From an uncultured Candidatus Saccharibacteria bacterium (GTDB taxonomy: Bacteria > Patescibacteriota > Minisyncoccia > Phycocordibacterales > Zambryskibacteraceae), in assembly GCA_964651655.1 (NCBI GenBank), contig CAZYVS010000002.1, positions 29,471 to 93,470 on the forward strand: a stretch of DNA of 64,000 bases. Reading direction: 5' to 3'. Both the position numbers and the translations under genes were made by a program. The notes below the pieces were generated by a model. That model made no database searches, had not been told where the DNA came from, and worked only from the letters and a program-made list of their open reading frames with translations. Below are positions 1 to 64,000 of the stretch, one piece after another. Numbering within the stretch: position 1 is the stretch's first letter; every line of letters starts with the position of its first letter.

Positions 1-924
1 GTCTTTTTCCCGCCTGTAGAGTCCAAACTTTTTGAATCCGATATCCGAGGCAATTTCGAAGGTGTGGGTATGGAAATAGTCGCTCAAGATGGCGCCATTA
101 CTGTTGTCGCTCCTCTCAAAAATTCCCCGGCTGACGAAGCCGGCATCATGGCAGGTGACAGAATTATCAAAATTAACAACAAAGAAACCGTCAGTCTCTC
201 TACCGAAGAAGCTGTGCAGATTATCCGAGGGCCCAAAGGCACAAAAGTGACTTTAACAATATTTAGAAACGGCATAAAAGAACCATTCGAGATAAAGGTG
301 GTCCGCGATGTCATAGATGTCCCGACTATCAATACTAAAGAATTACCGGGAGGAATCTTTGTTATTGAACTTTATAATTTCTCGGCTCAATCTCCTAACT
401 TCTTTCGTCTGGCTCTTCGTGAATTTATCCTTTCAAATAACGATAAGTTGATTCTTGATCTGCGCGGCAATCCGGGAGGATATCTGGAAGCGGCCATAGA
501 TATGGCCAGCTGGTTTCTGCCTTCCAGTAAAATAGTGGTTAAGGAAGATTTTGGCTCGTCAAAAGAAGAGAAAATCTACCGAAGCAAGGGTTATAACGTA
601 TTCAATGATAGTTTAAAAATGGTCATATTGGTAGATGGCGGATCCGCTTCCGCCTCTGAAATATTGGCCGGTGCCCTTTCTGAACACGGAATAGCCACTT
701 TAGTGGGGGATAAGACTTTTGGCAAAGGTTCCGTCCAAGAGCTCGTCAATATTACTTCGGACACATCTCTGAAAGTAACCATAGCCAGATGGCTGACTCC
801 CAATGGTTTGTCCATTTCCCAAAATGGCATTGAACCGGAATTTCTCGTAAAATACAACAGCGACAATAGGGAGGCTGGGCGCGACCCGCAACTTGAAAAG
901 GCGATTGAAATTTTAAAGCAGTGA
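1..924 (+). CDS. ctpA: C-terminal processing (tail-specific) peptidase, S41 family. Partial: the 5' end lies off the window, and the frame is open from nt 1.
   Basis: Contains a PDZ region and the S41 motif [14 protein letters not shown]. No stop occurs in this frame upstream of the ORF-track M at 64. Confidence 0.85.
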
Positions 925-1208
925 AAATAATTTTACTTAAAGATATCAAGGGAATAGGGAAGAGGTTTGAGGAAAAAAATGTTTCTGATGGCTACGCTAA
1001 TAATTTTTTAATCCCTAAGAACCTAGCGGTACCCGTCAGTCCGACTTCTTTAAACATGATTAAACAAATGAAAGAGCGGAGTGAGAAAAACAGAGCGGAA
1101 GAAGAAAAAGAAATAAATGAAAAAATATTAAAACGTAAGGAAAAACATGAGGCGCTTGAAAAGTTTAGACAGGCTAGCCTCGCCGCCGCAGAATTTAGGC
1201 GGGAATAA
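921..1208 (+). CDS. rplI: Ribosomal protein L9 (short form, N-terminal domain plus linker)
   Basis: [36 protein letters not shown] matches the L9 N-terminus. A GTG/ATG start overlaps the ctp stop. Confidence 0.8.
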
Positions 1209-1473
1209 CGTGCATCACCTTCTTTTTGACCACTTTATTGTTAAAATGAATTTTGCGCTTGTAACCAATAGAAACCAGACCGTCTCTAATAGCAAAGAGG
1301 GTGTGATCGCCGCCCATGGAAACATTTTTGCCGGCCAACACATCCGAACCTCGTTGACGCACCAAAACAGACCCGGCTTTGGCAGAACTTCCCGGGGAAA
1401 TCTTGACGCCGAGATATTTCGGGTTGGAATCTCGACCGTTTTTACTTGTACCCGCCGATTTTTTATGTGCCAT
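1195..1473 (-). CDS. rpmA: Ribosomal protein L27
   Basis: [24 protein letters not shown]...GGDHTLFA is the L27 signature. Confidence 0.9.
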
Positions 1474-1484
1474 AATTAAGTCGT

Positions 1485-1928
1485 ATGAGTTTACAGGATA
1501 TCTTAAATAAAATCAAGCCCCAATCTCAAGTCGAGATTGTTGAATTTAATGAGAAAGGGGAGATAGAATCTTTTCCTTTGTTTCGAAAACTTTTTTTATC
1601 CATCGTCATAATTTTGGTAGTCTCATTATCTTTTGGTATCGGACGATTATCGGTGATGGGGAAGAGGGAAGCGGTCAAAATCGAGTATGATCCAGAAATT
1701 TCTAATACCCCGCTCTTAACACCAAAGGAACAAATGGCCTCGGTTGTACAAGCGATATCCAAATCCAACAATGAGGTAATAACTTCTAAGAATGGCACCC
1801 GTTATCATTATTCGCATTGCCCAGGCGCCAAACAAATCAAAGAAGCCAATAAAATCGTTTTTGCAACACCGGCGGCGGCCGAAGCGGCCGGTTATACTCT
1901 GGCGGCCAATTGTTCACCCAAACCCTAA
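1485..1928 (+). CDS. Hypothetical membrane-anchored protein with a C-terminal Ada-like metal-binding motif
   Basis: One TM helix ([17 protein letters not shown]). The C-terminal YHYSHCPG...[11 protein letters not shown] resembles an Ada Zn-binding-like motif. Confidence 0.4.
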
Positions 1929-2192
1929 GGTCTAGGTTATCAATAATATGGCTTAGTAGAGCCATTCTGTAAATATTTCGCCATTTAAATTACTTGACTT
2001 CAAGAGTTGAATATGATAGTCTGTAGAGGAGTCAGCAGGTGCTGGCTTTTCGTTTAGGAGAGCTCTTACAGTTATGGCCACCTAAAATTAGAAATTTAAT
2101 TTACTGTTATTTTACAGCTTACGACCATTAGTCTTCTCTTAAGCTTCTCATCCGGAGCGTTTGCAGTATTACCCGCGATACCATCGCTCGTC

Positions 2193-2600
2193 ATGCCTAC
2201 GATCAGTCCGGAGGTAACGGTAGAGCCGGTGCCTAAAGAAGCCAGGGCCGAAGACTATCAGCCGATTACAGATTCGAGAAACGTCGAGAAATTCATTAAT
2301 GATTATTTCGCCGACATTCCTGTTCTCGCCCAAATTGCCAAATGCGAGTCGCGCTATCGCCAATTTAACTCAAAGGGCGAAGTGCTAAGAGGAGAAAAAA
2401 ACCGCTACGACAGAGGCGTGATGCAGATCAATGTTTTGTACCATGCTCAAACTGCCGAAGAATTGGGGTTGAACCTGCAAAACATAGACGACAACGTCGC
2501 TTATGCCCGTTATCTCTATGAGAGAGAAGGCGCCAAACCTTGGATGTCTTCATCAAAGTGTTGGGCCAAGTTCAATCAATCTGAAATCGCCAGGAGTTAA
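2193..2600 (+). CDS. Lysozyme-like/transglycosylase-like domain protein (start uncertain; the upstream in-frame stretch looks like a signal peptide but has no ATG/GTG)
   Basis: The CESRYRQF...GVMQIN motif resembles SLT/lysozyme-like folds. Confidence 0.4.
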   Translation: MPTISPEVTVEPVPKEARAEDYQPITDSRNVEKFINDYFADIPVLAQIAKCESRYRQFNSKGEVLRGEKNRYDRGVMQINVLYHAQTAEELGLNLQNIDDNVAYARYLYEREGAKPWMSSSKCWAKFNQSEIARS

Positions 2601-2604
2601 TCCT

Positions 2605-2648
2605 CAAACAACCCCCACCATAACCGGCGGGGGTTGTTTGTATTTTAT
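2605..2648 (+). terminator. Rho-independent terminator after the lysozyme-like gene
   Basis: AACAACCCCC...GGGGGTTGTT hairpin followed by TGTATTTTATT. Confidence 0.5.
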
Positions 2649-2932
2649 TGCAGGGTAGGGCACTTTTAGTTTATTGTAGGGTGTCGCACAATATATCTTT
2701 GCGACATTATGATCATCTCCAATAAGCTGAAACTGAACCACATTTATCACATTTATAATGTGCTATAGCATAAGTTAGATGTATCCCCTATCATGTATCA
2801 CACATCTTCACACTACAATTTAAAATCTAATTAAAATTTAAGTAGTAAAATTTTCTTATAAAAAATGACATTAAAAAAATACCCCCTCTCCCCCATTTTG
2901 ACCAATAGGGAAGTTTTAAGATTTTACCTGTG

Positions 2933-3847
2933 TTATGTGTTATGTAAAAAATATTTTAATAAAGCCATACGGACTATAAGTCCATATTTAGCCTGTTTAA
3001 AATACACAGCCTTGGGAGATATATCAACTTCAGAAGTAATTTCATCAATCCTGGGTAATGGATGCATAATGATACTCTTTGATTTCATTTTATTTGCTTC
3101 TTTCATGGTTAAAATATAACTGCCCTTATACTTGTTATACTTCTCAATTGTGTCGAATCTTTCTTTCTGAATTCTTGTCTGATACAAGACATCTATATCC
3201 GACAAAACATCATCGAACCTATTACACTCTCTGAAGGAAATTTTGTGTTTATTTAAATAATCCTTGATGTCATTTCCTATTGAGAGTTCTTGTGGTGAGA
3301 CGAGGAACATTTCTATGTCTTTATATTTACCCAACAAGTATGTTAAAGATCTTACGGTTCTACCGTTCTTAAGATCACCGACAAAAGCGATCTTAATTCC
3401 ATTAATCTTATTTAACTCGCATCTTATCGTGTATAGGTCAAGCAAGGCTTGGGTCGGATGCTGACCAGCCCCATCGCCTGCATTGATGATCGGAATACTT
3501 GAAACTCTAGCGGCTCTTTCTGAAGCGCCTTTTTCAGAATGCCTTAAAACAATAATATCAGCGTAATGATTAACGACTCTAATAGTATCTTCCAGAGTTT
3601 CTCCCTTTGCCGCCGAAGAAAATTCTTGAGCATTGTCGGTAGTGATAACATTACCTCCTAGACGAAGCATGGCTGATTCGAAGGAAAAACGTGTCCGAGT
3701 ACTTGGTTCATAGAAAAGAGAGGCCATAATCTTCCCTTCCAGACCACCTGTTTTATACCCATCATTTTTTAAGAAAGAGTCCGCAATTTTAAAAAGACCA
3801 TTGAGAATCTTGAGTTCAAATTGCTGAGATTCAACTAAATGCCTCAT
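2933..3847 (-). CDS. pyrB: Aspartate carbamoyltransferase catalytic subunit
   Basis: STRTRFSFE and HPTQALLD motifs. Start at MRHLV is likely; an extended -10 (TGGTAGAAT) lies immediately upstream. Confidence 0.85.
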   Translation of the reverse strand: MRHLVESQQFELKILNGLFKIADSFLKNDGYKTGGLEGKIMASLFYEPSTRTRFSFESAMLRLGGNVITTDNAQEFSSAAKGETLEDTIRVVNHYADIIVLRHSEKGASERAARVSSIPIINAGDGAGQHPTQALLDLYTIRCELNKINGIKIAFVGDLKNGRTVRSLTYLLGKYKDIEMFLVSPQELSIGNDIKDYLNKHKISFRECNRFDDVLSDIDVLYQTRIQKERFDTIEKYNKYKGSYILTMKEANKMKSKSIIMHPLPRIDEITSEVDISPKAVYFKQAKYGLIVRMALLKYFLHNT

Positions 3848-4013
3848 GTGGTTTCTGGGCATTCTACCACACAGGTCAATTCTCCCCTATTCTTTTATTT
3901 ATCCAAAAGGCCGGTCCACCATTTGAAAGTAAAGGTCATTAAAAGATAAGCCGGTAAATAAATGGGTATTAAAATGAAAAACAAAATTATTCGCAATGCT
4001 TTCATAAAAATTT

Positions 4014-4247
4014 TCATATAGATTGTCGAGTCGAGAACAATGCTAAAATCATTCGCCAAACATAGAGAGTGGGAATTTTCGCATAGGACCAGGTAACACT
4101 TAGTACGTCTTTTATGTAATTTATAGTATTTCTCCCCTGCTCTGAATTGGCCGCGTCAATAATAGACCAATTAAAAAAATATTTAAGGAGAGCTAGGGCG
4201 ATAACAACAAGTATCAACCAGCTGATAAAACCTTTACTTCTCGGCAT
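4014..4247 (-). CDS. Small hypothetical membrane protein
   Basis: 77-aa ORF with a hydrophobic N-terminus between the M23 peptidase gene and pyrB. Confidence 0.3.
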   Translation of the reverse strand: MPRSKGFISWLILVVIALALLKYFFNWSIIDAANSEQGRNTINYIKDVLSVTWSYAKIPTLYVWRMILALFSTRQSI

Positions 4248-4283
4248 AGTTATATTTTACCTCTCGACAAAGCTCGAGGCAAG

Positions 4284-5567
4284 TTAGAGAAGTGGCAGGT
4301 AGGCAAGAGGATCGAGATATGCGTCCCGGCCTTTTGCAATCGGAACAAAAACTTGCTTGCATCCGATGCTCGTCGTGAATTGTCTAATCTCCACACCTTG
4401 CGAGGCAAGAAGTCCAACATGAAGGTGCGGACCTTTAGAATATCCCGAACCATATGCGCCCGGTACTCCACCCGAATAGCCAATGATTTGTTTCGTTGTC
4501 ACCCTTTGGCCCTTTTGCACGAGCGAGGCGGAGAGATGGGCATAGATACTTGAAAGACCATTATCGTGTTTGACAAGTATCCAGCGTCCATACGAATAAC
4601 ATCCTCGCTGGTCGTCCGTATTGCCGGTACCTTCAACCACTCCGGAGAGCACAGAACGGATAGGAGTACCCATAGAAGCCCTTAAATCCAGACCGTTATG
4701 GAAACAGTCGGCGCCGCCATAAATGTTGCAATCCGACCTACCAAAACGTCCCGTAATAAAGACCTGATCCAAGGGCCAAGCAAGAATCCCCCGTTTGGGT
4801 TCCGGGAAAAGCGAAGGGTCAAGTGTGATACGCAATTCCTGTTCCAGTCTATATAGATCGGTTTCCGATTCTTTCTGCCGCGCCATGTTTTCTTGAATAA
4901 GCTTTTGATAAGCCGCTTCTTTATTTTTGGTCGCGGCCAGAAGCTTTTCTTTCGCTTTCTGATTCTCTTCCACAACCGATTTTTGGCCGCTCAACTGCCC
5001 GCGCAAACTCACTTGTTCTTCTTTAACTTTTTCTTTCTCCGCTTTTTCCTGATTGAGAATTCTGCGAGTTTCGCGCAGAGCGGAAATTTCTTCTTCCAAA
5101 CGAGTATTCAGACCGGCGAGTTGACTCCCGTCTCTCCAAATATCCGAGAGTTTGACGGAAGCCAGTAGTTGAAGTATCAATGGACGAGCGTCATATTCGG
5201 ACAAGGCCAAAATGGTGTCGGCAATGGCGGTTCGATATGTGATAATTTGTTGTTCTTTTTCGCTCATAGAATTCTCAAGCGAACGGATATTCAAATCGGT
5301 GGAAGTAATTTTCGATTGGGTAATGCTGATATCCTTGGCCAATTTCTTTTTGGTGGCGTCAAGCGATTTGACCGCGCTGCCGAGGGTCTGGCTCTCTTTA
5401 TTAATTTCATCCAGCTCGGACTGAAGCTTCTTTTGTTCTTCAACAAGCACTTCCCTATTTCTTCGAACTTTATCTATTTGTTGTTCTAATTCACTCGGAT
5501 TGGCGGCATTTAGAACAAACGGTATGATTAAAAAAATAATAAAAATGCTGATAAATCCCCCGTTCAT
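4284..5567 (-). CDS. M23-family peptidase with N-terminal coiled coil (EnvC-like murein hydrolase activator)
   Basis: Signal/TM segment, a long coiled coil, and a C-terminal LytM/M23 motif GPHLHVGL. Confidence 0.8.
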   Translation of the reverse strand: MNGGFISIFIIFLIIPFVLNAANPSELEQQIDKVRRNREVLVEEQKKLQSELDEINKESQTLGSAVKSLDATKKKLAKDISITQSKITSTDLNIRSLENSMSEKEQQIITYRTAIADTILALSEYDARPLILQLLASVKLSDIWRDGSQLAGLNTRLEEEISALRETRRILNQEKAEKEKVKEEQVSLRGQLSGQKSVVEENQKAKEKLLAATKNKEAAYQKLIQENMARQKESETDLYRLEQELRITLDPSLFPEPKRGILAWPLDQVFITGRFGRSDCNIYGGADCFHNGLDLRASMGTPIRSVLSGVVEGTGNTDDQRGCYSYGRWILVKHDNGLSSIYAHLSASLVQKGQRVTTKQIIGYSGGVPGAYGSGYSKGPHLHVGLLASQGVEIRQFTTSIGCKQVFVPIAKGRDAYLDPLAYLPLL

Positions 5568-6451
5568 TTAGTTCTTATTTTACCAAGATTGAAATGTTTC
5601 CGGTTCACCCAAGCCAGTTTTTTCTCATCAAAAATCGCACCCCCTTTATGAACTCTGGAGAAGTCAAAAACATTTATCAATTCATCAAGAGTAAAAATTT
5701 CCTGTTCCGTGCCGGGATTCCAGCCTAAAAGCGCGAGGTAATTGGTAATGGCTTCCGGCGAGTAGCCTTTACGGCGATAGTGATCAAGCGAAACCGACTC
5801 TCCGTGCTTGCGTTTGGAGAGTTTTGATCTGTCCGGAGCCAAAATCAGAGAGAGATGCGCGTACATTGGCCGCGGCGCGCCAATCGCTTCTTGGATTAAA
5901 ATTTGCCTGGGTGTGTTTGAGATGTGATCTTCGCCGCGAATGACATGTGTAATCCCCGATTCAAAATCATCGACTACAACAGCCAGATGATAAAGCGGTT
6001 CGTTAAGATTTCTGGCAATGATAAAATCTCCCAGTTCAGTGGTGTCAAACTCTACCTGACCACGAACTAAATCTTCAAAAACCACTTGTTTGTTAGGATT
6101 TCTAAAACGCACCACTTCCCTATTTTCACCTTCTATCTCCGTCGAAATATAAGCTTTGTCAGTTTGTATTAATTTATTCAAGTAAGACTTGTAAATGTCC
6201 GTGCGTTCAGACTGGTGCCAAAGCTCGCCATCCCATTCCAATTTAAGCCATTCGAGACTTTCAAAGATATCGCCTTCAAATTCTTTTTTTGATCTGGTCT
6301 TATCTGTGTCTTCCATTCTTAAAATAAATTTTCCATTATTTTTTCTAGCAAATAAAAAATTAAAAAGAGCCGTGCGCGCGCTACCAACGTGAAAACTGCC
6401 CGTCGGCGATGGCGCCATTCTTACTACTACTTTTTGATTATTGCCCGTCAT
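5564..6451 (-). CDS. Glutamyl-tRNA synthetase catalytic-domain paralog lacking the anticodon-binding domain (GluQ-like architecture)
   Basis: RMAPSPTGSFHVGSARTALFN (HIGH region), KLSKRKHG (KMSKS), VVVDDFESGITHVIRGEDH. Only 295 aa; 4-nt overlaps with murG and the M23 gene. Confidence 0.75.
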   Translation of the reverse strand: MTGNNQKVVVRMAPSPTGSFHVGSARTALFNFLFARKNNGKFILRMEDTDKTRSKKEFEGDIFESLEWLKLEWDGELWHQSERTDIYKSYLNKLIQTDKAYISTEIEGENREVVRFRNPNKQVVFEDLVRGQVEFDTTELGDFIIARNLNEPLYHLAVVVDDFESGITHVIRGEDHISNTPRQILIQEAIGAPRPMYAHLSLILAPDRSKLSKRKHGESVSLDHYRRKGYSPEAITNYLALLGWNPGTEQEIFTLDELINVFDFSRVHKGGAIFDEKKLAWVNRKHFNLGKIRTK

Positions 6452-7593
6452 TTCTCTATCTCGTGCTCAAGAGCAATTTTTAGGACCTCTTCGGCAATCA
6501 AGCGCGCGGCGTTGGGCTTATAAAATGCCTTGGCCGCCGCTTTCATTTTTTCCCGCTCCGCCTCATTTGTCATCAGACGTTCAATTTCTGACGCGAGAAT
6601 ATTGGCGGTAAGATTATTTTCTTCTATCACTTCACAAGCCCCGGCGCGAGCGTAGGCAAAAGCGTTAGAATGCTGGTCGCGGCTGACCTTCTCGTTAATC
6701 GGAATGATGATTGACGGCACACCCCAAGCCGCAATCTCAAAAATGGTTGAACCGGCGCGAGAAATGACCAAAGAAGCCACTCCGGCCGCTGTGCGCATGG
6801 TCACGACATTCAAATAATCGATGGCCTTATATCTATCTTTATGGAGTGAATCAAAAAGCACGGCTTCGCTTGTGGCTCTCACTTCAACAATATTATTCTT
6901 GCCGGCTTGATGAATAATATTGTATTTTTTCACTAGATTCTTAAGATCTTCTAAAATAACATCGTTAATTTTTTGAGCTCCTTGCGAGCCGCCAAGCACT
7001 AAAATAACGGGTGTATTTTCTTCAATCTTTAAAAACTCGCGAGCGCCGGAAGTTATCGGTATAGCTATCTCTTGGCGCACCGGCTGTCCGGTATAAGCAA
7101 CCGCATTGGGCGGGAAATATTTAGCCGCCTCCTTATAAGAAACCGCGATGATTTTGGCAAATTTACCGGCCCATAAGTTCACTCTTCCCGGGATAGTATC
7201 GGATTCGTGAATAACCACAGGAATACGCAAAAGACGCGCCGCCATTAATACCGGGAAACTCGCGTATCCTCCCTTGCCAAAAACAACGTCTGGATAAAGC
7301 TTATACACCATATAAAAAGACGAGAGAACGCCCCAGCTCGTTTTTAACAAATCCAAGAAATTCGGAAAAAAAATCAACCAGTTGGCGGAACGGCGAATTT
7401 TGCCGGCGCTATTTTTTTTATAAATAATGCCGTGTTCAAAAAGCACTCCGGGGTTATAGGGCGCGGGAGCTATATAAAAAAGCTCCAGTTCAAGAAGTTT
7501 TTTTTTCTTGGCGAGATTGTTAAGTTCTTCGGCTATGGAAACTATCGGGTAAAAATGTCCCCCGGTACCACCGCCGGTAAATAAAATGCGCAT
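6448..7593 (-). CDS. murG: UDP-GlcNAc:undecaprenyl-PP-MurNAc-pentapeptide GlcNAc transferase
   Basis: N-terminal MRILFTGGGTGGHFYPIVSIAEEL. Confidence 0.9.
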   Translation of the reverse strand: MRILFTGGGTGGHFYPIVSIAEELNNLAKKKKLLELELFYIAPAPYNPGVLFEHGIIYKKNSAGKIRRSANWLIFFPNFLDLLKTSWGVLSSFYMVYKLYPDVVFGKGGYASFPVLMAARLLRIPVVIHESDTIPGRVNLWAGKFAKIIAVSYKEAAKYFPPNAVAYTGQPVRQEIAIPITSGAREFLKIEENTPVILVLGGSQGAQKINDVILEDLKNLVKKYNIIHQAGKNNIVEVRATSEAVLFDSLHKDRYKAIDYLNVVTMRTAAGVASLVISRAGSTIFEIAAWGVPSIIIPINEKVSRDQHSNAFAYARAGACEVIEENNLTANILASEIERLMTNEAEREKMKAAAKAFYKPNAARLIAEEVLKIALEHEIEK

Positions 7594-7599
7594 TGTTTT

Positions 7600-7627
7600 T
7601 TATTTATAGTGAGCTTAGTCGAACTAA
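7600..7627 (-). promoter_or_regulatory. Conserved intercistronic motif, copy a (ftsW stop to murG start)
   Basis: Coding-strand sequence TAGTTCGACTAAGCTCACTATAAATAAAAAACA-ATG. TAG is the ftsW stop codon. Confidence 0.6.
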
Positions 7628-8733
7628 GACCCCTTGTTTTTGGAAATAGAGAGAATAATGCCCACTTCAATCAGAGTGACGAAGAGAGAGGTGCCGCCGT
7701 GACTGACAAAGGGTAAAGTAATGCCTGACAACGGAATGACCCCGAGCATGGCGCCGATATTGACGAATGCTTGGGACGTTATCATTATAACAATTCCGAT
7801 GACCGTGAGTCTAGCAAAAATATTTGTCGTCTCCGACGCAATTTTGAGGCCGCGGGCGGCAAAGAGAACAAACATTAACAGTAAAAAAACCGCGCCGACA
7901 AAACCAAACTCCTCTGCAGCGACAGCAAAAATCGAATCTCCGATCGGCTCGGGCAGATAAGTAAACTTCTGAACACTTTGGCCAAATCCACGGCCAAAGA
8001 GGCCGCCAGAACCAACCGCGATGAGGGCTTGCTGGACTTGATAGCTTGCCCCTTGGGCGTCCACTTGGGTATTTAAATATGTGGTAATGCGTTGCATGAT
8101 ATACGGCCGGGTAAAAGCCAGAAACGCTAAGCCAATACTCCCGGCCAGAATAACCATCCAGACGTAGCGCCATTTTCCCCCCGCTACGATAAACATAGCC
8201 ATGCCGGCAAAGATAATCAGAAGGAAATTATCAGTGTCAGGTTGGTTTAAAAGAAGCAGGGCCGAAATAATCAAGAGAATAAGAAGCGGTAAGAAACCCC
8301 ATCGGAAAGTTTTTATTTTCTCCTTCACTCCGGCAGCCCAAGCCGCAAAATAAATAATAAAAGCCAGCTTTAATATTTCAGAGGTCTGAAAAGAAATACC
8401 GCCAAGCACAATCCAGCGCCGAGCGCCAGCGTGTTCAAAACCGATTTCCGGCACCAATACCAAAATATTGAGGATAATAGCGGCCGCCAGAAGCCAGAAA
8501 GCGGATTTTTTCCAGAACTGAAAGTCTAAACGCGAAACAGTCGTCATCGCTATCGTGCCCAAAAATAAACCAAAAACAGTCTGTGAAAAAACAATGTTTG
8601 AATAGTTTGAATTTTCTTTTGCCAGAAGAGCGAGAGCGGCGGAACTGAAAATAAAAAAACCGGATATTATTAAAATGATGGAAATGAATAAAAACGATTT
8701 ATCAACTTTTCTGCGACTTACCATACTTACCAT
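7624..8733 (-). CDS. ftsW: SEDS-family cell division protein FtsW/RodA
   Basis: Polytopic membrane protein with SEDS motifs, located between mraY and murG. Confidence 0.85.
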   Translation of the reverse strand: MVSMVSRRKVDKSFLFISIILIISGFFIFSSAALALLAKENSNYSNIVFSQTVFGLFLGTIAMTTVSRLDFQFWKKSAFWLLAAAIILNILVLVPEIGFEHAGARRWIVLGGISFQTSEILKLAFIIYFAAWAAGVKEKIKTFRWGFLPLLILLIISALLLLNQPDTDNFLLIIFAGMAMFIVAGGKWRYVWMVILAGSIGLAFLAFTRPYIMQRITTYLNTQVDAQGASYQVQQALIAVGSGGLFGRGFGQSVQKFTYLPEPIGDSIFAVAAEEFGFVGAVFLLLMFVLFAARGLKIASETTNIFARLTVIGIVIMITSQAFVNIGAMLGVIPLSGITLPFVSHGGTSLFVTLIEVGIILSISKNKGS

Positions 8734-8735
8734 AA

Positions 8736-9782
8736 TTAACTAATGAGCGCCAGAATAACACCAGTAATGGCACTAATGACAGAGACTATCCAGTAGCGCA
8801 TCACCACTTTTTCCCTCGGCCAACCCAAAGCCTGAAAGTGGTGATGAAGAGGTGTCACTCTAAAAATTTTTCTCTTAAAAAATTTATAGAAAATGTAAAC
8901 TTGAATAATGACAGAGGCGGAAGTGGCCACCAACGGCAAGGCAATAATGGGCAAAAGAAGCACCGAATCTGTGAGAAAAGCGATGACTGAAAGCGCTACA
9001 GTCAGGGCCATCATCCCCGTCTCCCCCATATAGAAACGCGCCGGCGGCACATTGAACCATAAGAAAGCAAGGATGGCGCCGGCGATGGCGCCGGCAAGAG
9101 CGGAAATATCAATTTGATTATTGACGAAGGCAATAACGGCGAAAGCGGTAAAGACCGAAGCCAGAACTCCGCCGGCCAGGCCGTCAATACCGTCAATCAC
9201 GGAAGTTGAGAAGGTGGCCAGCATAACAATAATAAAGAAAGGTATGAACCAAATCCCTAAATACCAATCGCCGTTAAACGGAATGTGAACGGAATTAAAA
9301 TCAAGTTTATAGTAGAACCACAAACTGATAGCGAGCCCGATACCGATAACTGAAATAGTTTTAATTTTGCGGTAAATCAGAGCATCTTGAGCAAAACGAC
9401 CATGGCCGTAAATATGCACCAGATCGTCTGCCAATCCTATCAAAGCGGCCAAGAAAAAGGCCCCCAACGGCACCAGAGTTTGCGAACGGGAAAAGAAATT
9501 CAGTTTTAAGGTCAAATCGGACGGCATCATTAATGAAAGAAAATAAATGGCGCCAACGGTCAAAAGCACCGCGACCCAAATTATTATTCCGCCCACTTTT
9601 GGGACGCTAAGTTCATGTTCTGTATTATGAATATTTTTAAAAGCCTCGGAAGTGCCGGCGTTCGTCCTGGGCGACTTTTTCCACATTTTGTACCGATAAA
9701 AATATCTGGTAAAAAAAGGAGTAATAAGAACACCTATAAAAAAGGTAAGAACCGTTGGTAAAATGATTTTTAGAATATCCAT
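8736..9782 (-). CDS. mraY: Phospho-N-acetylmuramoyl-pentapeptide transferase
   Basis: GLADDL and IDGIDGLAGG motifs. Confidence 0.9.
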   Translation of the reverse strand: MDILKIILPTVLTFFIGVLITPFFTRYFYRYKMWKKSPRTNAGTSEAFKNIHNTEHELSVPKVGGIIIWVAVLLTVGAIYFLSLMMPSDLTLKLNFFSRSQTLVPLGAFFLAALIGLADDLVHIYGHGRFAQDALIYRKIKTISVIGIGLAISLWFYYKLDFNSVHIPFNGDWYLGIWFIPFFIIVMLATFSTSVIDGIDGLAGGVLASVFTAFAVIAFVNNQIDISALAGAIAGAILAFLWFNVPPARFYMGETGMMALTVALSVIAFLTDSVLLLPIIALPLVATSASVIIQVYIFYKFFKRKIFRVTPLHHHFQALGWPREKVVMRYWIVSVISAITGVILALIS

Positions 9783-11599
9783 TATGGTTTCTGGCCGGCA
9801 ATAAAGACATTGTACCAGATTGCCAACACCAAAAGGAGATAGATTTTCCTCGAATTATCATCGCGGCCGGAGAGATGATGATTGATAAGATTATTTATAT
9901 ACGGGATATTCATATGTTTTTGAATATATGGATTTTCCAGAATGGTATTATAAATGTCTTTGTTATTACCGGTAAACCAATCTCTGACCGGCGTCGGGAA
10001 ACCGAGTTTCTTCCTCCGACGCACCGACTTTGGCAATATTTGTTTGAACGCCTCACGCAAGAGATATTTGGTAACCCCGCGTTTCCATTTAAATCTATCT
10101 GGAAAACTTGAAACCAGGCGCGCCACTTCGATATCCAGAAATGGCACTCTCAATTCAAGCGAATGCGCCATGGTCATTTTGTCCGCTTTAGCCAAAATAT
10201 CTCCCACAAGCCAAGTGTGAATATCAATGTACTGCATCTTGGTAGAATCGCTGAAATATGGCGCTCTGGCGTAGATATCACCGATAGAAAATTTTTTCTC
10301 TAACTTTTCTTTCCAAAGAAATTTAACTTCAGCGTTACTAAAAATAGAAGCGTTGCCGATATACCAGTCTTCAAGTTTCTGACTTGCTCTGGTGGCATAA
10401 TTTTTACCTCTAAAATTAAAAGGTAAATTGCTAATAAATTTCAAAATAATATTGGGTATCCAAGAGATCCATCGACGGGCAAATGGCTCCAGATAAATAT
10501 TGTAACCGCCAAAGAGTTCGTCAGCACCTTCGCCGGAGAGCACCACTTTGACATGTTTGGCCGCTTCTCGAGCCAAAAAATACAATCCGAGAGCTGAAGG
10601 ATCGGCTACAGGCTCATCAAAGTGCCATATCGCCTTGGGTAGATTGACAAAATATTCTTGCGCGCCAATAATAATTTCACGATGGTCGGTATTAAGCCAG
10701 TTGACGGTTTCTAACGCTTCCCTACCCTCGCTTAGAGATTCAAAACCAACGGTAAAAGTTTTAATTTTTTGTCCCGATTTTGTTCTCAAAAGTGTCGTAA
10801 CGATGCTCGAATCTATGCCGCCTGAAAGAAAGGCGCCGACGGGCACATCGGCAATCATATGGTGGGAAACGGAATCCTCCATCGTCTCAAAAATTTTTTT
10901 CTTAGTCTCTTTTTCATTCAATAAATCATTCGGCTGAAATTCAAATTTCCAATATCGTTTTATATCCATCTCGCCGGTCTTGGCGTTTATTTGCATCCAG
11001 TGAGCCGGCGGGAGTTTAAAAATGTTTTTGAAGAAAGTTTCTTCCAAAGGATTATATTGAAACGAAAGATAGTTAAAAATCGCCGCGTCATTTGCTTCCG
11101 GCCTGAAATCAGGCAAGGCAATAAAACTTTTTATTTCTGAAGAGAAAGCGGTGACTTGATTTCCTTTTTTCCAATAATATAGCGGTTTGATGCCAAAGAA
11201 ATCTCGCGCGATAAAAATCTTCTTATCTCTGGTATCGTAGATAGAGAAAGCAAACATACCGCGCAGATGCGGCAAAACCTCTTCTCCCCACTTTAGAAAT
11301 CCGGCTAAAATTACTTCGGTATCGCTATCAGTTTTAAACTTGTAATCGCTCAATGCACTTTTTATCTCCCTGTAATTATAAATTTCTCCATTGAAAATAA
11401 TCACCCACCGGCCATCACTGGAGACAATTGGCTGCCGGCCTCCGGCCAGATCAATGATGGAGAGTCGTCTCATTCCTAAAGCGACATAGTCATCGGAAAA
11501 AAATCCTGCATCATCCGGTCCGCGATGAAAAATGGCCTCGGTCATGTTTTGAATGCGGTCTCTTTCTTTCGGTTTGATTATTCCCGCTATGCCACACAT
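9782..11599 (-). CDS. asnB: Asparagine synthetase (glutamine-hydrolysing) family amidotransferase
   Basis: N-terminal MCGIAGI nucleophile and SGGIDSS PP-loop. Embedded in the peptidoglycan operon. Confidence 0.85.
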   Translation of the reverse strand: MCGIAGIIKPKERDRIQNMTEAIFHRGPDDAGFFSDDYVALGMRRLSIIDLAGGRQPIVSSDGRWVIIFNGEIYNYREIKSALSDYKFKTDSDTEVILAGFLKWGEEVLPHLRGMFAFSIYDTRDKKIFIARDFFGIKPLYYWKKGNQVTAFSSEIKSFIALPDFRPEANDAAIFNYLSFQYNPLEETFFKNIFKLPPAHWMQINAKTGEMDIKRYWKFEFQPNDLLNEKETKKKIFETMEDSVSHHMIADVPVGAFLSGGIDSSIVTTLLRTKSGQKIKTFTVGFESLSEGREALETVNWLNTDHREIIIGAQEYFVNLPKAIWHFDEPVADPSALGLYFLAREAAKHVKVVLSGEGADELFGGYNIYLEPFARRWISWIPNIILKFISNLPFNFRGKNYATRASQKLEDWYIGNASIFSNAEVKFLWKEKLEKKFSIGDIYARAPYFSDSTKMQYIDIHTWLVGDILAKADKMTMAHSLELRVPFLDIEVARLVSSFPDRFKWKRGVTKYLLREAFKQILPKSVRRRKKLGFPTPVRDWFTGNNKDIYNTILENPYIQKHMNIPYINNLINHHLSGRDDNSRKIYLLLVLAIWYNVFIAGQKP

Positions 11600-11603
11600 A
11601 AAT

Positions 11604-12548
11604 TTAGTTGTTTATATACTGCATCACGGCATTAACAATAATGCGCGCATCGTCAAAACGGCCTTCTTCGGTAGAACCAAGGATGGAAACAATTATCAAC
11701 CGACCCAATTCCGGATCAAAAACAAACGCCAAATTGCCGCCGGCCGTATCGGTAAGGCCAGTTTTAGAGGCCATGAGTCCGGGAATTTCGGCAAATGCCA
11801 CATTAGTATTTTTACCAACATGCAAACGATTATCTAAAGATTGAAAAGTGGTGGCGGCCTCTTTTGTGGCTTCAAAAAATTCGGGATAACGTGCCAGAAT
11901 ATATTCCAAGAGGACGCTTATATCCTTAGCCGTGCCGTAAGCGCCACCCTTCATCTTGGATTCGTCCAGTCCGGTTTCATTCCAGAAGTAAGTGTTTTTA
12001 AGGTTTAATTCTCTGGCCTTGTTATTCATTTCTCCGACAAAATCGTTGACAATTTCGTCCGAAGTGGCATTTGCTTTTGATAAGGCGCCAAGCGAAAGAG
12101 CCACGGCGCGCATGCCGTCATTCGACGATGTCAATAAAGAAAAATCAAGAATATCTTTCAGTCTCCATTTTTCGTCTTTGTAAAAACCGCTATTGCCTTC
12201 CGCCTTCAAAGCTTCCTCGTTTATAGTCACAGTGCCATAAAGCGGGCTTAAATCTCTAGCCACTAAGGCCGACATAATCTTGGCCAGAGAAGCAAGCGAT
12301 AGACGAGTATTTTCATTTTTGGCAAATAAGACGGTCCGGGTTCTAACATCATAAACGTAAGCGGCCTTGGCCGTAATTATTATCGGAGGAAAAGAGTTAA
12401 GGACCGCTTCCGTCGGAACCGACTTGTCTTTTCTTTCCACTTTCGAGCTAAAAATAAAAGATATGATAAACAAACCAAAAAGAAATATCGCCAGAATTAG
12501 AAAAAATTTAATTTCAGTATCGCGAAATGCCGGAAGTTGATTACCCAT
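11604..12548 (-). CDS. D-alanyl-D-alanine carboxypeptidase (S11/PBP5 family)
   Basis: SxxK motif (ASLAKIM), SxN motif (TSSNDG), and an N-terminal TM anchor. Confidence 0.75.
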   Translation of the reverse strand: MGNQLPAFRDTEIKFFLILAIFLFGLFIISFIFSSKVERKDKSVPTEAVLNSFPPIIITAKAAYVYDVRTRTVLFAKNENTRLSLASLAKIMSALVARDLSPLYGTVTINEEALKAEGNSGFYKDEKWRLKDILDFSLLTSSNDGMRAVALSLGALSKANATSDEIVNDFVGEMNNKARELNLKNTYFWNETGLDESKMKGGAYGTAKDISVLLEYILARYPEFFEATKEAATTFQSLDNRLHVGKNTNVAFAEIPGLMASKTGLTDTAGGNLAFVFDPELGRLIIVSILGSTEEGRFDDARIIVNAVMQYINN

Positions 12549-13113
12549 TTTGGTTTACTGGTGAAGTGTTTTTAAATTCCTCTATTTTCTTGAAGGCCGT
12601 ATGATAGTCCGGTAAATCTTCACAACTGGTGGCACCTAAATGCTCCAAAAGTCTAATACTGGCTTTGTAACTATAACTTCTTCCTGCTCGGACCACTTCG
12701 TCAGCCGAGTATACCGTATCATCAGGACGTTCTATAAGCCCGCGGATCATTAGCGAGCGTAAAATAAAACTGGAATTAACTCCGCGGATATGATCAATTT
12801 CGCGGCGGGAAATCGGACCTTGATAGAGAATAATGGCGAGAGTTTCCAAACTGGCACGACTAAGTTCTCTGGAAAATTCTTCCTTTGCCACATTTTCAAT
12901 CAACGCGCTGGCATCCGGATGAGTGCCGAAGCTGATGTTTTCTCCGTCTGAAACAATCACAATGCCTCTGGTTTTATAAAATTCTCGGAGACTGCTTATG
13001 GATTTTTCAATCTCATTCTTTTCAGCGTTTAGAGTCCTCGCCAGTTCTTTAACCGAAACCGGTTCGTTTTTGAAAAAAAGTATTGATTCTATTTTAAATT
13101 CTAAACTAGACAT
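12541..13113 (-). CDS. scpB: Segregation and condensation protein B
   Basis: ScpB-like wHTH sequence; overlaps scpA. Confidence 0.8.
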   Translation of the reverse strand: MSSLEFKIESILFFKNEPVSVKELARTLNAEKNEIEKSISSLREFYKTRGIVIVSDGENISFGTHPDASALIENVAKEEFSRELSRASLETLAIILYQGPISRREIDHIRGVNSSFILRSLMIRGLIERPDDTVYSADEVVRAGRSYSYKASIRLLEHLGATSCEDLPDYHTAFKKIEEFKNTSPVNQNG

Positions 13114-13849
13114 AAATTGGGGTATTTACCGATTCGCTTTCTATCTCTAAATCTCCCCTACCTTCCTGCGTGACACGGATGGCACCACGTTTAACAAGTT
13201 CAAGCATCGCAAGAAAGCCAATGATTATTGAAACTTTTTTCTCATAAGTGAGCGCTCCTTTGGCGCCATGAAATTCTTTAAAGTTAAGTTTGCTTGTCTT
13301 GGTAATTTGTGCCGCGAGTTTTTTTATCATTTCTTCAAGACTTATAATTTTTTTGACTACCACTTGCGGCAGTGTTTCTTTCTTCGGCAATGATTCTATC
13401 ACTCTTTCGAGAGCCAGAAAAATATGTTCTGGGTCAGTTTTAGAATCCGGGGAGAAAATTATCATTTGATTTTTAGACGGCATTTTCTCAAAGATAATTC
13501 TTTTACCAAAAATATTTTTGAGAACCAGAGCTAGTTCCTTGACTCTGGCATAAACGGCGAGACGATTTTCCAAATCATGGATACTTTCTTCTTCCTCCTC
13601 TGTCAATCGAATCATCGGCAGGAGCGACCTGGATTTAATGAGCATCAGAGTTGAAGCCACAACAATAAATTCCGCCGACTCTCTTAACGGAAAATCTTCG
13701 TGTTCATCGATATATCGTATAAAATCGTCCGTCACTTGAGACAACGACACGTCATTCACAAAAAGTTTTCTTTTAGTCACCAGTTCAAGAAGAAGGTCCA
13801 GCGGACCTTCAAAAACCTCCGTTTTTACGGTATATGAGTTTCCTATCAC
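13106..13849 (-). CDS. scpA: Segregation and condensation protein A
   Basis: ScpA family (LDLLLELV...). Confidence 0.8.
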   Translation of the reverse strand: MIGNSYTVKTEVFEGPLDLLLELVTKRKLFVNDVSLSQVTDDFIRYIDEHEDFPLRESAEFIVVASTLMLIKSRSLLPMIRLTEEEEESIHDLENRLAVYARVKELALVLKNIFGKRIIFEKMPSKNQMIIFSPDSKTDPEHIFLALERVIESLPKKETLPQVVVKKIISLEEMIKKLAAQITKTSKLNFKEFHGAKGALTYEKKVSIIIGFLAMLELVKRGAIRVTQEGRGDLEIESESVNTPIYV

Positions 13850-13867
13850 CCCATCATTATAGCGTTT

Positions 13868-14452
13868 TCAGGTCTGATATCCAAGCAAAATATTAACTAT
13901 CTCGTCCCATGAATAAACTCTGCGAATAGGTGGTTTAACTTCACCTTGATTCCACGGCGCATCAAGGAGCAAGGCAGGTATACCGACACTAGCCACATCT
14001 TCCACATTATGCAGTGAATCGTCCACAAAAAATTCAATGCCTAAATTTTTACAAACTTCTCCCTTTGAACACTTTGGTCCATCTCCCTGAAAATGATTTG
14101 TAAAACGAACTCCGTCAAACATTTTTGGAAAATGTTTATCCAACCATTCTATTGTTCTGTTTTTCAATTCTTCAGGTTTAGCTGTAATTACATACAAATC
14201 GTGGTACCGTTTTAATTCCTTAATGCTTTCAACCGCTCCGTCTACTGGCAAAGCATTTAAATGTGCAAGGGAGGAGTAAAAATCAGACACTCTTTGTATT
14301 GCCTCTTCTCTTGTACAGCTCCACATTCCTTGTAGTTCATATGATTGTCTATGCCTCCTTTCGTGCTTTGTACCATAATTCATATTATGATAATGAAGAA
14401 GAATATCATTAAAATTTAACAACACATCATCAAGGTCAAAACCGATAGTCAT
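13868..14452 (-). CDS. 5'(3')-deoxyribonucleotidase-like HAD phosphatase
   Basis: N-terminal FDLDDVL (HAD motif I), NT5C-like. Confidence 0.6.
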   Translation of the reverse strand: MTIGFDLDDVLLNFNDILLHYHNMNYGTKHERRHRQSYELQGMWSCTREEAIQRVSDFYSSLAHLNALPVDGAVESIKELKRYHDLYVITAKPEELKNRTIEWLDKHFPKMFDGVRFTNHFQGDGPKCSKGEVCKNLGIEFFVDDSLHNVEDVASVGIPALLLDAPWNQGEVKPPIRRVYSWDEIVNILLGYQT

Positions 14453-15726
14453 GGGTTCAGTCTCTTAACGTCTCTTGGCAAATACGTGGCTTCGCGGACA
14501 TTTGGCAAGTCAATAATTTTCATAATAAAGCGACCTGGCCCAATGCCGGCCCCGCCATGCGGCGGACAGCCATAACGGAAGAAGTTTAAATAATCCTTCA
14601 GCAACTCAAGGTCCATATTTTTCTCTCTGGCCTGTTTTTCCAAAATTTCTACTCGGTGCTCGCGTTGAGCCAGAGTCGTGATTTCAATTCCTCGATAAAG
14701 CAAATCCGCTCTTCGACTTCTATCAGAATCCTCATCTAAACGCATATGGTAGAAAGCACTCTTGGATTTGTGATAATCAGTGATAAAGACAAATTCATGT
14801 TCGTGTTCTTTGAGAATATATTCCGAAATGGCCCGCTCTTCTTCCGGTGAAAGATCGTGCTCATCGGGCGAAGAAATACCAAGACTAGATAAAATCTTTT
14901 TTGTTTCCACTATTGTTATTCTTGGAAATGGTCGGGTTGGTATGGTGATATTTAAATCCGGAAAAGTTTTCAATAATTGTTCAAATCCACTGACAATCAT
15001 CCCCTCTTCTTCATCCATGACATCATAGTGGTCCTTGATGTAGGAAACCTCAAAATCCCAACCGGTAAATTCCGTAAGATGACGAGTGGTGAAAGACGGC
15101 TCGGCGCGAAACACGGGAGACACCATGAAAACCTTTTCGAAACCGGATGCCATAGCCATCTGCTTGTAAAACTGCGGTGACTGCGCCAGATACGCCTTGC
15201 GGTCGAAATAATTGACTTCAAAAACTTCCGCGCCAGATTCCGACGGTACAGACATCAGGGCCGGTGGATAGAGTTGGATGAAATTATTCTCGTCCCAATA
15301 TTTGCGCCAGCCCTTCTCAAATTCCGTCCAGACTTTGAAAATTTTTGCCTTCTCCGGTTTACGCAAATCAAGCCAACGATAATCAAAACGTATAGGCGCT
15401 TCCGTCTCCCCGCCCGAACGTGCCGAACCACGTTCGGTACGGGCGGGTTCTCCACTCTTAACCACAACCGGTATCGGTAATTCCGGTTCCGCCCGGCTCA
15501 ACACCTCAATCTTAATCGGATGCATTTCATGGCCACCGGGCGCCTGCGGAGCATCTATCATTTCCCCGGTCGCTCTGATAACCGACTCAAGTGTCAAATT
15601 CTTAGCGGCTTCAAATTCCGGATTATCCGTCGTCACCACCAGTTGAGTCAGGCCTTGTAAGTTACGAACAATAATAAAAATTATTTTCGATTGAACGCGC
15701 AAAGCATGTATAAACCCTTGAATCAT
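14449..15726 (-). CDS. aspS: Aspartyl-tRNA synthetase, archaeal/eukaryal type (class IIb)
   Basis: Motif 2 FRAEPSFTTRHLTEFTGWDFE matches the FRAEDSNTHRHLTEF type. Motif 3 is GGAGIGPGR. N-terminal OB fold; about 425 aa. Confidence 0.8.
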   Translation of the reverse strand: MIQGFIHALRVQSKIIFIIVRNLQGLTQLVVTTDNPEFEAAKNLTLESVIRATGEMIDAPQAPGGHEMHPIKIEVLSRAEPELPIPVVVKSGEPARTERGSARSGGETEAPIRFDYRWLDLRKPEKAKIFKVWTEFEKGWRKYWDENNFIQLYPPALMSVPSESGAEVFEVNYFDRKAYLAQSPQFYKQMAMASGFEKVFMVSPVFRAEPSFTTRHLTEFTGWDFEVSYIKDHYDVMDEEEGMIVSGFEQLLKTFPDLNITIPTRPFPRITIVETKKILSSLGISSPDEHDLSPEEERAISEYILKEHEHEFVFITDYHKSKSAFYHMRLDEDSDRSRRADLLYRGIEITTLAQREHRVEILEKQAREKNMDLELLKDYLNFFRYGCPPHGGAGIGPGRFIMKIIDLPNVREATYLPRDVKRLNP

Positions 15727-16712
15727 GATATTTTTAATCCAACTTTTTCTCTAATTATTTTCATTTTTTTCTCCGCCCTTTCTCGCGCGACTTGCCCGCC
15801 ATCCCGTAAAACTTCTAATACAATATTCCTATCTTTTTCCAATTGCTGTTTCTTCTCGCGCATAGGCCTGATGAAATTCTTAAGGTCTTCTATGAGCATC
15901 TCTTTCAATATTTTATATTTTCCTTTGTTTTCTTCATATAAATCATTGAGCGACTTTTTATCTTTAAGTAAGGCATGGATAGTATAAACGTTTTCCGGAC
16001 GATCACCTGATGAGTCAGTGACAATACTTATCACCGCCTTCTCTATCTCATCATCGCTCGCAAAAAGCGGAATAGTATTACCGTAACTTTTAGACATTTT
16101 TCTGCCATCCGTACCGCGCACCATCGCTGCTCCCTCCAAGATAAGCGGTTCCGGTAATTTAAAAGTCTCGCTTGCCCCGTCCTTGGCGGGGCCAAATATC
16201 CGATTGAATTTCTCTGCCGTATCGCGCGCAATTTCTACATGCTGTTTCTGGTCCTGTCCAACAGGCACCACATCGGCATCCTGAATAAGAATATCGGCGG
16301 CCATCAGCAATGGATAATCAAATAATCCGACGTTGGGTTCTTTATAGTTAGCTACGGCATCCTTATAAGCATGCGCCCGCATCAGATACGGCACAGTGGT
16401 CAAACAATTAAAAATCCAGCCGAGTTCGGTTACTTGAGGAACATCTGATTGAAGAAACAAAGTGGTTTTGTTTGGGTCTAATCCTATCGCAAGATATGTG
16501 GCGGCAACATCAAAAGTGTTTTCTTCTAAACCCTTCCTCTTTTCACCATCACTTGTTACCGCGTTGGTTAGAGCATGATAATTGGCTACAAAAACATAAC
16601 TCTGGTATTTATCTTGAAGCTCTACAAATTGCTTAAGAGCGCCAAAATAGTTACCTATGTGAGGTTTACCGGTTGGTTTTACTCCAGAGAGTAATATTTG
16701 CGTCGCCAACAT
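15723..16712 (-). CDS. trpS: Tryptophanyl-tRNA synthetase
   Basis: KPTGKPHIGNYFGAL (HIGH) and KMSKS motifs. Confidence 0.9.
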   Translation of the reverse strand: MLATQILLSGVKPTGKPHIGNYFGALKQFVELQDKYQSYVFVANYHALTNAVTSDGEKRKGLEENTFDVAATYLAIGLDPNKTTLFLQSDVPQVTELGWIFNCLTTVPYLMRAHAYKDAVANYKEPNVGLFDYPLLMAADILIQDADVVPVGQDQKQHVEIARDTAEKFNRIFGPAKDGASETFKLPEPLILEGAAMVRGTDGRKMSKSYGNTIPLFASDDEIEKAVISIVTDSSGDRPENVYTIHALLKDKKSLNDLYEENKGKYKILKEMLIEDLKNFIRPMREKKQQLEKDRNIVLEVLRDGGQVARERAEKKMKIIREKVGLKIS

Positions 16713-16727
16713 ATTAGCCCTATGGTA

Positions 16728-18362
16728 TCAGGAATTGACCGGTAATTCCATGAAAAAAGTGGAACCTTTATTTATTCCGGCGGACTCGGCCCAGACACGA
16801 CCATGATGCGCCTCTACAACATCTTTAACAAAAGAAAGACCGAAACCGGTAGAGTTTATATTTACTTTAAGTGAATTGTTATCCCGTCCGCCTTTAGTGA
16901 AAAGTTTAGGTTTGAGTTCATCCGAGATGCCTACTCCGGTATCCATAATCTTCAATAGAACTTTATCTTTGACTTTTGATATTTGAATTTTAACTTCCCC
17001 CTTCGGCGTATAACGAATAGAATTATCAATTAAATTTCTCACGGCTTGTTCCAGTTGAGCCTTGTCACCGTGCATATTATAGTCGCCCTCGTCCACATTA
17101 AATTTAAAAGATAACCCTTTTTCTTCCGCCACTCCTTTTTGCTTCTCTACCACATTCTGAACAAGCATACTCATATCAAACGACTGCATTTCATATTTAT
17201 AAGTCCCCTTCTCAATATTGGACGCGTTGAGAAAATCAGTCACGAAATCAACCCCTTCGGTCAAAGACTTAAATCCTTCATTTATCATCGGTTTAGCGGG
17301 CTCTGATATCGGTCCGTATTCCGGTTCGGTCAAGAGTTCGGAGAAAACGTTTCTTGCCTTGGCCAAATAACCCTTAATTTGATGATTGATAATATGTATC
17401 AAATTCGCCTGCCCCTCGTTAGCCACCTGTAACTCCCCCGCCAATTTTTCAATCTTTTCCTTCGCCTCAATTTCCCGTTTGACACTTCGTACAAGTTGGA
17501 TACCAAGCACTAAAATAATTATTGAAGTCAGAGAGACAATAATTCTTACATTTTCAATAGACCTCACAGCAAGAATTGAAACTACCAATATAAGTAGGGC
17601 ACCAACTAAAGCCTGCGTGCCAATCAACTTAATATTAAATGCCTTAAATTTGACTGTTGCATATACAAGAAACGTCACAAAGATAGGCATTCCAAATAAT
17701 CCAAATTGAGCTACTACCCAGTTGTCGTAATAACTACCGATTAGGTTTCCGTATATAAAAAACAAAAGAAATAGAGATATCCCCAAGCCCATCATTATAG
17801 TTTCCTTCCTTTTTACCGTATCATTTGATTTTCTATAAGTTTCCATTGAAACCACACTTATAACGAGAAGGAAAAGAGCTTCTAATATATAGCTATAATA
17901 TTTAGCAACACCATTTTCAATAGCCGTACAATCATAAAGATAAACTCCGATTAGATTATAATTAGTTGGTATTAAAATGATGAATGGCAACACGCCAATG
18001 AGTATTAAAATGTTTATCCAAAAGGAAGGGACTTTCCCTCTTTGGTAAGAGTAAATAAGATAAAACGAAAATAAAAACACTAAGATCTCAAGAAGTATTT
18101 GCAGAGACCAAAAGAAAATCGTGATATCTGGTCTATTTGTCGCCCATAAAATTAAATCGAAAATGTTCCATAGCGCAAAAAAACCAAAAATGGCTACAAG
18201 GGAATAAGTGCGAATATCGCGTTGGGCATTCAAAAAAACAAAAACACCCCAAAATAGTACTATTAAAAGAGCGGGAATATGAGAGTAATACAATAAGGAC
18301 GGAATATTGCTGGAATACATCCAAAAGTAAGTGGCGCCTTCCCAAGGGCAAAGAATTTCCAT
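16728..18362 (-). CDS. Sensor histidine kinase with a polytopic N-terminal sensor domain
   Basis: About 7 TM segments. C-terminal HATPase_c (NLIDNSIRYTPKGE...DTGVGI). No cognate response regulator adjacent. Confidence 0.75.
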   Translation of the reverse strand: MEILCPWEGATYFWMYSSNIPSLLYYSHIPALLIVLFWGVFVFLNAQRDIRTYSLVAIFGFFALWNIFDLILWATNRPDITIFFWSLQILLEILVFLFSFYLIYSYQRGKVPSFWINILILIGVLPFIILIPTNYNLIGVYLYDCTAIENGVAKYYSYILEALFLLVISVVSMETYRKSNDTVKRKETIMMGLGISLFLLFFIYGNLIGSYYDNWVVAQFGLFGMPIFVTFLVYATVKFKAFNIKLIGTQALVGALLILVVSILAVRSIENVRIIVSLTSIIILVLGIQLVRSVKREIEAKEKIEKLAGELQVANEGQANLIHIINHQIKGYLAKARNVFSELLTEPEYGPISEPAKPMINEGFKSLTEGVDFVTDFLNASNIEKGTYKYEMQSFDMSMLVQNVVEKQKGVAEEKGLSFKFNVDEGDYNMHGDKAQLEQAVRNLIDNSIRYTPKGEVKIQISKVKDKVLLKIMDTGVGISDELKPKLFTKGGRDNNSLKVNINSTGFGLSFVKDVVEAHHGRVWAESAGINKGSTFFMELPVNS

Positions 18363-18440
18363 ACGCCATTAATTATATTGGGGTTCGTTAGAATAGTCTA
18401 GTATATGTATAATTACTCAAAAATCTGCTATAATTTCGGT

Positions 18441-19481
18441 ATGCGAAAATCAAAAACAACAAAGAAATTTCTATCTAGGCCGGTAGAACATATAGATATT
18501 AAAAAACTTGATCTCACGAAGACAGTAAAAGCCATGTCTAAAATGTCCTTTTCTGCGAGAGATGCAGCCAACGCAGCAGAAATGTATGCTCGAATGGTTA
18601 AAGATAATGATTGCGTTAATATTTTAACACTTGCTGGTAGTACCAGTGCAGCTGGTTGTATGCAAATTTATACAGACATGGTAAGACACAAAATGATTGA
18701 TGTGGTCGTAGCCACGGGTGCAAGTATTGTAGATATGGATTTTTTTGAAGCATTAGGATTTAAACATTACCAAGGCAGCCCCATTGTCGACGACAAAATG
18801 TTACGTAGTTTATATATCGACAGAATTTATGACACGTACATCAATGAAAACGATCTGCAGAAATGCGATGCGGCAATTATGGAAATTGCTAACGGCCTGA
18901 AAACACATCCTTATTCATCACAAGAATTTATAAGAGAAATGGGCAGATATTTGACAAAACGTTCAAAAAAAGACGACTCTCTTATACAAGCCGCGTTCGA
19001 AATGGGTGTTCCAATATTTTGCCCGGCGTTCTCAGACAGCAGTGCCGGTTTTGGTCTCGTAATGCATCAAGTAAAAAATCCGAGAGACCATGTTTCTATT
19101 GATTCGGTCAAAGATTTCTATCAGCTGACCCAAATAAAAATCAAAGCTAAAAATACAGGTTTGCTCATGATAGGTGGAGGAGTGCCCAAAAACTTCGCTC
19201 AAGATACTGTGGTGTGCGCTGAAGTGTTGGGACACAATGTTCCCATGCATAAGTACGCTATACAAATAACTGTTGCCGATGTCAGAGATGGCGCATGTTC
19301 TAGTTCCACCTTAAGAGAAGCTAACTCCTGGGGTAAGGTTGATAGCTTATCAGAACAAATGGTGTATGCGGAAGCGACTACAGTATTACCAATGATTGCC
19401 AGTTATGTATATCACCAAAAAGATTGGAAAAGGCGAACAAAAAAAGATTTTAACTCTGTATTAATAAAATTGTCCAGTTAA
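18441..19481 (+). CDS. Deoxyhypusine synthase-like (DHS family) protein
   Basis: VVATGASIVDMDFFEALGFKHYQG matches the DHS family core. An extended -10 (TGCTATAAT) sits 6 nt before the ATG (leaderless). Confidence 0.6.
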   Translation: MRKSKTTKKFLSRPVEHIDIKKLDLTKTVKAMSKMSFSARDAANAAEMYARMVKDNDCVNILTLAGSTSAAGCMQIYTDMVRHKMIDVVVATGASIVDMDFFEALGFKHYQGSPIVDDKMLRSLYIDRIYDTYINENDLQKCDAAIMEIANGLKTHPYSSQEFIREMGRYLTKRSKKDDSLIQAAFEMGVPIFCPAFSDSSAGFGLVMHQVKNPRDHVSIDSVKDFYQLTQIKIKAKNTGLLMIGGGVPKNFAQDTVVCAEVLGHNVPMHKYAIQITVADVRDGACSSSTLREANSWGKVDSLSEQMVYAEATTVLPMIASYVYHQKDWKRRTKKDFNSVLIKLSS

Positions 19482-19489
19482 ATTTAAAT

Positions 19490-19615
19490 TTAATAGGGCT
19501 CTTCTTCGGAAACAATAGTAAAGTCCTTGGCTATGAAAGCCCTCTGATAAGTCAAATATATTGAAAAAATAGTAACTAAAAATATCAGTACAAAAACTAC
19601 AGTTGTTGATTTCAT
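19490..19615 (-). CDS. Possible 41-aa single-TM peptide
   Basis: MKSTTVVFVLIFLVTIFSIYLTY...; short ORF downstream of the transporter gene. Confidence 0.2.
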   Translation of the reverse strand: MKSTTVVFVLIFLVTIFSIYLTYQRAFIAKDFTIVSEEEPY

Positions 19616-19626
19616 ATAGCTATAAA

Positions 19627-20547
19627 TTAATAGTAGACGAATATGCTTCCAATTGCAATGACCGCAATTGCGAGAATTTTATGTACTAAATGTTGACCAG
19701 ATATTTTTTCAGTAGCTATTTTAGGAAAATATCTAGTGAGAAATATTCCCATAAGAAAAACAAATGCCGGTTGATATGCGTCAACCAGTAACACAAGAGC
19801 AATGGGTGCTAACAAAATGGCATAACTAAAAGAGAGAGTGGCTATTGTTTGCAAGAATTCATTAAACACATTGATGGATATAAATCTTTGACCATTTTCT
19901 TTTATTGTATTTATAAATCCGACCCTAAATTTTTTAATCAATAACAAGGTGGTGATTCCAAATACTCCATACCCAACCAGATTCCAGAATATGGACACTT
20001 TATATGAACCCTCTGATAAGGTTGTACTTTTGAAAATAACATCATTGAGCGCCAGAAGTAAACTCGCGGCAATCATTAGCAAGGTTGGTTTAAGTTTAAA
20101 ACGTAGACCAGCCTCCTCTTCAAACTCAAAAGATAAAATTGTGGCCCCTAGTATAACCACTAGACCTGCCAATATTTTAATTATTTCAATATTTTCTTTT
20201 AATATAGCCACGCCCAAGAAATAGCCAAAGATCGGGATCAACTGAAACATAGGCACAATTACCGATGTTTCTTCCTCTTCTAAAGCATAAAAATAAAATA
20301 CAAGAGAAAGAGCGCTCATTATTCCTGTTACAATTAAAATAAAAACATGCTCACTTGATATTGATATTAGATTACTCCTAATAAAAATTAAGAAAAATAC
20401 AACAACAATCAACGGGAAGAGAGTTGAAAACAAAACAAGAGATCCAACACCACCATGTTTAGAAAATTTATCTAAAAGAAATTTATCCGTATGATGAATA
20501 ATACTACACACAAACGGACTTATAAGCGCTATAAAAAACCAGTTCAT
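19627..20547 (-). CDS. EamA/DMT-superfamily transporter
   Basis: About 10 TM helices; duplicated EamA-like halves. Confidence 0.6.
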   Translation of the reverse strand: MNWFFIALISPFVCSIIHHTDKFLLDKFSKHGGVGSLVLFSTLFPLIVVVFFLIFIRSNLISISSEHVFILIVTGIMSALSLVFYFYALEEEETSVIVPMFQLIPIFGYFLGVAILKENIEIIKILAGLVVILGATILSFEFEEEAGLRFKLKPTLLMIAASLLLALNDVIFKSTTLSEGSYKVSIFWNLVGYGVFGITTLLLIKKFRVGFINTIKENGQRFISINVFNEFLQTIATLSFSYAILLAPIALVLLVDAYQPAFVFLMGIFLTRYFPKIATEKISGQHLVHKILAIAVIAIGSIFVYY

Positions 20548-20597
20548 TGTGTGATTATACGTTATATCTTATTGGAAAAAATCTCAATCTACAACTT

Positions 20598-20648
20598 CAA
20601 TAAAAATAAAAACAGGGGTAACCATCATATAAAACGATGGTTACCCCT
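20598..20648 (-). terminator. Rho-independent terminator after the lipoprotein gene
   Basis: 13-bp stem AGGGGTAACCATC/GATGGTTACCCCT followed on the minus strand by GTTTTTATTTTTATT. Confidence 0.6.
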
Positions 20649-20666
20649 CTTGGCCTCGGTTATTGT

Positions 20667-21152
20667 TTAGTTAACGCCGGCGGTTTTTTGCGCGCCGCAG
20701 TTATCTGCATGGTAGCCAGACGCCTGACTACCGCACACTCTCGTCTCCTCGAGAGTGTGCATGATATACCGACCACGGGGGTCAAACTGAACCATCAGCG
20801 TCTGAGATACCTTCTCCTGTTGAGTAAAGGCTCCCATAAGTCCAAACCATCCCACCGCGTGTTCCGAGCGATGTTGACTACCATCGTTGTAGGCATAGAC
20901 TGCTACACTTCCCCCGTCACTCATGGTGGTGGTCGTTACCGGAGACTTCTGCAGAAGCAGACTGACCTCGTTCTTAGTCATTCCTGACCTCAATCGGGTC
21001 AACTGATCACCGTCGATCTTTTTCGGTTTGGAAGCAAGAGAACTTTCCATTCCGGCGATGCCAGTCTCTATACCAGAAATGGCAAGTGACATGGCAAGTT
21101 GAGCACAACCCGGGAGAAAAACCGCCAATAGAACAAGAAGCAAAATATACAT
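20667..21152 (-). CDS. Lipoprotein with SmpA/OmlA (BamE)-like domain; higher GC than the surroundings
   Basis: Lipobox LPGC in the signal peptide. LTRLRSGMTKNEVSLLLQKSP resembles the SmpA/OmlA motif. Strong SD (AAAGGAGAG) upstream. Confidence 0.5.
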   Translation of the reverse strand: MYILLLVLLAVFLPGCAQLAMSLAISGIETGIAGMESSLASKPKKIDGDQLTRLRSGMTKNEVSLLLQKSPVTTTTMSDGGSVAVYAYNDGSQHRSEHAVGWFGLMGAFTQQEKVSQTLMVQFDPRGRYIMHTLEETRVCGSQASGYHADNCGAQKTAGVN

Positions 21153-21321
21153 AACACTCTCCTTTCACGGTTGGTGTAAAAAAACAGACTTTAAGAAACA
21201 TTGTCTAACATATATTATGCACAAATTATTCTATAAATCAATATGTGCAATACGGAGGCAACGCCTCCGTTACGTAATTGAGCAATCACAGAAATTAGAT
21301 AGTCCCGTGGCTTATCAAAAT

Positions 21322-21720
21322 TTAATCGTTAGCTATAGCTAAAACTCTCTTAAGGTAATTACCCTTTAAGTGGTGATCACCCTTAACTTCTAAATATTCA
21401 GCTCTTAATTTTTTGGCCATTTGTTTTGCATATTTTTTCATATGTGTATGTTCTCGATTACCATTTAAGACAAAGATATGACCCTTAGGTTGTTTATATC
21501 TTTGAACTATAGGTGGCGGAGAACATAGAATTAGTTTTTTTATAGGAGACTTATATGCTATCAAATAAGCTAAAACAGCTCCAATAGAAAACCCTATCAA
21601 GACAGAATCTTTAGGTAATTTAGGTAAATTAAAAACATCATCAATAGTAAGATGAAGATAGTACACATATTTAGGGAGTTTATATTTCTTCTCTCCCAAG
21701 CCGGGAATAATGTAAATCAT
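21322..21720 (-). CDS. Alpha/beta-hydrolase-like fragment (probably truncated)
   Basis: GFSIGA (GxSxG) and a C-terminal DHH. The likely start MIYIIPG sits directly after a terminator hairpin. Confidence 0.35.
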   Translation of the reverse strand: MIYIIPGLGEKKYKLPKYVYYLHLTIDDVFNLPKLPKDSVLIGFSIGAVLAYLIAYKSPIKKLILCSPPPIVQRYKQPKGHIFVLNGNREHTHMKKYAKQMAKKLRAEYLEVKGDHHLKGNYLKRVLAIAND

Positions 21721-21724
21721 ATTT

Positions 21725-21760
21725 GTAAAGAAAAGGAGGGGCTTTGTAGAGCCCCTCCCT
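21725..21760 (-). terminator. Terminator hairpin after the DUF397-like gene
   Basis: GGAGGGGC-N8-GCCCCTCC followed on the minus strand by TTTTCTTT. Confidence 0.5.
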
Positions 21761-21766
21761 TCCGCC

Positions 21767-21988
21767 TCACGTGAGACGTATGTCGACAGGGCCAATGGGG
21801 TTAAATTCTCCTTTCTTTACCCCATTAAGGAACGCTTGCCATTCATTGTTGTTGAAATGAAGAGTTGGACCATTAGGATCTTTGGAAGATCTAACAGCCA
21901 CGCCATTTTCATTGCGAGCAACCGCCACGCACCAGCAGCCCCATTTTTGGCTGTCATCTGCAACGTGGAAATCCTTATCTTCGAACAT
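21767..21988 (-). CDS. DUF397-like small protein
   Basis: WGCWCVAVA...VAVRSSKDPNGPTLHFNNNEWQAFLNGVKKGEF matches the DUF397 pattern (actinobacterial family). SD AGGAGGTGA lies 9 nt before the ATG. Confidence 0.6.
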   Translation of the reverse strand: MFEDKDFHVADDSQKWGCWCVAVARNENGVAVRSSKDPNGPTLHFNNNEWQAFLNGVKKGEFNPIGPVDIRLT

Positions 21989-22129
21989 ATTTTCTCACCT
22001 CCTTTCTGTTCTGAAGTCTAATCTTAATTTATACGAAACAGCTTAGATGTCAAGCCCACTTTTTCTTGAGATTAAAATAGCGTATATTCAATGAAACTTT
22101 ACCGAGGGGAGGACTCTACTACACAAGCA

Positions 22130-22235
22130 ATATACAAGCAAGAACGGTTCTTGCTTAAACTGTATTACATAATGAAATACGGAGGCATTGCCTCCGTTAC
22201 ACCAATGAAATACAGGGGGTGTTGCCCCTGTTATA
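22130..22235. repeat. Cluster of three short hairpin repeats (plus a fourth related copy at 21252-21270)
   Basis: AAGCAAGAAC/GTTCTTGCTT, ACGGAGGC-att-GCCTCCGT and ACAGGGGG-tgtt-GCCCCTGT share flanks (aatgaaatac ... gtta) and have compensatory stem changes. Confidence 0.5.
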
Positions 22236-22238
22236 TAA

Positions 22239-22568
22239 TTACTTTTTATCTAGCGATTTCAAATATTCAACAATTCCCTGTCGAATAAACCATGTGAAAT
22301 AAGTACTGAAATAAAAAAGCTCATTTTTTCTCTCCATCATCAGCTCTGCTCTTTCTTTGTACTTTTTTAAAGCAAAATCAAAATGAGCCCAACCTGCTTC
22401 AATTAATTTTTTCTTTGATACTCTCCTTGCCTTTTTATTTTTATAATATGCCTCGGCTATAGCTTCCACTAATGGTTTCAGATATTCTTTAAATTCATCT
22501 TTACTCTGCTCATCTTGCAAAGCATTTTCAATCATTTCTAATTCTTTTTCAAATCTTTTTCCAAGCAT
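22239..22568 (-). pseudogene. Truncated sigma-70 family fragment (regions 1.2 to 2.2 only)
   Basis: LIEAG...FYFSTYFTWFIRQGI matches sigma-70 region 2.1/2.2 (FSTYATWWIRQAI). The ORF stops where the hairpin repeat cluster begins. Confidence 0.5.
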
Positions 22569-22637
22569 AATTTTTATTTTTTAAGGGGCTAGCGAGAAAA
22601 CTCGCTAGCCCCTTAGTCTTTAACCCACATGTAGGCG

Positions 22638-22820
22638 CTACTCGAGTGGATCTTTGCTGGTCTCGACGGCTTCGTTGACATAGTCTAGCTCTGCTTGATT
22701 CTCACCGGATGAACCGCGAGATTCAGCCTGTCCCCGCTCGACATCGCGACCAGCCTGTTCATTGCTCGGAGGGCCAAATATGTCACCAAAAAACTCACCA
22801 AAGAACGATTTGCCGCCCAT
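22638..22820 (-). CDS. Small hypothetical acidic protein (60 aa)
   Basis: MGGKSFFGEFFGDIFG.... SD AGGAGGTGA lies 8 nt before the ATG. The 5'UTR/promoter is near-identical to that of the DUF397-like gene. Confidence 0.45.
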   Translation of the reverse strand: MGGKSFFGEFFGDIFGPPSNEQAGRDVERGQAESRGSSGENQAELDYVNEAVETSKDPLE

Positions 22821-22911
22821 ATTTCTCACCTCCTTTCTATGCTAAAGTCCGACCACAATATAGTACAAGTAACACTCCCATGTCAATCGATCACATTTAA
22901 GAATTTTGTCG

Positions 22912-22949
22912 ATACGTTAATGTAATGCGGTCGCATTAAAGTAACGTAT
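22912..22949. promoter_or_regulatory. 38-bp palindromic operator-like element, copy A
   Basis: ATACGTTAATGTAATGCG-GT-CGCATTAAAGTAACGTAT. Related to the copies at 34594-34631 and 35227-35264. Confidence 0.5.
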
Positions 22950-22994
22950 GTCTATAAACACTATGTTTGTGTTATAGTAGCAACGTTATTGACA

Positions 22995-23067
22995 GGGCTC
23001 ATAGTAAAGTGGTATTACACGGCATTCGCATTGCCGAGTCCCGGGTTCAATCCCCGGTGAGTCCACC
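22995..23067 (+). tRNA. tRNA-Ala (anticodon CGC)
   Basis: Manual fold: acceptor GGGCTCA/TGAGTCC with G3:U70, D stem GTAA/TTAC, anticodon stem CGGCA/TGCCG, loop TTCGCAT, T arm CCGGG-TTCAATC-CCCGG, discriminator A. Confidence 0.85.
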
Positions 23068-23114
23068 GACAGAACCGTCGATGATAAAATGTTCTCCAAA
23101 GCGCATTAAGAACA

Positions 23115-23978
23115 TTATAATCCCAACTTCTTTAATTCTTCAACAAATTTATACGCCTCTTTGGAAAGTTTTTCCGGAATCTGCACGGCGATGCGAATAT
23201 AAAGATCGCCGCGACCTCTGGCGCTAGTGCCATGAGGCACGCCCCGGCCTTTCACCCGCAGAATACTGCCGTGCTTGGTACCGGCCGAAATCTTTAGAGT
23301 AATTTCTCCGTCAAGAGTATGAATGACTTTTTCCGCGCCGAGAAGCGCTTCGGTCAATTTGACATCCAAATCCATTATCAAATTGTATCCTTCCTTGCGC
23401 AGATAGGGATGTTTCCTGACATGCACTTTGACATAAAGATCGCCGGGCACACCGCCTTCAAGAATCTCGCCTTGACCGTTCAGACGGATCATTTGACCAT
23501 CATCAATGCCGGGCGGCACACCGATTGATACTTCTTTTTGTTTGACAAATTTTGAATTGATCACTACCTTTCTCTCCGCGCCGAAAATTGATTCTTGGAA
23601 AGAAAGTTCAATATCCACCGCAATGTCGCGTCCGCGCCTAACTCTGCGTCCACCAAAGATGCTTGAGAGTATATCTCCCAAGTCTCCTGTATCAAAACCG
23701 GCAGAGTTGAAACCGGAGAAATCAAAACCGAAACCAGATGGGTCGAATCCTGCTTGTCCCGAGCCTGTCGAAGGGCCCGCCCCGAACGTATCATATTGAG
23801 CGCGCTTCTTTTTATCCGAGAGCACGGCGTAGGCCTCGCTCGCCTCTTTAAACTTTGCTTCGTTACCGCCGGATTTGTCCGGATGATGAACATGCGCCAG
23901 TTTGCGGAAGGCTTTTTTTATTTCCTCCTCGCTCGCGTTCTTATTGACCCCTAATATTTTATAGTAATCTTTACTCAT
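23115..23978 (-). CDS. dnaJ: DnaJ-family co-chaperone (J domain plus G/F region, no zinc finger; CbpA-like)
   Basis: [32 protein letters not shown] domain, then a Gly/Phe-rich linker. Confidence 0.8.
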
Positions 23979-25879
23979 TATTTAGTTTCAGCGTCTTTGA
24001 TATCTGGATTTTCCGGCGGTTTTTGTTGTTGATCGTCAGTTGTTTGTTGTTTATTAAGATATTCTCCGATTTTTTGTATTTCTGTCGAAAGAGCTTCGGT
24101 GGCAGACTTGATCGAATCAATTGTACCACTCTCTTTTTCTTTCTTGAGCCCCGTTATTTTCTCGTTGATCAGAGTCTTGATATCGTCCGGCACATTGGCG
24201 TTGTCTTTCAGAGATTTCTCGGCGGTATAGATGAGTTGTTCTGCCATATTTTTCGCATCAACCAAATCTTTTTTTTTCTGATCTTCCGCGGCGTTGGCTT
24301 CCGCGTCCTTTTGCATCTTTTCAATTTCGCCCTTCGATAGACCGGAGCTGGCTTCTATTCTGATGGATTGTTCTTTGCCTGTAGTTTTATCTTTCGCCTT
24401 CACATTCAAGATACCATTGGCGTCAACGTCAAAGGTCACTTCTATCTGCGGCATACCGCGCGGCGCGGGCGGTATGCCATCCAGAATGAATCGGCCAAGC
24501 GATTTGTTGTCGGCGGCCATGGCTCGTTCGCCTTGGACAATATGAATTTCCACAGAAGTTTGACTGTCGGCCGCGGTTGAAAATATCTGCGATTTCGCCG
24601 AAGGAATGGTGGTATTTTTCTCAATCAACTTGGTGGCCACTCCACCCATGGTTTCAATACCAAGCGAAAGCGGAATGACATCAAGCAAAAGCACGTCCTT
24701 AACATCACCGGCCAAAATTCCTCCTTGAATGGCGGCGCCGAGAGCCACCACTTCATCCGGGTTAATAGACTTGTTTGGTTCTTTGCCAAAAAATTTCTTA
24801 ACTGATTCCACTATCGCCGGCATGCGCGTCTGACCTCCCACCAAAATCACTTCATGCAAATCGCCAACTTTAAAAGGAGACGCTCCCATAGCGCGCTTGG
24901 TAATTTCCATCGCTCGGCTTAGAAATTCATTAGAAAGTTCTTCAAGCTTGGCTCTGGAAAGTTTCAAAAGCAGATGTCTGGGGCCGGATGCATCTGAGGT
25001 AATAAAAGGTATGTTAATTTCAGTTTCTGTCGCCGTGGAGAGCTCGATCTTGGCTTTCTCCGCGGCCTCATCGAGTCTTTGGAGCGCCAAGGCATCCGTC
25101 CTAACGTCAATGCCGGACTCCTTTTTAAATTCTTCCGCGATATAATTGAGAACTTTTTGATCTATATCTTTGCCTCCCAAATGCGAATCGCCATCGGTTG
25201 ACTTTACTTCAACCACATCATCCCCCACTTCAAGGATTGAGATATCAAAGGTGCCGCCGCCAAAGTCAAAGACGGCAATTTTTTCATTCTTCTTTTTATT
25301 AAAACCGTAAGCCAGAGCGGCGGCGGTCGGCTCATTGATAATGCGCTTAACATCCAAGCCGGCAATCTGACCGGCATCTTTGGTGGCCTGACGTTGAGAG
25401 TCGTTAAAGTAAGCCGGCACGGTAATAATGGCTTCCGTAATTTTTTCGCCCAACTTGGTTTCGGCATCTGTTTTCAATTTTTGAAGAATCATGGCGGAAA
25501 TTTCTTCGGGACGATAATCCTTATCAGACATCTTCACCAACACTCCGCCGGTAACGCCGGCCTTGACTTCAAAGGGCACGGTAGCTTTATCTTTTTGAAC
25601 CGCCGGGTCGGAGAAAGTGTGGCCTATAAATCGTTTAATGCCAAAAATCGTGTTTTTAGGATTAGTGACGGCCTGACGCTTGGCTAAAAGCCCCACTAGA
25701 CGATCGCCTGTTTTAGACACCGCAACAATGGAAGGTGTGGTACGCGCCCCTTCGGCATTTTCTATAATTCTCGGCTGGCCCGCTTCCATCACCGCTACCG
25801 CGGAGTTTGTAGTGCCAAGATCAATACCAATTATTTTTGCCATATATTTATGTAAATTAATTTGTAATAAACGCCCCAA
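23978..25879 (-). CDS. dnaK: Hsp70 chaperone DnaK
   Basis: [18 protein letters not shown]; full-length Hsp70. Confidence 0.95.
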
Positions 25880-26387
25880 CTTTCACTTTCGCCGGACGAA
25901 CTACTTTACCATTCAATTTATACCCTTTCTGTAAAACTTCCAAGACTTTATGATCCGTCTCGTCCGTATCTACGGGAATAGCGGCTAACGCCTCGTGTTC
26001 ATGTGGACTGAAAGTTTCATTTAGAGAATCTATCTCCTCCAGACCATTGGCCTTAAGCACCGCGAATAACTGATTGTATAAAGGCTCAAAGTCTTTATGG
26101 CCCTGGCTCAAGGCTATATTAAAACTATCAAGCACGGGAATCAATGCCTCAATCAGAGAGAGCTCGGCAAATTTGATAAACTCCGATTTTGCTTCTTCAT
26201 CGCGTCGGCGGAAATTGGCAAAATCCGCTTGCGCTCTTTGCCAACCATCAAGATACTCTTTGGCCTTGGCCTCCGCCTCCTTCAGACGTTCTCGGAGTTT
26301 CTTTATTAATATTTGAGCTGATTCTTCCTCTACTACGGAATCATCTAAATCAGACTTATCTATTTCAATATTATCTTCTTCTTTCAT
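25857..26387 (-). CDS. grpE: Nucleotide exchange factor GrpE
   Basis: GrpE coiled-coil and dimerisation region ([16 protein letters not shown]). Confidence 0.85.
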
Positions 26388-26396
26388 ACCAATTAC

Positions 26397-26795
26397 TTAA
26401 CGCTTACTCCACTTTGGGGCCTTGCGGGCTTTCTTGAGGCCGAATTTTCTGCGTTCTTTGGCGCGAGGGTCGCGTTTTAGAAATCCTTTAATCTTAAGCT
26501 TGGCACGCAGATCGGGATCAAAAGAAACAAGCGCTCGACCCAGACCATGCTTCAAGGCTTCAGCTTGCGAAGAAATACCCCCACCATTAAGTCTGGCCGT
26601 TACCTGGAACTTGTTTTCCGTGTTATCAAAAATAGATAAAACGGTTCTTTGGAGCATCGGTGTAGGAAAATATTTCTCCAAGTCTTTGCCATTTACAGAG
26701 ATGGAAACTTTTGAAGCGGGAGTCATACGTACTCTGGCCACAGAGGTCTTTCGTCTGCCAACCGCTTCGGTATATTTTTCTTTTTTTTCCATCAT
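26397..26795 (-). CDS. rpsI: Ribosomal protein S9
   Basis: GGGISSQAEALKHGLGRAL; C-terminal ...KARKAPKWSKR. Confidence 0.9.
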   Translation of the reverse strand: MMEKKEKYTEAVGRRKTSVARVRMTPASKVSISVNGKDLEKYFPTPMLQRTVLSIFDNTENKFQVTARLNGGGISSQAEALKHGLGRALVSFDPDLRAKLKIKGFLKRDPRAKERRKFGLKKARKAPKWSKR

Positions 26796-26796
26796 A

Positions 26797-26822
26797 TTAT
26801 TTATAGTGAGTTTGTCGAACTA
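26797..26822 (-). promoter_or_regulatory. Conserved intercistronic motif, copy b (rplM stop to rpsI start)
   Basis: Coding-strand TAGTTCGACAAACTCACTATAAATAAT-ATG. Confidence 0.6.
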
Positions 26823-27167
26823 GGCTTTTATGTTCAAATTCTTCATCATTTTGGCGCGTAATTTATTTTTCGGAAGCATACCGTATATTGCCCGACGCAA
26901 TACTTCTTGGGGCCCTTTCGTTTTGACTATATACTCTTGAGATCGTCTTTTGAGATTTCCTGGAAAACCGGAGTGACTGAAATAGCTTTTAGCTTTTAGC
27001 TTCTTAGCTTCTAGCTTCATGGATCCGGTATTCATAACTTCAACCAAGATATCTGGAATACGGTTTCTGGCGAAATCTGTTCTATTTTTACCCATCAGAA
27101 ACACGGCCGCTTCCGTTGCGACCCGGCCCGGCACTCTGCCTTTTGCGTCTATAATATGTTTTTTCAT
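26820..27167 (-). CDS. rplM: Ribosomal protein L13
   Basis: L13 family sequence. Confidence 0.9.
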   Translation of the reverse strand: MKKHIIDAKGRVPGRVATEAAVFLMGKNRTDFARNRIPDILVEVMNTGSMKLEAKKLKAKSYFSHSGFPGNLKRRSQEYIVKTKGPQEVLRRAIYGMLPKNKLRAKMMKNLNIKA

Positions 27168-27189
27168 TTATAGTGAGTTTATCGAACTA
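27166..27189 (-). promoter_or_regulatory. Conserved intercistronic motif, copy c (rplQ stop to rplM start; overlaps the ATG)
   Basis: Coding-strand TAGTTCGATAAACTCACTATAAATG. Confidence 0.6.
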
Positions 27190-27534
27190 TACAAATTCTA
27201 TAATCGCCATGGGACTGGCATCCGTCATCCGCGGTCCCATTTTAATGATACGAGTATAACCTCCGGTTCTATCTTTATACGCCACGGAGAGTTTCTCTGC
27301 AATCTTTTTTGCCGCCGCCGGGCCAATTCGACTTTCCAGAAGACGGCGAGAGGCGATAGTCTGCTTTTTACCCAAAGTAATAAGTTTCTCCATAAAAGGA
27401 CGAAGCGATTGGGCCTTGGGTTCTGTGGTTTTAATTTTATCCTTTAGAGTCAGCGAGCGAGCCAAAGATTTGAGCAAAGCATTTCTTTGATTTTTTTCAC
27501 GGCCAAATTTTCTATTAGCATTATGATGTCGCAT
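27187..27534 (-). CDS. rplQ: Ribosomal protein L17
   Basis: L17 family sequence. Confidence 0.9.
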   Translation of the reverse strand: MRHHNANRKFGREKNQRNALLKSLARSLTLKDKIKTTEPKAQSLRPFMEKLITLGKKQTIASRRLLESRIGPAAAKKIAEKLSVAYKDRTGGYTRIIKMGPRMTDASPMAIIEFV

Positions 27535-27544
27535 AATTTCCGAG

Positions 27545-28522
27545 TTATTTCAACGTAATGCCAAATTCTCCGAGCGCTTTCTTGATTTCTTGTATACCCT
27601 TGGCTCCAAGACCGTCAATATCAAGCAAATCTTTTTCTTTTTTGCGAGCCAAGCCTCCTACAGTGCGAATATTAGCCATAGAAAGCGCGCTTCGAGTACG
27701 AGAGGAAACGTCCAGAGATTCCACACGCGTCTTTAGAATTTCCGGGTCAACGGCCGATTTGACAACCGGGCCATGACTTTCGCGCACGCTCTTGTTTTCA
27801 GTCACGGGCTCGTCTTCTTTGAAACCGACAATGGCCTTGAGCTGATCTATCATAATGCCAATGGCGGCAGAGAGGGCGGCGGAAGGAGAAATGGTGCCGT
27901 CTGTTTCAATAAACATTTTCAGTTTATTGAAATCTGTTCTGTCTCCGACGCGCATGTTTTCAACTTCATAACTGGCTCGACGAATGGGAGTAAAAATGCC
28001 GTCGAGAGCCATAGTCCCGATATCAACGCGGGATTTTTCAATCATTTCTTTCGGCATAAAGCCGAGGCCCTTCTCCGCTTTAATTTCCATATCAAGCACG
28101 GTATTTTTCCCGATGATTGTGGCAATCACTTCATCGGGAGTGAGAATCTCCACCTGTCCGGGAACTTCCAAGTCGGAAGCCCGAACCACCTTCTCGCCTG
28201 CCTGCGTGGCCAAACCCTTAACCTTTAGGTAAAGAATTTGAGGTTCATCAGTGGTAAAACGCATACGAATTCTTTTAAGATTAAGCAGGATAGTAACCAC
28301 ATCTTCCTTTACCCCCTCTAAAACGGTAAACTCATGGTTAACACCGGCAATCTTGACCGAGGTAATGGCCACCCCGGGCAAAGAAGAGAGTATGATGCGG
28401 CGAAGACTGTTACCAAGGGTGTGTCCATATCCGGGATACAAACCTTCAATTTCAAAGACACCGCTTTCTCCTTCTTCAGATATTACTTTTGGTTGTGAGG
28501 GTAAAAGTATTGTGTAATCAGC
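27545..28522 (-). CDS. rpoA: DNA-directed RNA polymerase alpha subunit
   Basis: MADYTILLPSQPKVI...GNSLRRILLSS-type N-terminal domain plus alpha-CTD. Confidence 0.9.
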   Translation of the reverse strand, partial: ADYTILLPSQPKVISEEGESGVFEIEGLYPGYGHTLGNSLRRIILSSLPGVAITSVKIAGVNHEFTVLEGVKEDVVTILLNLKRIRMRFTTDEPQILYLKVKGLATQAGEKVVRASDLEVPGQVEILTPDEVIATIIGKNTVLDMEIKAEKGLGFMPKEMIEKSRVDIGTMALDGIFTPIRRASYEVENMRVGDRTDFNKLKMFIETDGTISPSAALSAAIGIMIDQLKAIVGFKEDEPVTENKSVRESHGPVVKSAVDPEILKTRVESLDVSSRTRSALSMANIRTVGGLARKKEKDLLDIDGLGAKGIQEIKKALGEFGITLK

Positions 28523-28557
28523 CATAAAAATATAAAAATTAAGGTTAAATTGTAACA

Positions 28558-29163
28558 CTATCTGTTATAGAATTCAATCACCACCCCGAGATCAAAGATA
28601 TTTTCCTTTGCTGCATAGACCGCTTGGCCCAAGACGGTGACTTGTCTCTTCTCCGGATCCGCTTTCAACCACACAGGCATAGCGATAGTTTTCATTCTCT
28701 CTTCAACCTCTCCAAAAAGAGGACTTGAAGCGGAACCGGCGCGCAGACCGACAACATCGCCTTTTGAGAGAAGGATAGAGGGTATGGTGACACGGGCATT
28801 ATTGACTATGATATGTCCATGGCTGGCGGCTTGACGGGCCTGCGCGCGTGTTTTGGCCAAACCGGAGCGATAGACGATATTATCCAACCGGCTCTCCAGA
28901 ATACTAAAAAGTTTTTGAATCGGATCTGAAGCGCGTAAAGCTTTGGCGACGTAGGTTCTAAATTGAGCTTCGCTTAAGCCATAGCTGTAACGAGTTTTTT
29001 GTTTTTCTATCAGTTCCTGGCCGAATTCACTTTTTGGCTTTCGGTGACCTTTATCATTTTTCTCCTTGCGCGCCAATGAAAGCACATACTTCGGGGTTTG
29101 AGTTTTTTCAAAAACTGGAGCCCCCAGACGCCTGGCTATTTTATATTTTGGTCCTATTCGCAT
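28558..29163 (-). CDS. rpsD: Ribosomal protein S4
   Basis: S4 family sequence. Confidence 0.9.
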   Translation of the reverse strand: MRIGPKYKIARRLGAPVFEKTQTPKYVLSLARKEKNDKGHRKPKSEFGQELIEKQKTRYSYGLSEAQFRTYVAKALRASDPIQKLFSILESRLDNIVYRSGLAKTRAQARQAASHGHIIVNNARVTIPSILLSKGDVVGLRAGSASSPLFGEVEERMKTIAMPVWLKADPEKRQVTVLGQAVYAAKENIFDLGVVIEFYNR

Positions 29164-29168
29164 AAAAA

Positions 29169-29195
29169 TTATTTATAGTGAGCATGGTCGAACTA
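29169..29195 (-). promoter_or_regulatory. Conserved intercistronic motif, copy d (rpsK stop to rpsD start)
   Basis: Coding-strand TAGTTCGACCATGCTCACTATAAATAATTTTT-ATG. Confidence 0.6.
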
Positions 29196-29633
29196 TGTTC
29201 TCCTTGGTTTGGGCGGTTTTGGTCCGTTGTGAGGCACGGCGGTTTTATCTTGAATAGCGGTTAAATTTATACCTTTGGAAATAAAGCCTCTGATAGCCGA
29301 TTCTCGGCCGGAACCAACGCCTTTAATGGCCACCTTGACTTCTTTGACGCCCAAGGCCTGCGCTTTAAGCGCTAAAGTCTCGCCTACCTTGGCAGCCGCA
29401 AACGGCGTACCTTTCTTGGCTCCTTTGAAGCCAAGACTGCCGCTTGAAGACCAGGCTAAAGTATTACCTTTGTTATCAGCCAACATTAGTTTAGTATTGT
29501 TATATGTAGACTCAACATAAAGAACACCCGAGTCGATACGCCTCTTACTTGATTTCTGTTCCTTAGCCGCCTCGGTGTCTGCCGATTTTTCTTCTATTTT
29601 GTCTCTGATTGTAGCTATTTTTTTCTTTCCCAT
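29193..29633 (-). CDS. rpsK: Ribosomal protein S11
   Basis: S11 C-terminal signature; start at MGKKKIATIR. Confidence 0.9.
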   Translation of the reverse strand: MGKKKIATIRDKIEEKSADTEAAKEQKSSKRRIDSGVLYVESTYNNTKLMLADNKGNTLAWSSSGSLGFKGAKKGTPFAAAKVGETLALKAQALGVKEVKVAIKGVGSGRESAIRGFISKGINLTAIQDKTAVPHNGPKPPKPRRT

Positions 29634-29640
29634 TGGATAA

Positions 29641-30018
29641 TTATTTCTTCTCGGCCACCTTGCGTCCCGTACCCATGGTTTTCCTCGCTCCTCGTTTTGT
29701 TCGGGCATTGGATTTGGTGCGCTGACCGTATACCGGAAGATTGCGCATATGGCGCAAGCCCTTATAAGACCTTATCTCTTTCAGTCGTTTAATATTGCCG
29801 GCCACTTCTCTCTTCAAATCACCCTCCAGGGTTAGGCCTTCAATAGCGGAACGAATTTTATTTTCCTCTTCTATGCTGACTTCTTTGGGCTTTTTCCCAA
29901 AAGGCACGCCCGCTTTTTCAAGAATAATTCTGGCTCTTGGACGGCCAATGCCAAAAAGCGTAGTCAGACCGATTTCAAGACGCTTTTCTTCCGGAAGAGT
30001 GATGCCGAGTATTCTCAT
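29641..30018 (-). CDS. rpsM: Ribosomal protein S13
   Basis: MRILGITLPEEKRLEIGLTTLFGIG. Confidence 0.9.
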   Translation of the reverse strand: MRILGITLPEEKRLEIGLTTLFGIGRPRARIILEKAGVPFGKKPKEVSIEEENKIRSAIEGLTLEGDLKREVAGNIKRLKEIRSYKGLRHMRNLPVYGQRTKSNARTKRGARKTMGTGRKVAEKK

Positions 30019-30135
30019 TTAACCTTGTCTTTGTTTATGTCGCGGGTTGGCTTTGCAAGTGACGTAAACATAGCCCCTTCTGCGGACTATCTGGCACTTA
30101 GCGCATAATTTTCTGACCGCCGCCTTGACTTTCAT
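30019..30135 (-). CDS. rpmJ: Ribosomal protein L36 (38 aa; not in the ORF track)
   Basis: Manual translation gives [38 protein letters not shown]. Confidence 0.8.
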
Positions 30136-30201
30136 AACAAGACTGCATTCTAACTCAACTCTGTTTTTCTGTCTACCCCACCAGACCCCGTCTGATTGGG
30201 T

Positions 30202-30423
30202 TTAGAGTCGTTTGATGATGCGGGCCTTGCCGCCATAAGGCTCCAGTTCTAAAAGCACTTTGTCCCCCACCAAAACTCTGATGCGATGTAGGCGCATTTT
30301 ACCAGAGAGATAAGAGAGAATTTCCTCCTCCGTTTGGTCAAGTTTAACGCGAAACATAATATTGGGTAGAGATTCAATCACAATTCCCGTTCTTTCCAAA
30401 TCAGAGGATTTACTTTGCGGCAT
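30202..30423 (-). CDS. infA: Translation initiation factor IF-1
   Basis: S1-like IF-1 sequence. Confidence 0.9.
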   Translation of the reverse strand: MPQSKSSDLERTGIVIESLPNIMFRVKLDQTEEEILSYLSGKMRLHRIRVLVGDKVLLELEPYGGKARIIKRL

Positions 30424-30426
30424 ATA

Positions 30427-31755
30427 TCATTTGACGGGAAGTTTCTTCAAGAAGATATCGGCGCCATTCTCGGGAAAAGAACTTTTCCAAAATGGTCTGA
30501 TGGTGGCGGTCGCCTTAGCAACAGTCGGATAATTATTAAGAATGGAAGGAAGATCCTGTTTACTTCTCCCCAATAAATCGGCTTTTAGGGCCACCTCGTC
30601 CACATTCCATTCTATCGTCGTCTCACCCCTAACGGAAAAACTGATTTTGTTTGAAGACAGCGGATTAATTGACGCGTTGTTTGTCAAAGCAAATTCAAGC
30701 GAGTCGAGTTTATCGATATTCAGCGATTCACCGGCCGCTAAAGTGACTTTGTCAACAACCAATTCACGAGACAGATCGCTTCTTTTGAACATAACTCCGG
30801 CCAAGTCAGCAGACATATTTATCATCACCCCTTCCCCGTTGGTTGGAACCGATTGAGGCAACTCTTTAAAAGTGACCGAGGAAAGAGACGGCAACAAGAT
30901 AAAGTCTTCCGGCACTTGAGCTTTGGCTTCGGAAATTAATCCTTCTTTGAGCGCGGTTTCAAGTTGCTCTCTGACTCGCGCCCCATCTTCACTTTTGATT
31001 ATCTTTTCCGTACCGGAAAAGCCGCCGGACATTTCGGTCTTAGAACGAGCATACACGGAGGCAAACAGCGAAGTGCCCTTAAGCCCGGGAAGAGTAAAAT
31101 CGGCAAACCCGATATTGAATCCTTGGCCGGGACGTTCGGCATAGACCACCACTTCCAGAGCGCCCAATTTTTCTTCACCGTTGACCAGTTTCTTGCCGGG
31201 AATAACAATGGCATCCGGGACTTGATAAATTTTACCGTCCGGGGTTTCAAAACGCGTCGTGGCCCTCAACCTCTGTTCAACGATACTGGCATTATAGACA
31301 ACAATGGTGCCGCTAGCTTTTCTTTCTACTTCCTGTTCTCCGGATGTGGACACTTCTTGACCTTTCTCCATAGAAAGTTTAACAATGCTAAAAAGAAGTC
31401 CGCTCTCGCCCTCCTTGCGCGCCTCATACAAGCCACCGTCAAAAGACACTGCTTGAGATTTAGGCACATAGGCCAACGTGGCGCCGCCAAATACGGAAAG
31501 TATAGGAAAAATGAGTATCAGGACGGCGATGCCGATTGCTATCCACTTGCGTCTGCCCCGGCTATTGGCGGAACTACCGCCGTTTGGCGGAAAATTGAAA
31601 CTATTATCAGGCGATGAATCATTAAACGAATAATTTTCTTTTGAAGTTTGGGGCATTTCGCGACGCTCGATTCTGCGACGTCCCTCGGGAATAGGAATGT
31701 CCCGAATGCTTCTTTTTCTCTCTGGCACGACTATGTCTTCAATATGTTTCGGCAT
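30427..31755 (-). CDS. Hypothetical membrane-anchored protein (442 aa) at the position usually held by secY/adk/map
   Basis: Basic N-terminus, one TM helix, and a large extracytoplasmic domain with no recognisable motifs. Confidence 0.5.
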   Translation of the reverse strand: MPKHIEDIVVPERKRSIRDIPIPEGRRRIERREMPQTSKENYSFNDSSPDNSFNFPPNGGSSANSRGRRKWIAIGIAVLILIFPILSVFGGATLAYVPKSQAVSFDGGLYEARKEGESGLLFSIVKLSMEKGQEVSTSGEQEVERKASGTIVVYNASIVEQRLRATTRFETPDGKIYQVPDAIVIPGKKLVNGEEKLGALEVVVYAERPGQGFNIGFADFTLPGLKGTSLFASVYARSKTEMSGGFSGTEKIIKSEDGARVREQLETALKEGLISEAKAQVPEDFILLPSLSSVTFKELPQSVPTNGEGVMINMSADLAGVMFKRSDLSRELVVDKVTLAAGESLNIDKLDSLEFALTNNASINPLSSNKISFSVRGETTIEWNVDEVALKADLLGRSKQDLPSILNNYPTVAKATATIRPFWKSSFPENGADIFLKKLPVK

Positions 31756-31770
31756 GTCAAAAATTATAAC

Positions 31771-31796
31771 TTATTTATAGTGAGCTTGTCGAATTA
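31771..31796 (-). promoter_or_regulatory. Conserved intercistronic motif, copy e (alaS stop to the hypothetical gene)
   Basis: Coding-strand TAATTCGACAAGCTCACTATAAATAA, then a second TTATAAT 7 nt before the ATG. Confidence 0.55.
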
Positions 31797-33068
31797 TTTT
31801 TTAAATTTACGCCTTCCACCGGAACGCGAGATAGTTTGGTGTTTGCTCATTTCTTTGTCAAAAGCGGCGCGGTCGATTTTTATGCCCTTCTCCCCGGCCA
31901 GCTCTTCAGTCAATTCTATCGGGAAACCATAACTTGTGAAGAGGATAAAAGGATCAACCCCCTTATCAAACTGTTTGAGGCCTGATTCCAAAGTTTTGCC
32001 GAATTTTTCAATTTCCGTTGAGATAATATCCGCTATCGCCGGATTAAAGACATAAAGTCCCTTATAACTTTCATGATTAGAAACGGCTTTTGCCAGAGAA
32101 TTTATTGTTTTTAGATCACCTCCTATTTTTCTAACATGAACATAAGCGCGGCGAAGAAGCCGTCGTAAAATGTAACCCCGGCCGGTATTTGACGGTAAAA
32201 CACCGTCGCTTAGCGCAAAGACCGATGTTCGTATATGGTCGGCGATAATTCGTTTAGATCGGGTGAGAACGGAATCAAAACCATCAAACACCGAAATAAG
32301 CGGCGCAAACAGATCGGTGTCAAAAATATTATTTTTATTTTGAAGCGCCATAGTTAAACGCTCCAGCCCGGCGCCCGTATCAACATTTTTTTGTGATAAT
32401 TTATTTGTAATTTTTCCGTCTTTCTTCTCATATTCCATAAAGACATCGTTCCAAACTTCTACTACTTTCTGTTCTTTATCGGCCCTTTCATATTCTTGTT
32501 TGGTTAAATTTCCCAAGCCTTCGAGAGTAACGTCATAAAACATTTCCGTGTCCGGTCCGCACGGTCCGCTTTCTCCCGCGCTCCACCAATTTGATTTGGC
32601 TCCCAAAAAAAAGATTCTGTTCTTCGGCATATACTTCTGCCAAATTTTAAAAGCTTCTTCATCTTTCGGGGCATTTTCATCTCCCTCAAACACAGTAACG
32701 TAGAGTCGTTTAGGATCCAGGCCAAATCCTTCCTCTTTGTTTGTCAATAATTCATAACTCCACTGAATTGCTTCTTCTTTAAAGTAATCACCTAGAGACC
32801 AGTTACCAAGCATCTCAAAAAAAGTATCGTGAGTATTATCACCGACTTCGTTAATATCTTGGGTGCGTACACACTTCTGAATATTTACCAAACGTCTGCC
32901 TTGCGGATGTTTCTTACCCATAAGATATGGCACTAGAGGTTGCATCCCGGCGGTGGTGAATAGAACTGAAGAGTCATTCTCCGGCACGAGCGAGGCCGAC
33001 GGGATAACTGTGTGTCCCCGGTTCTCGAAAAAAGTCAGGAATCGCCGCCGAATTTCTTCAGATTGCAT
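31794..33068 (-). CDS. alaS: Alanyl-tRNA synthetase, N-terminal catalytic plus tRNA-recognition domains only (no editing or C-Ala domains)
   Basis: EIRRRFLTFFENRGHTVIPSASLVPENDSSVLFTTAGM and ADHIRTSVFALSDGVLPSNTGRGYILRRLLRR align to AlaRS residues 1 to about 455. The ORF ends there. Confidence 0.8.
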   Translation of the reverse strand: MQSEEIRRRFLTFFENRGHTVIPSASLVPENDSSVLFTTAGMQPLVPYLMGKKHPQGRRLVNIQKCVRTQDINEVGDNTHDTFFEMLGNWSLGDYFKEEAIQWSYELLTNKEEGFGLDPKRLYVTVFEGDENAPKDEEAFKIWQKYMPKNRIFFLGAKSNWWSAGESGPCGPDTEMFYDVTLEGLGNLTKQEYERADKEQKVVEVWNDVFMEYEKKDGKITNKLSQKNVDTGAGLERLTMALQNKNNIFDTDLFAPLISVFDGFDSVLTRSKRIIADHIRTSVFALSDGVLPSNTGRGYILRRLLRRAYVHVRKIGGDLKTINSLAKAVSNHESYKGLYVFNPAIADIISTEIEKFGKTLESGLKQFDKGVDPFILFTSYGFPIELTEELAGEKGIKIDRAAFDKEMSKHQTISRSGGRRKFKK

Positions 33069-33086
33069 TAGATGAATATAACACAA

Positions 33087-33668
33087 TTAAACGAGAGTCT
33101 TAAGCACTTTGAAATCTTCTTTAAGAGTCTCGAGAAGATGCTGGTTATAAATGGCCGCCGCCGGATGATAGAAAGGCGTAAATTTAAAATCCTTCGCCTG
33201 AAATACTTTGCCATGTAGAGCGCTGATGGATGAAAGCTCATTTTCAAGACCGTAACGATTCATGACGTATTGCATGGAAAACCGGCCAAGCGTGGCTATA
33301 ACTTTCGGTTTAATGATTCCAATTTGACGATCCAGAAACGGGGCGTAAATCTCTATCTCGTCCGGATAGGGATCACGGTTTCCGGGCGGGCGGTCTTTGA
33401 CAACATTGGTTACGTAGACGTTTTTTCTTTCTATACCGACGTGAGCCAGAAGCAGATCAAGCACCTTCCCCGCCCGCCCGCAAAACGGCCTGCCGGTTTT
33501 GGCCTCATTTTCTCCCGGTGCCTCGCCGATAAACATCACTATCGCCGAATGATTGCCTTCCCCTATTACCGGGAAATATTTATTTTGCACCCGCTCGGCA
33601 TAAAGCGGCGAAGCCTTGAGGGCGACAACCTCATTCTTAATTTTTTTTAATTCCTCATCACAATTCAT
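33087..33668 (-). CDS. Uracil-DNA glycosylase, family 4
   Basis: GEAPGENEAKTGRPFCGRAGKVL motif. Confidence 0.8.
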   Translation of the reverse strand: MNCDEELKKIKNEVVALKASPLYAERVQNKYFPVIGEGNHSAIVMFIGEAPGENEAKTGRPFCGRAGKVLDLLLAHVGIERKNVYVTNVVKDRPPGNRDPYPDEIEIYAPFLDRQIGIIKPKVIATLGRFSMQYVMNRYGLENELSSISALHGKVFQAKDFKFTPFYHPAAAIYNQHLLETLKEDFKVLKTLV

Positions 33669-34497
33669 TTATTTCGTTCATGACCGGTTCAATATTAAAA
33701 TTCTTACCAAGAAATTCATTCAATAATTTAGGATGCTTCTTAACATCCGAACAGAGAACAATCCTCTTCTCAAGAAGCGTCTTCTTATCGGCAGTCGAAA
33801 GCGAAACCAGGCAAGTCACGGGATGAAGCGCTTCGTTTTCAATCATCTCTTGCAAACCGGCATTTTCCGGATAATTCCATCCTATCATGGTTAAATTATT
33901 ACAAAGACCATAATGAATGGCCGTACTTGAAAATTTGGTATTGGTGACAAGCCAGCAATCGGTAACGTGCCTATTAGAACCGCCATAATCAAAAACGTTG
34001 CCGCGTAAATCGTCAAACCTTGCCTTGATATAAAGAACCACTTTCAAATCGGACTTTGTACCCAGACCATTATGAAATTTTGCTTCAATCATAATAAGTT
34101 CTTTTTCATTGTAGGCCACCACGTCTACTTCGTGCGCCACACATTCGCCAAGCACGGTTTGACGAGTCTGACACTTATAACCTTTGGCTTCAAGCACTCT
34201 GGCGATAAAATCTTCAAACGGAAAGCCTGAAGGTCCGAGATCCATCACCGCCCGACGAAGAGAATAACTTCTGGCAATCGGCTTGCTTATTTTTTGCAGA
34301 ATGGAAAAGGCGTGTCTGTAGATATCATTGGTTGTCATGTCGTCATGGAGTTCCGGCAAAATATGAGACATCACCTGCTCTACAGCTTCCTCCGTTGCGC
34401 CGGCATGAAAAAGAGAGTATCGGAGTTTTTCTTCATCAAAAATTTCCCGCTCTCCATTTGCCTTGAGAATTGTTACTTGTTTGGTTAGTTGCACCAT
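33658..34497 (-). CDS. ATP-cone domain fused to a PD-(D/E)xK (Mrr-like) restriction-endonuclease-fold domain
   Basis: The N-terminus ILKANGEREIFDEEKLRYSL is ATP-cone-like. The central FEDFIARVLEAKGY...VDVVAY...IMIEAKF has a D...ExK core. TATAAT lies 6 nt before the ATG. Confidence 0.55.
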   Translation of the reverse strand: MVQLTKQVTILKANGEREIFDEEKLRYSLFHAGATEEAVEQVMSHILPELHDDMTTNDIYRHAFSILQKISKPIARSYSLRRAVMDLGPSGFPFEDFIARVLEAKGYKCQTRQTVLGECVAHEVDVVAYNEKELIMIEAKFHNGLGTKSDLKVVLYIKARFDDLRGNVFDYGGSNRHVTDCWLVTNTKFSSTAIHYGLCNNLTMIGWNYPENAGLQEMIENEALHPVTCLVSLSTADKKTLLEKRIVLCSDVKKHPKLLNEFLGKNFNIEPVMNEINEL

Positions 34498-34593
34498 TCT
34501 AGTATTATACCTCACGACAATATCTCATTCATCACTCCGCCACTGAAACAGATTTTTTCACACACTCACCCTCGTTCATAGTTAAAATATCAT

Positions 34594-34631
34594 ATACGTT
34601 ACTTTTATGCGACCGCATTATTTTAACGTAT
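34594..34631. promoter_or_regulatory. 38-bp palindromic operator-like element, copy B (upstream of the ATP-cone nuclease gene)
   Basis: ATACGTTACTTTTATGCG-AC-CGCATTATTTTAACGTAT. Confidence 0.5.
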
Positions 34632-34661
34632 ATGTAAATAGAAATGGCATAGGAATTTTAA

Positions 34662-35228
34662 TTAAATTAATCCGAACTCTTCTCGCAGATGTTTATCGTT
34701 TTCCAGTTCATCAACAATCATGTATAAAAGATACTTACCTATTCTGAAATCAGTTTTGAGTAGAGTAATAATGTCTTCACAATCATAAGGATATATCCAA
34801 ACACTGTTTTGAAGACGTCGAATACCGGTCTGTCTAAAGAGTATGGTTAAATCATCTCTTGCCTTCTTTTTCTTTTCTGGAATATCAAAAATAATCACTC
34901 TCCATTTCTTATCCCATCTTTTGGGTTTTTGCAATTGGAAATCAGCGAATTGCCAACGGCGCAAGAGACTTTCCCCTTTTAAAGTCAGTTGATATCTCTT
35001 GCCGTCGTAGAAAAGTAATCCACGCTTAACAAGTTTACTGGCCGAGGAACCAATATACTCTTTTTGTCTCTTGTTTGGAAGAATGCCAAGCTTGGCAAGC
35101 GCTCCTATGACATTTGGAGCAACCAGAGCCACACTCAACATGCCCGCGACTGCCACAGTTTGCAAAATTACGTGTTGCAAATTTTTACGCTTTGATTTCT
35201 TACGGCTTTTATTCTCTAATTTACCCAT
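34662..35228 (-). CDS. wHTH plus Cas2/VapD-like fold protein (PaaX-like architecture); putative regulator
   Basis: The C-terminal half WRVIIFDIPEKKKKARDDLTILFRQTGIRRLQNSVWIYP resembles Cas2 or the PaaX C-terminus. The N-terminal half is wHTH-like. The gene is flanked by palindromic elements. Confidence 0.5.
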   Translation of the reverse strand: MGKLENKSRKKSKRKNLQHVILQTVAVAGMLSVALVAPNVIGALAKLGILPNKRQKEYIGSSASKLVKRGLLFYDGKRYQLTLKGESLLRRWQFADFQLQKPKRWDKKWRVIIFDIPEKKKKARDDLTILFRQTGIRRLQNSVWIYPYDCEDIITLLKTDFRIGKYLLYMIVDELENDKHLREEFGLI

Positions 35229-35264
35229 ACGTCACTTTTATGCGACCGCTTTATTATAACGTAT
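35227..35264. promoter_or_regulatory. 38-bp palindromic operator-like element, copy C (abuts the regulator's start codon and contains TATAAT)
   Basis: ATACGTCACTTTTATGCG-AC-CGCTTTATTATAACGTAT. Confidence 0.5.
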
Positions 35265-35289
35265 TATCCATAATTCTATTTACAGAGTT

Positions 35290-36417
35290 TTATTCCAAAA
35301 CCTTATCCATCACTCCGCCACCGAGACATGTCTCGGCATCATAAAATACTATTGATTGACCGAGTGAGAGTCCGCGTATCGGTTTCTTGAACTTCACCTC
35401 CACCCTGTTAAACACTCGGTGTTTAACATTTATGGGAAGTTTTTCACCTCGATGTCGTATCCGAGCAAACAATCGGGTTGTCTTTGGTTTGTTGATCCAA
35501 TTCACACTCTTGACCATAATTCGTGTTGGCGAATGTGATATTATCTCCGGTTTTTCATTTGAAACAGTAATAGTATTTGCCTTAATATCTTTGGACAAGA
35601 CATAAAAAGCTTTATCTTTCGGTAATTTCTTAGTGATTTCAAAACCGTGCCTTTCCCCTATGGTATATAGAAGAGCACCCTTGTGAGTACCTACAATGTT
35701 ACCGTGGGTATTTAATACTTTGCCTGGTTTGGTTGAAATAAAATGGGAAAGAAATTCATCCATCGGCACTTCGCCGATAAAACAGATTCCCTGGCTATCT
35801 TTCTTCTCAGAAACCGGCAAACGGTATTGGCGCGCCAACCTTCGCACCTCGCTCTTTTTCAAATCACCAATAGGAAAAATGGCATGGGAGAGATCATTTT
35901 GAGTTAGAGTCCATAGAAAATAGCTTTGATCTTTTTCTTTATCTTTTCCCTCCAACAACCGATAGCACAGAGGTTTAACCTTTGTAGATTCCCGAAGGTT
36001 AAACCTCTGTGCTGAAGCATAATGCCCAGTAGCAATATAATCCGCTCCCATTTTCTCGGCCTCTCTCCAGAACGTACCAAATTTAATTTCTCTATTGCAA
36101 AGCACATCTGGATTTGGTGTCCGGCCAAACTTGTATTCTGATATCATTTTATCTACTACACCACTCTTATACTCAGCTTCGAAATCAAAAAAGAGAAACG
36201 GGATGTCCAGTGCAATTGCCACTTTCATCGCATCGCGTCTTTCGTCTCTCCAACTGCAAGGTAAAAAATCCGGTTGCCAGACCTTTATAAATACACCCGT
36301 CACATCATGGCCAGTCTTTTTCAAAAGCGCGGCGCTCACCGCGGAATCCACTCCCCCAGAAAGACCAACAAAAACTTTGCGACTAGAGATATTGGGCGAT
36401 ATTTTTTTTATGTTCAT
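35290..36417 (-). CDS. mnmA: tRNA-specific 2-thiouridylase
   Basis: VFVGLSGGVDSAVSAALL PP-loop and MnmA family sequence throughout. Confidence 0.85.
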   Translation of the reverse strand: MNIKKISPNISSRKVFVGLSGGVDSAVSAALLKKTGHDVTGVFIKVWQPDFLPCSWRDERRDAMKVAIALDIPFLFFDFEAEYKSGVVDKMISEYKFGRTPNPDVLCNREIKFGTFWREAEKMGADYIATGHYASAQRFNLRESTKVKPLCYRLLEGKDKEKDQSYFLWTLTQNDLSHAIFPIGDLKKSEVRRLARQYRLPVSEKKDSQGICFIGEVPMDEFLSHFISTKPGKVLNTHGNIVGTHKGALLYTIGERHGFEITKKLPKDKAFYVLSKDIKANTITVSNEKPEIISHSPTRIMVKSVNWINKPKTTRLFARIRHRGEKLPINVKHRVFNRVEVKFKKPIRGLSLGQSIVFYDAETCLGGGVMDKVLE

Positions 36418-37243
36418 CAAAGGTTTTGGCATAATGCATTTTTCCATCCTTGCCTGTCAAGAAATACAAATAGGGTGTCGGGGTCGGATGAAGCGCCGCT
36501 TTAATCGAGACTAATCCGGGATTGTTGATGGGATTTTTGGGCAGACCGACAAATTTGTAAGTGCTGGTTTCCGAATCCACCTGCAAGGGCATCCCCATGT
36601 CAAGCCGTTTCCAGAGAATATCCGAGGCCATTTCCCGATCCTCTTTAGTTTGGGTTTCCGCTTCAAGAAGCGAGGCGATGATAATAATTTCTTCCAGGAT
36701 CCGACCCGAAGATTTTATTTCGGGCAAAGTTGAAGAAATTTTGCGAGTAAAATTATCGTTCATCAATTTAATGGTCGAAGAAGCCGTGGCGGTCACGGGT
36801 ATAAAGTAAGTATCGGGGAAAAGATACCCTTCCGGGGCCAAGGCCACAAAATTCTCGCGATCAAAGAATTTAAATCTATCGTCAAAAAGTGAAGAAATTT
36901 TTAGAACGTTGAAACCTTCCGGAATAGTTAGTTTAATTGTCTCCACATCATAATCTCCGCGGAAAATCCGCCAAGCAATGGTAAAAACGTTTTGCGGGCC
37001 AGACATTAAATATTGACCAGCTTTCATGGCGCGTTCGCCGCCGAGCAGAATCGCCGTTGCTCGAAACCAGAATGGAGAACGTATCGCTCTTTCCTCCCGT
37101 AATTTCTCCGCGAGAGAATAAAGTTCGGTCCCTTCCGGAACGGTAATCATGGCGCCTGAAGGAAATGCCAGGGGAGGAGTAGTAAAGAATGAGGCGACAA
37201 TAAACAGTATTATTCCCGCTAAAAGAGAAAGAATCTTTAGCAT
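36383..37243 (-). CDS. mltG: Endolytic murein transglycosylase (YceG-like)
   Basis: N-terminal TM and the PEGYLFPDTYF signature. Confidence 0.8.
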   Translation of the reverse strand: MLKILSLLAGIILFIVASFFTTPPLAFPSGAMITVPEGTELYSLAEKLREERAIRSPFWFRATAILLGGERAMKAGQYLMSGPQNVFTIAWRIFRGDYDVETIKLTIPEGFNVLKISSLFDDRFKFFDRENFVALAPEGYLFPDTYFIPVTATASSTIKLMNDNFTRKISSTLPEIKSSGRILEEIIIIASLLEAETQTKEDREMASDILWKRLDMGMPLQVDSETSTYKFVGLPKNPINNPGLVSIKAALHPTPTPYLYFLTGKDGKMHYAKTFDEHKKNIAQYL

Positions 37244-38508
37244 TAGACCGGTAAATTTGACGGCGCTTCCGCTTTCTTGGAAGACACGCGAACCAGAGTC
37301 GGAGTGGTGGCAGTGGCACCCGGGAAATGAAAGATGGTGGCCAATTCCTCGGTCGTTAAGACGTACGGTTTGCCGAAAACATTTTTGAATGGAGGATTGA
37401 AGACAGAACGTCTTTTATACGCTTCAAGCAACGTTTTTTGCCTATATATTCTCTTGATATCAAAAACGTCTTCCCAGGGATAAACAATGCCCGGAATAAA
37501 TCTGTGTGGCCGAATGCCGTTTAGAAGCGTTCTCGAACCTAGTTGACGCATGGCGCCAATTATTCCAACAGTTCTACTCACTGATATTTCTTTAGGAGCT
37601 ACATAGACCATTCTGAACATAGTATTAAATGCCAGCTTGGCCGCGTTTCGCTCGATTGCATTAATCGTCTCATTTTGAGTTTTAGTAAGGTTTAAGAGAC
37701 TGGGAGGTTTACCTTTTTCGGCTTCAATAAAACTTTCCTTTTTAATGAATTTTTCTATTTCATCCTTGATATTTTCCTTCCAGTCAGGTTTAGTAAATAA
37801 ACGAATATCTTGAAAACTTTCTTTGCGATGACCTTGAATCAAAATCTGAATCCATTGATTTTCTCCCGGCTTGAGAGTGCCAAGATATTCAAGAATGGGA
37901 GTAAGCGGATCAATTATCTGTTCTTGCTCTTTGTCTGTCTTATCAAGACCGAAATCAACATAGGTTTTTATCGGGTAGATATCCGGTTTCGTTAATCGGG
38001 TCGTTATGCCGGATAAATTCATTGTCTTGGGGTCAAAGATAATTTTAGTGGCATAGTCTTCCGCTTCTACCACTTCAGCGCCCGGATAGTGATTATAAAT
38101 TCTCGACTCAATGACATGTTTCCATTTAGGAAAGGCCCAAATAAAGAATTTTACTTGCCCGCCAATCGATGCTATCTCAAGAGAAAAAACATCTCTCGCA
38201 TGGCCGTATAAATATGCTCCGGTAATAGAACTTATGACATCTTCCCAAATACCGTCAAGCACCATCTCCATGGCGGCAGGCGATTTCTCCGTATTTTGAG
38301 GAATTCTGATTTCTAAAAGAATATAGCCGGTCTTCTTTAACCAGTCGCGCCTCTTATAATTAATCCAGGTATGCATAAAAAGCCAAAGAAAAAACATTGG
38401 CGACCAAAGAGGCCAAGTTGAAGCGACAATCCGCCAGACTTCTCGATAGAAATCCGTTTGGAAAAGAGAAAGAAAATCACTGATAATCATGACCTTAATT
38501 CTACACAA
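37243..38508 (-). CDS. Hypothetical protein (421 aa)
   Basis: Intact ORF packed tightly with its neighbours; no recognisable motifs. Confidence 0.5.
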   Translation of the reverse strand: MCRIKVMIISDFLSLFQTDFYREVWRIVASTWPLWSPMFFLWLFMHTWINYKRRDWLKKTGYILLEIRIPQNTEKSPAAMEMVLDGIWEDVISSITGAYLYGHARDVFSLEIASIGGQVKFFIWAFPKWKHVIESRIYNHYPGAEVVEAEDYATKIIFDPKTMNLSGITTRLTKPDIYPIKTYVDFGLDKTDKEQEQIIDPLTPILEYLGTLKPGENQWIQILIQGHRKESFQDIRLFTKPDWKENIKDEIEKFIKKESFIEAEKGKPPSLLNLTKTQNETINAIERNAAKLAFNTMFRMVYVAPKEISVSRTVGIIGAMRQLGSRTLLNGIRPHRFIPGIVYPWEDVFDIKRIYRQKTLLEAYKRRSVFNPPFKNVFGKPYVLTTEELATIFHFPGATATTPTLVRVSSKKAEAPSNLPV

Positions 38509-38511
38509 AAT

Positions 38512-39570
38512 TTAGACGTTGTGGTAGCGGCCGGAAGAGTCTTTCTTAAAGTATTTCGGATTCTGAAGGTTCACTAAGATAGTATTCTCTTTAACGTAAC
38601 GCTCTTTGAGCACTTTCTCTATAATTTTATCTTTTGCCAGAGGGCCTTCCTTTTCTAAAATTTTTTTGATGACATCTTTAACCACACCGGATATATATCC
38701 CCATTCGGAGAGAGCGTAAAGGCCGCGCCCCACCAAAACGAATCTTGGGTCCTTGATCAGCTCATTGTGCGTGGTGGCCACATGCGCCTTTTTATTGAAG
38801 TACAGAGTGATCGCCTTTGCCACTTCTTTGAAATGGATTGGAGAACCATGCTTTCTAATGACTAAAAAGGCGTAGTCACGCATGCCTTTCGCATTGACAT
38901 TCGAGGAAGAGGCGCGACCCCATTCGCCCAAAGGATTCTTGCCGATTTTGTGAGAGATGGAAAACCAACGTTTGACCACTTCTTCATTCTTATATTTCTC
39001 GTTTAAATCTTTGACTTCTTCAAGAAAAGAACTAATAAGATCACTCTCAATTACGAGTTCATCATCAGACAACGAGGCGTATAGTTTGCGAAGCGCGGAT
39101 TTAATCTTATCCGCTAACTCCCGATCCACATGCCAGTGATGTTTAAATTCTTCATCGGCCTGCTCGCGTTTAAATTCCTCACCGATAATCAATAAAAAAT
39201 AGAAATGGTTCTGAACGCTTGGATCCTTGCTTAAATGTCTTAACAAATCCTTCTCAGATAGAATACCTCCCAGACCAAGAATAATTTCTTTCAATTCAAT
39301 AAAAACGGACTCAAGATCTTTGTAAATCTTTGATTTGCGAACAGTCAAAAGGGAATGATTTTCTATTTGACGCACTCGCTCTCTGGTAATGCCGTATTTT
39401 TTGCCGATAGCATCTAGGGTAAACTTGGCAGCTTTGGACCCCAGTCCGTATCGACTAACGATAATATCCTGACCGCGTTTGGTTAAAACTGATAATAACC
39501 GTTTGGTGACCTCTTTGGGCTTAAAACTTATAGCAATCTTCTCACTCATGGTTTCTCTTATTTGTATCAC
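38512..39570 (-). CDS. Protein with an N-terminal sigma-70 region-4-like HTH
   Basis: DIIVSRYGLGSKAAKFTLDAIGKKYGITRERVRQIENHSL resembles sigma70_r4. The rest is unassigned. Confidence 0.5.
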   Translation of the reverse strand: MIQIRETMSEKIAISFKPKEVTKRLLSVLTKRGQDIIVSRYGLGSKAAKFTLDAIGKKYGITRERVRQIENHSLLTVRKSKIYKDLESVFIELKEIILGLGGILSEKDLLRHLSKDPSVQNHFYFLLIIGEEFKREQADEEFKHHWHVDRELADKIKSALRKLYASLSDDELVIESDLISSFLEEVKDLNEKYKNEEVVKRWFSISHKIGKNPLGEWGRASSSNVNAKGMRDYAFLVIRKHGSPIHFKEVAKAITLYFNKKAHVATTHNELIKDPRFVLVGRGLYALSEWGYISGVVKDVIKKILEKEGPLAKDKIIEKVLKERYVKENTILVNLQNPKYFKKDSSGRYHNV

Positions 39571-39602
39571 CCGAACAAAGAAGTGTCAAGACGAGCTAAA
39601 AA

Positions 39603-41810
39603 TCAAGTAGCAATGCTGATAATCTTATTGGGCACAATAATTATTTTTTTAGGCTCTTTGTTTTTCAACCATTTTTGAACTTCCGGCAGAGCCAGAGCGT
39701 TCGTTTTAATTTCTTCCTCACTCTGACCACGAATAACAAGTAAATCGGCTCTTACTCTGCCATCAATTTGAATAGCTACAGTGATTTCATTTTTGACCAA
39801 TCGTTTTGAATCGTAAGTCGGCCAACTTTGAATATGAACGGAGTCCTTGTGTCCAAGAGAAGCCCACAATTCTTCGGTAATATGCGGAGCAAGAGGCGCA
39901 AGAAGCAAAATTAGAGTCTCAAATTCTTTTTGGGAAATTTCTTTTTGTTTATCCAGAGTGTTGACATAAATCATCAGGGCGGATACGGCAGTGTTGAATC
40001 CCATGGTTTCTATATCATCAGATACTTTCTTTATTGTCTGATACATCAAAGTCTCGCTCTTTAAGGTCTGACCTTTCAAAACCTTGGATTGTAACCTCCA
40101 CACTTTTTCCAAAAACCGGCGCGGCCCAACAAGCGCGTCCTCGCTCCAGGCGATAGTGTGTTCAAAGGGCCCCATAAACATCTCGTAGAGCCGCAGGGTG
40201 TCCGCGCCAAAACGTTCTACTATCGTATCGGGGTTAATGACATTACCCCTTGATTTGCTCATCTTCTCTCCCCCTTCGGCCAGAATCAGTCCGTGTGAAG
40301 TGCGCTTTTTATACGGTTCGCTTGTGGAAACAAGTTTCAAATCGTAGAGAAATTTATTCCAAAACCGCGAATATAATAGATGGAGCACGGTGTGCTCCAT
40401 ACCACCGTTATACCAGTCGACAGGCATAAAATGCTTGAAATTTTCAATTTGTAATTTCCAATTTTCAATAGAAACGGAATGTATAAATCCTACCTTATCA
40501 AAAAGATACGCGAGAAAATACCAAGAAGAGCCGGCCCAATTGGGCATAACATCAGTTTCTCTTTTAGCTCTTCCACCACACTTTGGACATATCACATTCA
40601 CCCATGCATCAATGTTCGCTAACGGTGATTCCCCATCCTCTCTCGGTTGATATTTTTCAACTTGAGGCAGTTCTACCGGCAAATCTTTCTCCGGCACCGG
40701 CACCACGCCGCATTTACCGCAATGAATGACCGGTATCGGTTCACCCCAATAACGCTGACGTGAAAAAATCCAATCACGTAGTTTGTATTTGGTGACTCTT
40801 TTACCAAAATCTTCAAATCCGGCTCTTTTGTATTCATCGATAATTGATAGATTGTGCTTTTTGGCAAACACCATATCGCGTTCGTCATCAGCTGGCACAC
40901 CCATAATCGCGCCAGTACCATAATCGGACATCACATATTCTGCTTCCCAAACCGGAATTTTTTCTTTCGTGGCAGGATTAATGGCATATTCTCCAGTGAA
41001 TTTGTCCTCCTTACCCGCCTTAACTAAGAAAGTAGCTCCGAAAATAGTGTCGGGTCGTGTGGTAAACACTTTTATAGGTTCAAGCTGTAAGCTGTTAGCT
41101 GAAAGCTGAAAGCTGATTTCTACTCCTTCGCTTCTACCGATCCAATTTTTCTGTTGAGTTTTGACCCGTTCCGGATAATCTACATCGTCTAAATCTTTTT
41201 CAAGTCTTTCCGCATATTTGGTAATGGCAAGCATCCATTGTTCTTTCTCTTTTTGCTCAACAGATGCGCCACAGCGTTCGCACCCATTGTCAATTACTTC
41301 TTCGTTGGCTAAACCAATTTTACAGTTCGAACACCAATTGATAGGAATCTTGGCCTTGTACGCCAAACCATTTTCAAGAAATTTTAAAAATATCCATTGC
41401 GTCCATTTATAATACTTTGGATCGGTTGTATTTATTTCCCGTGACCAATCAAAAGAAAGCCCGAGAGACTGAATTTGTCGGCGAAAAGTATCCGTATTTT
41501 CTTTTGTCACTACTTTAGGGTCCTTGCCGGTCTTGAGAGCATAATTTTCCGTCGGCAAACCAAAGGCATCCCAACCGATGGGATATAAAACATTAAACCC
41601 TTCCATTCGGCGTTTGCGAGAGACAATATCCATCGCTGTATAACTCCTGATATGCCCGACATGCAGACCGTCTCCGGATGGATAAGGAAATTCTATTAGC
41701 GTGTAATATTTTGGTTTCTTAGAAGAATCCTGTGCTTGGTAGACGCCAGATTTCTCCCACTCCTTTTGCCATTTCCCTTCAATTTCTTTAGGATTGTACT
41801 CCTTAGCCAT
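39603..41810 (-). CDS. leuS: Leucyl-tRNA synthetase lacking most of the CP1 editing domain
   Basis: HVGHIRSYTAMD (HIGH) and KMSKS. Only about 60 aa separate TTRPDT from GTGAIMGVPADDERD, versus about 180 in canonical LeuRS. The protein is 735 aa in total. Confidence 0.9.
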   Translation of the reverse strand: MAKEYNPKEIEGKWQKEWEKSGVYQAQDSSKKPKYYTLIEFPYPSGDGLHVGHIRSYTAMDIVSRKRRMEGFNVLYPIGWDAFGLPTENYALKTGKDPKVVTKENTDTFRRQIQSLGLSFDWSREINTTDPKYYKWTQWIFLKFLENGLAYKAKIPINWCSNCKIGLANEEVIDNGCERCGASVEQKEKEQWMLAITKYAERLEKDLDDVDYPERVKTQQKNWIGRSEGVEISFQLSANSLQLEPIKVFTTRPDTIFGATFLVKAGKEDKFTGEYAINPATKEKIPVWEAEYVMSDYGTGAIMGVPADDERDMVFAKKHNLSIIDEYKRAGFEDFGKRVTKYKLRDWIFSRQRYWGEPIPVIHCGKCGVVPVPEKDLPVELPQVEKYQPREDGESPLANIDAWVNVICPKCGGRAKRETDVMPNWAGSSWYFLAYLFDKVGFIHSVSIENWKLQIENFKHFMPVDWYNGGMEHTVLHLLYSRFWNKFLYDLKLVSTSEPYKKRTSHGLILAEGGEKMSKSRGNVINPDTIVERFGADTLRLYEMFMGPFEHTIAWSEDALVGPRRFLEKVWRLQSKVLKGQTLKSETLMYQTIKKVSDDIETMGFNTAVSALMIYVNTLDKQKEISQKEFETLILLLAPLAPHITEELWASLGHKDSVHIQSWPTYDSKRLVKNEITVAIQIDGRVRADLLVIRGQSEEEIKTNALALPEVQKWLKNKEPKKIIIVPNKIISIAT

Positions 41811-41832
41811 ATTGGCTAGTATACCAAAAAGT

Positions 41833-42783
41833 CTATTGTTTCAGTCTTACAGGATAAAGTTCTGGATCAATGGTACGAGAGAAACACTGACGACCGGTTT
41901 CGTGTTGCCAATTTTCATTAATTTTACCCATCGGTTCTGGATAAATTATTCGTGCCGTAGATTCAACATTATTTTGCGACGCCTTATTGAATTCCGCACA
42001 AAGATTGAAGGATAAGGCTCCAGTCCTCTCATATTCATAAGAATTCTTTGTCTGCGGATCAACCGGAGTAATAAATCCGGATATTGGATCTTCCAAGTCA
42101 GCAAGCGTCGCGGGTAGTGTCTCCTTTTGTTGCCAGTAATTCACAATCTGCCACTGAATATTTTGTAAATCAGAAATTTTTTGCGAATCATAACGAAGCA
42201 TGCGTTGACTCTGCGGAGTTCCCAACACGCCAAAACCGGCGGCAATAGAACCGATGACAAGAACCGTTCCCACCAACCTCCAGATATTTCTGCGAGCGCC
42301 TGCCAACCTATCCTTCAAGTCGTCCATAAAGTAACCAAAGATGCATCCGGCCACTATCAAGACGGAAAGGATTTTTAAAAGAAACGCAGTTGTCATCTCT
42401 TGGCCATCAAGGAAGTAGTAGAGAAGAGTTACTAAATCGCCAGCCAACACTCCTCCGGCCAGAAAGAGAGTGATATAGATAAGCCATTTGCGGACAGGAT
42501 AGTCCTTGCGACTCGGATCTTCCGCATATCCTTTTCGAACTATATTTGTCAAAAAAAGAAAAAGTGGAAAGACCACAATAAGCGCTGCCACCGGCAAAGA
42601 AATAAAGGTGGAACTGTAATAAGTATATTGATTGACCTGCGGAAAAGCGGCGTTGATGACACGAAACAAAATGTTTAATAAGGCCACTGTGCCTGCGTAC
42701 AAAAGCGCAATGATAGCAATGTGTAAAAAGAAATCCTTGGCGGTGATTTTGGTATTCATAGTTTTAATTATATCAAATATCAA
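41833..42783 (-). CDS. Polytopic membrane protein with a C-terminal pseudopilin (GspG)-like domain
   Basis: C-terminal LQNIQWQIVNYWQQKETLPATLADL...PVDPQTKNSYEY resembles the T2SS/T4P pilin globular domain. Confidence 0.4.
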   Translation of the reverse strand: MIFDIIKTMNTKITAKDFFLHIAIIALLYAGTVALLNILFRVINAAFPQVNQYTYYSSTFISLPVAALIVVFPLFLFLTNIVRKGYAEDPSRKDYPVRKWLIYITLFLAGGVLAGDLVTLLYYFLDGQEMTTAFLLKILSVLIVAGCIFGYFMDDLKDRLAGARRNIWRLVGTVLVIGSIAAGFGVLGTPQSQRMLRYDSQKISDLQNIQWQIVNYWQQKETLPATLADLEDPISGFITPVDPQTKNSYEYERTGALSFNLCAEFNKASQNNVESTARIIYPEPMGKINENWQHETGRQCFSRTIDPELYPVRLKQ

Positions 42784-42875
42784 ACTCTAAAACATCTGTC
42801 TTTATATTACCAAATTATTATGATAATCTAATAGCAGACCTTAAACTCACTAACTGACAGAAAAAGGGGGTTAAT

Positions 42876-43145
42876 ATGAGTACACCACAGGCTGTGGCGG
42901 ATTTGATTCCGTCCGCTTATGGCTGGTCGAAGCCTAAATTTGCATTCATCGATCACGGCTCGGTTTTCTACAAAACCAGCGCATCGAGCAATGCAGGTGG
43001 GAGCTCACATACTGTATGCTTCCCCGTTAATGTTAACGAAAGGACTCTGCGTGCTGAGGAATCGTGGGAAAGCTTAACGGACGATGTGGTACTGGCCATC
43101 CGGAGTGGAAAGATTCGTTGCGGTGGATTCACTAGTGACCACTAG
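42876..43145 (+). CDS. Small hypothetical protein (89 aa), GC-richer, with a strong SD
   Basis: AAAGGGGG lies 7 nt before the ATG, and a terminator follows immediately downstream. Confidence 0.45.
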   Translation: MSTPQAVADLIPSAYGWSKPKFAFIDHGSVFYKTSASSNAGGSSHTVCFPVNVNERTLRAEESWESLTDDVVLAIRSGKIRCGGFTSDH

Positions 43146-43177
43146 GCCACCAAACAGCTTCTATTTGTCACGCGATA

Positions 43178-43209
43178 AGCCCCGTTGAAAGCGGGGTTTA
43201 TTTTCATTT
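43178..43209 (+). terminator. Rho-independent terminator
   Basis: AAGCCCCG-ttgaaa-GCGGGGTTT followed by a T-tract. Confidence 0.6.
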
Positions 43210-44039
43210 CAAATCAAAAACTCAATAACATCTCCGTCTTGGACTACATATTCTTTACCCTCGGTTCGGAGCCAACCCTTCTCACGCGCTTTTGCCAGAG
43301 AACCAGCTTCCATAAGTTTGTCATAATGAATCACTTCGGCCCGAATAAATTTTTCTTGGAAATCGGAGTGGATTGATTTGCCCGCCTCCGGTGCCTTCGC
43401 GTTTCGGCGCGTTGTCCAAGCTCGAGACTCGTCTTCCCCAGTTGTAAAGAAAGTTATGAGATCTAGTAACTTATAAGCCTCCACGATAAGCTTATCTAAA
43501 CCTGTGCCGAAGATGGGATCAACCTCGAGATATGGTCCGGGAAAAGGTTCGACCTTAGATTTTGATTCCCAAGGTCGAACCTTGGGGAGGGCTTCCGAAG
43601 TATTCAAAACATAAAGTGTCGGCTTCTTAATTCCCGCGGCTTCAAGTTCCATATTTATAATCTCAATATCAAAGAGCGGATCAACTTTTTCGTGCACATG
43701 AACGATATCAGGGTCTTCAAAAGTTCGTACCACTTCGATAATAGCATCCACTTCGCGAATATGAGAAAGGAATTTGTTACCAAGTCCTTCCCCTTCCGAG
43801 GCGCCTTTCACAAGTCCGGCAATATCTACAAACTCAACAACAGCTGGAATAGTTTTTTTTGATTTAGACAGGGTAGAAAGTTTCTCCAATCGTTCGTCCG
43901 GCACAGGCACAATACCAACCGAAGGGTCAATGGTGCAGAAAGGATAATTTTCCGCTGGTACAGCCTGCTTCGTCAACGCGTTAAAAAGCGTGGATTTACC
44001 CACATTCGGCAGACCCACGATACCGATTTTTAAGGACAT
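43209..44039 (-). CDS. ychF: Ribosome-binding ATPase YchF (short form)
   Basis: GIVGLPNVGKSTLFNALT G1 motif and a C-terminal TGS domain (GKEYVVQDGDVIEF). Confidence 0.85.
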   Translation of the reverse strand: MSLKIGIVGLPNVGKSTLFNALTKQAVPAENYPFCTIDPSVGIVPVPDERLEKLSTLSKSKKTIPAVVEFVDIAGLVKGASEGEGLGNKFLSHIREVDAIIEVVRTFEDPDIVHVHEKVDPLFDIEIINMELEAAGIKKPTLYVLNTSEALPKVRPWESKSKVEPFPGPYLEVDPIFGTGLDKLIVEAYKLLDLITFFTTGEDESRAWTTRRNAKAPEAGKSIHSDFQEKFIRAEVIHYDKLMEAGSLAKAREKGWLRTEGKEYVVQDGDVIEFLI

Positions 44040-44148
44040 GGCGTTACATTATCACAGACTTTCTAAAAAGACTTTTTGTTGACATATTATTATTTGAGAG
44101 TAATTTAAATGGCGGAAAGAATTGAAAGTAAAAAGAAAGGAGTCGAAA

Positions 44149-44379
44149 ATGCTTTTCGAGAATGTGACTGCGTCTTGGGCAGGATATCAACATGTGGAGG
44201 GATTCCCTCTCTTGCCAAAAATTCTTCCCACCCAGAGTTCCTACAAGAACGGTGGAGTTCAAATCACTAAAACTAAGTGGTTGAAAACAGTAAGGTGGGC
44301 TCGTGTATGGCGAAGAGTAGGTCGAGATTCAGCAGGAAAACACATCTGGAAATGGAAGGATGCATACTGGATTGAATAA
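44149..44379 (+). CDS. Small hypothetical basic, Trp-rich protein (76 aa)
   Basis: AAAGGAG SD before the ATG; a terminator follows. Confidence 0.4.
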   Translation: MLFENVTASWAGYQHVEGFPLLPKILPTQSSYKNGGVQITKTKWLKTVRWARVWRRVGRDSAGKHIWKWKDAYWIE

Positions 44380-44400
44380 CGGTTAAATACACACGAGTCT

Positions 44401-44442
44401 GGGGTCAGGCTAACTACCTGACCCTTTTCGTTTTATTTTTTT
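44401..44442 (+). terminator. Rho-independent terminator
   Basis: GGGGTCAGG-ctaactac-CTGACCC followed by TTTTCGTTTTATTTTTTT. Confidence 0.65.
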
Positions 44443-44475
44443 AAATAACTTTATAGATTTTTTGAAATTACTTTC

Positions 44476-45903
44476 TTAGATATATGTTTCTATTATTTCC
44501 CTTAAATAAGCCAGAAACACATCAATATTCATACTCCACCTTAAATAAGTGCCTCTTAGAAAACCGTATTTCTTTTCTTTAATTGGTTGTGAATAATTAA
44601 AAGTTTTGACGCCAAAACCGCCAAAATATTTTCGGACGTAATAATTTAATCCGGCCTCCACTCTGTATTTATATTTAAAGTAATACGGCAATTTCTCCCA
44701 CACTTCCCGTGTCAGTGCGCGCTCCCCGGAATTTATGGCAAATAAATGCACGGTTTTTTGCATTATATTTCCACGCAATCCTATAAACATAGAAAACTTG
44801 CCGTCTATTACTGGTGTAATTATGTCTTGAATAATTTCCTTGGTTATATTTATCAAATCAGCATCGCAAAAAAAGAGGATACTAGCATTAGTCGATCGGA
44901 CTCCCCTTTCCATTGATTCCGCCTTGCCGATATTTTTGTCGTTGCGTAAATATTTTACATCTTTGAATTTTTTGACTATTTCTTCCGTACTATCAATCGA
45001 CCCATCATCCACAACTATAATCTCATCTATAACATTTACTTTTGTGATAACTTCAAGAACATTTCCAATCCGTGGCGCTTCATTGTAAGAAGGAACGATG
45101 GCGACAACTCTTTTCGGCTGTTGGATTAGATTGGAAAAAAGACTGTTAGATTCGACAAAATTTATTATTTCTTCATAGATCTCGCTTTCCGCTTCGGAGA
45201 AAAAAATATTATGCGAAAGAAAATTATGTTGCCTGGTGGAAAATCGTCTCTTCTTCTTTATGATTGAACCCAGATTATTATGCAAAATATCCAAAGAATC
45301 CCGACGGCTTATACTATCGGTGTTTGAACTGATTGAAATTGTCGGGCAGATAACATTAGATATATTCTTTTGCAATTCATTACTTGCTCGTTTTAAAATA
45401 CTTAGCCCATTTCCATGTATGTATGAGTAACTAAATAATCCCTCGCGCATCTCTCTTTTTCTCGCGGATATATTTAATTTTTTCCAATACTTAATATGTT
45501 TTCCCGCCAGAGCCAGCCCTTTTGAATTAAAAGGAAACTTGAGTACATATGGAGAATATATGTTAAAAAGACCATTCACTGAATATTTTGAAGCTAGTAG
45601 TAAAGCAAAAAGTCCTCCCAAACTGACACCGCCTATCACTATCTCGCGTCCCAGTTTTATATCTTTTTCCAATTCTACAGTAAGTGCATTAATCAGGTCT
45701 TCATACGTCACATCATCCAGATCTTCAACTTTTGTCCCATGTCCGGGTAATAATATTATTCGCACGTTAGCATCAAACTTTTGATTTAAGAGATAAGGCA
45801 ATTTCTTAAAATCGGTTGGACTTCCCGTATAACCATGAACTAAAAAGAATTCTCTGTTTGAATCCGTTTTTAATTCGATTGAGGTGATGTTTTTTGTAAC
45901 CAT
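44476..45903 (-). CDS. Alpha/beta-hydrolase fused to a family-2 glycosyltransferase
   Basis: The N-terminus has HGYTGSPTDF...GGVSLGG (a/b hydrolase). The C-terminus has VAIVPSYNEAPRIGNVLE...VVDDGSIDST (GT2, DPM1-like). Confidence 0.7.
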   Translation of the reverse strand: MVTKNITSIELKTDSNREFFLVHGYTGSPTDFKKLPYLLNQKFDANVRIILLPGHGTKVEDLDDVTYEDLINALTVELEKDIKLGREIVIGGVSLGGLFALLLASKYSVNGLFNIYSPYVLKFPFNSKGLALAGKHIKYWKKLNISARKREMREGLFSYSYIHGNGLSILKRASNELQKNISNVICPTISISSNTDSISRRDSLDILHNNLGSIIKKKRRFSTRQHNFLSHNIFFSEAESEIYEEIINFVESNSLFSNLIQQPKRVVAIVPSYNEAPRIGNVLEVITKVNVIDEIIVVDDGSIDSTEEIVKKFKDVKYLRNDKNIGKAESMERGVRSTNASILFFCDADLINITKEIIQDIITPVIDGKFSMFIGLRGNIMQKTVHLFAINSGERALTREVWEKLPYYFKYKYRVEAGLNYYVRKYFGGFGVKTFNYSQPIKEKKYGFLRGTYLRWSMNIDVFLAYLREIIETYI

Positions 45904-46490
45904 TTTTTGACTCGTATCGATGCCACTCTCATTATGACCATAAACAGAACCAGAACAACACCGACCAAAAAAACTTCTAGAGTAATATTGCCAGAAAAAT
46001 AAGTAACGGTCTTTATACCCTTGCCCGTGGCCCACCCTAACGCTGAAATAAAGCCGACCCAAACAAAATTAGAAAGTAACGAGTATTTGAAGAAATCTCT
46101 AAAAGATAAACGCTCTCTGGCTAGATACATGATGGTCGCTATTCGAAAGCCATAAAAAAATTTTGTCATAAAAAGAGCCTGAAAATCATTTTTCCGCGTG
46201 GTGACATCCAATAATCTCCCCCAATGTTCGTAAGCTGAAGAAATAAATTTTAACCTTATCAACCAAGCAAAGATTCTGGACTTACCAAGCATATACCAAA
46301 GCGTATCTGAAACCATAATACCTAAGTAAAAAAATATTAAGATGTATGCTAAATTTAAAGTACCTGCCACAGAATATATAGAAAGTAACACCAGAACCTC
46401 TTCACCGCCAATAATTGCACCTAAAAAAGAAACAATGGGCGTATTCTCGCCGAAAAAAATTAATAACCGAGAGACCAGATCCATACTCAT
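45870..46490 (-). CDS. DedA/SNARE-associated family membrane protein
   Basis: DedA-like topology and motifs. Confidence 0.7.
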   Translation of the reverse strand: MSMDLVSRLLIFFGENTPIVSFLGAIIGGEEVLVLLSIYSVAGTLNLAYILIFFYLGIMVSDTLWYMLGKSRIFAWLIRLKFISSAYEHWGRLLDVTTRKNDFQALFMTKFFYGFRIATIMYLARERLSFRDFFKYSLLSNFVWVGFISALGWATGKGIKTVTYFSGNITLEVFLVGVVLVLFMVIMRVASIRVKKWLQKTSPQSN

Positions 46491-46526
46491 ATACAGTATC
46501 AGATTCTATCTGCTTTGTATCAAATA

Positions 46527-47123
46527 TTATTTTGCCCTTCGGCCGAGATTGTAAACCTTGCGTTTGATGCGTTCGCGACGAGCAATAGAGCCGAAGTGTT
46601 TAAGATAACCAAATTTGCGAACATAAATAGGTCCAAATCCCGCAAACCATAAAATCCCCTTCCTTAATTCGTTAGTGGTATCGCCGAAAATGAGTCGCTG
46701 GGCAAAGGGAATGGTATCGGAAGTCACGAACATGGTAGCGCTTCTGCCTTTCAAAAGTTTTGCCCAAGAGAACTCACTGGTAAATTTATAGGCAAAATTT
46801 GGCAACCACGCTCTGTCAAAAACACCTTTCAAAAGAGCCGGCATAGTGGACCACCATGAGGGATAAAAAATAACAAAATGGTCGCACCAGCGTACGTTAT
46901 CTTGAAAGGCAAGCAAATCCGGTTCAAGTTCTTGCTTTAATCTGTAGCCGTGATGTAACACCGGGTCAAATTGCATTTCATCAATATTGATACGACGCAC
47001 CTCATGCATAGCCTCTTCCGCTCCCCTCTGATATTCGTCCGCTAAAGTGCAATTGAAACTATCTTTGTCCGGATGACCAACTAGAATAAAAATTTTTTTC
47101 TTCTTATTTCCAAATACAGACAT
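46527..47123 (-). CDS. Flavodoxin-like-fold NAD(P)H dehydrogenase (quinone) family protein
   Basis: KIFILVGHPDKDSFNCTLADEY...FVIFYPSWWSTMPALLKGVFDR. Confidence 0.6.
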   Translation of the reverse strand: MSVFGNKKKKIFILVGHPDKDSFNCTLADEYQRGAEEAMHEVRRINIDEMQFDPVLHHGYRLKQELEPDLLAFQDNVRWCDHFVIFYPSWWSTMPALLKGVFDRAWLPNFAYKFTSEFSWAKLLKGRSATMFVTSDTIPFAQRLIFGDTTNELRKGILWFAGFGPIYVRKFGYLKHFGSIARRERIKRKVYNLGRRAK

Positions 47124-47147
47124 TTTATTTATAATAAGTTTATTGAA

Positions 47148-47396
47148 TTATTTCATTAATTTCTGTAATTCAGCCTGATACTCGCGCATCACCACCATAG
47201 TAGCCGCCATCTCACTCTGACCGGCTTCCACTCTTTTTTGCACCTCGTCTCCAATTTTCTTAAAAAAGTCCGGATGTTTCTCCATAAGTCCAAGAATAAG
47301 ATCGCGTTCCGCTGCCGGCGCATCTTTCATTTTCGCCTTCATGGCTTGCCGGAGAAAAAAGTTTTTGATCTTTCCCATACAGTTTAAGTATACCAA
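47148..47396 (-). CDS. Hypothetical small protein (82 aa)
   Basis: Intact ORF between the flavodoxin-like and metalloprotease genes. Confidence 0.3.
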   Translation of the reverse strand: MVYLNCMGKIKNFFLRQAMKAKMKDAPAAERDLILGLMEKHPDFFKKIGDEVQKRVEAGQSEMAATMVVMREYQAELQKLMK

Positions 47397-47405
47397 ATTA
47401 ATCCG

Positions 47406-48320
47406 TTACTTGATGCCACAGAGTGTTTGTAATTTAACAAGTTCGGTTTTTGATAAGATTCCGGCTTCGCTTTCATTCAAGCGATACATTATGGCCTCCG
47501 AATCATCGACGTGCTCAAGGCCGAGAGCATGTCCGAATTCGTGCGCCAAGACTCGCACCAATTTATCCCGACTACTGAACTCGTAAACGTTAATTTCCTG
47601 CGCCCTTTCATCACTATGATAGATTCCTCCGACAAATGTCTCGCCGCGCGAGGCGCCGATCGTGTTATAAGTTTCCACGTTTAGATTGAGCGAGCGGGCC
47701 AGATTATTGAGCGTTTCCACGAGAGGATTGATCTCCCCGACCAGTTCGTTAAGTTGCGCTTCTAGGGATTTTAATTCTAATATTTCCCGCTCGAGAGCCG
47801 TTCTTTGCGCCTCCAACTGGTCAAATTGTTTCCGAGAAGTTCTCTGTCCCTTATTCCAAGATTCAACCTGTTTTTGATAGACTGCGTTTTTTTCGTTTAA
47901 CGTCTCAACGCGCGCATCATAGATATTTTTAGTATTATTGTATTTTTCTTTCAGGTCAAGATATTTCGCTCGCAATATTTGATACGCTGTCTCATTTTTT
48001 GCCACAACATTCTCAAGATTAGAAAGGGTGCCTGTTGTTTCTTGCCTGTAATCATAGACAAGATTGACTGCCAACTCGCTGTTTTCCGGAGAGTATACGA
48101 AAAGCTCTTTTCCAATTGGCTTTTCCCAAATTGCTTCGGCTTCTGTAAGCGCACTCAAAAAAGTTTGATACGAGATACCAAATTTTCTGTCAAAAGTACC
48201 AACGTTGTAGGCAATCGGTTTTTCACACGCGAGAAAAACTTCAATGGACCTTGGATAACTCCACACGATTATGCCAATTCCGAAAACAAGAATCACAAGC
48301 GCCGCCATTTTAAAGTTCAT
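47406..48320 (-). CDS. Membrane-anchored metzincin (matrixin-like) zinc metalloprotease with a coiled-coil region
   Basis: HEFGHALGLEHVDDSEAIMY (HExxHxxGxxH plus Met-turn) and an N-terminal TM. Confidence 0.7.
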   Translation of the reverse strand: MNFKMAALVILVFGIGIIVWSYPRSIEVFLACEKPIAYNVGTFDRKFGISYQTFLSALTEAEAIWEKPIGKELFVYSPENSELAVNLVYDYRQETTGTLSNLENVVAKNETAYQILRAKYLDLKEKYNNTKNIYDARVETLNEKNAVYQKQVESWNKGQRTSRKQFDQLEAQRTALEREILELKSLEAQLNELVGEINPLVETLNNLARSLNLNVETYNTIGASRGETFVGGIYHSDERAQEINVYEFSSRDKLVRVLAHEFGHALGLEHVDDSEAIMYRLNESEAGILSKTELVKLQTLCGIK

Positions 48321-48324
48321 AAAT

Positions 48325-48897
48325 TTATTTTACTGAATTTTTCAATTCTTTATAGCGAAAGCAGGATTGAATATGGTCGTTAATCATGCCAACCGCCTGC
48401 ATGTGCGCGTAAATAACAGTCGGACCGAGAAATTTGAAACCGCGTTTCTTCAAATCCTTGGCCAGCGCGATCGACTCTTTGGTGATGGCTGGCAAATCTT
48501 CCGAACTTCGGCATTTACCGTCTAGCGGTTGGCCTTTTACAAAACTCCACATATATTTGCTGAAAGTGCCAAACTCCTTTTGCACTTCCAGAAATCTTCC
48601 GGCATTATTAATGGCCGCTTCAATCTTTAATCGGTTTCTGACAATGTTGGCGTTTTTGATGAGTTTAACAATTTTTCCAGCGTCAAACTGCGCCACTAGG
48701 CGCGGTTCAAAACCAGCGAAAGCCTGCCGGTAACCTTCTCTTTTATTCAAGATTGTGAGCCAAGAGAGCCCGGCTTGCGCGCTCTCAAGAATCAGAAACT
48801 CAAAAATCTTTCTGTCGCTCTTCACCGGTTTGCCCCACTCTTGGTCGTGGTATCTTACCATCAAAGGATTGCCCTTTGGCCACGAACAAGTGCCCAC
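48325..48897 (-). CDS. tag: DNA-3-methyladenine glycosylase I
   Basis: CSWPKGNPLMVRYHDQEWGKPV...LESAQAGLSW. Confidence 0.85.
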   Translation of the reverse strand: MGTCSWPKGNPLMVRYHDQEWGKPVKSDRKIFEFLILESAQAGLSWLTILNKREGYRQAFAGFEPRLVAQFDAGKIVKLIKNANIVRNRLKIEAAINNAGRFLEVQKEFGTFSKYMWSFVKGQPLDGKCRSSEDLPAITKESIALAKDLKKRGFKFLGPTVIYAHMQAVGMINDHIQSCFRYKELKNSVK

Positions 48898-48901
48898 GGA
48901 G

Positions 48902-49081
48902 TTATTTCTTATTATCTGTTTTTTTATTTTTACCGGGAAGAATACGGTACATACCCGTACCGCAAACTGGGCACTTGCCCTTGGCGGCCGGACGGCCGGG
49001 TTTTATCTCAACTTTCTTCGCATCCTTCATCTCGCGCTTTGTTTTACACTTCACACAATATCCAATGACTTTTTCGTCCAT
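48902..49081 (-). CDS. Small zinc-ribbon protein (59 aa; not in the ORF track)
   Basis: Manual translation gives MDEKVIGYCVKCKTKREMKDAKKVEIKPGRPAAKGKCPVCGTGMYRILPGKNKKTDNKK, with CxxC...CxxC. Confidence 0.5.
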   Translation of the reverse strand: MDEKVIGYCVKCKTKREMKDAKKVEIKPGRPAAKGKCPVCGTGMYRILPGKNKKTDNKK

Positions 49082-49128
49082 AAATTATATATAAATGATT
49101 AAATATGGTACCGGTTGTTATTATATCA

Positions 49129-49179
49129 TAGGAAAAGCCCCGCGCCACGACCTGTAAAGACAGGTCCGGCGCGGGGCTT
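49129..49179 (-). terminator. Strong Rho-independent terminator after the REC gene
   Basis: AAGCCCCGCGCC...GGCGCGGGGCTT long stem followed on the minus strand by TTTTCC. Confidence 0.65.
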
Positions 49180-49184
49180 ATAGA

Positions 49185-49571
49185 CTAGGAACTGCCGGCA
49201 TCCGAGAGCAGAGCGACTAGACCGTTCACCGAGAACGGCTTTGACAAAAAGCATGCATCATACTTGACGCACATTTCCTCCAGCTCTTCTTGGCCACCCC
49301 CACTCATGAGAATGAACGGGGTTTGAGCAATGGGTCTAGGGTCGTTACGGATGTTAAGCAACAACCCAATTCCATTCATCTCCGGCATGTTGTAGTCCGA
49401 GATGATGATGTCAAACTTCTCTCCTCGATTAAGAAGTTCCCACGCCTCTTTGCCGTCGCTGGCTGTTACAACATCGTAACAGCCATCGTCTAGTATGGTC
49501 GCGATCGACACCAAGACACTCTCGGTGTCATCCACCACCAAAATTCTTGTCTTAGCTTTCATAGCTTTCAT
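49185..49571 (-). CDS. Stand-alone response-regulator receiver (CheY-like) protein
   Basis: RILVVDDTESV...DIIISDYNMPEMNG...LMSGGG. Confidence 0.8.
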   Translation of the reverse strand: MKAMKAKTRILVVDDTESVLVSIATILDDGCYDVVTASDGKEAWELLNRGEKFDIIISDYNMPEMNGIGLLLNIRNDPRPIAQTPFILMSGGGQEELEEMCVKYDACFLSKPFSVNGLVALLSDAGSS

Positions 49572-49641
49572 ACGGCCTCCATTTCTGTTGTTAGACTAAA
49601 ACTCTGTCTAGTGATGAGATTACCACGGTTATATAAGAAAG

Positions 49642-50115
49642 TCAAATAGATGAAAATAAGGTGATTATTCCCATAGTCGTCAGAACCACTATCACTCCGG
49701 CTATTACCACACCGAGAAATATCAGAGGAACCGCCTTACGAAAGGGGATGCCAAATACATACGCCACGAGAGAAGCCGTCCAGACGCCGGTAAATGGCAG
49801 GGGTATTGCCACCAGTACCACAAGAGTAAATTCTTTTAATCTTGCAAATTTCTGTTCATGATTATTTCTAGTTCTACTTAAAAAGGAGGAGAAAGTTTTT
49901 CTAAATAAATCAGATTTTTCTGAAAGAAAATCGCCGATCGCGCCGATTAGCGGCACTAGAAAAAAAGCCGGGACCATATTACCGATAACCGCTACGAAAA
50001 AAGCCATCCAAGCAGAAAAGCCGTAAACCGTCATGGCAACAGGAATCGCTCCTCTAAGTTCCACGACCGGCAACATGGAGATGATGAGAATATATATTAT
50101 CTCGGATATCATCAT
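49642..50115 (-). CDS. Small multidrug-export-like membrane protein (PF06695-like)
   Basis: ELRGAIP signature near the N-terminus and 4 TM segments. Confidence 0.6.
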   Translation of the reverse strand: MMISEIIYILIISMLPVVELRGAIPVAMTVYGFSAWMAFFVAVIGNMVPAFFLVPLIGAIGDFLSEKSDLFRKTFSSFLSRTRNNHEQKFARLKEFTLVVLVAIPLPFTGVWTASLVAYVFGIPFRKAVPLIFLGVVIAGVIVVLTTMGIITLFSSI

Positions 50116-50237
50116 GTTATCTTATCAGATTTAAATTATTACCCCTATTTATTAATTTACAATGATATTATTTTTTTATACATAATAATAACGCTATAGC
50201 TTTTTTATTATGTATATTGGATATGTATCTTATTAAA

Positions 50238-50279
50238 TTTTATAAAAAAGAAGGCGGCGCGATCGGAAGATCGCGCCGC
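50238..50279 (-). terminator. Rho-independent terminator after the hypothetical gene 50310-50909
   Basis: GCGGCGCGATC-gga-GATCGCGCCGC followed on the minus strand by TTCTTTTTTATAAAATTT. Confidence 0.65.
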
Positions 50280-50309
50280 TACATTCGCAACCAACGGGGA
50301 GGAATGAGC

Positions 50310-50909
50310 TTATCCCGTTGCCAGCATGGCGGGATGTGCATATGGCATCTCACTCGCACACGGCAAACTCTTGATTGCTCTCAAGAGTTTGCCGAGTTGA
50401 TCCGATTCATATATCTCGGGCACCCCCACACAGACCTTGAGAAATCCGTTGTCAGCCAAATGGACGAGAATCGCCCAATTTGGGCCGAAGGTTGAGCGAG
50501 GGGTTGAAGTCGGCGCTTCGGTAATCAGGTATTTCTCCCGACTGCCATCCCATTGTGATTTAATAGGACTTAACACCCAATTACCTATCACATTCCACAA
50601 TGGTTCATGTTCTAAAAAATGCATCCTTATGATACCCCTCGACCACCCTTTACTGATGAGAATCTTGATAATCGGATCAAGTGTTGGATCATCCTTGCCC
50701 ATGGATTTGGCACACACATTGAGATCATAAGCACCAAAACCTCTGTATTTGTAAGAAACTACAACTAAACCTTCTGTCAATGCTATATGCCACGGGGCAC
50801 CGAGATTATCGACACAAAGTACATACTGACCACGATCCCATTGTTCAGCCACCATTACAAAACTAGGTTCGCGAAAATGATGATGAACAGCTTTCACATT
50901 TATTAACAT
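50310..50909 (-). CDS. Hypothetical protein (199 aa), GC-richer, with a strong SD (GGGAGG)
   Basis: Intact ORF with a strong RBS and its own terminator; no recognisable motifs. Confidence 0.45.
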   Translation of the reverse strand: MLINVKAVHHHFREPSFVMVAEQWDRGQYVLCVDNLGAPWHIALTEGLVVVSYKYRGFGAYDLNVCAKSMGKDDPTLDPIIKILISKGWSRGIIRMHFLEHEPLWNVIGNWVLSPIKSQWDGSREKYLITEAPTSTPRSTFGPNWAILVHLADNGFLKVCVGVPEIYESDQLGKLLRAIKSLPCASEMPYAHPAMLATG

Positions 50910-51040
50910 AGAAACCTCCCATAATTAGGTTCATTTATTTGTCCAATCTAAAGAACTTAATATCATAAAATAACACAAATCACAAATCACAAATCCAGGA
51001 TGTATTAAATTTGTCTCATAAAATGGCAGTTCAAGCACTT

Positions 51041-51116
51041 TGGTGGACCGTGGGAGATTCGAACTCCCGACCTCCACATTGCAAATGTGGCGCTCTACCA
51101 ACTAAGCTAACGGCCC
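51041..51116 (-). tRNA. tRNA-Ala (anticodon TGC), with CCA encoded
   Basis: Reverse complement: GGGCCGT-TA-GCTTAGTTGGTAGAGC-G-CCACA-TTTGCAA-TGTGG-AGGTC-GGGAG-TTCGAAT-CTCCC-ACGGTCC-A-CCA, with G3:U70. Confidence 0.85.
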
Positions 51117-51194
51117 ACCGCAATGCTCGATAATTTTCAATTCGCAATAATACTAGACAAACCACCTAAAATCAATCAAAATAATGAAAAACTT

Positions 51195-51267
51195 GGGCCT
51201 GTAGCTCAATTGGTAGAGCGCAGCTATGGCATAGCTGAGGTAAGGGGATCGTAGCCCCTCAGGTCCA
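51195..51267 (+). tRNA. tRNA-Ala (anticodon GGC) with an atypical T-loop
   Basis: GGGCCTG-TA-GCTCAATTGGTAGAGC-G-CAGCT-ATGGCAT-AGCTG-AGGTA-AGGGG-ATCGTAG-CCCCT-CAGGTCC-A, with G3:U70. The T-loop has A54/T58 where T54/A58 is usual. Confidence 0.7.
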
Positions 51268-51268
51268 C

Positions 51269-51916
51269 ATGAAAATGAATACGAGTAACCTTTCGCATCT
51301 CATCGCCACGATTCTCTCCATTGTCGGTTTATCTTCGCTGGTAACATTGGCCGCTATCAAAGCAACAACAATTTACGTAGTAGCATTTTCTGTTTTTGGT
51401 GCAGGTCTTATTCTGTTATATCTCGCAAGCACGATCTACCATTTCATTCCTCACGAACACCCCCGCAAAGATTTTTTCAAAATACTTGATCGTTCAATGA
51501 TTTACGTTCTTATCGCCGGTTCATATACTCCTCTAGCGCTTCTTGTTCTTCCTCCGGCGTGGGGATGGAGCATCTTTGGCACAATCTGGGGACTCGCGGT
51601 TATCGGCATATCTTTGAAAATTTTTCGCGTGCGAACACCGAGATGGTTACCAACGTTTATGTATCTTCTCATGGGTTGGCTGATCGTTATCGCCTTAGCA
51701 CCGCTTCGCGCATTGCTCCCTGCGACTGGAATGTTTTGGCTTGTGGCAGGTGGAATTTTTTATACTATCGGAACTATATTCTTTGCCATTTCCTCTCATA
51801 AAAACTACCAACCGAGATATAAGTGGTTCACATTCCATGACGCCTTTCATGTGCTGGCGATGGGCGGTAGCATAAGCCATTTCTGGCTTATGTTTCATTT
51901 CATACTACCAGGATAG
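51269..51916 (+). CDS. Hemolysin-III/PAQR family membrane protein
   Basis: 7-TM protein with the ...HDAFHVLAMGGSISHF motif. Confidence 0.8.
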   Translation: MKMNTSNLSHLIATILSIVGLSSLVTLAAIKATTIYVVAFSVFGAGLILLYLASTIYHFIPHEHPRKDFFKILDRSMIYVLIAGSYTPLALLVLPPAWGWSIFGTIWGLAVIGISLKIFRVRTPRWLPTFMYLLMGWLIVIALAPLRALLPATGMFWLVAGGIFYTIGTIFFAISSHKNYQPRYKWFTFHDAFHVLAMGGSISHFWLMFHFILPG

Positions 51917-52001
51917 AAAATTATGATTGACACACAGTCGTATTAATGCCAGTATACTGTCCAGACTTAATCGAATTGTTGGGGTAGAAAGGAGAATACC
52001 G

Positions 52002-52451
52002 ATGCAGAGAGAACATAAGCAGACAAAACTAGGAAGGATTTTTCGAGCACGTAGAAAAGAACTCGGCCTCACGCTTGAAAGATGTGCCGAGAAATTAGGT
52101 TTCAGTTCTAGACAAGCAATAAGTCAGATGGAGTTGGGATTAAATCGGTTCGGTAATAACCAAAGACTCGAATGTCTCGCCCAATTTCTCGGACTCAATG
52201 TTGATAGTCTACGAGCTGTTAGGCCTAAAAGAAGACTATGTCAGAAAAAGAGAGGGACTCCGTTGGGTGATTTCCTAACAAAACAACGGCTGAAAAACCA
52301 TCTCACTCAAGAGAAGGTGGTTAAAAGGGCCGGGATCGGAAAATTTTTATCGGATATAGAGCGGGGAAAAGCGCATCCAAAGCGTTCAACCCTACAGAAA
52401 GTTGCCTGGGCTCTGGAATGTAAAATTCCAGAGAAACTCATGACCAGATGA
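52002..52451 (+). CDS. XRE-family transcriptional regulator with two HTH_3 domains
   Basis: LGRIFRARRKELGLTLERCAEKLGFSSRQAISQMELG and LGDFLTKQRLKNHLTQEKVVKRAGI...IERGK. SD AAAGGAG upstream. Confidence 0.7.
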   Translation: MQREHKQTKLGRIFRARRKELGLTLERCAEKLGFSSRQAISQMELGLNRFGNNQRLECLAQFLGLNVDSLRAVRPKRRLCQKKRGTPLGDFLTKQRLKNHLTQEKVVKRAGIGKFLSDIERGKAHPKRSTLQKVAWALECKIPEKLMTR

Positions 52452-52459
52452 AATTTTGA

Positions 52460-52500
52460 GGGCCCGCAACTCCTTCGGGGTTGCGGGCCCCTTTTGTTTT
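52460..52500 (+). terminator. Rho-independent terminator
   Basis: GGGCCCGCAACCCC-ttcg-GGGGTTGCGGGCCC followed by CTTTTGTTTT. Confidence 0.7.
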
Positions 52501-52504
52501 CCTA

Positions 52505-53407
52505 TCACATCGCGAGTTTAATAACATGGTCAACAAAATCGCGAGAACGCCAACCGGTGGCGCGCAGCGAATGATACATCAAAGAGTCTCCGTGTAGCGC
52601 CGGCAACGGATCGGTCTTTAGTATATAGATTTTCTTCTTGGGTGAAATGATAAAATCGGAACTGGAGTAATGAGAAAGTCCCAATATTTCGTGCGCCCGC
52701 TTCGCCATCTTTTCTATTTCCTTGCTTAGCGATCCGTCTAGGCGGCGGGTCGGCGAAGCGGGTAAAAGCGCGTAGATTTTTTCCCCTCTGGCATTTTCTA
52801 TTATCGTGCAATTCGCATCTTCGCCCTTGATAAATTCTTCAACCAGTACTCGCGGTGAAAAAGTAAAGGCTTTTTTAATTGATTCTTTAAGTTCGTTGAA
52901 CGTATACGCCAAAGAGATTTCATGAACATGGCGAACCGGTTTGACTACTATTGGCGGGAGCTGGTTTCTAAAAATATTAATCAATTTGGTGTCATTTAAA
53001 GTGTTTTCGGTGAGAAGTTCATGCGCTGGAGTAAGCAGAGAATATTTTCTGTACAAATGTTTAGCCATATCTCGATTCATAGCAAGAGATGAAGTTACAG
53101 CGCTTGAACCAGTGAATGGAATCCTAAGTCTGTCAAAAATTTTTTGCACTTGATTGCCCGCTTCGTAGAAACCATGAAGCGCATTCCAAACGACATCAAC
53201 ATATCGGAGCGCGCGATGCGGTTCATAAACTAATCCTTCGCGATGCCATTCACCGTCTTTGGAAATAAAAACATCCAGCGGTTCATAGGTTTCCGACATG
53301 TCCCGTAATGCCGAAAGAATGTGTTCGCCCATCTTTAGAGAAGCATCATATCCATCCGACAAACCGCCGCGCAAGACAGCCACTCTAATCTTAGAAGAAA
53401 GATTCAT
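52505..53407 (-). CDS. ddl: D-alanine--D-alanine ligase (ATP-grasp)
   Basis: IRVAVLRGGLSDGYDASLKMG at the N-terminus and an ATP-grasp C-terminus; about 300 aa. Confidence 0.7.
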   Translation of the reverse strand: MNLSSKIRVAVLRGGLSDGYDASLKMGEHILSALRDMSETYEPLDVFISKDGEWHREGLVYEPHRALRYVDVVWNALHGFYEAGNQVQKIFDRLRIPFTGSSAVTSSLAMNRDMAKHLYRKYSLLTPAHELLTENTLNDTKLINIFRNQLPPIVVKPVRHVHEISLAYTFNELKESIKKAFTFSPRVLVEEFIKGEDANCTIIENARGEKIYALLPASPTRRLDGSLSKEIEKMAKRAHEILGLSHYSSSDFIISPKKKIYILKTDPLPALHGDSLMYHSLRATGWRSRDFVDHVIKLAM

Positions 53408-53415
53408 GAGTTAAA

Positions 53416-54621
53416 TTATACCCCAAATTTTTTTCCGCGTAATTTTCTATGATAACCGATGGCAAATCGATGCGCTTCGGCATTAGCAAGTAAAATCAAC
53501 TTGGTCAAAGCTCGGCTTTGACCATTTCCAAGAATTTCTCGGGCTTTGTGTCTTTCATCTTTGATTACGGACACTACGTGTATGTCTAAGTTGGCCTTTT
53601 TTATCACTTTTTGGGCGATATTTATCTGACTCTTTCCGCCATCTACCACAATTAGATTGGGTAATGGCCACTCTTGATGAGCAAGTCTCCTTGTTAGTAA
53701 TTCCTTCAGATTGGCAATATCATTATTACTGTCTAGTCGAATTTTAAATTTTCTATACTGATTTTTATTTAACTCGCCATCTTCCACTACCGTCATCGCT
53801 CCCACCGTATGTGTGCCGGAGATATGCGCGATATCGTAGGCTTCGATCCTGAATTTGGTTGTTGGTTGTTTGTTGTTAGTTGTTAAGTTTTGTTTTATAA
53901 GCGCAATATCCTGAATGTGTTGAAGGGCAAAAATTTGTTTCTTTACTTTCCCCGCTTTTTCAAATTTGTGTTCTTTGGCCAAAATTTTCATCTCCCTTTC
54001 CAGCGACCTTATGAGCTTAAGTTTCTTGCCTTCAAAGAAAAGTTTAATATGTCTGATAATTTTCCGATACTCCGTTTCGGAAACCGAACCGGCACAGACG
54101 CCCGGGCATAGGCCGAGTTGGGCATTAAAACACGGTTTATTCCGCCCGGGTTTGCATTTATCTCTGTATGGAAAAATTTTTCTAACAATCTTAAGCGCCT
54201 CTTTTAATTCTCCCCCATAAGGAAAAGGGCCATAATGACCAGAGCCACGAGTAATAACTACTTTTGGAAAATCTTCTTTAGTAAAGGTGATGTAGTTGTA
54301 ACTCTTATCATCTTTTGCTTTAGAATTGTAGATTGGCTGATGTTTTTTAATCTCACTTGCCTCTAGAATTAACGCCTCAAGTACCGAATCTGTCTTAATA
54401 AATTCAATTTTTTTAGCTTCTTCAAGCATCTTAATAATAAGCGGTCCCCGAGTGTCAAAGATCGTCTTTGACATATAGCTTTTGACTCTATCTTTGAGAC
54501 TTGTCGCCTTACCAATATAGAGAATGTTTCGGTCGCCTCCGCTTAGCTTCGGCGTACCAAGGAAAAAATATACTCCGGGAGAGTCGGGTAATTTATATTT
54601 CTTGATATCTATACTTTTCAT
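53416..54621 (-). CDS. uvrC: Excinuclease ABC subunit C (short; no C-terminal HhH domain)
   Basis: GIY-YIG (GVYFFLG...ILYIGKATSLKDRVKSY), a UVR motif, and the RNase-H-like VVDGGKSQ region. Confidence 0.8.
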   Translation of the reverse strand: MKSIDIKKYKLPDSPGVYFFLGTPKLSGGDRNILYIGKATSLKDRVKSYMSKTIFDTRGPLIIKMLEEAKKIEFIKTDSVLEALILEASEIKKHQPIYNSKAKDDKSYNYITFTKEDFPKVVITRGSGHYGPFPYGGELKEALKIVRKIFPYRDKCKPGRNKPCFNAQLGLCPGVCAGSVSETEYRKIIRHIKLFFEGKKLKLIRSLEREMKILAKEHKFEKAGKVKKQIFALQHIQDIALIKQNLTTNNKQPTTKFRIEAYDIAHISGTHTVGAMTVVEDGELNKNQYRKFKIRLDSNNDIANLKELLTRRLAHQEWPLPNLIVVDGGKSQINIAQKVIKKANLDIHVVSVIKDERHKAREILGNGQSRALTKLILLANAEAHRFAIGYHRKLRGKKFGV

Positions 54622-54622
54622 T

Positions 54623-57202
54623 TTATTTTTTGCGTAGAACTTTGCGCAAATATTTCCCCGTATGCGTATCGGTATTCGCTACTTCTTCCGGAGTACCTTG
54701 AGCCACTAGTTGGCCTCCTTCATCGCCAGCCTCCGGACCAATATCGAGAATATGGTCTGCGCTTTTTATGAAGTCGAGGTTGTGCTCGATCACCACGACA
54801 GTATGACCTTTGTCCACTAGCTTCTGGAGAATTTCTATCAACTTTTTAACATCTTCATAATGAAGACCGATGGTCGGCTCATCAAGAAGATAAATTGTTT
54901 TTTGCAAATGCGGACGATAAAGTTCTGAAGCAATTTTGACCCTTTGCGCTTCCCCGCCGGAAAGTGTGGTGGCGGACTGGCCGAGACACAGATAACCTAA
55001 ACCGACATCATTTAGACTTTTAAGTCTATCGTAAATCGCCGGAATATCTTCAAAAAACGCAAGCGCTTCCTCTATAGTCATTTCAAGAATATCGTAGATA
55101 TTTTTGTGTTTATATTTCACTTCCAGAGTTTCTTTCATGAAGCGTTTACCGTTACAAACATCGCACGGCACATAAACAGTCGGTAGAAAATGCATTTCCA
55201 CTTCAATCATACCGTTACCCTGACAAGTCTCGCATCTACCCCCTTTCACGTTGAAAGAAAATCTATTGGCTCTCCAGCCGCGTGCGCGAGCTTCCACAGT
55301 TTCAGCAAAAAGTTCACGGATAAAAGTAAAAGCCCCAGTGTAGGTGGCCGGATTTGAACGCGGGGTTCGGCCAATTGGTGATTGATCTATTAATATTGAA
55401 CGACCTAAATATTCTGCACCCTCAAAGGATTGGCAGTTATACGTATCGGTGCTTCGATAACGCCGGTCAAATCGAGCTTGGAGATTTTTGTGGAGAATCT
55501 CGTAGACAAAAGAAGATTTACCGGAACCCGAAACACCAGTCACCGCTATCAGTCGGCCAAGCGGAATATCAACATTGAGATGCTTGATATTAAATATAGC
55601 ACCGGCGCGAATGGACAGTTTGCCCTTCTCCGCCTTTCTGCGTTTATCCGGAATTTCAATACTTTTTTCGCTACGTAAATAGGAAAGAGTTAAGGATTGG
55701 CTTTCATTTTTCCCCGCCTGCCGGGCCTGGCGGGCAGGTTTGCTAAAAAGTAAATCTTCTAGGTATCCAGATGCAACAATATGCCCGCCGTGAATACCAG
55801 CCCCAGGACCGATATCCACCAGAAAGTCGGATGAATAAATGGTCTCTTCGTCATGTTCAACCACAATAATAGTATTGCCTAGGTCACGTAAATTCAGAAG
55901 TGTTTTGATTAAACGAGCATTGTCGCGAGCATGAAGACCGATAGTCGGCTCATCAAGCACATAAAGCGCGCCAACGAGACCAGAACCGAGTTGCGAAGCG
56001 AGGCGGATACGCTGAGCTTCCCCGCCGGAGAGTGTGTGAGCTCTGCGATCAAGCGAGAGGTACTCAATACCGACATTAAGCATGAAAGAGAGACGCGCTT
56101 CTATTTCTTTCGTCACTACTTTGGAGATATTTTTTTCGCGGATAGTCAGTTTCAGTTTTTTGAAAAATTCATCGCAATCTTTGATAGACAAAGAGGTTAG
56201 TTCCACGACATTTTTGCCTCCCACCAAAACACTCAATGCTTCCTTTCGAAGCCGCTTACCAAAACAGACTTCACACGGTTCGGTACCAAAAAAATATTTA
56301 GTACCGAGACCGTTGCATTCCGGACACGCGCCATAGGGAGAGTTGAAAGAAAATAACCGCGGTTCTATTTCTGGGAAGGAAAAGCCGTCTCTCGGACAAG
56401 CCCATTTTGCTGACATAAGAAATTCCTCGTCTTTAAATTTAGCAACAAGCAGTTCATCCGATTCGTCGAGCGCTTTTTCTATAGCCTCTACCAAGCGTTC
56501 GTTGACATTTTTCTCATCTGTTTGAAATTCAGACAGTTTTATAGTGTCTATCAGAACGGAGATTTCGTGTTTCTTGGTCTTAGTCAAAATAATTCTTTCT
56601 CGAAGTGATTTTTTGACACCATCAACCAAAACCTCGCTATAACCCTTGCCCAACAAATCATAGAGAAGCTGGTAATATTCTCCTTTCCTCCCTCGAACTA
56701 CGGGAGAAAAGATTTCGATCTGGCTTTTGGGATAATTTTCTTGCTTTTCGTCAATCTTTTCCAAAACAAAGTTCTTGATCTCTTCATTCGAAAGTTTTTT
56801 TATTTCATGGCCACAAACCAAACAATGCGGTCTGCCAATACGCGCGTAGAGAATGCGCAGATAATCATAAATTTCCGTGATAGTTGCCACTGTTGAACGC
56901 GGATTATTAGAGCGAGATTTCTGGTCAATCGAGATGGCCGGCGAAAGACCGGAGATTTCATCAACATCGGGCTTTTGCATCTGGCGCAGAAATTGTCTGG
57001 CATAAGAAGAAAGCGATTCCACATAACGTCTCTGTCCTTCGGCAAAAATAGTGTCGAAAGCAAGCGAAGACTTGCCTGAACCGGAAAGACCGGTAAAAAC
57101 GATCATCTTGTTGCGCGGCATCTCCACAGTAATGTTTTTTAAATTATGCGTCCGCGCGCCCCTAACAATGATTAAATCTTCTTTTGAATGTTTTTTATCC
57201 AT
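54623..57202 (-). CDS. uvrA: Excinuclease ABC subunit A
   Basis: Tandem ABC ATPase domains with zinc fingers (GLSGSGKSSLAFDT...). Confidence 0.9.
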   Translation of the reverse strand: MDKKHSKEDLIIVRGARTHNLKNITVEMPRNKMIVFTGLSGSGKSSLAFDTIFAEGQRRYVESLSSYARQFLRQMQKPDVDEISGLSPAISIDQKSRSNNPRSTVATITEIYDYLRILYARIGRPHCLVCGHEIKKLSNEEIKNFVLEKIDEKQENYPKSQIEIFSPVVRGRKGEYYQLLYDLLGKGYSEVLVDGVKKSLRERIILTKTKKHEISVLIDTIKLSEFQTDEKNVNERLVEAIEKALDESDELLVAKFKDEEFLMSAKWACPRDGFSFPEIEPRLFSFNSPYGACPECNGLGTKYFFGTEPCEVCFGKRLRKEALSVLVGGKNVVELTSLSIKDCDEFFKKLKLTIREKNISKVVTKEIEARLSFMLNVGIEYLSLDRRAHTLSGGEAQRIRLASQLGSGLVGALYVLDEPTIGLHARDNARLIKTLLNLRDLGNTIIVVEHDEETIYSSDFLVDIGPGAGIHGGHIVASGYLEDLLFSKPARQARQAGKNESQSLTLSYLRSEKSIEIPDKRRKAEKGKLSIRAGAIFNIKHLNVDIPLGRLIAVTGVSGSGKSSFVYEILHKNLQARFDRRYRSTDTYNCQSFEGAEYLGRSILIDQSPIGRTPRSNPATYTGAFTFIRELFAETVEARARGWRANRFSFNVKGGRCETCQGNGMIEVEMHFLPTVYVPCDVCNGKRFMKETLEVKYKHKNIYDILEMTIEEALAFFEDIPAIYDRLKSLNDVGLGYLCLGQSATTLSGGEAQRVKIASELYRPHLQKTIYLLDEPTIGLHYEDVKKLIEILQKLVDKGHTVVVIEHNLDFIKSADHILDIGPEAGDEGGQLVAQGTPEEVANTDTHTGKYLRKVLRKK

Positions 57203-57310
57203 AATAAATAAATAGAAAGACGCCCTAAGTTGACCCATAGGGTGAAGATACCCATGCTATCACATCCAGAAGTGCTCTCCAAACTCAAAATCTAAAAATT
57301 AATAATTAAT

Positions 57311-57342
57311 AACATAACATACGATATATCGTATGTTATGTT
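57311..57342. promoter_or_regulatory. Perfect 32-bp palindrome between uvrA and the TrpR-like gene
   Basis: AACATAACATACGATAT|ATATCGTATGTTATGTT. A half-site-like copy (ATATCGTATGTTAT) lies at 57775-57788, upstream of the TrpR-like gene. Confidence 0.55.
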
Positions 57343-57767
57343 TTGAGTAATTTTTGGTCGTAAATCAACTTGTCAAATTTCCTCCAACGTTTGCCGCCTA
57401 CCCTAGGCGGTATGAATCCACCGATAGTTAAAATGTCGTTCACAATTTCCCAAATATCTTTTATACCCAAAGCATACTTGATAATGGCCTTATATTTGCC
57501 ACGTTCATATTTTAGAAACATTCTTTCAACAGTTGACGGGCTCATATGAAGCGCGTCGGCTATCGTGTAATTTGAAACACCGCGAGAAAGCATGGCTATC
57601 ACTGTCAAACGCTTAGCCAGCATTGCTCGTTCGGTGTAGGTAAAAAATTCATAAAACACCGGTTTGGTCTCACTTTTTTTAAATGATCTTTCCAGAGATC
57701 TAATAAGTTCCAACACTAGCTTATTGAAATATTTCTTACTTAACTTTCGTTTAGAAATATGGGGCAT
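57336..57767 (-). CDS. TrpR/YerC-YecD family DNA-binding protein
   Basis: LAKRLTVIAMLSRGVSNYTIADALHMSPSTVER helix-turn-helix. TATATAAT lies 5 nt before the ATG. Confidence 0.6.
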   Translation of the reverse strand: MPHISKRKLSKKYFNKLVLELIRSLERSFKKSETKPVFYEFFTYTERAMLAKRLTVIAMLSRGVSNYTIADALHMSPSTVERMFLKYERGKYKAIIKYALGIKDIWEIVNDILTIGGFIPPRVGGKRWRKFDKLIYDQKLLKT

Positions 57768-57878
57768 AACTTATTATATATCGTATGTTATTAGTTGTAT
57801 ACGCACTTGACGGTCTATAATTATTTAAGTATCCTGTCAAGAGATAGAAGCATAAATATAAAAGAAAGGAGGCCACAC

Positions 57879-58193
57879 ATGTCTAATGAAATCGTCGTGG
57901 TAGAACCGGTAGTTGGCATGCCTGTCACTTGGATTGACCCATCTTCAGACCCGATAAATAAGCGTTTTATTGAAACGTGTCAAATCAAAGAATATGGTAA
58001 GGAAGGGCTCAAAATCAGATCAATCAAAGACCATGGAGAGGGGTTTAACGGAAAGGATCGTTGGCTAGTCACATTGGAAAGAGGGGGTCAACCACTCATG
58101 CACCAATGGAATCAAGAGCTGGGTCCCATGCCAAGAAGCTTTGAGCCATCAGTCCTTCAATTCTCATGGCATTATCTTCGGCCCCTGAGTTGA
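57879..58193 (+). CDS. Small hypothetical protein (104 aa), GC-richer, with a strong SD
   Basis: AAAGGAGG lies 6 nt before the ATG, and a terminator hairpin follows. Confidence 0.45.
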   Translation: MSNEIVVVEPVVGMPVTWIDPSSDPINKRFIETCQIKEYGKEGLKIRSIKDHGEGFNGKDRWLVTLERGGQPLMHQWNQELGPMPRSFEPSVLQFSWHYLRPLS

Positions 58194-58215
58194 TACCGTC
58201 ATCGAGAGAACTCCT

Positions 58216-58256
58216 CGGCGACCACCTCTGTGTGGTCGCCGAACTATTTATTTTTA
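58216..58256 (+). terminator. Rho-independent terminator (convergent with the uvrB 3' end)
   Basis: CGGCGACCAC-ctctgt-GTGGTCGCCG followed by AACTATTTATTTTTAT. Confidence 0.6.
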
Positions 58257-60259
58257 TGGCCTTCTAATATTTTTATTTCGTCGCGGAGAATAGCGGCAGT
58301 TTCAAAATCGAGATTTTTGACGGCTTCTTCCATTTCTTTCTTTTTGCCTTTAATAAGTTTCTTGGGACTTTTGACAAAAAGTTTCTCGTCTGTCTCAAGC
58401 AACAAATCAACCGCGGAGCGATGTGCGCGTTCGAGCGTGTCGGTAATGTCTTTTATTTTTTTGATAATTGTTTTAGGGGTAATCCCGTGTTTTTCGTTGT
58501 AGGCTACTTGAATCGCGCGCCGACGAGCAGTCTCGCCTAACGCTTTTTCCATCGAACCGGTCATGGTATCGGCATAGAGAATTACTCGACCCGAAACATT
58601 TCTGGCCGCCCGCCCGATAATCTGAATGAGTGAAGTATCACTCCGCAAAAAACCTTCCTTGTCGGCATCTAAAACTCCGATAAGAGTCACCTCCGGCAAA
58701 TCCAACCCTTCCCTCAAGAGATTAACTCCTACCACACAATCAAATTCTCCCCGACGAAAAGCGGTAAGTATTTCAATCCTTTCAATAGTCTTGATCTCGC
58801 TGTGTAAATATCGAGCATTAATATTTTTCCCTTTTAAAAACTCGGACAGATCTTCCGCCATCTTTTTGGTCAAAGTGGTGGCAAGCACTCGTCCGCCCCT
58901 TTCAATTGCTCTTGTCGCTTCTTCTATAAAATCGTAAACCTGCCCCTTGTATTGTCCTTTGGATTGAATCGGTTTAACTGAAACTTCAGGATCAACTAAC
59001 CCCGTTGGCCGTATAACTTGTTCCACTACTTGCAAACTGTGTTCTTTTTCATAATGTGCGGGGGTGGCGCTGGTAAAAATAATTTGTCCGACTTTCGTTT
59101 CAAATTCTTCAAACTTTAACGGTCGATTATCTCGAGCGCTTGGCAGACGAAAACCGTGCTCAATCAAGACATCCTTGCGTGATTTGTCCCCGGCATACAT
59201 GCCACCTATCTGCGGTACAGTGACGTGTGATTCATCTATAATAGTTAAGAAATCGTGGGTTCCGTCAGATTTCTTGGGAAAATAATCAAGGAGTGTAAAC
59301 GGCGCCTCGCCGGGCAACTTACCGGAGAAATGTCTGGAATAATTCTCAATACCGTTGGTATAACCCACTTCTCTGATCATCGCCAAATCATAAGTCGTGC
59401 GTCTCTTTAATCTTTCGGCTTCCAATAATTTCCCTTCCTTCTGAAATTTTGCCAATTGTTCATTAAGTTCCTGTTTAATATTCACAAGCGCGCGTTTCGA
59501 ATCTTCGTCGGCGGTGATAAAATGTTTGGCGGGGAAAAGATAGAAAGCTTCCATCTCTTTGAGGATAATTCGAGAAACCGCGTCTATTTTAAAAATCTTT
59601 CCGACCCTTTCGCCGTCTATCTCTATCCTATAAATGGTGCGTTCCGAAACCGGCATAATTTCAATCGCGTTGCCGAGCGCGCGAAATGTCCCTGACTTCA
59701 CATCGGAATTGGTGCGAGAATAGTGGATGTTGATAAGCGCGCGGATGAAATCCGCGCGCGCAATATTCTGCCCTCTTTCTACTTTAATGTTTACCTTTTC
59801 ATACTCCTCCGGATTACCAAGACCGTAGATACAGGAAACGGAAGCCACAATAATTACATCTTTTCTGGTCAGAAGTGCTTGGGTAGAAGCATGACGCAGA
59901 CGTTCAATTTCTTCGTTAATCATCGCTTCCTTTTCAATATAAGTATCCGTGACCGGCAAATAAGCTTCCGGCTGATAATAGTCGTAGTAGGAAACAAAAT
60001 AGTGAACGGCGTTGTCGGGAAAAAATTCCCTATACTCTTGCGCTAATTGTGCCGCTAGAGTTTTGTTGTGAGCAATAACCAAGGTTGGTTTCCCTATCTT
60101 TTCTATAACATTGGCAACGGTGAAAGTCTTCCCCGATCCAGTCACGCCTAAAAGGGTCTGATATCTTAAGTTTTGCTTGATCCCGTTTATCAGCTCTTTA
60201 ATAGCCTTAGGTTGATCCCCCGCCGGCTTGAACTCTCTGTGTATTTTAAAAACTGACAT
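58244..60259 (-). CDS. uvrB: Excinuclease ABC subunit B
   Basis: UvrB helicase motifs and a C-terminal UVR domain. Confidence 0.9.
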   Translation of the reverse strand: MSVFKIHREFKPAGDQPKAIKELINGIKQNLRYQTLLGVTGSGKTFTVANVIEKIGKPTLVIAHNKTLAAQLAQEYREFFPDNAVHYFVSYYDYYQPEAYLPVTDTYIEKEAMINEEIERLRHASTQALLTRKDVIIVASVSCIYGLGNPEEYEKVNIKVERGQNIARADFIRALINIHYSRTNSDVKSGTFRALGNAIEIMPVSERTIYRIEIDGERVGKIFKIDAVSRIILKEMEAFYLFPAKHFITADEDSKRALVNIKQELNEQLAKFQKEGKLLEAERLKRRTTYDLAMIREVGYTNGIENYSRHFSGKLPGEAPFTLLDYFPKKSDGTHDFLTIIDESHVTVPQIGGMYAGDKSRKDVLIEHGFRLPSARDNRPLKFEEFETKVGQIIFTSATPAHYEKEHSLQVVEQVIRPTGLVDPEVSVKPIQSKGQYKGQVYDFIEEATRAIERGGRVLATTLTKKMAEDLSEFLKGKNINARYLHSEIKTIERIEILTAFRRGEFDCVVGVNLLREGLDLPEVTLIGVLDADKEGFLRSDTSLIQIIGRAARNVSGRVILYADTMTGSMEKALGETARRRAIQVAYNEKHGITPKTIIKKIKDITDTLERAHRSAVDLLLETDEKLFVKSPKKLIKGKKKEMEEAVKNLDFETAAILRDEIKILEGHKNK

Positions 60260-61498
60260 CTAGCTATGATACTCCTTTAGAAATTCTTTTTTAAATGCGA
60301 GAAAAGTGTCATTTAAAATACCCTCACGCATACGTTTGACCAAATTAATGATGAAGTAGAGATTGTGCATCGAACCGAGCGTGCCGCCGAGCATTTCGTG
60401 CGCCCGGTAAAGATGACAAAGATAAGCACGCGAATAATTTTTACACACTTCACATTCACATTTTGAATCAAGTGGCCCCATATCTTCTCTAAATTCTGCG
60501 TTTCTGATATTTATTTTACCTTTAGACGTGTAGAGAGTGCCGCCGCGACCATTGCGGGTCGGCGCCACACAATCAAAGAGGTCCACGCCATTCTCTACCC
60601 CCATAAACAAATCCTCCGGTTCGCCTATTCCCAAAAGATGCCTCGGCTTCTCTTTCGGTAAAATTTCATTGACCCACTTGACCGCAGTTTCCATATCTTT
60701 TTTGGCAAACGAACCGCCGATGCCAAAACCGTCAAAATCAAGCTTACCGATAAACTCCGCCGATTTTTTGCGAAGCGCTTCTTCCCTGCCTCCTTGCACA
60801 ATGCCAAACAAAGCCGGCACAGAGGCTAAACCTTTGGAATGTTTAAGGTTTAACCTCTGATGATATGCCAAACTTCTTTCGGCCCAACGATGAGTACGTG
60901 CCAATGCTTCTTCTTGATATTGATAATCCTCCGCCGGAGAAGTACACTCGTCGAAGGCAAAAATTATATCGGCGCCGAGGTCATGTTGAATCTCGATAGA
61001 CTTCTCCGGTGTAATGTAATGAAGAGAACCGTCAATGTGGGAACGAAAGGAAACTCCATCTTCGGATATTTTAACTAAAAAGGGAGTAGTATCAAAAAAA
61101 TCCTCGTCGCGTCGGAGCCCGCCACTTGCGGGTAAAGCGCGAGGATTTTTTTGATCTGCAACCTTAGAAATTCCCTTACCATACGCCGCCCCGAGGGAAA
61201 AAACTTGAAAACCGCCGGAATCGGTCATCAAGGGTCCGGACCAATTCATAAACTTGTGTAACCCGCCGAAACTTTTGACACGTTCCGCACCCGGTTCAAG
61301 ATAAAGATGATAAGTGTTTGCTAAAACCACTTCGGCGCCAATAGATTTGACCTGCTCCGGCATCAGCGCTTTGACTGTGGCTTTTGTCCCTACCGACACA
61401 AAAGCGGGCGTGTGAATGATTCCATGCGAAGTTTCCAAAATCCCCGCCCGTCCCAGCCTTTTCTCAAGTCTCTTTTCTTTAGAAAATTTTATAGCCAC
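60260..61498 (-). CDS. tgt: Queuine/preQ1 tRNA-ribosyltransferase
   Basis: VLANTYHLYLEPG and the zinc site CECEVCKNYSRAYLCHL. Confidence 0.9.
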   Translation of the reverse strand: MAIKFSKEKRLEKRLGRAGILETSHGIIHTPAFVSVGTKATVKALMPEQVKSIGAEVVLANTYHLYLEPGAERVKSFGGLHKFMNWSGPLMTDSGGFQVFSLGAAYGKGISKVADQKNPRALPASGGLRRDEDFFDTTPFLVKISEDGVSFRSHIDGSLHYITPEKSIEIQHDLGADIIFAFDECTSPAEDYQYQEEALARTHRWAERSLAYHQRLNLKHSKGLASVPALFGIVQGGREEALRKKSAEFIGKLDFDGFGIGGSFAKKDMETAVKWVNEILPKEKPRHLLGIGEPEDLFMGVENGVDLFDCVAPTRNGRGGTLYTSKGKINIRNAEFREDMGPLDSKCECEVCKNYSRAYLCHLYRAHEMLGGTLGSMHNLYFIINLVKRMREGILNDTFLAFKKEFLKEYHS

Positions 61499-62499
61499 TA
61501 TCTCTTAGTAATAATAGATTTTTTGTAAACATCGAGATGCTCTAACGCCACACCGGTGCCTTTGGCGACGCAGAAATACGCGTCCTTAGCCATGACGGCC
61601 TTCACACCGGTACGACGAAACATCAGTTCGGGAAAATTTCGCAGTTGAGAAGAACCGCCGGTCATAATAATGCCGCGGTCGATAATGTCGGAAGAAAGTT
61701 CCGGCGGAGTATCTTGCAAAACTTCTTTGACTGCCTTGACCATCTCACGCAATTCTTTTGAAATGGCTCTGACTATTTCATTGGTCTTTATCTCAACGGT
61801 GCGCGGCAAACCGAGCACGAAATCTCGCCCCTTTACCATCATCGATAATTCTTCATCAAGCGGTATGGCCGAACCGATAGTGATCTTGATATCTTCGGCC
61901 GTTTTGTCTCCGATGACCAAGTTATAATTCTTTTTAATATAATCGGCGATAGCGGTATCAATCTTGTTTCCTGCCACCTTGACCGAAGTGGAAGCTACAA
62001 TACCCCCAAGAGAAATAACCGCCACATCAGTAGTGCCACCGCCGATATCAACAATCATGTGGCCGGCCGCTTCTTGAATAGGAATGCCGGCGCCGATGGC
62101 GGCCAGAATCGGCTCCTTGACAACATAAGCATTTTTAGCCCCGGCCTTGATGGCCGCTTCTATCACGGCTCGCCGTTCGGTGGAAGTGACACCGGCCGGC
62201 ACCGAGATCAAGACATCCGGCTTGAAAAAATTCCATTTGCCAAGCGCCTTGTCTATATAGTAGCGAAGCATCGCTTCCGTCACCCGATAATCCGCGATGA
62301 CGCCATCTTTCATCGGCCGATAAGCAATAATGCTCTCCGGCGTCCGCCCGATCATATTTTTTGCCTCCGTGCCAATGGCAAGAATTTTATTATCTTCAGA
62401 AACCGCCACTACCGACGGTTCATTAAGCGTAATACCTTTGCCCGGTACGAAAACCAGAATGTTGGTGGTGCCAAGATCAATGCCGAGCTTATTTGCCAT
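61498..62499 (-). CDS. mreB: Rod-shape-determining protein MreB
   Basis: [18 protein letters not shown]...; actin-like ATPase. Confidence 0.9.
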   Translation of the reverse strand: MANKLGIDLGTTNILVFVPGKGITLNEPSVVAVSEDNKILAIGTEAKNMIGRTPESIIAYRPMKDGVIADYRVTEAMLRYYIDKALGKWNFFKPDVLISVPAGVTSTERRAVIEAAIKAGAKNAYVVKEPILAAIGAGIPIQEAAGHMIVDIGGGTTDVAVISLGGIVASTSVKVAGNKIDTAIADYIKKNYNLVIGDKTAEDIKITIGSAIPLDEELSMMVKGRDFVLGLPRTVEIKTNEIVRAISKELREMVKAVKEVLQDTPPELSSDIIDRGIIMTGGSSQLRNFPELMFRRTGVKAVMAKDAYFCVAKGTGVALEHLDVYKKSIITKR

Positions 62500-62826
62500 A
62501 ATGAAAGATGAAAAGTATGCTTTCAGCACGTATGATACTATAATTCCATAATAGGATGAAATCTCTGAATGAAAGTTTAAACAGCCGTAACCTCAAAGAG
62601 TTTCTCAAACATCCGCGCTTGAAAATGCTTGATGAATTCCACAAACGTATAAACGCCGAAAGAAAAGCCTCTGACATGAAAGCGTTACCCGTCAGGGCAA
62701 TAGCGGTCAAAACATCTCATCTGTCCGTTGAGGACTTGGCGTATTTGTTGAAAAAGTGTTCCCAGAGTTCCAATTTTTCTCGCTGTTTTTTTGGTATGCT
62801 AAAAGTTCGAATAGATAAATAATCGA

Positions 62827-63207
62827 ATGCAACGAATAACTACAAATAAGAATGTGATTTATTCAGAACTATCATACAAAATTACAGGTATTTTATTTGA
62901 AATACATAATGAATTAGGAAGATTTGCTAGAGAAAAACAATATGGTGATTTATTAGAAAAAAGACTGAAGGCAGAAAATATTAAATATCAAAGAGAGCAT
63001 CGCATCGGTGATTATGGCAACATTATAGATTTCTTAATAGAAGGAGATGAGGAAATACTGCTAGAATTAAAGACGGTTAGATTTTTAACCAGAGACCACT
63101 TCCGCCAGATGCAGAACTATTTACAGCAAACTCGGATAAAACTAGGTCTTCTTATAAATTTCAGCGATAAGTACCTTAGTCCCAAGAGAGTCCTTCTTAT
63201 AAAATGA
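62827..63207 (+). CDS. GxxExxY family (PD-(D/E)xK-like) protein
   Basis: [18 protein letters not shown] matches the GxxExxY motif. Confidence 0.65.
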
Positions 63208-63386
63208 AGTATCCTGGTGACCAAAAAGAATACACCGTAATTCCAATAAAAGAAGCCCTTGAATTAATGCGACACGAGAATCCTAATACTAGAGCTATAC
63301 AGCTAGAGAATTGTAATCATGATTTTGAGAATTGCGAAGAAAAATTGTCTGACATAGTATTGGGATTCATTCGTAGTAATTCGTAG
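63204..63386 (+). CDS. Small hypothetical protein (60 aa), ATGA-coupled to the upstream gene
   Basis: 4-nt overlap with the GxxExxY gene. Confidence 0.3.
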
Positions 63387-63414
63387 ATTCGTATACAATG
63401 GCCTATTCGCACTT

Positions 63415-64000
63415 ATGACTGAAATTCTACAAAAAGACGCTTCGGTGCTTAGAAAACGCGCTCTGGACGTGTCGATTAAAAGTATCGGTTCCAAGAAAAT
63501 TCGGACTATTTTAAACAGAATGAAAAAGGCGTTGAACGCCGAAGAAGACGGCGTGGCTATCGCCGCGCCGCAGATCGGAGAAAGTCTCCGAATTTTCATA
63601 GTCTCCGGCAAAGTGTTAAATCTCATTAAGAAACCGAAAGAGGCGGACGCGGGCAAGGTGCCCAAAGATATTATTTTCATTAATCCGGAGATAATCAAAT
63701 TTTCTAAAAAGATGAAAAAAAAAGAGGAAGGATGTCTGTCTATACGTTACCTCTATGGACAAGTCAAGAGAAGTGACAAGGTAATCATCCGGGCTTATGA
63801 CGAAACTGGCAAATTCTTTGAGCGAGGAGCGTCCGGACTTCTGGCTCAAATTTTTCAACATGAAACAGACCATTTAAACGGCATTCTTTTTATCGATAAG
63901 GCGGAAAATATCAGAGATATGCCACCTGCGAAGAAAATAAAATTTGTTTTTTTTGGTTCCTCTCAGATCTCTCATTATGTACTAGAGGAATTGGAAAAGA
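63415..64000 (+). CDS. def: Peptide deformylase continuing in frame into a methionyl-tRNA formyltransferase-like N-terminus (3' partial; runs off the window)
   Basis: GVAIAAPQIGESLRIF, EGCLS and QHETDHLNGILF are the Def motifs. No stop follows. The last 25 codons read KKIKFVFFGSSQISHYVLEELEK, an Fmt N-terminal signature. Confidence 0.8.
   Translation, partial: MTEILQKDASVLRKRALDVSIKSIGSKKIRTILNRMKKALNAEEDGVAIAAPQIGESLRIFIVSGKVLNLIKKPKEADAGKVPKDIIFINPEIIKFSKKMKKKEEGCLSIRYLYGQVKRSDKVIIRAYDETGKFFERGASGLLAQIFQHETDHLNGILFIDKAENIRDMPPAKKIKFVFFGSSQISHYVLEELEK

Follow-up and report, generated by a model that had tools for sequence, protein, structure and literature searches.

PaaX is a GntR-type regulator of phenylacetate catabolism, and in E. 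coli its binding is relieved by the first intermediate of that pathway, phenylacetyl-CoA. The E. coli protein recognizes TGATTC-N27-GAATCA, and its promoter Px is autorepressed by steric hindrance (PMC9493321). The regulator that we describe here resembles the PaaX proteins of E. coli and Pseudomonas (PDB 8A39, 3L09) in carrying a predicted winged helix-turn-helix (wHTH) followed by a Cas2-like central domain. Its candidate sites are of almost the same length (8 + 22 + 8 = 38 bp, against 6 + 27 + 6 = 39 bp in E. coli), and one of them lies over the promoter of its own gene, which implies autorepression. It differs from PaaX in having 188 residues and no PaaX_C domain, in having no paa genes nearby, in a second cognate site right after its stop codon, and in having many paralogues with palindrome variants of their own.

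The way in which this gene is embedded between its neighbors also recalls several kinds of inserted DNA. Integrase-driven elements classically leave direct repeats of a gene 3' end around the insert, with the working end on the element side, and the minimal mobile elements of Neisseria are cassettes that lie between conserved genes and are exchanged through transformation and homologous recombination. Like integrative elements at gene 3' ends, our locus has a repeat on both sides, with the working end beside the gene and the original one displaced to the far side, and has empty counterparts in relatives; unlike them, it has no integrase, its insert is a single gene of 0.74 kb, its repeats vary in length by locus, and unrelated targets show the same pattern. 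With the Neisseria elements it shares conserved flanks (mnmA and an ATP-cone gene) holding different whole-gene cargo in different relatives, and a pattern of presence and absence that is compatible with host recombination, but here the homology seemingly comes from the duplicated junction and the cargo is a conserved paralogue family. Insertion sequences and MITEs show the same order of repeat, palindromic end, gene, palindromic end and repeat, whereas here the ends are direct, the duplications are long and variable, and there is neither a transposase nor a set of near-identical copies. Integron gene cassettes likewise hold one ORF between imperfect palindromes, but the palindromes here lack the RYYYAAC...GTTRRRY attC cores (their arms, ATACGTTA and TAACGTAT, run GTT...AAC), the unit has its own promoter (TATAAT in the upstream copy) and the gene belongs to one family throughout; the regions examined showed no integron integrase. 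Finally, Cas2 shares the ferredoxin-like domain with its FDIP and QxSVW motifs, and gives weak profile and fold matches, but the domain here is fused to a predicted wHTH, scores below the Cas2 family cutoff, and is accompanied by no cas1 and, in the window, by no CRISPR array.

The window is the whole 64-kb stretch of DNA that was analyzed. The features of the locus are as follows:

33658–34497, minus strand: ATP-cone and Mrr_cat (restriction-endonuclease-fold) protein of 279 aa, from Pfam matches and synteny in about 70 loci
34504–34509, minus strand: TATAAT, putative -10 box for the ATP-cone/Mrr gene, whose ATG follows after 6 nt in a leaderless layout; the promoter role is suggested by conserved sequence and spacing
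34512–34550, minus strand: distal copy of the mnmA 3' end, a non-coding relic (TGTTTCAGTGGCGGAGTGATGAATGAGATATTGTCGTGA, reading CFSGGVMNEILS and stop) with in-frame stops upstream
34551–34593, minus strand: spacer of 43 nt separating the relic from palindrome 2, 88–91% identical to L090 and L091
34594–34631, minus strand: palindrome 2, ATACGTTAAAATAATGCGGTCGCATAAAAGTAACGTAT, 30 nt past the regulator stop codon; predicted second operator
34662–35228, minus strand: PaaX-like protein of 188 aa, predicted wHTH plus Cas2-like PaaX_M (PF20803, 4.4e-18), without the PaaX C-terminal domain
35227–35264, minus strand: palindrome 1, ATACGTTATAATAAAGCGGTCGCATAAAAGTGACGTAT, containing TATAAT; predicted autoregulatory operator and promoter
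35265–35289, minus strand: spacer of 25 nt that belongs to the insert and separates the mnmA stop from palindrome 1; it aligns in part with L091 and L092 and presumably serves the regulator gene as upstream promoter region
35290–35328, minus strand: working mnmA 3' end, the proximal copy (TGTCTCGGTGGCGGAGTGATGGATAAGGTTTTGGAATAA, reading CLGGGVMDKVLE and stop), from the sequence and the repeat tests
35290–36417, minus strand: mnmA (tRNA 2-thiouridylase), 375 aa in the public record, with Pfam tRNA_Me_trans at 2e-71 plus its M and C domains (gene call L001)

The initial annotation placed the mnmA stop at 35290 and near-identical copies of the mnmA tail at 34530–34550 and 35308–35328, enclosing a palindrome, the regulator gene and a second palindrome. 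The stop codon (35290–35292), both copies and their order are as described, although the match, given as 21/24, measures 19/21 between the two 21-mers. The repeat extends further: a longer form covers 33 nt at 82% identity (34518–34550 against 35296–35328), and by count 29 of 39 nt agree across 13 codons, the two stop codons falling in register. The mnmA ORF itself reaches 36447, beyond the public call, and an exact-protein look-up gave no match.

Could the similarity have arisen by chance or composition, with no duplication at all? The stretch is a short one, and a conserved motif of MnmA is encoded by GGxGGxGTxATG. However, the recurrence of the match by chance was checked with a degenerate pattern, which occurs only at these two sites in 64 kb where 100 shuffles give an expectation of 0; local alignment scores z = 8.4, equaled by 0 of 300 shuffles. 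The stop codon lies in register between the copies, orthologous and longer copies occur in L091, L090 and L085, and the relic occupies the same position as the real mnmA end at empty sites. Chance is excluded by the shuffles, the register and the copies in relatives, and its probability is practically nil. The proposed duplication of some 24 bp or more is thus real, and its extent was underestimated, at 39 nt or more here and 61 nt in L091.

It had also been suggested that relatives be searched for an empty site, and 42 related loci provide one, with mnmA and the ATP-cone gene adjacent and nothing inserted. The ATP-cone/Mrr gene is the conserved downstream neighbor of mnmA across Paceibacteria (about 70 loci). 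In the empty-site relatives the TATAAT -10 box directly follows the mnmA stop, and about 9 of the 15 junctions examined have the layout mnmA stop, GGTATAAT, 6–7 nt and ATG. The relic in the window, directly upstream of the ATP-cone -10 box and so at the ancestral position of the mnmA end, reproduces this layout with stop codon, GGTATAAT, 6 nt and ATG. Because the mnmA ends of relatives sit at that very position, 34512–34550 is, judging from the sequence, the displaced original end of mnmA, and 35290–35328 the copy that now works in its place. The empty sites and the position of the distal repeat bear out the proposal that the regulator gene is an insertion at the end of mnmA.

Presence of the unit at this junction (locus A) is patchy among close relatives. 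The scar recurs in close relatives, namely L091 (61 nt, 17 of them past the stop; z = 21.7), L090 and L085, while in the more distant locus-A carriers L087, L099, L012 and L006 no relic reaches significance. The working mnmA end of L085 reads DKILH and stop, and its relic reads DSIVK and stop followed by ATTTACAAA; the latter matches L041, which lacks the cassette and has the working end DSIIK and stop with the same downstream sequence. Such mixed ends, with a relic like L041, are the pattern expected from a crossover in GGCGGAGTGATGGA. The spacer and 5' relic after palindrome 2 are 89–95% identical at the nucleotide level, against 79–84% for the adjacent coding DNA; a reading of the conserved spacer found no convincing small conserved ORF or antisense promoter. 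The relic in the window probably combines two older ones, joined when a reverse-strand gene that L090, L091 and L006 still carry was deleted.

Among relatives, the junction has the general form mltG-mnmA-cargo-ATP-cone-UDG, where the cargo is nothing, paaX, a gene X, a reverse-strand zinc-finger-like gene, a 141-aa gene or a GARS gene. Such a hotspot would suit a larger integrase-driven element with the mnmA 3' end as its target, since decayed to the regulator gene and its attL/attR remnants; so would the direct repeats of a gene 3' end with the working end on the element side, and the donor-type and recipient-type mnmA ends of L085. Against this stand about 30 occupied junctions examined with no integrase among them, and co-inserted genes with neither Pfam matches nor recombinase domains. 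Insertions other than paaX have no significant mnmA relic (z < 3), although in a few the best relic match lies right beside the ATP-cone start. Similar duplications surround paaX paralogues at unrelated loci with different targets, and a regulator with both palindromes forms a conserved chromosomal family, which is atypical as island cargo. We therefore consider a decayed integrative element quite unlikely. A 'relic' in L041, beginning ATGGATAATATTG, was set aside for want of statistical support.

The PaaX_M assignment of the regulator is firm (residues 103–176, with 65.6 bits where the gathering score is 24), and it is the sole domain in the repeat-bounded segment. There is no match to the Pfam PaaX N-domain or to PaaX_C, the protein stopping at residue 188 straight after the Cas2-like domain, and TIGR02277 aligns over residues 57–159 with E = 2.3e-6 and 27 bits, far below its cutoff of 264. 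An AF2 model of moderate quality (pLDDT 64) has an H-H-H-beta-beta arrangement, and its best Foldseek matches are 8A39 (E. coli PaaX), at a TM score of 0.39, and Rv0674, with Cas2 next. The Cas2-like domain retains the conserved FDIP aspartate. A phage origin was tried with a PHROGs search, which gave no match, and the defense-system search with PADLOC gave only weak Cas2 and wHTH matches. The window holds a single paaX gene and no CRISPR-like array, and the insertion has no transposase or integrase. Across paaX loci the neighbors are mnmA, ATP-cone/Mrr, UDG, PGK, HIT, ComEC-MBL, rpmB and others, with no paa catabolic genes beside them.

The two palindromes share the 38-bp consensus ATACGTTA-N22-TAACGTAT. 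They agree at 35 of 38 positions in direct register and at 28 of 38 with one inverted (3 against 10 mismatches). The final two bases of palindrome 1 are the AT of the regulator ATG. The initial annotation took the palindromes to behave as terminal inverted repeats, which does not hold: they are direct copies that keep a constant position with respect to the start and stop codons of nearly every homologue, and the upstream one contains a -10 box and the ATG. Among homologue loci, the upstream palindrome sits at -36 to +2 in 71 of 82, with ATAAT in 43 of those 71, and a downstream palindrome, scored at 13 or more of 19 pairs and mostly about 0–40 nt past the stop, is found in 64 of 81 loci, against 6 of 339 null windows. 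TATAAT is confined to the upstream member of a pair. Within a locus, the two copies are 75% identical over the inner 22 nt and 87% over the core 12 nt, compared with 49% and 55% between loci; the pairs co-vary with the gene copy, that is, as cognate pairs. About 60 mnmA loci lacking paaX have no palindromes, and 324 kb of flanks hold no further copies. Such self-flanking palindromes, one solo site excepted, are also the expected look of a selfish unit.

Since E. coli PaaX binds the similar TGATTC-N27-GAATCA, the palindromes are most likely PaaX-like operators. Alternatively, they might act as RNA hairpins, the downstream one as a terminator or stabilizer of the regulator mRNA and the upstream one hiding the start codon in read-through from mnmA. 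Each palindrome is predicted to fold into an 11-bp outer stem and a 4-bp inner stem, compensatory arm changes keep the symmetry, and the downstream copy lies 0–40 nt past the stop in every context, convergent genes included. But no Rfam family falls at the palindromes (the window has three tRNAs only), the 3' region folds no better than shuffles (z = -0.6), and neither a consistent U-tract nor a hit in the terminator scan accompanies them. Mismatches in palindrome 2, which is fully transcribed, comprise 51 G.T and 60 A.C, and this lack of a G.T excess argues for symmetry at the level of DNA and against G.U pairing in RNA. The upstream copy is just as symmetric, yet its own -10 box puts the transcript start inside it; the palindrome sequence co-varies with protein subfamily; and a solo copy lies upstream of a transcription unit, not within one. 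An RNA role is accordingly unlikely. Palindrome 2 is flanked by convergent genes at loci B and C, and cannot there be the simple operator of a downstream promoter.

That solo copy is a third copy of the palindrome in the window:

22912–22949, no strand assigned: solo third palindrome, 35/38 to palindrome 2

It lies 45 nt from a tRNA-Ala(CGC) and precedes by 25 nt the TTGACA-N18-TATATT promoter of a 60-aa ORF (22638–22820, minus strand). The palindrome upstream of a TTGACA promoter is kept in all three paaX-A genomes examined (the window, L170 and L171); the co-occurrence rests on these three positives, since L172, where the region is rearranged, and L173 give no usable negative.

The regulator has 1849 homologues, and those in the more than 80 loci studied, from at least 10 genomic contexts, nearly all carry both palindromes. 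The paralogues are 54–89% identical, each with its own palindrome variant. Junction duplications recur at MBL-rpmB (L100, with 106 nt, L104, L108, L133 and L142), at the comM 5' end (L161, 51 nt), at L162 and at the rplE 3' end (L168), with lengths by locus of 19, 38, 39, 51, 61, 69, 102 and 106 nt. Their recurrence at several independent loci may mean that the insertion mechanism itself produces long duplications. A tag resembling mnmA that precedes the locus-B copy (L086, GTAGTGATGAATAAATT) was rejected as low-complexity and unreliable, and a neighbor-joining tree of paaX resolves too poorly to settle copy exchange between loci B and C.

These data bear on the possibility of an autonomous mobile cassette, present or past, whose protein uses the palindromes as element ends and excises or inserts at junctions with long target duplications. 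The unit always has both palindromes in its many contexts, the palindromes almost only flank their own gene, local-junction duplications occur at four or more independent loci, presence at locus A is patchy, and the FDIP aspartate is conserved. On the other hand, no recombinase, transposase or nuclease family matches beyond the weak Cas2 similarity. The duplications, at 19–106 nt, are too variable in length to fit target-site duplication of the transposase type, and their inner boundaries keep no fixed distance from the palindromes, themselves direct and not inverted. Vertical descent is indicated by copies that are only about 60–78% identical between loci and by the synteny of each locus in many genomes. 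Empty mnmA sites lack solo palindromes, the solo palindrome is kept beside a promoter in three genomes, and the upstream palindrome doubles as a promoter. An autonomous cassette is thus unlikely. A bolder version, to which we give an equally low probability, would have the palindrome-gene-palindrome units as unrecognized selfish cassettes of CPR bacteria, whose wHTH/Cas2-like protein copies the unit into tight junctions without Cas1 or a known recombinase, the 19–106 bp duplications sparing both neighbors.

The duplicated mnmA tail is a genuine insertion scar and not the mark of an active transposon. The transposon-like cassette of the initial annotation fails on the missing transposase and integrase, the variable duplication lengths and the direct palindromes, and its other suggestion, the product of a recombination event, is the better fit to duplications that vary from 19 to 106 nt. 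We favor, with moderate confidence, the reading that 34551–35289 is an old insertion of a self-contained PaaX-type module with two cognate operators, of which the duplicated mnmA tail is the scar, and that recombination at the repeat leads to loss or transfer. The insertion is old and largely vertical in descent, with probable gain and loss by host recombination at the duplicated segment.

The events could have run as follows. The target would have been the very tight junction of mnmA with the leaderless ATP-cone/Mrr gene, two housekeeping genes of an ultra-small CPR bacterium, and the whole junction, with at least the 13 last codons of mnmA and bases past the stop, would have been duplicated on insertion. 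With the proximal copy mnmA would stay complete, and the distal copy would preserve the sequence around the ATP-cone promoter, so that duplication of the junction leaves neither neighbor damaged. The regulator, a truncated PaaX-type protein whose Cas2-like domain may serve for dimerization, would bind ATACGTTA-N22-TAACGTAT as a dimer. Bound at palindrome 1, it would cover its own -10 box, transcription start and ATG and thereby repress itself, as E. coli PaaX does at Px. Palindrome 2 may be a second operator, acting through looping, as a block or insulator of transcription, or through control of the downstream promoter, and the protein may also bind elsewhere, at least at the solo palindrome (22912). 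The direct repeat around the module would allow its loss or transfer among related genomes by homologous recombination within the conserved GGCGGAGTGATGGA (GGGVM) stretch, and recombination there would account for its patchy presence among relatives. Competence genes (ComEC, T2SSF/pilin-like) are present in these genomes.

To our knowledge, CPR/Patescibacteria have few recognizable transcription factors and almost no experimentally defined regulation. Here, a family of more than 1800 members gains a testable prediction, namely a 38-bp operator 'code' particular to every paralogue, placed over the promoter and again behind the stop codon, with a conserved extra predicted target for at least one of them. 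For the mnmA locus itself, the result is mostly clarifying: the scar is genuine and old, and no active mobile element is involved. Additionally, the empty sites and nested relics document the insertion of a gene where a stop codon abuts the -10 box of the next gene, and the direct repeat left by that insertion then permits loss or transfer through host recombination.

The DNA studied here belongs to a metagenome-assembled genome of a CPR bacterium of the Zambryskibacteria/Paceibacteria type. Every gene around the finding lies on the minus strand:

36383-37243, minus strand, mltG
35290-36417, minus strand, mnmA
34662-35228, minus strand, 188-aa regulator gene
33658-34497, minus strand, ATP-cone + Mrr_cat gene, 279 aa
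33087-33668, minus strand, uracil-DNA glycosylase (UDG), family-4-type
beyond UDG, minus strand, alaS N-terminal gene

The initial annotation proposed that the regulator is bracketed by a duplicated mnmA 3' end. The two 21-mers on which this was based are present at the positions claimed and agree at 19 of 21 nucleotides. A chance match, an outcome that would have undone the proposal, can be set aside: a degenerate pattern spanning both 21-mers has only two sites in 64 kb and was matched in no shuffle. The repeat grows to 33 nt at 82% identity, and on the coding strand the two copies align over 13 codons, their stop codons in register (29/39 identical; z = 8.4 against shuffles). The working copy (35328-35290, coding strand) is TGTCTCGGTGGCGGAGTGATGGATAAGGTTTTGGAATAA, encoding CLGGGVMDKVLE and a stop, and the distal copy or relic (34550-34512, coding strand) is TGTTTCAGTGGCGGAGTGATGAATGAGATATTGTCGTGA, which reads CFSGGVMNEILS and a stop and is non-coding because stops lie just upstream in its frame.

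An MnmA scan using one genome per species gave 80 loci, throughout which the order mltG-mnmA-ATP-cone-UDG-alaS is kept. The empty sites that the initial annotation suggested seeking in relatives are common, with an mnmA to ATP-cone gap below 150 nt in 42 loci. Fifteen junctions were read, and in about nine of them, including loci L011, L013, L021, L014 and L008, the mnmA stop is followed directly by GGTATAAT (or GTTATAAT), 6-7 nt and the ATG/GTG of the ATP-cone gene, a leaderless layout in which the promoter's upstream part must sit within the mnmA tail. The distal copy in the window has the same relationship to the ATP-cone gene (...TCGTGA GGTATAAT ACTAGA ATG) and is therefore what remains, in situ, of the original mnmA end. 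The proposed insertion is thus borne out: 35290-35328 is the mnmA end in present use, and the 188-aa gene and its palindromes were inserted between the two copies.

The protein downstream of this junction, an ATP-cone domain fused to an Mrr-type restriction-endonuclease fold, is kept between mnmA and the uracil-DNA glycosylase across Paceibacteria, and its PADLOC matches are weak only. In all relatives examined, TATAAT lies 6-7 nt before its start, right after the mnmA stop (window 34497-34515; junctions of L011, L013, L021, L014, L041, L085 and L091), which implies leaderless transcription from a predicted promoter lying inside the mnmA tail. In locus L161, comM shows an identical TATAAT-7 nt-ATG layout.

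The regulator gene and both palindromes are also found at the mnmA/ATP-cone junction (locus A) in L006, L012, L085, L087/L088/L093, L090, L091, L092 and L099; the contigs of L005 and L009 stop within the regulator gene. The close relatives L091 and L090 have the window's right-hand junction, namely the downstream palindrome, ATATGATATTTWAACTATGAAYKAGRGTGAGTRTGTGAAAAAATC and then the mnmA-end copy (a 61-nt duplication in L091, which starts 5 nt ahead of the Cys codon and ends 17 nt beyond the stop, z = 21.7; z = 6.1 in L090). The 43-nt spacer between the downstream palindrome and the relic, together with the relic's 5' half, is 88-100% identical in nucleotides among these three, against 74-86% in adjacent genes. 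In both relatives a hairpin terminator and a reverse-strand gene come after the relic. Beyond them, in L091, a second short relic, TTGATTGTCTGGTAA, adjoins GGTATAAT; the L090 contig stops before this position. In its 3' half (GAGATATTGTCGTGA) the relic of the window is similar to the second relic of L091, which makes it most likely that the window lost the reverse gene through a deletion fusing two relics.

The carrier giving most information is L085. Its working mnmA end reads DKILH and a stop, and 16 nt past its downstream palindrome comes GCGGAGTGATGGACAGTATAGTTAAATAG (GGVMDSIVK, stop), then ATTTACAAA; this relic region corresponds to the working end (DSIIK, stop) and downstream sequence of L041, a cassette-less close relative. 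Such a pattern would be expected if a repeat-flanked cassette entered or left via crossover within the conserved GGCGGAGTGATGGA. A neighbour-joining tree built from four flanking proteins mixes carriers with empty sites inside one clade, and all its outgroups are empty; as a rough guide only, the tree fits one old gain, then repeated loss or re-gain via recombination at the repeat.

Alternative cargo at this junction includes two recurring genes that lack annotation, a 156-aa protein (MRYPETKRYTRVLVFG...; L006 6931-7401, L041 6242-6770) and an 87-118-aa reverse-strand protein with zinc-ribbon-like CWLLGH...YCKRC motifs (L006 7602-7865, L091 1874-2230); a Pfam family was found for neither. We take such variable cargo between conserved genes to be comparable to the minimal mobile elements of Neisseria.

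The one Pfam match of the 188-aa protein is to PaaX_M, the Cas2-like domain in the middle of PaaX, and at 4.4e-18 it passes the gathering score. The NCBIfam PaaX model aligns with residues 57-159 at 2.3e-6, far below its cutoff, and Cas2 models match weakly. An AlphaFold model from 20 sequences, of moderate confidence (pLDDT 64), places three helices and a beta wing ahead of a beta-alpha-beta-beta-alpha-beta domain; in structural comparison it comes closest to E. coli PaaX (8A39, E = 2.9e-4) and M. tuberculosis Rv0674, with many Cas2 structures next. The PaaX C-terminal domain is absent and no paa genes lie near the gene. The protein is PaaX-like in its predicted DNA-binding and dimerisation parts, but C-terminal domain and gene context set it apart from PaaX orthologues. 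Its family is a large one, with 1849 matches; among the best 120, identity is 66-100% and nearly every protein has 188-189 aa. Where named, members are variously annotated as hypothetical, 'PaaX' or 'Cas2', and no paper linking PaaX-like proteins to Patescibacteria was found in the literature searched.

The palindromes at the regulator start (35227-35264) and after its stop (34594-34631) are real, each being internally symmetric. They were initially taken for terminal inverted repeats, a view that does not survive comparison: they are identical at 35/38 positions in direct register and at 28/38 when one is inverted, and are thus direct copies. With 80 further homologue loci collected from metagenomes, the upstream palindrome is seen to hold a fixed position, -36 to +2 of the ATG, which ends it (at least 12/19 symmetric pairs in 71/82 loci). 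A downstream 38-mer with at least 13/19 pairs is present in 64/81 loci, mostly ~0-40 nt past the stop, as against 6/339 random 110-nt windows. ATAAT occupies positions 8-12 in 43/71 upstream and 3/64 downstream copies, and the upstream palindrome probably doubles as the regulator's promoter.

Outer arms (ATACGTTA, ATACATCA, ATACGATA, ATACGCTA) and cores (GCGGTCGC, GCTATAGC, CACTATCGTG, CCCTGTGGTG, GCCTATAGGC and others) vary by subfamily, but remain symmetric and match across both copies of a given gene. Identity within and between loci is 75% and 49% for the inner 22 nt, and 87% and 55% for the core 12 nt. Mismatches in the fully transcribed downstream palindrome show no G.T excess (G.T 51, A.C 60), which argues against selection on an RNA hairpin. 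The pattern was not found in ~60 paaX-less mnmA loci, nor were further cognate copies found in 324 kb of flanking DNA. In E. coli, where PaaX shuts down its own promoter by steric hindrance, the PaaX site is TGATTC-N27-GAATCA (PMC9493321), 39 bp in total compared with 38 bp here. Given their fixed position, symmetry, co-variation and likeness to the PaaX site, we read the palindromes as, most likely, predicted cognate operators of the regulator. That the palindrome-gene-palindrome unit is instead a selfish cassette we consider improbable. The arrangement's likeness to IS elements and MITEs is superficial, with direct ends, variable long duplications and no transposase.

A third copy of the palindrome stands alone at 22912-22949. 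Next, 25 nt downstream of it, comes TTGACA-N18-TATATT, and after that a strong Shine-Dalgarno sequence and a 60-aa ORF. We compared DnaJ neighbourhoods in two other locus-A genomes, GCA_030648635.1 (that of L085) and GCA_030650605.1 (that of L006), and both have a solo palindrome near dnaJ (L170 4856-4893, L171 5261-5298), followed by C[GA]ACAAAAT, 25-45 nt (motif counted), TTGACA/TTGACT, a -10 box, AAAGGAGG/GAAAGGAG and a gene. In these three genomes, each of which carries the mnmA-site regulator, the solo palindrome near dnaJ precedes C[GA]ACAAAAT, a TTGACA-type promoter and a strong Shine-Dalgarno sequence, and the genes behind it differ (60-aa ORF, 175-aa membrane protein, BamE-like lipoprotein). 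The cassette-less L172 has no solo palindrome, a weak negative as the region is rearranged. The solo palindrome supports a predicted regulatory role. Nearby, a 109-aa ORF (22239-22568, minus strand), with no match in a Pfam search, has a C-terminal end, FSTYFTWFIRQGIVEYL, that resembles sigma-70 region 2.

Homologues occupy at least 10 recurrent neighbourhoods, including:

locus A, mnmA/ATP-cone
locus B, PGK and a convergent HIT gene
locus C, ComEC-type MBL gene and convergent rpmB
further neighbours, comM, murB, sugar transferase, CCA-adding-type enzyme, DksA-type protein, gyrB
a further site, between rplE and rpsN

Every neighbourhood is common to several divergent genomes, which points to mostly vertically inherited paralogues. 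Copies at A and B share one genome (L085, L086), B and C copies lie 9 kb apart on one contig (L095, L107), and in a rough neighbour-joining tree the locus-A copies, L012 excepted, form one clade beside a B + C clade. A duplicate of the upstream junction downstream of the second palindrome is significant in about 17 of 76 testable loci. Examples of junction duplications are:

L100, 106 nt, MBL gene 3' end
L104, 102 nt
L108/L110, 69 nt, MBL stop and convergent rpmB 3' end
L133 and L142, junction duplication present
L161, 51 nt, first 10 codons of comM and leaderless promoter
L162, 3' end of a reverse-strand gene
L168, 19 nt, rplE 3' end

In each case the copies preserve different neighbours intact. 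Lengths of 19-106 nt and a variable distance to the palindromes argue against transposase-type target duplication. Two explanations would fit: junctions this compact may tolerate only duplicative insertions, or the insert may enter as a repeat-bearing circle through a single crossover. The arrangement is like the attL/attR that bound integrative elements at gene 3' ends, yet no integrase is present; an integron cassette was ruled out, as attC cores are missing and the gene has its own predicted promoter. Nested relics of successive insertions seem to occur at both hotspots, mnmA/ATP-cone and MBL/rpmB (L100 4642-4743 and about 6870-6920; L091 2240-2262). Before rpmB, L100 has a paaX cassette, a purB-like gene and a DHFR-like gene, and ORF translations suggest that a second MBL-tail relic may lie next to rpmB.

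Two further features were noted. Within mnmA (35964-36013) is an in-frame hairpin with a perfect 19-bp stem (AGCACAGAGGTTTAACCTT ... AAGGTTAAACCTCTGTGCT), which adds ~13 codons (SAQRFNLRESTKVKPLCYR) to a variable loop, and a related 15-bp-stem hairpin lies in frame at 60820-60859, within an ORF (60260-61498) that looks like a tRNA-guanine transglycosylase (tgt-like). The mnmA of L041 has the same hairpin, L021 and L010 have different hairpins at that spot, and the close relatives L090, L091, L085 and L013 have a short loop. These hairpins look like a small palindromic element inserting in frame into coding regions, presumably comparable to the Rickettsia palindromic elements. The alaS region (30427-33068; also L087 7928-9523, L173 138-1775) holds a short N-terminal gene of 424-430 aa with tRNA-synt_2c only, then a 442-aa ORF with no Pfam match; some relatives have a version of 531-545 aa including tRNA_SAD, and alaS is possibly split or remodelled.

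Of the initial annotation, then, the observation and the insertion scar stand, and the terminal inverted repeats do not. The scar is genuine and old, and it surrounds a self-contained module of a PaaX-like regulator. The 'operator, gene, operator' arrangement seen across the family, each paralogue having its own palindromes, appears to be undescribed, as do the recurrent junction duplications.

What the first reader, a model, noticed from the sequence alone, without database searches (positions are those of the whole stretch)
39603..41810. Leucyl-tRNA synthetase with the CP1 editing domain largely deleted
Only about 60 residues separate the conserved TTRPDT motif from the GTGAIMGVPADDERD block, where canonical bacterial LeuRS carries about 180 residues of the CP1 hydrolytic editing domain. 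The 735-aa total length also falls short of the usual 800-860 aa. Editing-deficient LeuRS is known from some Mollicutes and is linked to mistranslation tolerance. An additional low-complexity insert (ISFQLSANSLQLEP, encoded by AGCTGWN heptamer repeats at 41093-41127) lies just before TTRPDT. The truncated AlaRS in this window fits the same picture of reduced proofreading.
Basis: partly seen in the sequence, partly recalled or inferred. Interest (0 to 1): 0.6.

Follow-up and report, generated by a model that had tools for sequence, protein, structure and literature searches.

The report
LeuRS with a core-only editing domain
This is an intact leucyl-tRNA synthetase from a Candidate Phyla Radiation bacterium whose proofreading (CP1) domain has lost only its two peripheral bacterial insertions, so proofreading is probably retained, not lost.

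Summary
The 735-aa ORF at 39603-41810 (-) is real. It is a bacterial-type LeuRS, 100% identical to a Candidatus Zambryskibacteria MAG protein.

TTRPDT and GTGAIMGVPADDERD are 42 residues apart. The canonical spacing is 78-82, not about 180, because both motifs lie inside CP1.

CP1 measures 115 residues against 188 in E. coli, about 39% shorter. The two deletions fall on the published bacterial-specific insertions I2b (three helices) and I4b (long loop). The leucine-specific domain is also replaced, by EGGE.

The CP1 catalytic core is complete. The T-rich region, Y330 equivalent, GTG loop, M336, D342, R344 and D345 equivalents are all present.
- They are essentially invariant in 102 Parcubacteria sequences.
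- Both motifs are also kept in 104 Woesebacteria/Microgenomates sequences (the representative used as query is 47% identical to this protein).
- The core is as conserved as the synthetic site; dN/dS is about 0.06.
- It models confidently onto solved CP1 domains (TM 0.72-0.77).

The "editing-deficient, Mycoplasma-like" reading is therefore not supported. The best reading is a naturally minimised, probably active editing domain. I found no description of it in the searched literature.

Relatives carry NUDIX or hydrolase domains inserted in the same CP1 loops.

The parts
39603..41810 (-). leuS: complete bacterial-type leucyl-tRNA synthetase, 735 aa
   Evidence: ORF. TIGR00396 leuS_bact 887 bits against cut-off 548. 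PDB LeuRS hits at E=4e-187. 100% identical to an NCBI Candidatus Zambryskibacteria MAG protein.
41652..41663 (-). HIGH signature (HVGH, residues 50-53)
   Evidence: Motif position; aligned to E. coli HMGH 49-52.
41271..41333 (-). Zn-binding CxxC...CxxC element before CP1 (C160-C180)
   Evidence: CSNC and CERC motifs. This region aligns with T. thermophilus and E. coli LeuRS.
40782..41123 (-). Minimised CP1 editing domain, residues 230-343. It holds about 115 residues between the WIGRSEG and KLRDW anchors, against 188 in E. coli.
   Evidence: Anchor-to-anchor lengths. PF13603 matched in two pieces. AF2 pLDDT 72-91 per 10-residue block over residues 251-340 of the whole-protein model and 81 mean in the domain-only model. 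Foldseek TM 0.72-0.77 to solved LeuRS CP1.
41082..41116 (.). 7-nt tandem repeat (AAGCTGA x5 on the + strand) inside the variable beta1-beta2 hairpin of CP1; lies within the codons for ISFQLSANSLQLEP
   Evidence: TRF. Peptide coordinates 41076-41117. The same repeat is present in an 84%-identical relative's gene. pLDDT is below 50 at residues 240-242.
41046..41063 (-). Threonine-rich editing motif TTRPDT (residues 250-255 = E. coli T247-T252)
   Evidence: T250, R252, P253 and T255 are invariant, T251 is 101/102 and D254 is 99/102 in mini-CP1 sequences.
41001..41024 (-). Site of the I2b deletion. A GKED turn (residues 266-269) joins strands beta3 and beta4 where canonical bacterial LeuRS has about 36-40 residues forming three helices (E. 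coli about 263-298, including E292/A293).
   Evidence: Alignments. Predicted strands 261-265 and 270-277. I2b definition from PMC3747510.
40875..40919 (-). GTG loop and conserved Asp block GTGAIMGVPADDERD (residues 298-312 = E. coli G331-D345)
   Evidence: G298, G300, M303, D309, R311 and D312 are invariant in 102 sequences.
40806..40853 (-). Site of the I4b deletion (residues about 320-335, LSIIDEYKRAGFEDFG). About 40 residues of loop and hairpin found in canonical LeuRS are absent here. In relatives a NUDIX domain is inserted at this place.
   Evidence: Post-Asp segment is 32 residues against 67-73 in canonical LeuRS. Alignment with NUDIX-bearing relatives. Pfam on those relatives.
40266..40277 (-). 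EGGE tetrapeptide (residues 512-515) in place of the leucine-specific domain, directly before KMSKS
   Evidence: Alignment gap against E. coli A571-M617 and against T. thermophilus 580-637. M. mobile has GKDG at this place (PMC3643597).
40251..40265 (-). KMSKS signature (residues 516-520)

Best explanation
The gene encodes the functional LeuRS of a Candidatus Zambryskibacteria (Parcubacteria, CPR) bacterium.

Its CP1 editing domain has been trimmed to the conserved catalytic core, in the order beta1-beta2-alpha1-beta3-beta4-beta5-beta6-alpha2-...-beta7. Two things were lost precisely: the bacterial-specific peripheral insertions I2b (three helices between beta3 and beta4) and I4b (the long loop after alpha2). 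The leucine-specific domain is reduced to a tetrapeptide.

Every element known to build the hydrolytic pocket is retained: the T-rich peptide, the Tyr that contacts the A76 phosphate, the GTG loop, and the Asp that holds the substrate alpha-amino group.

The most likely mechanism is therefore the ordinary one. The 3' end of mischarged tRNALeu (carrying Nva, Ile or Met) moves from the synthetic site to this small CP1 and is hydrolysed there.

Shown here: the gene, the architecture, the conservation and the predicted fold. Inferred: that hydrolysis still occurs, and at what efficiency.

Loss of I2b also removes the E292-type contact to the acceptor stem. tRNA positioning during aminoacylation probably differs in detail from E. 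coli.
For: Identity and integrity:
- TIGR00396 887 bits.
- HIGH, KMSKS and both Zn motifs are present.
- Full-length alignment to T. thermophilus, E. coli and N. gonorrhoeae LeuRS.

Architecture:
- Spacing from T-rich motif to GTG loop is 42 residues, and from the Asp block to the RDW anchor 32.
- The canonical values are 78-82 and 67-73 in E. coli, in about 60 GTDB genomes and in many cluster representatives.
- The gaps coincide with I2b and I4b as defined structurally in PMC3747510.

Active-site retention:
- All E. coli editing residues are matched.
- In 102 mini-CP1 sequences T250, R252, T255, G298, G300, M303, D309, R311 and D312 are invariant.

Selection:
- Mean pairwise identity of the CP1 core is 0.83, equal to the Rossmann fold (0.83-0.84) and above the anticodon-binding/C-terminal part (0.65).
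- dN/dS is 0.057 for CP1 against 0.065 for the whole gene, measured against an 84%-identical relative.

Depth:
- A separate CPR group, named Woesebacteria/Microgenomates where sources name it, also has short CP1 (A=42-53, B=30-38). The representative used as query (P0215) is 47% identical to this protein.
- TTRP[DE]T and GTGxxMGVPxxDxxD are kept in all 104 sequences whose anchors could be found.

Fold:
- The domain-only AF2 model has pLDDT 81 and pTM 0.76, with nine of the ten core elements in the published order.
- Foldseek TM is 0.72-0.77 to solved CP1 domains.

Precedent:
- The LSD can be replaced by a tetrapeptide with aminoacylation and editing retained (PMC3643597).
- PMC3747510 describes the CP1 catalytic core as highly conserved between eukaryal and bacterial LeuRS, with I2b and I4b as bacterial additions beside it. 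Human cytosolic LeuRS is reported to edit (PMC3017609, abstract).
Against: - No biochemical data exist, so activity is inferred from conservation only.
- CP1 also has roles in aminoacylation and tRNA translocation, which could by themselves maintain parts of the domain.
- The Y330 equivalent is Val in 8 of 102 sequences. The His before the first Asp (E. coli H341) is Asp in most of this clade.
- PMC4138327 reports that mutations in a special insertion of prokaryotic CP1 may disturb domain orientation and lower post-transfer editing, so loss of I2b could reduce efficiency.
- E292, important for aminoacylation in E. coli, lies in the deleted segment (PMC3664829).
- Helix alpha3 of the core is not predicted as a helix.
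- The homologue alignments used for modelling are shallow (at least 66-70% identity), and the whole-protein model is mediocre (pLDDT 67).
- dS is saturated, so the dN/dS values are rough.
Confidence: 0.7

Rival explanations
1. The shortened CP1 is an inactive remnant, the enzyme does not proofread, and the organism tolerates Leu-codon mistranslation as some Mycoplasma do. The remnant would be kept only as a structural hinge or for tRNA handling during aminoacylation.
For: - About 39% of CP1 is gone, including I2b with the E292/A293 region.
- Mutations in the prokaryotic CP1 insertion are reported to lower editing (PMC4138327).
- Small symbiotic genomes are the setting in which loss of editing is known, for example M. 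mobile (PMC3643597).
- The AlaRS ORF in the window lacks an editing domain.
- No trans-editing domain was seen among the 41 window ORFs scanned.
Against: - All pocket-forming residues are retained and essentially invariant across 102 sequences.
- The T-rich and GTG/Asp motifs are also kept in a second CPR group whose query representative is 47% identical to this protein.
- T252 and D345 equivalents have no known role outside editing (established knowledge of LeuRS).
- The CP1 core evolves as slowly as the synthetic site.
- The known editing-free LeuRS replaces CP1 by a 9-residue linker rather than keeping a conserved core.
Confidence: 0.2
2. The mini-CP1 is catalytically active but has shifted in role or specificity. 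Examples would be editing that relies mostly on tRNA-dependent pre-transfer hydrolysis, a changed non-cognate substrate range, or cooperation with a separate factor encoded elsewhere in the genome. Such a factor might correspond to the NUDIX or hydrolase modules that relatives carry inside CP1.
For: - Relatives at 69% identity or more show every combination of short and long segments. They also carry NUDIX or serine-hydrolase insertions in the same loops, so this surface is functionally plastic.
- The H341 equivalent has changed to Asp across the clade.
- In E. coli, replacing the LSD by GKDG raised the share of tRNA-independent pre-transfer editing (PMC3643597).
Against: - There is no direct evidence for a changed specificity.
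- The specificity-determining T252 equivalent and the pocket residues M336 and V338 are unchanged.
- No candidate partner was found in the 64-kb window.
Confidence: 0.08
3. An artefact: a mis-assembled or decaying gene (pseudogene) in a metagenome-assembled genome.
For: The source is a MAG, and a frameshift-prone 7-nt repeat lies inside the gene.
Against: - The reading frame is intact with all catalytic motifs.
- 100 of the 120 closest homologues, from many separate samples and sources, have the identical 42/32 architecture.
- Purifying selection is strong.
- Gene order (DUF5671 protein, leuS, sigma-70 region 4 / HARE-HTH protein) is conserved in an independent contig.
Confidence: 0.02

Closest known systems
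Canonical bacterial LeuRS (E. coli 860 aa; T. thermophilus 878 aa; PDB 4AQ7/4ARC, 1H3N/1OBC)
   Same: - Same family and domain order, with HIGH and KMSKS.
- The Zn hairpin lies before CP1, and CP1 is inserted at the bacterial position.
- Identical T-rich, GTG and Asp editing motifs.
- C-terminal tRNA-binding domain is present.
   Different: - CP1 lacks I2b (about 36-40 residues, three helices, including E292/A293).
- CP1 lacks I4b with its hairpin (about 40 residues).
- The leucine-specific domain (E. coli A571-M617) is replaced by EGGE.
- R416 is Lys.
- Total length is 735 aa.
Mycoplasma mobile LeuRS (637 aa, PDB 3ZIU), the natural CP1-less, editing-free LeuRS
   Same: - A small LeuRS from a reduced genome.
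- The leucine-specific domain is replaced by a tetrapeptide (GKDG there, EGGE here).
- It is the third-best PDB sequence match.
   Different: M. mobile replaces the entire CP1 by the nonapeptide KEEIDGKIT and cannot do post-transfer editing. The window protein keeps about 115 residues of CP1 with all catalytic motifs.
CP1 catalytic core as defined for S. pneumoniae LeuRS-CP1 (PDB 4K47/4K48; PMC3747510)
   Same: - The predicted element order is beta1-beta2-alpha1-beta3-beta4-beta5-beta6-alpha2-...-beta7.
- The T-rich region follows beta2 and the Asp lies in alpha2.
- Foldseek TM normalised to the query is 0.65 to 4K47 and 0.65 to 2AJG.
   Different: - The solved bacterial domains all carry I2b and I4b beside the core. 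Here both are absent.
- Helix alpha3 is short or not predicted as a helix.
Archaeal/eukaryal cytosolic LeuRS CP1
   Same: According to PMC3747510 these share the conserved catalytic core, and I2b and I4b are described there as bacterial additions. Human cytosolic LeuRS is reported to edit (PMC3017609, abstract).
   Different: - They carry their own insertions (four eukaryal-specific ones, including I4ae).
- They insert CP1 at a different point of the CP1 hairpin (PMC4138327).
- The window protein is clearly of the bacterial type.
CPR relatives with NUDIX-bearing CP1 (e.g. P0075, P0098, P0105, P0122, P0124)
   Same: Same LeuRS lineage (59-73% identity for the examples with a reported value). 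Some have the same I2b deletion (A=42).
   Different: They keep the I4b hairpin and carry a roughly 120-residue NUDIX domain inserted in the I4b loop. The window protein has neither.

Membership tests
Bacterial-type leucyl-tRNA synthetase (TIGR00396 leuS_bact) | Whole-protein score above the curated equivalog cut-off | tested here: met
   887.2 bits against a cut-off of 548.4, matched in three stretches because of the internal deletions.
Bacterial-type leucyl-tRNA synthetase (TIGR00396 leuS_bact) | Class I signatures HIGH and KMSKS in a split Rossmann fold | tested here: met
   HVGH at 50-53 and KMSKS at 516-520; PF00133 matched in two stretches.
Bacterial-type leucyl-tRNA synthetase (TIGR00396 leuS_bact) | CP1 inserted after the Zn-containing CP1 hairpin (bacterial insertion point), plus a C-terminal tRNA-binding extension | tested here: met
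   CSNC/CERC at 160-180 precede CP1. The alignment to T. thermophilus LeuRS runs to residue 733 of 735 (chain residue 874 of 878).
Bacterial-type leucyl-tRNA synthetase (TIGR00396 leuS_bact) | Leucine-specific domain before KMSKS (present in most, not all, members) | tested here: not met
   Replaced by EGGE. The domain is shown to be dispensable in PMC3643597.
Editing-competent CP1 domain of LeuRS | Threonine-rich region T-T-R-P-D-T (E. coli T247-T252) | tested here: met
   TTRPDT at 250-255. T250, R252 and T255 are invariant and T251 is 101/102 in mini-CP1 sequences.
Editing-competent CP1 domain of LeuRS | GTG loop with the preceding Tyr (E. coli Y330-G333) that contacts the A76 phosphate | tested here: met
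   Y297-G298-T299-G300. Tyr in 94/102 sequences and Val in 8. Role of Y330 from PMC3664829.
Editing-competent CP1 domain of LeuRS | Universally conserved Asp (E. coli D345) and D342/R344 | tested here: met
   D309, R311 and D312 are invariant in 102 sequences.
Editing-competent CP1 domain of LeuRS | Catalytic-core fold beta1-beta2-alpha1-beta3-beta4-beta5-beta6-alpha2-alpha3-beta7 | tested here: inconclusive
Editing-competent CP1 domain of LeuRS | Bacterial insertions I2b and I4b beside the core | tested here: not met
   A GKED turn replaces I2b, and 18 coil residues replace I4b and its hairpin.
Editing-competent CP1 domain of LeuRS | Hydrolysis of mischarged tRNALeu | not testable with these tools
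   Needs a deacylation assay with the recombinant enzyme.
CP1-less, editing-deficient LeuRS (Mycoplasma mobile type) | CP1 replaced by a short linker, or editing motifs degenerate | tested here: not met
   About 115 residues of CP1 remain with all motifs intact and conserved. M. mobile has a 9-residue linker.

The most novel reading that the evidence does not exclude
Two major CPR groups, Parcubacteria such as Zambryskibacteria and Microgenomates such as Woesebacteria, use a LeuRS whose editing domain is a naturally occurring catalytic core only. It has about 115 residues and lacks I2b and I4b, yet it would still proofread. That would make it the smallest native cis-acting CP1 editing module known in bacteria.

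The surface loops vacated by these insertions also act as docking sites for whole enzymatic domains in sister lineages. NUDIX is found in the I4b loop, and a serine hydrolase or a nucleotidyltransferase-like region plus a DUF559 endonuclease in the beta1-beta2 hairpin. This would point to undescribed accessory chemistry, such as Ap4A or aminoacyl-adenylate clearance, coupled to an aminoacyl-tRNA synthetase.
Probability: 0.45. Interest if true: 0.6.

Novelty: new variant of a known kind. Interest (0 to 1): 0.42.

Why it matters
If the core-only CP1 is active, it defines by natural experiment the minimal structure needed for post-transfer editing by LeuRS. It would also show that I2b, I4b and the leucine-specific domain are dispensable together in a living lineage.

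That bears on three things:
- models of how class Ia editing domains evolved;
- the design of benzoxaborole-type inhibitors, which bind this pocket and exploit I4b differences;
- claims that reduced-genome bacteria generally give up translational fidelity.

If it is inactive despite perfect motif conservation, that would be a more surprising result about what CP1 does besides editing. Either outcome can be tested directly with one recombinant protein.

There is also a practical point. Several of these proteins are labelled only 'class I tRNA ligase family protein' in public records. This may be because the architecture departs from the standard models, which I did not test.

Tried and rejected
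1. The idea that CP1 is 'largely deleted' was rejected after measuring anchor-to-anchor lengths and motif spacing in E. coli, about 60 GTDB genomes and 150 cluster representatives.

It returned mostly Firmicutes LeuRS of about 800 aa and only a few CPR genomes. It gave the canonical baseline but not the taxonomic distribution of the short form.

3. The whole-protein AF2 model was mediocre (pLDDT 67) because the alignment is shallow. Its Foldseek match to LeuRS structures (TM 0.5-0.6, rmsd 17-19 A) says little about CP1. I therefore modelled the domain alone.

6. I tested whether the 442-aa ORF downstream of the short AlaRS is the missing AlaRS half. It has no Pfam hit even at E=10 and no PDB sequence match, so it is not recognisably AlaRS.

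7. I looked for trans-editing domains (AlaX/tRNA_SAD, YbaK, DTD) among 41 window ORFs and found none. The rest of the genome is out of reach.

8. Literature searches for CPR/Patescibacteria/Parcubacteria together with LeuRS, CP1, editing domain or Nudix found nothing relevant.

9. The 7-nt repeat as a phase-variation or frameshift site was considered and set aside. It lies in an essential gene, is in frame, and is conserved in an 84%-identical relative.
Full report
**1. What is at the coordinates**

The window has a single uninterrupted ORF at 39603..41810 on the minus strand, ATG to stop, 735 aa.
- It scores 887 bits against NCBIfam TIGR00396 (bacterial leucine--tRNA ligase, cut-off 548).
- Its best matches among solved structures are T. 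thermophilus, M. mobile, N. gonorrhoeae and E. coli LeuRS (E=4e-187 to 1e-157).
- It is 100% identical to a protein that NCBI lists as leucine--tRNA ligase of a Candidatus Zambryskibacteria MAG. The 120 closest homologues (69-84% identity) are nearly all 715-780 aa; the sources that name them give Zambryskibacteria, Parcubacteria or Patescibacteria.
- HVGH (50-53), KMSKS (516-520) and two CxxC pairs are in place.

The rest of the window looks like an ordinary CPR chromosome segment. It holds dnaK-grpE-dnaJ, rpsK-rpsD-rpoA, uvrABC, mreB, murG/ftsW, AsnRS/AspRS-type and AlaRS genes. GC content is 36-46%.

**2. Checking the observation**

They are 42 residues apart.

The comparison value was wrong.
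- In E. coli, TTRPDT is 247-252 and GTGAVMAVPGHDQRD is 331-345, which is 78 residues apart.
- In about 60 genomes of other phyla and in most cluster representatives the spacing is 80-82.
- Both motifs lie inside CP1 (E. coli G225-Y415 according to PMC3664829). Their spacing is therefore not the size of CP1.

I measured CP1 between the flanking anchors WIGRSEG and RDWxxSRQRYWG. It is 188 residues in E. coli and 115 here, about 39% shorter.

The alignment with E. coli shows where the 125 missing residues of the protein are:
- about 36-40 between the T-rich motif and the GTG loop;
- about 40 after the Asp block;
- about 44 at the leucine-specific domain, where the sequence reads LILAEGGEKMSKS;
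- a few in the anticodon-binding region.

The 'low-complexity insert' ISFQLSANSLQLEP (residues 232-245, window 41076-41117) sits in the variable hairpin before the T-rich motif.
- It is 3 residues longer than the hairpin in E. coli.
- It is 9 residues longer than the commonest hairpin length among the 120 closest homologues.
- The 7-nt repeat is at 41082-41116.
- The same repeat is recognisable in the gene of an 84%-identical relative. It is inherited and not an assembly artefact.

**3. What exactly has been removed from CP1**

PMC3747510 describes the bacterial LeuRS CP1 as a conserved catalytic core in the order beta1-beta2-alpha1-beta3-beta4-beta5-beta6-alpha2-alpha3-beta7. Two bacterial-specific additions sit beside the core:
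- I2b, three helices between beta3 and beta4;
- I4b, a long loop between alpha2 and alpha3, described as not conserved among bacteria.

The active site is made by the T-rich region after beta2, the GTG loop, and the conserved Asp in alpha2.

Both AF2 models of the window protein give the same elements (whole protein; CP1 alone with pLDDT 81 and pTM 0.76): strands 224/226-236, 246-250, 261-265, 270-277, 284-290, 301-304 and 337-342/344, and helices 253-258 and 310-318.
- Only four residues (GKED 266-269) link beta3 to beta4, where I2b should be.
- Only 18 coil residues (319-336) follow alpha2, where I4b, its hairpin (GxLxNSxxFxG) and alpha3 should be.
- The domain model superposes on CP1 of solved T. 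thermophilus, E. coli and N. gonorrhoeae LeuRS with TM 0.72-0.77 normalised to the query.

The domain is not 'largely deleted'. It has been stripped to its catalytic core.

**4. Is the editing site still there, and is it under selection?**

Every residue that I know to line the LeuRS editing pocket has its counterpart:

| Window protein | E. coli |
|---|---|
| T250/T251/R252/D254/T255 | T247/T248/R249/D251/T252 |
| Y297 | Y330 |
| G298-T299-G300 | G331-T332-G333 |
| M303 | M336 |
| V305 | V338 |
| D309 | D342 |
| R311 | R344 |
| D312 | D345 |

Conservation in the 102 homologues with the short architecture:
- T250, R252, P253, T255, G298, G300, M303, D309, R311 and D312 are invariant.
- T251 is 101/102 and Y297 is 94/102 (8 Val).
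- Mean pairwise identity of the CP1 core (0.83) equals that of the two Rossmann halves (0.83-0.84). It exceeds the anticodon-binding/C-terminal part (0.65).

Against the gene of P0002 (locus L082), dN/dS is 0.057 for CP1 and 0.035 for its core, against 0.065 for the whole gene. dS is saturated, so these are rough values.

The short form is not confined to one shallow clade. I took P0215, the most divergent cluster representative with the same 42/30 architecture (47% identical to the window protein), and searched around it. This retrieved 118 further LeuRS, named Woesebacteria or Microgenomates where the sources name them.
- All 104 with recognisable anchors have short CP1: 42-53 residues in the first segment and 30-38 in the second.
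- All 104 keep TTRP[DE]T and GTGxxMGVPxxDxxD.

This pattern is what is expected of a working hydrolytic site. The known editing-free LeuRS of M. mobile instead replaces CP1 by a 9-residue linker (PMC3643597).

**5. Mechanism proposed**

Shown:
- an intact LeuRS;
- a CP1 reduced to its core;
- a conserved pocket;
- loss of the LSD.

Inferred:
- The enzyme charges tRNALeu and clears Nva-, Ile- or Met-tRNALeu in the usual way, by moving the 3' end into the small CP1.
- The T-rich peptide and D312 position the substrate for hydrolysis, and Y297 contacts the A76 phosphate (role of Y330 from PMC3664829).

Support for dispensability:
- E. coli LeuRS with GKDG in place of the LSD keeps 55% of aminoacylation and keeps editing (PMC3643597).
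- PMC3747510 describes I2b and I4b as bacterial additions beside a catalytic core shared with eukaryal LeuRS. Human cytosolic LeuRS is reported to edit (PMC3017609, abstract).

Caveats:
- In E. coli, E292 inside I2b contacts the acceptor stem and pairs with R416 during aminoacylation. Here I2b is absent and R416 is Lys.
- Mutations in the prokaryotic CP1 insertion are said to lower post-transfer editing through domain misorientation (PMC4138327).

Efficiency or the balance of editing pathways may therefore differ.

**6. Evolutionary context seen on the way**

Among sequences at 69% identity or more to the window protein, the two segments vary independently. With the first number the T-rich-to-GTG spacing and the second the Asp-to-RDW spacing, I saw 42/32 (100 of 120), 82/32, 42/82-91, 42/213 and 82/213.

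The 213 class carries a NUDIX domain (PF00293) inserted in the I4b loop, with the I4b hairpin retained after it.
- Of the 311 sequences in which the Asp-to-anchor length could be measured, 47 have an insert of this size, and 27 of those have a strict Nudix box.
- 40 of the 93 cluster representatives that could be measured fall in this class. Representatives may be biased towards long members.

Other relatives carry inserts in the beta1-beta2 hairpin, which is the hairpin that holds the 7-nt repeat here:
- a serine/alpha-beta-hydrolase domain (P0103, residues 246-353);
- a nucleotidyltransferase-like region plus a DUF559 endonuclease domain (P0069).

CP1 surface loops in CPR LeuRS are thus a hot spot for both loss and gain of modules.

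I found no paper describing the short CP1 or these insertions in the searchable library. That is absence of evidence within that library only.

**7. The AlaRS remark**

The ORF at 31794-33086 (-) is a 430-aa AlaRS. It matches only the aminoacylation and tRNA-recognition part: Pfam PF01411 positions 1-432 of 552, and PDB N-terminal fragments. The next ORF (30427-31755, 442 aa) has no detectable similarity to anything in Pfam or PDB.

A preprint describes 'small-AlaRS' forms in CPR and archaea that still keep the editing domain (10.1101/2023.05.29.542759). This ORF is shorter still. Whether editing of Ser/Gly-tRNAAla is supplied in trans cannot be decided from 64 kb, and it says nothing about LeuRS.

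**8. Verdict**

It is correct that CP1 is reduced. It is not supported that the editing site is gone or that the enzyme resembles the Mollicutes case.
- This is a new variant of a known kind: a bacterial LeuRS with a core-only CP1 and no LSD, characteristic of at least two large CPR groups.
- Interest is moderate. The retained-editing hypothesis and the domain insertions in relatives are cheap to test and would define the minimal LeuRS editing module.

Noticed in passing
Relatives P0075, P0091, P0098, P0099, P0105, P0119, P0122, P0124 and others (not in the window); the equivalent site in the window is 40806-40853: Many CPR LeuRS carry a roughly 120-residue NUDIX hydrolase domain (PF00293) inserted in the I4b loop of the CP1 editing domain. 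Of 311 sequences in which the site could be measured, 47 have an insert of this size, and 27 of those have a strict Nudix box. I found no description of this architecture in the searched literature.
   Followed up: partly
Relatives P0103 (residues 246-353) and P0069 (residues about 265-548); the equivalent hairpin in the window is 41064-41123: The beta1-beta2 hairpin of CP1, which holds the 7-nt repeat in the window gene, hosts a serine/alpha-beta-hydrolase domain in P0103. In P0069 it hosts a nucleotidyltransferase-like region plus a DUF559 endonuclease domain.
   Followed up: partly
window 31794-33086 (-) and 30427-31755 (-): The AlaRS ORF is 430 aa and covers only the aminoacylation and tRNA-recognition parts; it has no editing or C-Ala domain. 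The ORF directly downstream (442 aa) has no Pfam hit even at E=10 and no PDB sequence match. No AlaX-type domain was seen among the 41 window ORFs scanned.
   Followed up: partly
window 41082-41116: A 7-nt tandem repeat (five copies) lies inside the essential leuS reading frame. It is also recognisable in the gene of an 84%-identical relative, although synonymous sites are otherwise saturated. It probably records slippage that lengthened the hairpin by 9 residues in this sub-clade.
   Followed up: partly
window 22995-23067 (+), 51041-51116 (-), 51195-51268 (+): The only tRNA genes found in the window are three tRNA-Ala isoacceptors (anticodons CGC, UGC, GGC). Two of them are 80 bp apart on opposite strands.
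   Followed up: no
window 41833-42783 (-), 39603-41810 (-), 38512-39570 (-); locus L082: The gene order DUF5671 membrane protein, leuS, then a protein with sigma-70 region 4 and HARE-HTH domains is the same in an independent metagenome contig that carries an 84%-identical leuS.
   Followed up: no
window 18405-19481 (+): A deoxyhypusine synthase family gene (PF01916, E=2e-94) lies on the opposite strand to most neighbouring genes. This is unexpected in a bacterium, since hypusination is an archaeal/eukaryotic modification of IF5A.
   Followed up: no
Homologue list (e.g. P0044, P0066, P0080, P0083, P0085, P0088): Several close homologues of this LeuRS are named only 'class I tRNA ligase family protein' in NCBI records. 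This may be because the atypical CP1 and inserted domains lower their scores against the standard LeuRS model; I did not test that.
   Followed up: no
Cluster representatives (e.g. P0123 1178 aa, P0134 1330 aa, P0233 1344 aa; P0173 638 aa): LeuRS length among the nearest 50%-identity cluster representatives ranges from 638 to 1344 aa. This points to further large insertions and at least one much shorter form, which I did not dissect.
   Followed up: no
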